Virus record (IMG/VR): IMGVR_UViG_3300000301_000004
Strand: one strand, 5' to 3'
Source of the DNA: an uncultured virus (IMG/VR IMGVR_UViG_3300000301_000004)
Lineage: Duplodnaviria; Heunggongvirae; Uroviricota; Caudoviricetes
Length of the DNA stretch: 20,000 bases
Shown here: positions 1-20,000 of the stretch, piece by piece
How the letters are laid out: each line of letters starts with the position of its first letter
Position numbering within the stretch: position 1 is the first letter of the stretch
The notes under the pieces: model-generated
The model's database searches: none
Told to the model about the DNA's origin: nothing
The model's input: the letters and a program-made list of their open reading frames with translations, nothing else
Made by a program: the position numbers and the translations under genes

Positions 1-1167
1 TATTTTAATAAAAAATTTCTTCGTCGTTTACAAAATATGGTTAGACAAGCGGTTGTTTCCGGAATTAATTGGTTTCAAGTTTATTATGATGAAGATGGAA
101 ATTTATTATTTAAAAGAATGCCCGATTATGAAATTATTCCTTTTTGGGCAGATGCAGACCATACAGTTTTAGATGCAGTAATTCGATTTTATGAAATTAT
201 GGAAATCAAGCCAAATGGAGATCAAATTCCACATCAAAAAATTGAATACTATACACCTCAAGGAGTTTGGTTTTATGAATTAACAGCTGGTGGAATACGA
301 ATTGATCCGGATAAAGAAAGTTTTGTTGATAGTCATTTTCGAATTAAGAAGAAGAAAACTAATGAAAATGGTTTAATTGATACAGATGAATTTGGAAATC
401 CTATTTATGTATCCGATCCTATGTCTTGGGGACGTGTTCCTTTTGTTTGTATTAAATATAACATGGAAGAATTGCCATTATTAAGATACATCAAAACTTT
501 AATAGATGACTATGATTCCATTACCAGTGATATTAGTGATCAAATTCATGATGTTCCTAATAGTATTCGTATTGTTAAAGGTTATGATGGCACAGATAAA
601 GATGAATTTATGCTTAATTTAAAGCAAACAAAAGTTGCCTATGTAACGGAAGAGGGCGATCTTACTAATTTAGATATACCTTTTAAATTAGAGGGAGCCG
701 AATTACATTTAAATCGTTTACGTAAAGATATTTATGAAGATGGTTCGGGTGTAGATACTCAACAAGATGAAATGCGAGATATTAGTGGTGAAGCTTTAAA
801 ATTTAAATATATTGATTTGTCTTTGGATTGTAACGATATAGGTGTGCAAGTAATTGAAGCATTAGAATCTCTTGCATGGTTTATTAAAGAACACGAAAAA
901 ACATTTAATAATAAAGATTTTACTTCTGAAGATTTCGATATCATCTTTAATACTGATATGATTACTAATGAAGCCCAAACAATTCTCGATTGTAAAAATA
1001 GTGAAGGTGTTATTAGTAAACAAACTATTGTTTCGAATCATCCATGGGTTATTGATCCAAAAGAAGAGATTCGTTTATTGGAAAAAGAACAAGAAGAAGA
1101 ACAACAAAAAGAACTTGATATGCAGTTAAAATTAACAAGAGCTTCTTATGGAGGAAATAATGAGTAA
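1..1167 (+). CDS. Phage portal protein, SPP1 gp6-like (5'-truncated by the window edge)
   Basis: Frame is open from base 1. Motifs WGRVPF, IKTLIDDYD, ISGEALKFKY.DL and SNHPWV.D...E are typical of SPP1-type portals; lies upstream of a MuF gene. Confidence 0.92.
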   Translation, partial: YFNKKFLRRLQNMVRQAVVSGINWFQVYYDEDGNLLFKRMPDYEIIPFWADADHTVLDAVIRFYEIMEIKPNGDQIPHQKIEYYTPQGVWFYELTAGGIRIDPDKESFVDSHFRIKKKKTNENGLIDTDEFGNPIYVSDPMSWGRVPFVCIKYNMEELPLLRYIKTLIDDYDSITSDISDQIHDVPNSIRIVKGYDGTDKDEFMLNLKQTKVAYVTEEGDLTNLDIPFKLEGAELHLNRLRKDIYEDGSGVDTQQDEMRDISGEALKFKYIDLSLDCNDIGVQVIEALESLAWFIKEHEKTFNNKDFTSEDFDIIFNTDMITNEAQTILDCKNSEGVISKQTIVSNHPWVIDPKEEIRLLEKEQEEEQQKELDMQLKLTRASYGGNNE

Positions 1168-2185
1168 TCAGGATTATTGGCAACAAAGAGCAGAACGTAA
1201 TTTGCAAGCTGTGGAAGATATTGCAGTTGATTATAATCTTGAATTAGCTAAAGAATATAAAAAAGTAATTAAAGAGCTTCAGGAAGAATTAATGCTTTTT
1301 TATGCTAAATATGCAGAAGAAAATAAAATTTCTTTGGAAATGGCTAAAAAAAGATTATCCGGTAAAGAATTATCAGAATTTAAAGAAATTATTCAGGATT
1401 ATATTGAACAGGCTTCACAGTATGATACTAAAAATGCTCAAAGTTACCTTAAAAATTTAAAGGAACTTCAAGATCGTGCAAGATTATCCAGATTAGAATT
1501 ATTAATAGCCGAATATAGGCATGCTATTGAAATGCTATTATTAAAACAGGAAGATCAACAACCGAATATATACCTACAAGGCTATGAAGATATGTATTAC
1601 CATACTTTATATGACGTGCAGACTTATTCTGGCGTAGGCATGTCCTTCACTACCCCTTCCAAAGATTTAGTTATTAGTGTTCTCTCACAAAATTATTTAG
1701 GAGAGGATTTTAGTGATCGTCTTTGGAAAAATAAAGAAATGCTAATTTATAATCTTAAAAAAGAAATGCAATTAGCTTTTGCGGCTGGAAAACCATCTAG
1801 ATATGTTGCTGATAAAATTGCCAGTGCTATGAATACACGCCAAGGTGTAGCAATGACTTTAGTCAGAACTGAAATGAATAATGTAGCAAATCAGGCGGCT
1901 TTACAAGCTTATACACAAGCTGGCATAAAAGAATATCAACTTTTAGCAACTTTGGATTTTAAAACATCAGAAATTTGTATAAGTATGGACGGTAGAATTT
2001 TTAAAGTATCTAAAGCTGAACGAGGGGTAAACTTTCCACCATTTCATCCAAATTGTAGAACAACAACTGTTCCAGTTATAGATGGGCAATCTTATACACA
2101 ACGCATTGCTAAAGAAGAAAGTTATTATACAGTTGATAAAAATATCAGTTATAAACAATGGTTAAAAGAATATGTAAATAAATAA
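1160..2185 (+). CDS. Minor head morphogenesis protein (SPP1 gp7 / MuF family)
   Basis: N-terminal YW..R, LVRTE, and ATLD.KTS.IC..MDG...PPFHPNCRTT signature. Start placed at ATG 1160 behind GGAGG (the ORF track starts at 1148). Confidence 0.92.
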   Translation: MSNQDYWQQRAERNLQAVEDIAVDYNLELAKEYKKVIKELQEELMLFYAKYAEENKISLEMAKKRLSGKELSEFKEIIQDYIEQASQYDTKNAQSYLKNLKELQDRARLSRLELLIAEYRHAIEMLLLKQEDQQPNIYLQGYEDMYYHTLYDVQTYSGVGMSFTTPSKDLVISVLSQNYLGEDFSDRLWKNKEMLIYNLKKEMQLAFAAGKPSRYVADKIASAMNTRQGVAMTLVRTEMNNVANQAALQAYTQAGIKEYQLLATLDFKTSEICISMDGRIFKVSKAERGVNFPPFHPNCRTTTVPVIDGQSYTQRIAKEESYYTVDKNISYKQWLKEYVNK

Positions 2186-2196
2186 GAACTTTTATA

Positions 2197-2225
2197 TTGA
2201 ATTTTAAGAATTTATATTGTATAAT
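2197..2225 (+). promoter_or_regulatory. Putative sigma-A/70 promoter upstream of the scaffold-capsid genes
   Basis: TTGAAT (2197-2202), 17-bp spacer, TATAAT (2220-2225) in the 2186-2277 intergenic gap. The AT-rich context lowers specificity. Confidence 0.6.
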
Positions 2226-2258
2226 GTACTCGTAGATGATTCTACGAGTACATTTTTT
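2223..2258 (+). terminator. Perfect 14-bp hairpin followed by a T-run (intrinsic terminator or operator)
   Basis: AATGTACTCGTAGA-tgat-TCTACGAGTACATT (2223-2254) followed by TTTT. Confidence 0.65.
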
Positions 2259-2277
2259 ATGAAAAGGAGCGAATGAT

Positions 2278-2889
2278 ATGACAAAAGAAGCCTTGATTGC
2301 TTTTGGCTTAACAGAAGAACAAGCAGAAAAAGCAATACAACTGCATAATGCAGCTATGGAAGGATATGTGCCTAAAGGGACTTATGATGTGCTAAAGGCA
2401 GAGAATGAAAACCTTGTTGCAACAGTCAACAGCAATAAAACAGAACTGGAAAAATTGAAAAAATTTGAAGGTACTAATGCTGAACTTGCCGCCAAAATCG
2501 AAAAACTTCAGGGCGAGGCTACTACGAAGGAAACTGAGTATAAAGAGCAGCTCGAAAAATTACGCAAAGTTAATGCAGTTGAATTAGCCTTATTAGCTGG
2601 CGAAAATAAACCGCACGATTTGCAACTTGTAAAAGGGTTAATCGATTTAAGTCTAATTAAATTAGATGGGGACAAGGTTGTTAGTGGACTGAAAGAACAG
2701 GTTGAATCTTTGCAAAAAGATAAATCTTTCTTGTTTAAACCTGCGGATAATCCTGGAAATCCTAGTGGCAATACACCGAGGGACAGTGATACCAATAAAA
2801 AAGAGCCTACAACAAGTGAAGATTTCGGTAAATCTTTAGCAAAACAAAAACTTCAAATGCTTGGGATTCAGACAGAAGGAGGAAATTAA
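2278..2889 (+). CDS. Capsid scaffolding protein (Phage_GP20-like)
   Basis: MTKEAL.AFGLTEEQ start, coiled-coil core, GLKEQVESLQKDKSFLF motif; sits before the capsid genes; AAGGAG RBS. Confidence 0.85.
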   Translation: MTKEALIAFGLTEEQAEKAIQLHNAAMEGYVPKGTYDVLKAENENLVATVNSNKTELEKLKKFEGTNAELAAKIEKLQGEATTKETEYKEQLEKLRKVNAVELALLAGENKPHDLQLVKGLIDLSLIKLDGDKVVSGLKEQVESLQKDKSFLFKPADNPGNPSGNTPRDSDTNKKEPTTSEDFGKSLAKQKLQMLGIQTEGGN

Positions 2890-2891
2890 AA

Positions 2892-3272
2892 ATGACAATG
2901 AAGTACAAAACTATTGCTTACGATTCTGCTAAGCATATTCTTGCAATGCCTGATCACTATGTACCTATTGCAAGAAAGGCCGCAAAAGCCACAGAGGCTG
3001 GTGGTATGGTAGTTAAAGAAGGTGATCGTTTTATTATTAAAGCGGGTACTATTTATCCGTCTAATGACAATAAAGCGATTGGTGTTGTATTGCAAGATTA
3101 TGATGTAACTGAAAGTGATGCTTCCATGGCTATTGTTTTACATGGATTTATTCGAGCAGATCGTTTACCTACTCAGCCATCAGATGCAGCACTTAAAAAT
3201 TTAAGAATGATTTATTTCTTAAAAGATGACATGACCATCTTACAACCTGCGGATGCGTCTGTTGGTGGTTAA
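2892..3272 (+). CDS. Probable head decoration protein
   Basis: 126 aa between scaffold and major capsid; IIKAGTIYP.ND..A.G....DVT and HGFI...RLP patterns. Confidence 0.65.
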   Translation: MTMKYKTIAYDSAKHILAMPDHYVPIARKAAKATEAGGMVVKEGDRFIIKAGTIYPSNDNKAIGVVLQDYDVTESDASMAIVLHGFIRADRLPTQPSDAALKNLRMIYFLKDDMTILQPADASVGG

Positions 3273-3297
3273 TTATTAGTAAAGGAGAATAATAGAA

Positions 3298-4377
3298 ATG
3301 AAATCTATTTTTGAAATTTTTGATTCAAAGGCCATTGCAGCTTATTGGACTGATGTTAATACAGCCATGAAAAATCCTATGATTGGTAGTCAATTTTTCC
3401 CCAATAATAAAAATAATGGTCTTGAGCTTGCATGGATTAAAGGTCGTAATCAACTTCCTGTTGCATTGCAACCGTCTGCTTTTGATACCAAAGCGACTTT
3501 AAGAGATCGTATTGGTGTTACTGAAGTTTCTACGGAAATGCCGTTCTTCCGTGAAGCAACTCGTATTGGTGAAAAAGAACGTCAGGATATTCAAAATCTG
3601 TTGGCTAAAGGCATTCCTTTTGCACAGCCTACTATTGCACGTGTATATGACGATATTACTCGTCTTGTAGATGGTGCATTGGTACAAGCAGAACGTATGC
3701 GTATGAGCTTGTTGGTAGATGGTACTATCTCTGTTACTGCAACCGCAGGCACTGGTCGTGATATTAGTTATCAATATAATTATGATCCTGACGGCGATTG
3801 GGCTTCCGACCATAAAATCACTTTGACTGGTGATGGTGTTTGGACTCAAGAAAAGAAAGCTGTAAATGATCCGATTGGTGACTTACTTGACGCAACAACT
3901 ACAATGGCTGATCAATATGGTGTCACTCTTACCCGTGCATTGATGACAACTAAAACATTGCGAGATATGTTGGCTTCTGAATCCATTAAGAAATTTATGA
4001 ATCCATTAGCAGCTCCGAATATGTTGGTTTCTAGCGCGCAGGCTAAATCCTTTGTAAGTCAAGAAACTCAACTTGAAATCATTACATATGATAAGATGTT
4101 CAAAGATGAACAAGGTGTTGACCATAAATTCTATCCTGATGGATATGTAACTTTGTTACCGAGTTATTCTTTAGGTAATACTTGGTTTGGTACTACTCCC
4201 GAAGAATATGATTTAATGAGCGGTAATTCTTCCGCTTCTGTTTCTGTTGTAGCTAATGGTGTTGCCATTACCACAGTTAAAGAACCACATCCGGTAAATG
4301 TATTTACTGTTGTAGATGCTATTATGCTGCCTTCCTTCGAAAGAATGGATGACATTTATGTAATGAAAGTTCAATAA
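3298..4377 (+). CDS. Major capsid protein (lambda gpE-like family)
   Basis: 359 aa; PSAFD, EMPFFRE, LG.TWFGTTPEE and LPSFE motifs; synteny. Confidence 0.88.
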   Translation: MKSIFEIFDSKAIAAYWTDVNTAMKNPMIGSQFFPNNKNNGLELAWIKGRNQLPVALQPSAFDTKATLRDRIGVTEVSTEMPFFREATRIGEKERQDIQNLLAKGIPFAQPTIARVYDDITRLVDGALVQAERMRMSLLVDGTISVTATAGTGRDISYQYNYDPDGDWASDHKITLTGDGVWTQEKKAVNDPIGDLLDATTTMADQYGVTLTRALMTTKTLRDMLASESIKKFMNPLAAPNMLVSSAQAKSFVSQETQLEIITYDKMFKDEQGVDHKFYPDGYVTLLPSYSLGNTWFGTTPEEYDLMSGNSSASVSVVANGVAITTVKEPHPVNVFTVVDAIMLPSFERMDDIYVMKVQ

Positions 4378-4391
4378 TTTAGGAGGCTAAT

Positions 4392-4601
4392 ATGTCTAAG
4401 GTTAAAGTACAGTTTCCCATAACTGTAAAATATAATCGTAAAGTATATCCTCCCTATACTGATATTATCGCCGATGAATCTGATCTTCCGGAAATGAAAA
4501 AATCTGGAGCTGTTGTTTTTGAAGAACAAGTAGAACAGGAAGAAAAACCTGTTGCAACTCCAAAAAGAAAAAAATCTAAATCTGGAAGATTAACGGAATG
4601 A
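4392..4601 (+). CDS. Small hypothetical head-associated protein
   Basis: AGGAGG RBS, 69 aa with a basic tail, directly after the capsid gene; ATGA overlap with the next gene. Confidence 0.7.
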   Translation: MSKVKVQFPITVKYNRKVYPPYTDIIADESDLPEMKKSGAVVFEEQVEQEEKPVATPKRKKSKSGRLTE

Positions 4602-5032
4602 AAATCGTTGATAAATCTTTAGTTATGGACATTGTAAAAGTAAAGCTCGGAGCGGATACACCCTCCGAGCCTTTACTAAAAATAACAGTAGATGAAATAG
4701 AACAGACTATTTTAAATTATTGTAATATTAATGAAATTCCTAAAGAATTAACTTATACTTTTGCGAATATGGTAGTTGACTTATTTAGGTATGAAGATGA
4801 GTTTATAAAGGCAACAACTGTTTCTGTAGAAGGTGAGGAGGAAGAAGCCGAGCCAGATGTGAATACAGGCAATATCAACTCTATAAGGGTAGGGGATACT
4901 ACTATAACCTTTGGAAGTGGTAGCGATACCTCTATATATAACAAGAATTTAAGAAGTCATCAAGCTAATTTAGATACTGTTGTTTTAGATTATGAATCCC
5001 AACTGAAGAAATTTCGGAGGTTAGTATGGTGA
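4598..5032 (+). CDS. Head-tail connector/adaptor protein (gp15/gp6-like)
   Basis: ILNYCNI.EIP.EL, SI.VGDT.I.F and L.KFRRL.W motifs. Confidence 0.8.
   Translation: MKIVDKSLVMDIVKVKLGADTPSEPLLKITVDEIEQTILNYCNINEIPKELTYTFANMVVDLFRYEDEFIKATTVSVEGEEEEAEPDVNTGNINSIRVGDTTITFGSGSDTSIYNKNLRSHQANLDTVVLDYESQLKKFRRLVW
4639..4677 (+). terminator. GC-rich hairpin early in the connector gene; possible attenuator after the capsid genes
   Basis: AGTAAAGCTCGGAG (4639-4652) pairs with CTCCGAGC-CTTTACT (4663-4677) with a 1-nt bulge; weak U-tract. Confidence 0.4.
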
Positions 5033-5418
5033 TAAAAATTGGTTTTACAAGAAAACTCTTTAAATCATTAATGTATAAAGACAGAATGGAAGTTTATCGG
5101 TTAGGTTTAACTATAGGGGAGGACTTTACTGTATCAAATGAACAATCCGTTCAGCCTATTTATACAAAAATTCCTTGTAAAATTAGTTTGAATTATCAAG
5201 ATTTACCGGAAGAAGATTCATTATTAATAAACCCAACAAATCAGCATATTGGAATTTTTTGTGATCCTTCCTATGATATTCGTAAAGGTGATAAGATTAA
5301 AGCTTATGTACTAGACGATCATGGAAATGTATTAGATACATATACAGATTATGCTGGTAGACCTGAAAAGCATACTTCCCATCAGCAGTTCGCTCTTGTA
5401 AATAGGGAGTTTGCCTAA
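5026..5418 (+). CDS. Probable head closure / head-tail joining protein
   Basis: Position; IPCKIS, IFCDP.YDI.KGDKI and SHQQ motifs. Confidence 0.65.
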   Translation: MVIKIGFTRKLFKSLMYKDRMEVYRLGLTIGEDFTVSNEQSVQPIYTKIPCKISLNYQDLPEEDSLLINPTNQHIGIFCDPSYDIRKGDKIKAYVLDDHGNVLDTYTDYAGRPEKHTSHQQFALVNREFA

Positions 5419-5888
5419 TGTCTATAAAATTTGATCATAAAGATTTTGACAAGTTTTTAAAAAATTTTGAGAACCTAGAAAAAGATTATGATTTATTTTG
5501 TCGTCAGTTTCTTTTAAAAGAGGCCATGAAGGTATTAGCTGACACAAAAGCACTAACTCCAGTTAAGACAGGGGATTTAAGAAATCGCTGGGAATTAACT
5601 CAAGTTTTTAAAACTGCTAAAGGTTATTATATTCAAATTTTCAATTCACTAGAATATGCGTCATATGTGGAAGATGGGCATAGGCAACAAGTCGGTAGAT
5701 TTGTTCCTGGAATTTTTGTTGGTGGGAAGTTTGTTTATACAAAAGGAGCTAAATCAGGAATAGTATTAAAAAAGCCTTTTGTAAATGGTTTTCATATGTG
5801 CCGGATCGCAATTGATAGATATGATGATACAATTAAAGCCAACTTTGAAGCTGCATTTAAAGCATTTTATAAAGGAAAAGGATTATGA
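5418..5888 (+). CDS. HK97 gp10-like tail completion/neck protein
   Basis: TPVKTGDLRNRW and N.LEYASYVEDGHR motifs; TAATG coupling with the previous gene. Confidence 0.85.
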   Translation: MSIKFDHKDFDKFLKNFENLEKDYDLFCRQFLLKEAMKVLADTKALTPVKTGDLRNRWELTQVFKTAKGYYIQIFNSLEYASYVEDGHRQQVGRFVPGIFVGGKFVYTKGAKSGIVLKKPFVNGFHMCRIAIDRYDDTIKANFEAAFKAFYKGKGL

Positions 5889-6382
5889 TTATACCAATTA
5901 AAGGCGATTTCATTATTAGTGCAATGGCAAAAAATATTGCAAATCGGTTAAAAAATGATTCTGTAGACCCACCAATAATTCCAACTATTTTTAAAAATAA
6001 GATAATGGAAGGTGCAGTAGAGCCCTTTTTCGTATTATCTGTAATTGATGTAACACAAGAAAATGGGATGACTGCTTCGGCTTGGAGAACATATCGAATG
6101 AAAGTCGAATATTATTTAGAAGAATCCGATTATGGTAGGCATAGTGAATATCGTGATATGGCTGAAAAATTGTTTGGTATTCTAAGAATGATCGACATTC
6201 CAGATAAACAAGATGGCGATGAAGTAGTAACAAGAAAAGCAAAGGCAAGTAAGATGAATTATCAAATTATTGAAAATGTCTTACAGTTCTTTGTTAATTA
6301 TAAAATTAAGGCAAAACTTATTTTGCCTGAAGAACCTAAAATGCAAGTTTTGGAAATTCAACGAATGGAGGATGAAGAATAA
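5885..6382 (+). CDS. Probable tail terminator protein
   Basis: Lies between the gp10-like gene and the sheath; EP.F and VLQFFV.Y patterns. Confidence 0.6.
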   Translation: MIIPIKGDFIISAMAKNIANRLKNDSVDPPIIPTIFKNKIMEGAVEPFFVLSVIDVTQENGMTASAWRTYRMKVEYYLEESDYGRHSEYRDMAEKLFGILRMIDIPDKQDGDEVVTRKAKASKMNYQIIENVLQFFVNYKIKAKLILPEEPKMQVLEIQRMEDEE

Positions 6383-7716
6383 TGGCAGGTGGAACTTTTG
6401 AAGCTATGAATAAAGTTCGTCCGGGTGCTTATATTAATTTTCAAAGCGCATCTCAGCCTTTGAATATGGTAGGCGATCGTGGAATTGCTACATTACCAAT
6501 TCAAATGAACTTTGGCGCTAATGATGTATTAATTAGTTTAACTCCAGAACAACTTTTAGATGGCTCCTGTGAAAGTATTATTGGCTGTAATATTATGGAT
6601 GAAGAATCTTTAATATATCAGCAAGTTTTGACAGATTGTTCTAAAGTTTTGCTTTTCCGTATGGATACTGGAGGCACTAAAGCAAAACTTATTTTAAACA
6701 ATCTTACGGCTACTGCGAAATATGCAGGTGTTGGCGGAAATAAAATTGCCGTTTCCGTGGTTGAAAATGGGTCTGCATTCGATGTTATTACTACTTTTAA
6801 TGGAATTGTTAAGGATACACAGACAGGGACTACTGTAGGCGATATCGAAAATAATGATTTTGTTGATTTTAGTGGTACAAGTTCAGCATCTTTAACAGCT
6901 GATGCGGGCGGGGAATTGGAAGATGGCACAAATGGAACTGTAGTTAATTCTAATTATACTCGTTATTTTGAATTGCTGAAAACTGCAAAATGGAATACAA
7001 TGGGTATCCCACTCGAAACATCAACTGAAATACACGCTCAAGTAAAATCCTTTATCAGTTATATGAGAGAAACAACCGGAACGAAAGTTCAGGCCGTTTT
7101 AAATAATATTGATGCGGATACAGAGGGCATTATTTCTACTCTTAATCAAGGTTATATATCCGCTCAGTATGAGATTACAGTTCCTATTTTTGTGGCTCGT
7201 GTAACTGGTATGAGTGCAGGTTGTGCAATTAATAAATCTTTAACTTATTATGCTTTTGAAGATGCAACAGAAATCATTAATCAATTGACACATGAACAAA
7301 TTATTGATGCTTTAAGAAGGGGTAAATTTATTCTTTCTTCTCGTCAAGATGGCGTTGTTGTTGTTGAACAGGATATTAATACATTGCATACGTTTACTGC
7401 ACTAAAAGATTATTCTTTTAGTAAAAACAGAGTAATTCGTACCATTGATCAAATTAATAATGATATTCGTTTATTATTTGAAAAGAGTTATTTAGGTAAA
7501 CAGAATAATAATGATGATGGTCGAGAAATATTTAAAGCCGATATCGTTGATTACTTAAATAAACTTCAAAAAATGGGCGCTATTCAGAATTTTGACGGCT
7601 CTACAGACATTACAATCAGACAAGGTGCTAACCTTGACGAAGTTGTAGTTGAATTGTATTTACAGCCTGTTGATTCAATGGAAAAATTGTATATGACAGT
7701 AACTATTCGTCGTTAA
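6382..7716 (+). CDS. Contractile tail sheath protein (XkdK-like)
   Basis: MAGGTF...NKVRPGAYINF start; EQDINT, FSKNRVIR and PVDSMEKLYMTV end. Confidence 0.95.
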   Translation: MAGGTFEAMNKVRPGAYINFQSASQPLNMVGDRGIATLPIQMNFGANDVLISLTPEQLLDGSCESIIGCNIMDEESLIYQQVLTDCSKVLLFRMDTGGTKAKLILNNLTATAKYAGVGGNKIAVSVVENGSAFDVITTFNGIVKDTQTGTTVGDIENNDFVDFSGTSSASLTADAGGELEDGTNGTVVNSNYTRYFELLKTAKWNTMGIPLETSTEIHAQVKSFISYMRETTGTKVQAVLNNIDADTEGIISTLNQGYISAQYEITVPIFVARVTGMSAGCAINKSLTYYAFEDATEIINQLTHEQIIDALRRGKFILSSRQDGVVVVEQDINTLHTFTALKDYSFSKNRVIRTIDQINNDIRLLFEKSYLGKQNNNDDGREIFKADIVDYLNKLQKMGAIQNFDGSTDITIRQGANLDEVVVELYLQPVDSMEKLYMTVTIRR

Positions 7717-7733
7717 GAAGGGAGGACTAAATA

Positions 7734-8213
7734 ATGTCACAGGAGTATGATTATTTACGAGCTGGCGATGCCGTTTCCGGTCAAGAAGGTTGGGCAACTA
7801 TGGTTGTTGACGGTGTCCTTACAGAATTGTTTATGATTAAGGATTGTACAATGACTTTCACAAAACGCAAGAAAGAATTTCGTTCTCTTGGTTTTCGTGG
7901 GGCGCAACATAAATCTTCTGGCTGGTCTGGTAAAGGTGAATTTACTCTTTACTATGTTTCTTCTGTATTTCGTAAACTTATGCGTGAATATGCTAAAACA
8001 GGTAAAGATTTATATTTCACTATTACTATCAAGAATAATGACCCAACTACCACAATCGGAAAACAGGTGTCTGCATTCTATTACTGCAATATTGATGAAG
8101 GGGTCTTGGCGAAATTAGATGTTGAAAGCGAAGTTTTGGAAGAGCCTATGACTTGCACATTCTCCGACTTTGAATATTTAGATTACTTTTCAAGCCCTAA
8201 TCCGGAAATTTAA
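7734..8213 (+). CDS. Tail tube protein (XkdM-like)
   Basis: DAVSGQEG, QHK..GW.G.G..T.YYV.S.F and N.DP....GKQ motifs; follows the sheath. Confidence 0.92.
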   Translation: MSQEYDYLRAGDAVSGQEGWATMVVDGVLTELFMIKDCTMTFTKRKKEFRSLGFRGAQHKSSGWSGKGEFTLYYVSSVFRKLMREYAKTGKDLYFTITIKNNDPTTTIGKQVSAFYYCNIDEGVLAKLDVESEVLEEPMTCTFSDFEYLDYFSSPNPEI

Positions 8214-8228
8214 TTGGAGGTTATTATA

Positions 8229-8603
8229 ATGGAACTTTTAGATCTTATTCGAAATCGTGATATACGTGATACAAAAGAAATTACTTTAAAAGGTGAGCTT
8301 GCAGGAATAACAATTACTATTAGAGCTATTGATGCCGATGAATGGCAAGAAGCTAGAGCTAGGGCAATTAAAATTAATGCAAAAGGTGAACCAACAGTTG
8401 ATAATATGGCATTATCCAGTAGCTTAATGGCTATTGGCTGTGTAAACCCTAATTTCCGTGACCCGGCTGTTTTAGGTGGTATTACAGTTCCAACGGAATT
8501 TATTAAAGCTAAATTTAAACCCGGCGAGATTGAATTTATTGCAAATAAAATCATGCAACATTCTGGCTATGGTGAAGAGGCTGTTGACACAGCAAAAAAG
8601 TAA
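8229..8603 (+). CDS. Tail assembly chaperone (XkdN-like), short form
   Basis: ATG 8229 behind GGAGG; V.PNF.D, PGE and SGY...V..AKK end; lies between tube and tape measure genes. Confidence 0.85.
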   Translation: MELLDLIRNRDIRDTKEITLKGELAGITITIRAIDADEWQEARARAIKINAKGEPTVDNMALSSSLMAIGCVNPNFRDPAVLGGITVPTEFIKAKFKPGEIEFIANKIMQHSGYGEEAVDTAKK

Positions 8604-8782
8604 AACAGCTCTTTAAAGAAGGAGATTCCGATACGGTGGCAGCATTTTGGTGTTTCAGAAGACTTCATTGGAAGCCTTCTGAATATCTAAATTTGCCAAT
8701 TTCAGAAAAAGCCTGTGTGCTGGCATTTATTGAAATCGCCGCTAAACAAGATGCTGAATTACAAAAGAAAACGAAAACATAA
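8600..8782 (+). CDS. -1 frameshift extension of the tail chaperone (absent from the ORF track)
   Basis: Slippery A AAA AAG (8594-8600) just before TAA. The -1 frame is open for 60 codons (VKQLFKEGDSDTVAAFWCFRRLHWKPSEYLNLPISEKACVLAFIEIAAKQDAELQKKTKT) and fills the gap to the tape measure RBS. Confidence 0.8.
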   Translation, partial: VKQLFKEGDSDTVAAFWCFRRLHWKPSEYLNLPISEKACVLAFIEIAAKQDAELQKKTKT

Positions 8783-8801
8783 AAGATAGCGAGGTTAGCC
8801 T

Positions 8802-10517
8802 ATGGAAGTCAGGAATACATTATATTTAAACGATCAAATGTCCCCTGTGCTAAATAAGGTTTTAGCCTCGCTTCGTCTTACTTTAACGGCATTAAATCAA
8901 ACGCCGGGCGAAGCGAGTCTATTTAAAGCAGCTTCGCGGGATATATCAAAAGCTAATGCTTTACTTAAAGATTTTAATTCTGATGTTAATCGTTCTCAGA
9001 ATTTAATTAAGGGGCTTGGCTTTAAAGATGAAAATCCTATTGGAAACGTATTTTCAAATGCAATGAATCCTTTAACAGAATTATTAGCTGGTGTGTATTT
9101 GTTGAAAAGTACCATTTCAGAAATTGGACGTGTAACAGATATAGGCGATGCCTTAATGTTAAATGCAGCGAGATTAAATATTATTAATGATGGTTTAAGA
9201 ACACAAGATCAACTATCCAGAGATATTTATGATTCTGCACAAAGATCAAGAGCTGACTATTTAGCTACAAGCCGAGTTATTGGTCGTATGGGTATTCTTG
9301 CAGGACACGCTTTTGCAAATAACAATGAATTAATAGCTTTTACTGAGTTAGTAAATAAGGCTTTCCTTGTTGGTGGTAGTACACCACAAGAACAAAAAGC
9401 GGCCATGTATCAGCTCACACAAGCTATGGCCTCTGGAAGATTGCAAGGCGATGAAATGCGTACTATTCGCGAATCTGCTCCTTTAATTAAAAAAGCTATA
9501 CAAAATTATATGGGACTTGATGATGCAGCTTTTAAAGAAGCACAAAAAAATGGGGAAATAACTGCTGAAGTAATTAAGAATGCAGTTTTTCAAAATGCTA
9601 CAGAAATTGAAAATAAATTTAATGAACTTCCTATAACATTCGGTCAAGCTATGACGATGGCTGGAAATAGTCTGCTAATTGGAATGGATGAAATATTTAC
9701 TGGCATTAGTACCAGCGGCGTAGGAATGATTCAAACACTTGTAGAAAATTTTGATATATTAGCTGGAATTTTAGGCTACATTGCAGGCGTTTCTCTTGTT
9801 ATATTAGTTCGTAATATTGCAGCAGCGCTTCCTGGAGCCGCTGCGTTGGCATTAAGTTTTATTGCTATGAATTGGCAAGTATTGCTCGTAGTAGCCGCCG
9901 TCGGAATGTTAATGAAATTATTTTTAGCTTTTCCGGAAGCTTTTGGAGTTATTATGGGTGGTATTAATGCAATGAAAACAGCCTTTATGAATTTAGTAAA
10001 AATGGTTGCCGATTATTTTATCTTACTATTTAATAACATAATTCTTCGAGGAATGAATTTTGTTTTAGATAAATTAGGTAAAGAAAAAATTGGTTATGTA
10101 AGTATGTTTGCAATGGAAGATGTGGGGGCTAGTTATAAATCAGGTTATGATTGGGGAATTAATTTTGCTAAAGATACTAACACTAAAATAGACGGTTTTT
10201 TAAATACCATGAAAAATACATTTAATCCAAACGGTGTTGGAGCTACTGGTGGAGTTAAAGCTAAACCTATTACAGATCTTGATACTGTTGGCGAAGTAAA
10301 AAATGTTAAAGGTGGTAAAATTAGTCTTGATGAAGATAGTATTAAGTGGATTAAAGAATCTCAGGCAATAGAATTTGTGAATAGGTATACTACAATGCGT
10401 CCAATTATGCGAGTTGTGTTTGGAGATGTACATCAAAATGCAGATGTGGGGCAAATTGCAGATGATTTGGCGGATATGTTTGAAAATGCCTATAATTTAA
10501 GTGTTGGAGAGGAGTAG
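8802..10517 (+). CDS. Tape measure protein
   Basis: AMYQLTQAMASGRLQGDE tape-measure domain and a hydrophobic central segment; position after the chaperone. Confidence 0.92.
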   Translation: MEVRNTLYLNDQMSPVLNKVLASLRLTLTALNQTPGEASLFKAASRDISKANALLKDFNSDVNRSQNLIKGLGFKDENPIGNVFSNAMNPLTELLAGVYLLKSTISEIGRVTDIGDALMLNAARLNIINDGLRTQDQLSRDIYDSAQRSRADYLATSRVIGRMGILAGHAFANNNELIAFTELVNKAFLVGGSTPQEQKAAMYQLTQAMASGRLQGDEMRTIRESAPLIKKAIQNYMGLDDAAFKEAQKNGEITAEVIKNAVFQNATEIENKFNELPITFGQAMTMAGNSLLIGMDEIFTGISTSGVGMIQTLVENFDILAGILGYIAGVSLVILVRNIAAALPGAAALALSFIAMNWQVLLVVAAVGMLMKLFLAFPEAFGVIMGGINAMKTAFMNLVKMVADYFILLFNNIILRGMNFVLDKLGKEKIGYVSMFAMEDVGASYKSGYDWGINFAKDTNTKIDGFLNTMKNTFNPNGVGATGGVKAKPITDLDTVGEVKNVKGGKISLDEDSIKWIKESQAIEFVNRYTTMRPIMRVVFGDVHQNADVGQIADDLADMFENAYNLSVGEE

Positions 10518-10523
10518 GATAAA

Positions 10524-11381
10524 ATGGTTGCACAATCCGGAAAAATAAGTGATACTACCACACTTCTTGAGAGCCTTTCTCCAAATTCGGATTCTATAAG
10601 TAGGGCTAGAGGCGATGTAAAGATATTTATTGTGTATAAAGGAGATACAGTGCAAATTCCTGTAAATCCTTCGGACTTAAAAATTGCTACTCCAGGAAAT
10701 AACAAAACTTATCCTATTGTATCATTAGGAGAAATAAATGTTTTAAAAAATCCTAAATTAAGCACGATTGGATTTAGTTGTTTTTTCCCAACAATAGAAA
10801 CACAGAATTATCCATATGTGCTAACAGGCAATTCAGAACAAACTTTTTATACTGCATTAATTAAGCAAATTTTAGATAGGCAAAATAAAGCACAATTTCA
10901 TGAACCTTCATTTTATGTAAGTTTATTTAGTAAGATTAGAGATAGCAAAGAACCTGTAAGGTTAATTATTACTGGACTTGCTGTTGGATTTAATAAGCTT
11001 GTATCTATTGAAAAATTCGATTATGATTGGAAGGAAGCAGATCCAGATCCATATTATGATATCGAATTTAAAGTTTATCAGATTTATGCAGTTAATAACG
11101 CTACTGTTGATGAAGATGGTACAATAACTGTTGATACTGGTGGATTAAGAACAGACGAATCCGAAGCTTTAACAATGGGGGATGAAGTAAGTGTAACAGG
11201 TACAATTTATAAAGATCCAGCTATGCAATTTGTAGATAGGTATGTTAAGAATAAAACTGGCTGTTACGTAAATCTTTTAGATTTCGATAATAATGGAGCA
11301 ATCCATATAACTGATAATGAAGATCGTTGGATTGGTTGGGTATCCGAAACAGCGGTAAATAAAATATCGGGTATACTGTAA
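10524..11381 (+). CDS. XkdP-like tail tube initiator / baseplate hub protein
   Basis: IPVNP, LGE.N.L, F.CFFP and IE.F.Y.....D.YY.I.FK.Y motifs; follows the tape measure gene. Confidence 0.75.
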   Translation: MVAQSGKISDTTTLLESLSPNSDSISRARGDVKIFIVYKGDTVQIPVNPSDLKIATPGNNKTYPIVSLGEINVLKNPKLSTIGFSCFFPTIETQNYPYVLTGNSEQTFYTALIKQILDRQNKAQFHEPSFYVSLFSKIRDSKEPVRLIITGLAVGFNKLVSIEKFDYDWKEADPDPYYDIEFKVYQIYAVNNATVDEDGTITVDTGGLRTDESEALTMGDEVSVTGTIYKDPAMQFVDRYVKNKTGCYVNLLDFDNNGAIHITDNEDRWIGWVSETAVNKISGIL

Positions 11382-12370
11382 TGAATATTTTATTAGCTGT
11401 ACAACTTCCGAATACTAAAGTTTTTGAAATTTCTCAAGTTGTCTTTGATATATCTTGGACAACGACATTGCTAGAACAGCCTGGAAAATTAAGATTCTCC
11501 GTACCTAATAATATTGAATTAATTTTAGAATTTGCAACCACAGTTAATTTAAGAATTGACGATATACCAATTTTCTATGGATATGTTGTTAATATGACAG
11601 CTTCTGAAGATACTATTACTTATGAAGCTGTTGATCAAGTTTTTTATTTAAAAAATAAAGAATCCTATGTCTTTTCCGGAAAGACAGCAACTCAGATTTT
11701 TAAAGCTATTTGTGAAGACTGGAAATTTACTTACAAAATAGTTGATGATTGTTCATGGGAAGTTTCTCCACGAGTTCATGATGGAAAATCCTTGTATTCA
11801 ATAATTAATTATGGCTATGATGAAGCTTTAGTGAATATACAAAATTGGTTTATTCTGAGAGATAATTATGGTACATTAGAACAAATCAGTTTATTATCAA
11901 CAAAAACAAACTACTACATTTCAGACGATTTAAATATTACAGGTTACAATTTTAAGAAAAACATTGACAGGGATTCATATAATCGTGTAAAATTAGTACA
12001 AGACAATACGAAAGAAGGAGTTCGTAAAGTTTATGTGGCTCAGGATGATGAAAATCAGCGTAAATGGGGCATATTGCAATATTACGAAAAAGTAGATAAA
12101 ACAGCAACAGAAAATCAAATCAAACAAAGAGGCGATGCTCTTTTAAAGGTTAAAAATAGGGAATTAAAATCTTTAAGAGTTGAATGTGTTGGTTTACCCT
12201 ATTCTTTTAGAGCTGGAAATTGGTTAACCGTTAAATTAGACCCTCTAACTAAAGCTGGTTTCGTTAATATGCAGGAATATATTGCAACAGATTGTTCGCA
12301 TACTTGGAAAAATAATGAGCACATAGTTAAATTAAATTTAAGTCAATATAGTTTGGATGTAGGTGTTTAA
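11381..12370 (+). CDS. Baseplate hub protein (XkdQ/YqbQ-like)
   Basis: PGKL.F, DQ..YLKNKESYVF, YN.VKL and KWGILQYYE motifs. Confidence 0.88.
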   Translation: MNILLAVQLPNTKVFEISQVVFDISWTTTLLEQPGKLRFSVPNNIELILEFATTVNLRIDDIPIFYGYVVNMTASEDTITYEAVDQVFYLKNKESYVFSGKTATQIFKAICEDWKFTYKIVDDCSWEVSPRVHDGKSLYSIINYGYDEALVNIQNWFILRDNYGTLEQISLLSTKTNYYISDDLNITGYNFKKNIDRDSYNRVKLVQDNTKEGVRKVYVAQDDENQRKWGILQYYEKVDKTATENQIKQRGDALLKVKNRELKSLRVECVGLPYSFRAGNWLTVKLDPLTKAGFVNMQEYIATDCSHTWKNNEHIVKLNLSQYSLDVGV

Positions 12371-12371
12371 T

Positions 12372-12764
12372 ATGGAAGATTCTGGAGTTGTTCGGATTCT
12401 AAGTATAACGCGAAAAATGGTAAAACAGAGAGCTCAAAGTTCCGATATGTCTGACTGTGTATACGGAACAGTGCTTTCTGTTTCTCCTTTAAGTGTACAA
12501 TTAGATTCGAGAACGACATTAGGTGAAAATCAATTAGTTGTCGGAGCTTTATGTAAGGAAACAATAATTAAGATTCCTTTTCCGGAAAAAGGACAAGTAA
12601 AACATAAACATCAAGCTATTCATAATGGTATGCACAATACCACAGAAGAGCTTCCTGAGATACAATTATGGCGTGGCTTGAATCCCGGCGACAGAGTTAT
12701 TTTAATTAGATTTAATAATGGACAGAAATTTTTAATTCAGCAAAGGGTGGAGGGAATACCATGA
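12372..12764 (+). CDS. XkdR/DUF2577-like baseplate spike protein
   Basis: GTV.SVSPL, an HKH motif and GL.PGD.VIL.R..NGQKF. Start may be GTG 12363 or ATG 12372 (AGGTG RBS favours the latter). Confidence 0.8.
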   Translation: MEDSGVVRILSITRKMVKQRAQSSDMSDCVYGTVLSVSPLSVQLDSRTTLGENQLVVGALCKETIIKIPFPEKGQVKHKHQAIHNGMHNTTEELPEIQLWRGLNPGDRVILIRFNNGQKFLIQQRVEGIP

Positions 12765-13162
12765 TACCCACAAATCGCAATATTATTGTAAATCAAATAG
12801 GGCAAAATGAAGTTACAAGAACCTATAAGGTTGATAATTATAATAAACGAATTATAGGCACAACAGATGGACAGCCAGCTATTGAACAAGCAATAATGAA
12901 AAATTTTGATACTGAAAGATATGCTTATGTTATTTATTCTAAAAATTATGGAATTGAATTAGAAAAGTATATCGGTAAAGATTTTGACTATATTCAAGCA
13001 GATTTACAGAGAGCTTTGGAAGATTGTTTATTAGCAGATTCTCGAATTTACGCTATTAGTAATTTACAGTTTACACAAGAAGGACTTGACTATATGTCAA
13101 TTACTTTAGATTTACAGACTGAGTCTGGTGTATTGCCAATAACTTTGGAGGTGAAAAAATGA
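12761..13162 (+). CDS. XkdS/DUF2634-like baseplate wedge protein
   Basis: AIEQAI.K...TERY.Y.IYS.NYG.EL and L.D.RI motifs. Confidence 0.88.
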   Translation: MIPTNRNIIVNQIGQNEVTRTYKVDNYNKRIIGTTDGQPAIEQAIMKNFDTERYAYVIYSKNYGIELEKYIGKDFDYIQADLQRALEDCLLADSRIYAISNLQFTQEGLDYMSITLDLQTESGVLPITLEVKK

Positions 13163-14325
13163 ATGTTTTAAGCGAATATCTGCAAAAATATACTTATGAT
13201 TATATTTTAACGGAAGCATTAAGCAAAGTTCCGGATAATGTTGATAAACGAGAAGGTTCGATTATTCGGGATGCTTTATCACCATGTTGTTACGAAGCCG
13301 CAAAACACATATTATATTTAGCTGATATTATCGAACAAACATATATCGAAACTGCAAATGGATTATGGCTTGATGGGCGTGTGATAGAAGGGGGTGTAAC
13401 TCGAGATCCCGCAACCTATGCTAAAAAATTAGGAGTATTTAAAACACAGCTGGATGAACCTTGTCAAATTTCTATTGGACAATCTTTTTCAACCGTTGGA
13501 GATACTATTTTAAATTATACCGCAGTACAGGTATATGTAAATGAAGATGGGGATGTAGTACCCGGAAGTTATATTATGCAATGCAATACTGTTGGCAGCG
13601 TGGGAAATAGTTATATAGGTAGAATCGTTCCTAATGATTATATTGAAAAGTTGGCAAGTGCTGAAATTACTACTTTACTTTATCCAGGAGAAGAAGAAGA
13701 ATCAGATGATTCTCTAAGAGAAAGATTTTTAGCTAATTTAATGAAAACAGCCTTTGGCGGTAATATTGCACAGTATCGGCAATGGGCTAAAGAAATTCCA
13801 GGCATTGGTGGTGTTCAAGTTTATCCTGTATGGGCAGGCGGAGGAACTGTAAAGTTAAGTATTATTGATACAGATTACAATTCTTGTTCTTCAGAATTTT
13901 GTCAAACTATTTTAGAAAAATTCGATCCGGAAAATTCTGGCGGGGAAACTGGATTAGGTTTAGGCATTGCTCCTATTGGCCATAAGGTAACAGTAAGCAC
14001 TCCATTACCTAGAACAATTAATGTATCCGGAAAAATCACATTATTGCCAGGATATAAATTAGAAACACTTTTGCCACAAATCAAATTGGCATTAGAAGAA
14101 TATCTTTTATCGTTAAGACAGGCTTGGGAAAATAGTGATGATGAAAATAATTACTCTGTAATTGTTTATCTTGGCAGAATTAATTTTGCAATTTTAAATG
14201 TTAAAGGTGTATCCAGTGCTTACGAGTTACAATTAAATGGAACTGATACCGATATTAGATTAACAGAAACGAGTTCTTTGCAGGAAATCCCTGTATTAGG
14301 GACGGTGAGTTTAGATGAACAATAG
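13159..14325 (+). CDS. Baseplate J-like protein (XkdT)
   Basis: DKREGSII.DAL.P, E.DD.LR.R, FGGN.AQY, V.PVW.GGGTVK and APIGH.VTV motifs. Confidence 0.93.
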   Translation: MNVLSEYLQKYTYDYILTEALSKVPDNVDKREGSIIRDALSPCCYEAAKHILYLADIIEQTYIETANGLWLDGRVIEGGVTRDPATYAKKLGVFKTQLDEPCQISIGQSFSTVGDTILNYTAVQVYVNEDGDVVPGSYIMQCNTVGSVGNSYIGRIVPNDYIEKLASAEITTLLYPGEEEESDDSLRERFLANLMKTAFGGNIAQYRQWAKEIPGIGGVQVYPVWAGGGTVKLSIIDTDYNSCSSEFCQTILEKFDPENSGGETGLGLGIAPIGHKVTVSTPLPRTINVSGKITLLPGYKLETLLPQIKLALEEYLLSLRQAWENSDDENNYSVIVYLGRINFAILNVKGVSSAYELQLNGTDTDIRLTETSSLQEIPVLGTVSLDEQ

Positions 14326-15232
14326 GTATGGTTTATACAGAACTAGAATTGGTCGTTATTTTCCTCGTTATTATGAAGGTATTTTAGAAACAGATGAATT
14401 AATTAAAGTTGAAAATGATATTTGGAATAACTTATATTTGTTATTAAATAAAGCAAAAAATAATCAATTTATTGCATACGCAGATGAAGATGGTATTTAT
14501 GCTTATGAACAATTATTCCAAATAGTTGCAGACCCTGAAACAGAAACATTGGAAGAAAGAAGATTTAGATTATTAAATAGGATACAAACATTATCTTATT
14601 ATACAATGATATATCTTCGGCAAAAATTAAATTCATTGTTTGGGGAAAATAATTATGAAGTAGAAATGGATTATTTGAACTATACTTTATATGTTAAAAG
14701 TAATGCTTCTAATTCTTTTATTTATAAGGAAAGTATTGCTACTATAAATAAAATAAAACCTGCAAACATTGTATTTATCAATGTTCCATTTATTCCAACT
14801 ACTATTGAAGTTGGCGAAGAAATTTATCAACAAAAATGGTGGTGGAATTATATTTTAGGTGGTAAATGGCGAGTAGGCCAAAAACCTTTTATAAGTGTTC
14901 AAGATTTATCAAAATTAAAATCCGAGGAGGTGCAATCATTGACTCCGTTAATGCTTAACAAATTAAAAACATTTACAGGGGAAGAAATAAAGGCAGTCCT
15001 TATAAATGATACTTATAAGATAACAACTTTTGTTCAAAAAATTATCACAGGTGGGTATTTAAGGATTCAATATAATGTTGAAAACTGGGAGCAAATACAA
15101 CTAATCACCAATATTAAATTTTTAGATGAGGATGATTTAATATTATCAAACGACCCTGTCTATATTCCTATTTCTTCAGATACTATGATTGAACATCGAA
15201 TTAACATTCGGGAGGTTGGAACAAATGGCTAA
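14315..15232 (+). CDS. XkdU/YmfQ (DUF2313)-like baseplate protein with a C-terminal extension
   Basis: NQF...AD..G...YE, ETLEERRFR.L and KPAN motifs in the first ~160 aa, then an additional C-terminal region. Confidence 0.82.
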   Translation: MNNRYGLYRTRIGRYFPRYYEGILETDELIKVENDIWNNLYLLLNKAKNNQFIAYADEDGIYAYEQLFQIVADPETETLEERRFRLLNRIQTLSYYTMIYLRQKLNSLFGENNYEVEMDYLNYTLYVKSNASNSFIYKESIATINKIKPANIVFINVPFIPTTIEVGEEIYQQKWWWNYILGGKWRVGQKPFISVQDLSKLKSEEVQSLTPLMLNKLKTFTGEEIKAVLINDTYKITTFVQKIITGGYLRIQYNVENWEQIQLITNIKFLDEDDLILSNDPVYIPISSDTMIEHRINIREVGTNG

Positions 15233-16136
15233 TAATATTGTTATGAAAATTACTGATTATATCGCTCATTTATGGCATGACACAGATAACGACATTGTAA
15301 TGGCTGAAAATGTTAATGGTTGGGAAAATACATTGCAACAGCATGCAGAATTTTTAAAAAGATTTTCTTGGCAACCGAATACACCATATCCTAAAAATTC
15401 TGTGTTACTTTATCCTTTTGGATTGCATACTAAATTAGTATCTAAAAATGCTGGTACAAGTGGAAGTAATGAACCAACATGGTCGGAAGCAAGTGGACAA
15501 GAAGGTTCCAGAACGATAACAGATAATGATATTATTTGGGAAGAACAACCAATTCAAGTATCTGCAGATACTACACCAATAGGAACGATTAAACAGCAAT
15601 TATGGAATAGCGCTCCTCCAGGATACTTAAAAATGACACAAAGTCATGTATTAAATAGATCAGAATATCCAGAATTGTGGGATTTTGTTCAAAAATATTA
15701 TCCTTTAACTTCTGAAGTTGAATGGCAAAAAATGTTAACATTAAATAAAACTTCTGTTGGCTATTTTTCAACTGGTGATGACAGTACAACTTTTAGAACT
15801 CCATTTATATTAGATTTTGGTCGTGGTGGAGAAAATGCTGGTTCTTTCTTTAAAGATCAGAATAAGCTCCATAACCATACGGCTAATATAAATACTACTC
15901 CAGCGCAAGGTTCTTTCCGTACTTGGAAGTTTGATCCAGTAGCTTCCGGAGTATTTTCATCTACCTATTTAGGACGATGGGCAAACAGCAAAAATGGTGG
16001 AGATGATGCCATGTGGCAAGTTAACTTTAATTTAGCAAATACATTAAATAATATTACTATTGGAAATTCTGGAGAATCTGAAGGATTTCCAAAACACGTT
16101 ATAATGCCTTATTACCTGAGAGTTTTAAATATTTAA
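15225..16136 (+). CDS. Tail fibre protein with tail-collar domain and switchable C-terminal tip (current orientation, 303 aa)
   Basis: ATG 15225 behind GGAGG. Collar-like PIGTI...PPGYL...R.EYPELW...FSTGDDSTTFR.P, then DQNK.H.H...PKHV..PYY tip. Contains the left inverted repeat. Confidence 0.85.
   Translation: MANNIVMKITDYIAHLWHDTDNDIVMAENVNGWENTLQQHAEFLKRFSWQPNTPYPKNSVLLYPFGLHTKLVSKNAGTSGSNEPTWSEASGQEGSRTITDNDIIWEEQPIQVSADTTPIGTIKQQLWNSAPPGYLKMTQSHVLNRSEYPELWDFVQKYYPLTSEVEWQKMLTLNKTSVGYFSTGDDSTTFRTPFILDFGRGGENAGSFFKDQNKLHNHTANINTTPAQGSFRTWKFDPVASGVFSSTYLGRWANSKNGGDDAMWQVNFNLANTLNNITIGNSGESEGFPKHVIMPYYLRVLNI
15844..15879 (+). repeat. Left 36-bp inverted repeat (putative inversion site)
   Basis: CTTTCTTTAAAGATCAGAATAAGCTCCATAACCATA is the exact reverse complement of 16409-16444. 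Confidence 0.95.
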
Positions 16137-16408
16137 TATTCTTAAATAATATGGCATAATTATATGCTTTGGATAAGCTTCTTCTCCACCTGTATTCACG
16201 CCTGTAGATTCAATTTTAATATCATGATTATGGTCGCCATTAAATTGTATAACTTCACGAGTATCACTTTTATGAGCGCATTCGCCAGCCCATGTACCAG
16301 TTCCAGAAAATACACCAGTTGTTCGACCCCAACTGCCCCCAACCTGATTTCCCGCAATGAAAGTTCCTCGAAGTCGTGTAGTTCCAGTCTTATTTCCAGT
16401 GGCCAAAT
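16125..16408 (-). CDS. Silent alternative tail-fibre C-terminal cassette (expressed only after inversion)
   Basis: In frame with the repeat-encoded FFKDQNKLHNH. Ends GGEEAYPKHIIMPYYLRILNI versus GESEGFPKHVIMPYYLRVLNI in the expressed tip. No evident RBS of its own. Confidence 0.88.
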
Positions 16409-16444
16409 TATGGTTATGGAGCTTATTCTGATCTTTAAAGAAAG
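16409..16444 (-). repeat. Right 36-bp inverted repeat (putative inversion site)
   Basis: TATGGTTATGGAGCTTATTCTGATCTTTAAAGAAAG; its outer end overlaps the AAAGGA RBS of the next gene. Confidence 0.95.
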
Positions 16445-16453
16445 GAATTAAAA

Positions 16454-17629
16454 ATGATAAAATTTAGAATATTTAAACAAAGATTGAGTTATTATGGAGA
16501 TTCTGAAGTTGTTGCAGATAGTAAGGGTTATTTAACATTTACACTTGAAACCTCTGAAGATTGGGCTAATTATGTAGGTAAGACAGTGCAATTTACCAAG
16601 AATGGAAAAACTTACAATGTAACCAACATTTCAGATGGCGTAGAATATCCAGTACCGTGGGAAGTTTTAGTTGGTGCAGGAATAATGCAGGTAAATGCTT
16701 TTGCCGTATCTATGGATAACAAAAGAGCAACAACTAATGAAATCGATATAGAAATTATTGATAGTGGGTTTAATGAGGATAGTCTACTTCCTGAAGATCC
16801 TACTCCGGATATATTTGAACAATATGTTCAACAAGTTCAGGAAAATGCAGATAAAGCTGTTAAAGCGGCTGATGAAGCTAAAAAGGCACAAGAAGCCTCC
16901 CAAAATATTAAAAATCAGATTGATGTAATTTATCAAAATGTTAAAGATGTTAAATCAGATATAGAAGATTTACTTCATCAAGTTCAGGAATCAACAAATA
17001 CAGCTTATCAATATGCAGAAGCGGCTAAAACTTCCGCAGAGGCGGCTAGTAAGTCAGAAACAGAAGCTGGACGTTATGCTGGTGAATCTAAAATATATTC
17101 ACAAAATGCTAAACAATCTGAAACAAATGCTAAACAATCTGAAACAAATGCTAAATTGTCAGAGGAAAACTCTAAATTAAATGCAGATAAAACACAAGCT
17201 AATACAGAAATAGTATTAAGCACCAAAGAAAGTATTGATACTATTTATGCCGATATTCAAGATCGACAAAAGGTTATTGAAGATTTAAATACTAATGTTA
17301 ACAATAAAGCAGAACAAATAAATATTCAATATAGTCAAATTGAAGAATGGTATAATGGATTTTTACAAGCCGCATCTTATTTGATTTTTACAGATGAAGT
17401 TAGCGAAGATTTATGGGCTTTAGAAGAAGATGATTATGTATTAACTTTAGAAACTTCAGGAAAAGCTATATTAAATATTCAAATATTAGAAAATGGTTTG
17501 TATACAAGAACTCCTTTTGTTGATATGGAATTTCCAAATGATTTAAGTGTTAAGCTTCGTTCTATTGCTCCCTTTGCTGGAAGGTTGTGCCTTTACGATT
17601 TAATGAAAGGTAGTGAAACTAATGTTTGA
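16454..17629 (+). CDS. BppU-like / coiled-coil tail appendage protein
   Basis: N-terminal beta-rich domain (F...EDW, VPWEVL, TTN, DPTPDIFEQ) followed by a long Ala/Glu/Lys coiled coil with NAKQSET heptads. Confidence 0.6.
   Translation: MIKFRIFKQRLSYYGDSEVVADSKGYLTFTLETSEDWANYVGKTVQFTKNGKTYNVTNISDGVEYPVPWEVLVGAGIMQVNAFAVSMDNKRATTNEIDIEIIDSGFNEDSLLPEDPTPDIFEQYVQQVQENADKAVKAADEAKKAQEASQNIKNQIDVIYQNVKDVKSDIEDLLHQVQESTNTAYQYAEAAKTSAEAASKSETEAGRYAGESKIYSQNAKQSETNAKQSETNAKLSEENSKLNADKTQANTEIVLSTKESIDTIYADIQDRQKVIEDLNTNVNNKAEQINIQYSQIEEWYNGFLQAASYLIFTDEVSEDLWALEEDDYVLTLETSGKAILNIQILENGLYTRTPFVDMEFPNDLSVKLRSIAPFAGRLCLYDLMKGSETNV
17104..17155 (+). repeat. 21-bp tandem repeat, about 2.5 copies (NAKQSET)
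   Basis: AAATGCTAAACAATCTGAAAC twice, then AAATGCTAAA. Confidence 0.9.
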
Positions 17630-18173
17630 GCATATAACTAAAGTTTTGACTGGATTAAAATTGATAAAATTTATTAATTCTTTAATTGATTTAATAAATA
17701 GTCATTTATCTAATTATAATAATCCGCATAAAGTAACAGCCGAACAGTTAGGTTTATCCAATGCTTATAAATACAAAGGAAGTGTTCCAACTTATCAAGA
17801 TTTACCTTCTACAGCAGAAAGTGGAGATGTATATAATGTTGTGAAAGGTGATAAAGAGATAGGTGTTGCAGATGGAGCAAATTTCGCTTGGAATGGTTCA
17901 GAATGGGATAACCTTGGCGGGCTATTAACTGGAACAGGTGCAATTAGAGTTGAATTTATGGTTATAAGCTGGCAAGAGGACACATCTACAGGTTTGTATA
18001 AACTACCATTAAATATTTTTGAACAAGTGGATAGTGTTGGTGTTTTAAGCGTAGAAGCCATTGAAAATGGTCAAAGGCATAGTGTGTTGTTAGATACGAT
18101 TGGAAATGATTTAATTTCTATGAATGCTTTTGACGGCGCAATTTATTATACTACGTTCAGGGAGGTTTCCTAA
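17622..18173 (+). CDS. Tail fibre-associated structural protein
   Basis: H...NNPHKVTAEQLGL and YKGSV.T..DLP.....GDVYNV...W.G.EWD.LGG motifs common in tail fibre proteins. Start is GTG 17613 or ATG 17622. Confidence 0.65.
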   Translation: MFEHITKVLTGLKLIKFINSLIDLINSHLSNYNNPHKVTAEQLGLSNAYKYKGSVPTYQDLPSTAESGDVYNVVKGDKEIGVADGANFAWNGSEWDNLGGLLTGTGAIRVEFMVISWQEDTSTGLYKLPLNIFEQVDSVGVLSVEAIENGQRHSVLLDTIGNDLISMNAFDGAIYYTTFREVS

Positions 18174-19999
18174 TGCAAAAAATTGATAAGCAGCAAAATG
18201 TTACAGTGCAGAATATTCTTCGTTGTTTAAATGAATTAAATGATGAAAATATGGTGTATGTAGGTTCACAACCGCCAACGGAAACAAAAAAAGGATTAAT
18301 ATGGATTAATCCAGAGGAATTATCACAAGAGCCAGAAGTTCGTTATGTTGGGCATATGGTCGGAGATATTTATCCTATCAGTTATACAGAACTTGAAGAA
18401 GGTCAAATCATATTAAGTGGTCAATTGGTTAGTCGTCAAGTATATCAAGTTCTTTGGAATTGGGTAGAAAAGCATCCTAGCTTACTAAAAACAGAGCAAG
18501 AATGGAATGAATATTTTAATAATACGAATGGACTATGTTGCCCTTATTTCAGCTATGGGACAAATGATACTAATTTTAGACTTCCAAATTATTCTGGAGT
18601 ATTTATTAGAGCCGATTCTGATATAACTAAAATTAATCAATTTAGTGAAGATACACAAAGAAATATTCTTGGACAATTTGCAACTTTTCGAACAAGTTGG
18701 GATGATAGTACTGGAGAATTACTTTTTAATGCAAATGGGGCTTTTAAAAAAATAGAATCTGGTAATAATATGGACAGTATTCATCAGGATTCCTCAGACA
18801 GACAACAGCAAATTGTAGATTTTGATGCCTCTCGTTCAGTAGGCATAGAGCACACTGGCGAAGAAGTAAAACCTAAATCAATAAATCAAATATGGGTTAT
18901 TCAAGCTGTAGGAGTAATAACAAATGCCTCTAATTTGGATATTAGTCAATTAGAAGAAGCAATTCAACAATTAACTAATTATAGTAATTATGAAGTTGCC
19001 TGCATTAAAAATAATCCAAATTATTATAATCGTGATGAATTATTTACTACAAATAAAACAACAGTAACAATTCCAAAAGATTTAAAAATCAATATTAATG
19101 GAAATTGTTATATTAGTACAATTAATAAATCTTTACAATTATCTACAGTAGATATTCCAGCTAATTTAGCAGGTAAAGATGTTTATATTTATGCTTGTGA
19201 ACCAACTTCAGGAACAGAGCCTATTTTCGTATTATCTTTAAATAGTACAGTCCCAACAGGTTACACAGCTAATAATAGCCGTAAAATAGGTGGATTTCAT
19301 TGTTTGTGTAAAGATGTTGGAGTTATAGAAGGGCATACGTTATCTGGATATGTTACCGGAGATATATTACCAGCAACAAGATGGGATTTACTACATAGAC
19401 CAAAAGGAGAACCTGAAGGATTCGCTTATGAAGAATTAACAGATTGTTGGATTGGAATTTATCTGCCAAGTTGGGACGGAACTAAATTAGTCAGTGTTTA
19501 TAATGGAGTTATTGCTGATGGAACTTCGACTAAAAAATGGCATGGTGAAGCCTTTTATGAGCAATTTGCAAAACAAGGAATGCGTTTAGTTTGGCGGCAC
19601 GAATTTCAAATGGGGGCAAAAGGTTCTAATGAACAAACAAATATTCAAGGTTCTTCTGATCCTAATACTACAGGTGGGCATGTAGATACGGCGGGAAGAA
19701 GAATGATTAGTAATATAGGATTAGAAGATTGTTGCGGTGTATTATGGCAATTTGCAATGGATTTAGGCTTTGCAGGCGGGTCTGGTTGGACAAATTCTGT
19801 TTATAACTCTTCTGTAGACGATAGAAGTTATGGACAAACATACGGAACACTTTATCGCTTGCTTTTGGGCGCTCGCTGGAATGGCGGCGGTTCTTCGGGT
19901 TCGCGTTCTGCTTTTTGCGATATTTCGTCGGCTTCTGTGTATGTCGATCGCTCTGCGCGCGGCGCGTCGGAGCCGAAAACGGTTAAAGGATTAAACTAA
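18173..19999 (+). CDS. Tail fibre / receptor-binding protein: tail-collar module fused to an Mtd-like C-type-lectin-fold domain; likely DGR target
   Basis: GGAGG RBS. N-terminal collar motif, then SRKIGGFH, ILP...WDL.HRP, GRRMIS.IG.EDCCG..WQ and terminal LLGARW....SGSRS..C............ARGASEP. Confidence 0.85.
   Translation: MQKIDKQQNVTVQNILRCLNELNDENMVYVGSQPPTETKKGLIWINPEELSQEPEVRYVGHMVGDIYPISYTELEEGQIILSGQLVSRQVYQVLWNWVEKHPSLLKTEQEWNEYFNNTNGLCCPYFSYGTNDTNFRLPNYSGVFIRADSDITKINQFSEDTQRNILGQFATFRTSWDDSTGELLFNANGAFKKIESGNNMDSIHQDSSDRQQQIVDFDASRSVGIEHTGEEVKPKSINQIWVIQAVGVITNASNLDISQLEEAIQQLTNYSNYEVACIKNNPNYYNRDELFTTNKTTVTIPKDLKININGNCYISTINKSLQLSTVDIPANLAGKDVYIYACEPTSGTEPIFVLSLNSTVPTGYTANNSRKIGGFHCLCKDVGVIEGHTLSGYVTGDILPATRWDLLHRPKGEPEGFAYEELTDCWIGIYLPSWDGTKLVSVYNGVIADGTSTKKWHGEAFYEQFAKQGMRLVWRHEFQMGAKGSNEQTNIQGSSDPNTTGGHVDTAGRRMISNIGLEDCCGVLWQFAMDLGFAGGSGWTNSVYNSSVDDRSYGQTYGTLYRLLLGARWNGGGSSGSRSAFCDISSASVYVDRSARGASEPKTVKGLN
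19850..19975 (+). other. Putative DGR variable repeat (VR) with a GC-rich IMH-like 3' element
   Basis: Only 8 A in 126 nt within an A-rich gene; 42 consecutive codons with no third-position A; G/C-only run GCGCGCGGCGCG at 19955-19966. Confidence 0.78.
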
Positions 20000-20000
20000 A

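Follow-up and report, generated by a model that had tools for sequence, protein, structure and literature searches.

In the phage group represented by the window (the whole 20,000-nucleotide stretch of DNA analysed here), comparison with related records confirms two routes of fibre variation: the tip of one fibre (fibre 1) is switched by inversion of a short cassette, and the end of a second (fibre 2) is mutated by a DGR. Taken jointly, these two steps are very probable; the whole explanation, in which they form two independent host-range modules and the flip needs no invertase, is one towards which we lean more cautiously.

The source is an uncultured gut myophage of about 65 kb, very common, with a host probably among the Bacillota; its major capsid sequence is present on at least 1000 contigs, and the atlas taxa for the host are Bacillota or viruses. 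Negativicutes, suggested by holin and spanin-like genes, is a guess at the host, and Terrisporobacter was rejected as it rested on a single MAG label judged untrustworthy. Among GenBank phages no nucleotide match to the window was found, and two queries of the GTDB genomes turned up no prophage. The two fibre genes had been described as lying in one operon, two genes apart, and the layout agrees: exactly two ORFs, of 391 and 186 aa, intervene and all lie on the + strand. Promoter and terminator scans of 15000-18300 scored at or below chance. A Mu gp48-like baseplate gene (14315..15232, +; PF10076, E 1e-17) lies directly 5' of fibre 1 (15225..16136, +; 303 aa), which therefore occupies the tail-fibre slot. 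Then follow the 391-aa protein (16454..17629, +), with a low-complexity centre and weak matches to tail-fibre families, the 186-aa protein (17613..18173, +), with weak matches to tail/virion families and a gene that co-travels with the Mtd gene, and fibre 2 (18173..19999, +; 608 aa), the DGR target, in which a collar-tip module is fused to an Mtd-like C-terminal half.

Fibre 1 consists of a constant N-terminus and collar (aa 1-207) followed by tip A, and its PHROG matches are to tail and tail-fibre families. The profile built from its alignment matches the solved tail fibres 8hqz, 9cuy, 2xgf and 1ocy (E 2e-38 to 3e-4), and in these matches it resembles the tail collar fibres, that is, the T4 gp12 and gp37 tips, the L-shaped fibre of 8hqz and the short fibre of 9cuy. 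PF07484 (Collar) was found in 42/74 aligned homologues; the window's fibre 1 on its own falls below Pfam detection of Collar, and the collar-then-tip order is seen through homologues and the profile. The single-sequence model of the fibre reached a pLDDT of 31 and the alignment-based model 84; with the latter, the top Foldseek rows were fibres, none of them significant (no match under E 0.001, best E 0.039). Gene position and family hits suggest that both fibres are part of the virion and may use different receptors, and tips A and B would presumably bind different receptors as well. Among the 120 best protein hits, 108 carry the commonest fibre 1 allele, which has a fixed third tip without repeats.

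The cassette is bounded by a 36-bp perfect inverted repeat, whereas the longest one to arise when the window was triplet-shuffled 30 times was 20 bp. The left arm (15844-15879, +) lies in frame within the ORF at 15225-16136 and encodes 11 residues, the last of them an H-x-H motif, and the outer end of the right arm (16409-16444, -) extends into what is probably the ribosome-binding site for the gene that follows. Between them, the 529-bp invertible segment (15880..16408) holds two tips placed tail to tail: tip A (15846..16136, +), 96 aa from the repeat and in the expressed orientation, and tip B (16125..16442, -), 105 aa, which is silent in the window and has no start codon at the repeat. Tip B is 42% identical to tip A and has the same reading frame from the repeat. 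The two tips share their final codons and stops in a 12-bp palindrome (16125..16136), itself the centre of a 72-nt imperfect palindrome (71%). Recombination between the arms would flip the 529 bp and, with the reading frame kept, exchange the 85-94 C-terminal residues of fibre 1, so that in orientation B tip B is joined in frame to give a 312-aa protein. Both tips are stop-free in 8/8 cassettes, a count which leaves out G001, as the cassette of G001/G004 has two mismatches between its arms; G001 is a row of the cassette tree below.

That this fibre tip is invertible, as the preliminary description had proposed, is borne out by relatives that carry the segment the other way round, 98-99% identical and between the same flanks. 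In species 1, eight records are in orientation A (the window, L037, L038, L039, L041, L044, L046 and L047) and five in orientation B (G001/G004, counted once as one strain at 99.9%, G002, G003, L043 and L045), with L042 in neither count; orientations were read from assembled contigs of separate records and not within one clonal population. The sister species (~77% nt) has A' in G011 and B' in G012 and G014. The cassette tree of nine rows contains two starred groups with A and B in each, and a single clade of A is rejected by the AU test (p-AU 0.0003); on these contigs, the cassette is shown to have flipped more than once. In addition, the contig of G013 starts and stops precisely at the full 35-bp arm, and that of L042 does likewise on one side, as expected from an assembly-graph fork. 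It is hardly credible that the 36-bp repeat has misled assembly into producing the two orientations. Contigs built from 31-letter words do break there irrespective of orientation, but the repeat is shorter than the reads and than the word sizes with which common metagenome assemblers finish. Each orientation, moreover, is found in many independent assemblies, and the two fusion proteins form large clusters (661 and 426; 234 and 214 members, partial calls included).

A second cassette, whose 33-36-bp arms show no sequence relation to those of the first (shuffle p 0.95-0.98), also occurs in both orientations, five (L080, L082, L084, L088 and L100) to one (L096). L075 and G011 were considered as opposite orientations of one cassette and set aside, as their partner tips differ. 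The second cassette bears on another reading, in which flipping is rare and A and B are standing alleles under selection, shuffled between strains by recombination during co-infection. Modules do move between strains and species, cassette and DGR being found in all four combinations and L041 carrying the cassette of species 1 with the DGR of species 2, and exchange within the cassette could shift SNPs between orientations and so yield a mixed tree. Nevertheless, we consider this reading improbable, as orientations are mixed in both haplotype groups, in the second species and in the second cassette, contigs end exactly at the arm, and the silent tips are intact.

What drives the flip is a question that the preliminary description did not raise. 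No site-specific recombinase of the phage was found, near-complete genomes included: PF00589 (tyrosine recombinase) gave 0/23 record searches, PF01548 and PF07508 each 0/12, and PF00239 1/27, its sole match lying in G003, a chimeric record with two terminases. This resolvase was rejected as the invertase, being an IS607 TnpA beside TnpB, 38 kb away and in the second phage. A PHROG scan of 65/92 ORFs of G013 (27 not scanned) found UvsX, SSB and two resolvases and no integrase, and RecA/UvsX is encoded in 18/19 records, which is weak evidence because RecA is common in such phages. We propose that the flip could be made by the phage's homologous recombination kit, in which RecA/UvsX, SSB and Holliday-junction resolvases would act on some 35 bp of perfect homology; whether the flip does proceed in this way, and so without a dedicated invertase, we hold to be an even call. 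It is a more tentative suggestion that in this phage family any perfect inverted arm pair of about 35 bp may be flipped by the phage's own RecA/UvsX, and that the cassette may have originated as an inverted duplication of the 3' end.

The main rival, to which we give clearly less weight, is that a site-specific recombinase of the host flips the cassette in trans, as an orphan invertible segment. The arm boundaries are identical across two species, and the arms of the Mu G segment are 34 bp long, both of which count in its favour. Further, part of PMC8987985 describes cross-complementation of Hin, Gin and Cin between host and phage. Against this, dyad symmetry in the arms is not above that of shuffles (p 0.36-0.83, with low power at 35 bp), and synonymous change reached 3/11 arm codons compared with 48/156 codons outside, a background rate of drift with low power from 11 codons; an extra constraint on the arms as DNA was not seen at this low power. 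The three differences between the species in the first-cassette arms are all synonymous and each is present in both arms, and this spread of substitutions to both arms would be easier through heteroduplex formation. Two unrelated arm sequences of equal length, in several phage backbones, also tell against a host enzyme. Even so, such an enzyme is compatible with arms of unrelated sequence, because C. difficile RecV acts on switches whose repeats have no recognisable identity, as set out in the relevant part of PMC5386303.

Flipping by the phage's own recombination, which we prefer to a host enzyme, would set the cassette apart from known systems that it otherwise resembles. As in the Mu G/Gin and P1 C/Cin systems, a constant 5' part is followed by two 3' alternatives, tail to tail within inverted repeats; unlike them, the phage here has no serine invertase that was found and no arm dyad symmetry that was detected, and its segment is only 529 bp, without paired chaperone genes inside. 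These invertible tail-fibre segments have two states, according to a portion of PMC8987985. The Rin shufflon of Bifidobacterium and Eggerthella prophages and the BV01-like shufflon are alike in being systems of gut phages in which C-termini of receptor-binding proteins are swapped by inversion. In the sections of PMC8778435 and PMC13596623 that treat them, they have an adjacent recombinase, core sites of 8-10 bp and several cassettes, whereas here there is one 36-bp arm pair with two states and an adjacent tyrosine recombinase was not found in the 23 record searches.

Fibre 2 begins with a fixed collar-plus-tip module (aa 60-247; 18350..18913, +), a paralogue of residues 114-302 in fibre 1 (E 1.4e-33 with the HMM of alignment A1; 35% in a pairwise comparison over 55 aa). 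Its second Mtd domain (aa 291-405; 19043..19387, +) matches PF21916 (mtd_2nd, E 2e-21), and comparisons with BPP-1 gave E 2e-15 for the Mtd structure 1yu0 and E 3e-12 by tblastn to the mtd gene; the C-terminal half is, on these matches, assigned to the C-type-lectin fold as an Mtd-like DGR target. The earlier claim that the two fibres are paralogous is correct for the collar-plus-tip module but not for the DGR target, the Mtd lectin domain being absent from fibre 1, and because of this absence the two mechanisms act on non-homologous parts.

The 3' end of the fibre 2 gene carries an A-poor variable repeat (VR) of 114 bp (19858..19971, +). As the window ends one base past the fibre 2 stop, the TR, RT and hairpin lie outside it and were read from close relatives, with L003 as the source of the reference TR, which L002 shares unchanged. 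The window VR differs from this TR at 22/29 adenines and 0/85 other bases (Fisher p 9e-18), and when each of 10 records was compared with its own TR, 15-23 of 28-29 adenines and 0-2 of 85-86 other bases were mismatched; all VRs examined differ from one another, at most an indirect sign of retrohoming. With adenine-only changes in the VR, and with relatives that carry TR and RT, the proposal that the VR-bearing fibre is under a DGR is upheld. The RT was full length with YxDD in five of the 10 records, broken in two and cut by the contig end in three. Decay of the DGR is common, as seen in the nonsense codon of L002, the TR/RT deletions of G002 and G005, and the RT of 154 aa in L039.

The arrangement is similar to the BPP-1 DGR of Bordetella (mtd-avd-TR-brt) in its Mtd-homologous target, C-terminal VR, adenine-only variation, TR before RT and hairpin downstream of the VR, with a 10-pair stem in L003 whose outer bases recur in the sister-species stem. 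It differs in that VR and TR are only 152 bp apart in relatives, with avd absent from this spacer, and a 93-aa ORF of unassigned function follows the RT; two small ORFs 3' of the RT had no Pfam match at E 0.1. The target here is, moreover, fused to the collar-tip module, and the host is other than Bordetella. DGRs without avd are known in Faecalibacterium phages, and avd is dispensable for DGR membership, as reported in part of PMC5883640. A DGR of the BPP-1 type without avd between VR and TR would rewrite 14 codons at the end of fibre 2.

The preliminary description also inferred that the phage pairs switch and mutator. The pairing is not obligate, in view of the four combinations of cassette and DGR: the modules often co-occur yet, to judge from the records compared, reassort freely, and are no single coupled machine. 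In Eggerthella, the shufflon and DGRs sit in different prophage clades (passages in PMC8778435 and PMC13596623), and searches of the literature found no paper describing a phage that has the two together. If short perfect homology and phage RecA do suffice for inversion, surveys keyed to an invertase next to a tail gene will overlook a class of host-range switches, and 'orphan' cassettes now taken for dead relics may be active. This phage is abundant enough for the question to be pursued in read sets that already exist, and natural strains with either, both or neither module would allow tests of why a switch and an open-ended mutator have both been kept. A full-length RT with YxDD accompanies both systems in L045, L046, G011, G012 and G013, and G011 combines a DGR with two flip cassettes, unrelated to each other, at a single tail locus.

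The fibre 1 gene (15225-16136; 303 aa) lies directly after a gp48-like baseplate gene and contains, in frame, the left arm (15844-15879) of a 529-bp segment bounded by a perfect 36-bp inverted repeat; the longest repeat in 30 shuffles of the window was 20 bp. The right arm (16409-16444) opens, in the same frame as the left, an alternative C-terminus of 105 aa, and the two tips are 42% identical, with stop codons that overlap inside a 12-bp palindrome. This layout suggests that the cassette arose by an inverted duplication of the 3' third of the fibre 1 gene. A profile of 74 fibre 1 homologues, 42 of which have a Collar domain, matched solved tail fibres (8hqz, E 2e-38; 9cuy, 4e-19; more weakly 2xgf, 4e-6, and 1ocy, 3e-4). 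The crossover site encodes the conserved D-x4-H-x-H motif of fibre 1; in T4 fibre tips the histidines of such a motif bind metal. In the structure model (pLDDT 84) the swapped part holds long strands, and Foldseek gave no match to this model under E 0.001.

Within species 1, comprising the window and close relatives, orientation A was found in eight records (the window, L037, L038, L039, L041, L044, L046 and L047; a single junction is visible in four of these) and orientation B in five (G001/G004, counted once, G002, G003, L043 and L045), while L042 stops at a cassette arm. In the sister species (~77% identity) this cassette recurs, here between 35-bp arms, as A' in G011 and as B' in G012 and G014; both ends of the 64,185-bp sister-species record G013 fall exactly on a full arm. 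On a tree of nine full cassettes, all turned to one orientation, A and B occur within each of the two supported groups and a single clade of A was rejected (p-AU 0.0003). All eight parsed cassettes are free of stops in either tip. Taken together, the mixed orientations on the tree, the sister-species pair and the open tips indicate, from comparison across contigs of different records, that the segment has inverted on more than one occasion.

Searches of the records, among them G013 and G020, both rated complete, turned up no serine, tyrosine, large serine or IS110-type recombinase; the sole match was an IS607 TnpA carried by the second of two phages in G003. At the level of single ORFs, 65 of 92 were scanned in G013 (12 of them again in Pfam) and 98 of 153 in G003, the remainder being mainly structural or replication orthologues. 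G003 itself, 113.9 kb and rated complete, yet with two sets of terminase, capsid and tail genes, is probably two phages joined. UvsX/RecA, SSB, two Holliday-junction resolvases and a Cas4-like nuclease are encoded by G013, and RecA by 18 of 19 records. The cassette arms show synonymous drift at the background rate, yet the two arms stay identical. A second invertible cassette (L075:15591-16344; G011:64531-65229; L078-L101) sits in a tandem family of small genes without assigned function, farther along the tail locus; its arms (33-36 bp) are unrelated in sequence to those of the first. The lack of a recombinase, the RecA kit, the drifting but identical arms and the unrelated second arms fit an inversion driven by homology. 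Alternatively, a host enzyme may flip the cassette, as host and phage invertases have been described to complement each other (PMC8987985) and RecV to work on repeats unrelated to each other (PMC5386303). Bearing on the hypothesis of RecA-dependent, homology-driven inversion, recA is split in two pieces, perhaps by an intron, an intein or a break, in the second-cassette carriers G016, G018, G019, G021, G022, G026 and G027. Both arms of this cassette are present in 10 of 14 records; one type was seen in both orientations, 5 to 1. The cassette has three tips in two pairings and lies on more than one phage backbone. G011 holds the first cassette, the second and the DGR in one record, and may be mosaic or chimeric.

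Fibre 2 (18173-19999; 608 aa), whose C-terminal half is homologous to BPP-1 Mtd, carries the VR at 19858-19971. Against the TR of the related sequence L003, the window VR has mismatches at 22 of 29 adenines and at none of the 85 other bases; in 10 related records the VRs are all different and show 0-2 non-adenine mismatches to their own TR. The template could yield ~1e14 variants over 14 codons. A spacer of 152 bp, which contains a hairpin and no avd, separates VR from TR. The RT is full length in five of the 10 records (L045, L046, G011, G012 and G013), broken in two and cut by a contig end in three. As L046 is so close to the window (97.7% identity over 12 kb, same orientation) and its DGR is intact, an intact DGR likely lies beyond the window's end. 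DGR deletions are present in G002 and G005, and decay recurs at L001:11686-12273, L004:11900 and L002:2326, its forms being VR/TR collapse with RT deletion, deletion of the TR and 5' RT, and a nonsense codon; part of these cases may reflect assembly collapse. A 93-aa ORF (L002:3154-3435) which overlaps the RT stop and is conserved in the sister species is a candidate replacement for Avd; it had no Pfam match, and its atlas lead was to Phi29 SSB-like clusters (0.93; family on 44% of members). In the spacer after the VR, the hairpin loop of L046 is the reverse complement of that in L002 and L003, as would result from an inversion of the palindrome itself.

The pairing of an invertible-tip fibre with a VR-bearing fibre, as first reported in the preliminary description, is thus borne out by the 36-bp repeat with its two tips and by the Mtd-like gene with its VR. 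The two fibres were also held to be paralogous, which applies to the fixed N-terminal collar-tip module of fibre 2 (E 1.4e-33 to fibre 1); the target of the DGR is the Mtd part, for which fibre 1 has no counterpart. A third collar-tip paralogue follows the RT (E 8e-41; L002:3734-5314; L001:12557-14167), its C-terminal half varying between records. The cassette accompanies Mtd in nine species-1 records and another fibre, without Mtd, in four (G003, L043, L044 and L047), while a fixed tip occurs once with Mtd (G005) and once with that other fibre (G006). Among protein hits to fibre 1, the fixed third tip predominates (108 of the best 120 of 221). As the modules reassort and this fixed tip prevails, cassette and DGR are a frequent combination and not a coupled device; of the proposed two-tier system, the signs of activity stand for both parts (flipped copies; adenine-only VR changes) and the coupling does not. 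In L041 the VR, spacer and TR of species 2 are joined to a species-1 cassette, which points to the DGR module having been exchanged across species.

Inversion cassette and DGR are each of a known kind. Both have been described in Eggerthella phages, with shufflon and DGRs in separate clades (PMC8778435), and elsewhere as invertases in P2-like phages and DGRs in Toutatisvirus (10.1101/2024.10.15.618418). No paper reporting the two systems together in a single phage was found in the open literature, covered in part and including PMC13596623, PMC12386605, PMC11792537, PMC5883640, PMC12135933, PMC11923282, PMC10028968 and PMC8042965, although tables of large DGR surveys may already list this DGR; the accessible text of PMC8144416 gave no match to the terms sought. 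What is new is their co-occurrence, each with signs of activity, and chiefly the lack of an invertase.

The window spans, from portal to baseplate, the structural operon of a contractile-tailed phage. Relatives at 97-99% identity occur in IMG/VR and among metagenome contigs, its capsid sequence occurs on at least 1000 contigs, and contigs bearing its proteins mostly reach a maximum of ~65-68 kb. No integrase was found in records of this phage group, nor a prophage copy in GTDB. FolE, QueD, QueC or QueE and a TGT-like gene, at L027:5981-9321 and in L067-L068, probably form a 7-deazaguanine DNA modification pathway. In G001 and G004 a stretch of 66 bp is missing from the N-terminal region of the Mtd gene, and the 391-aa gene of the window contains a short tandem repeat at 17107-17160.
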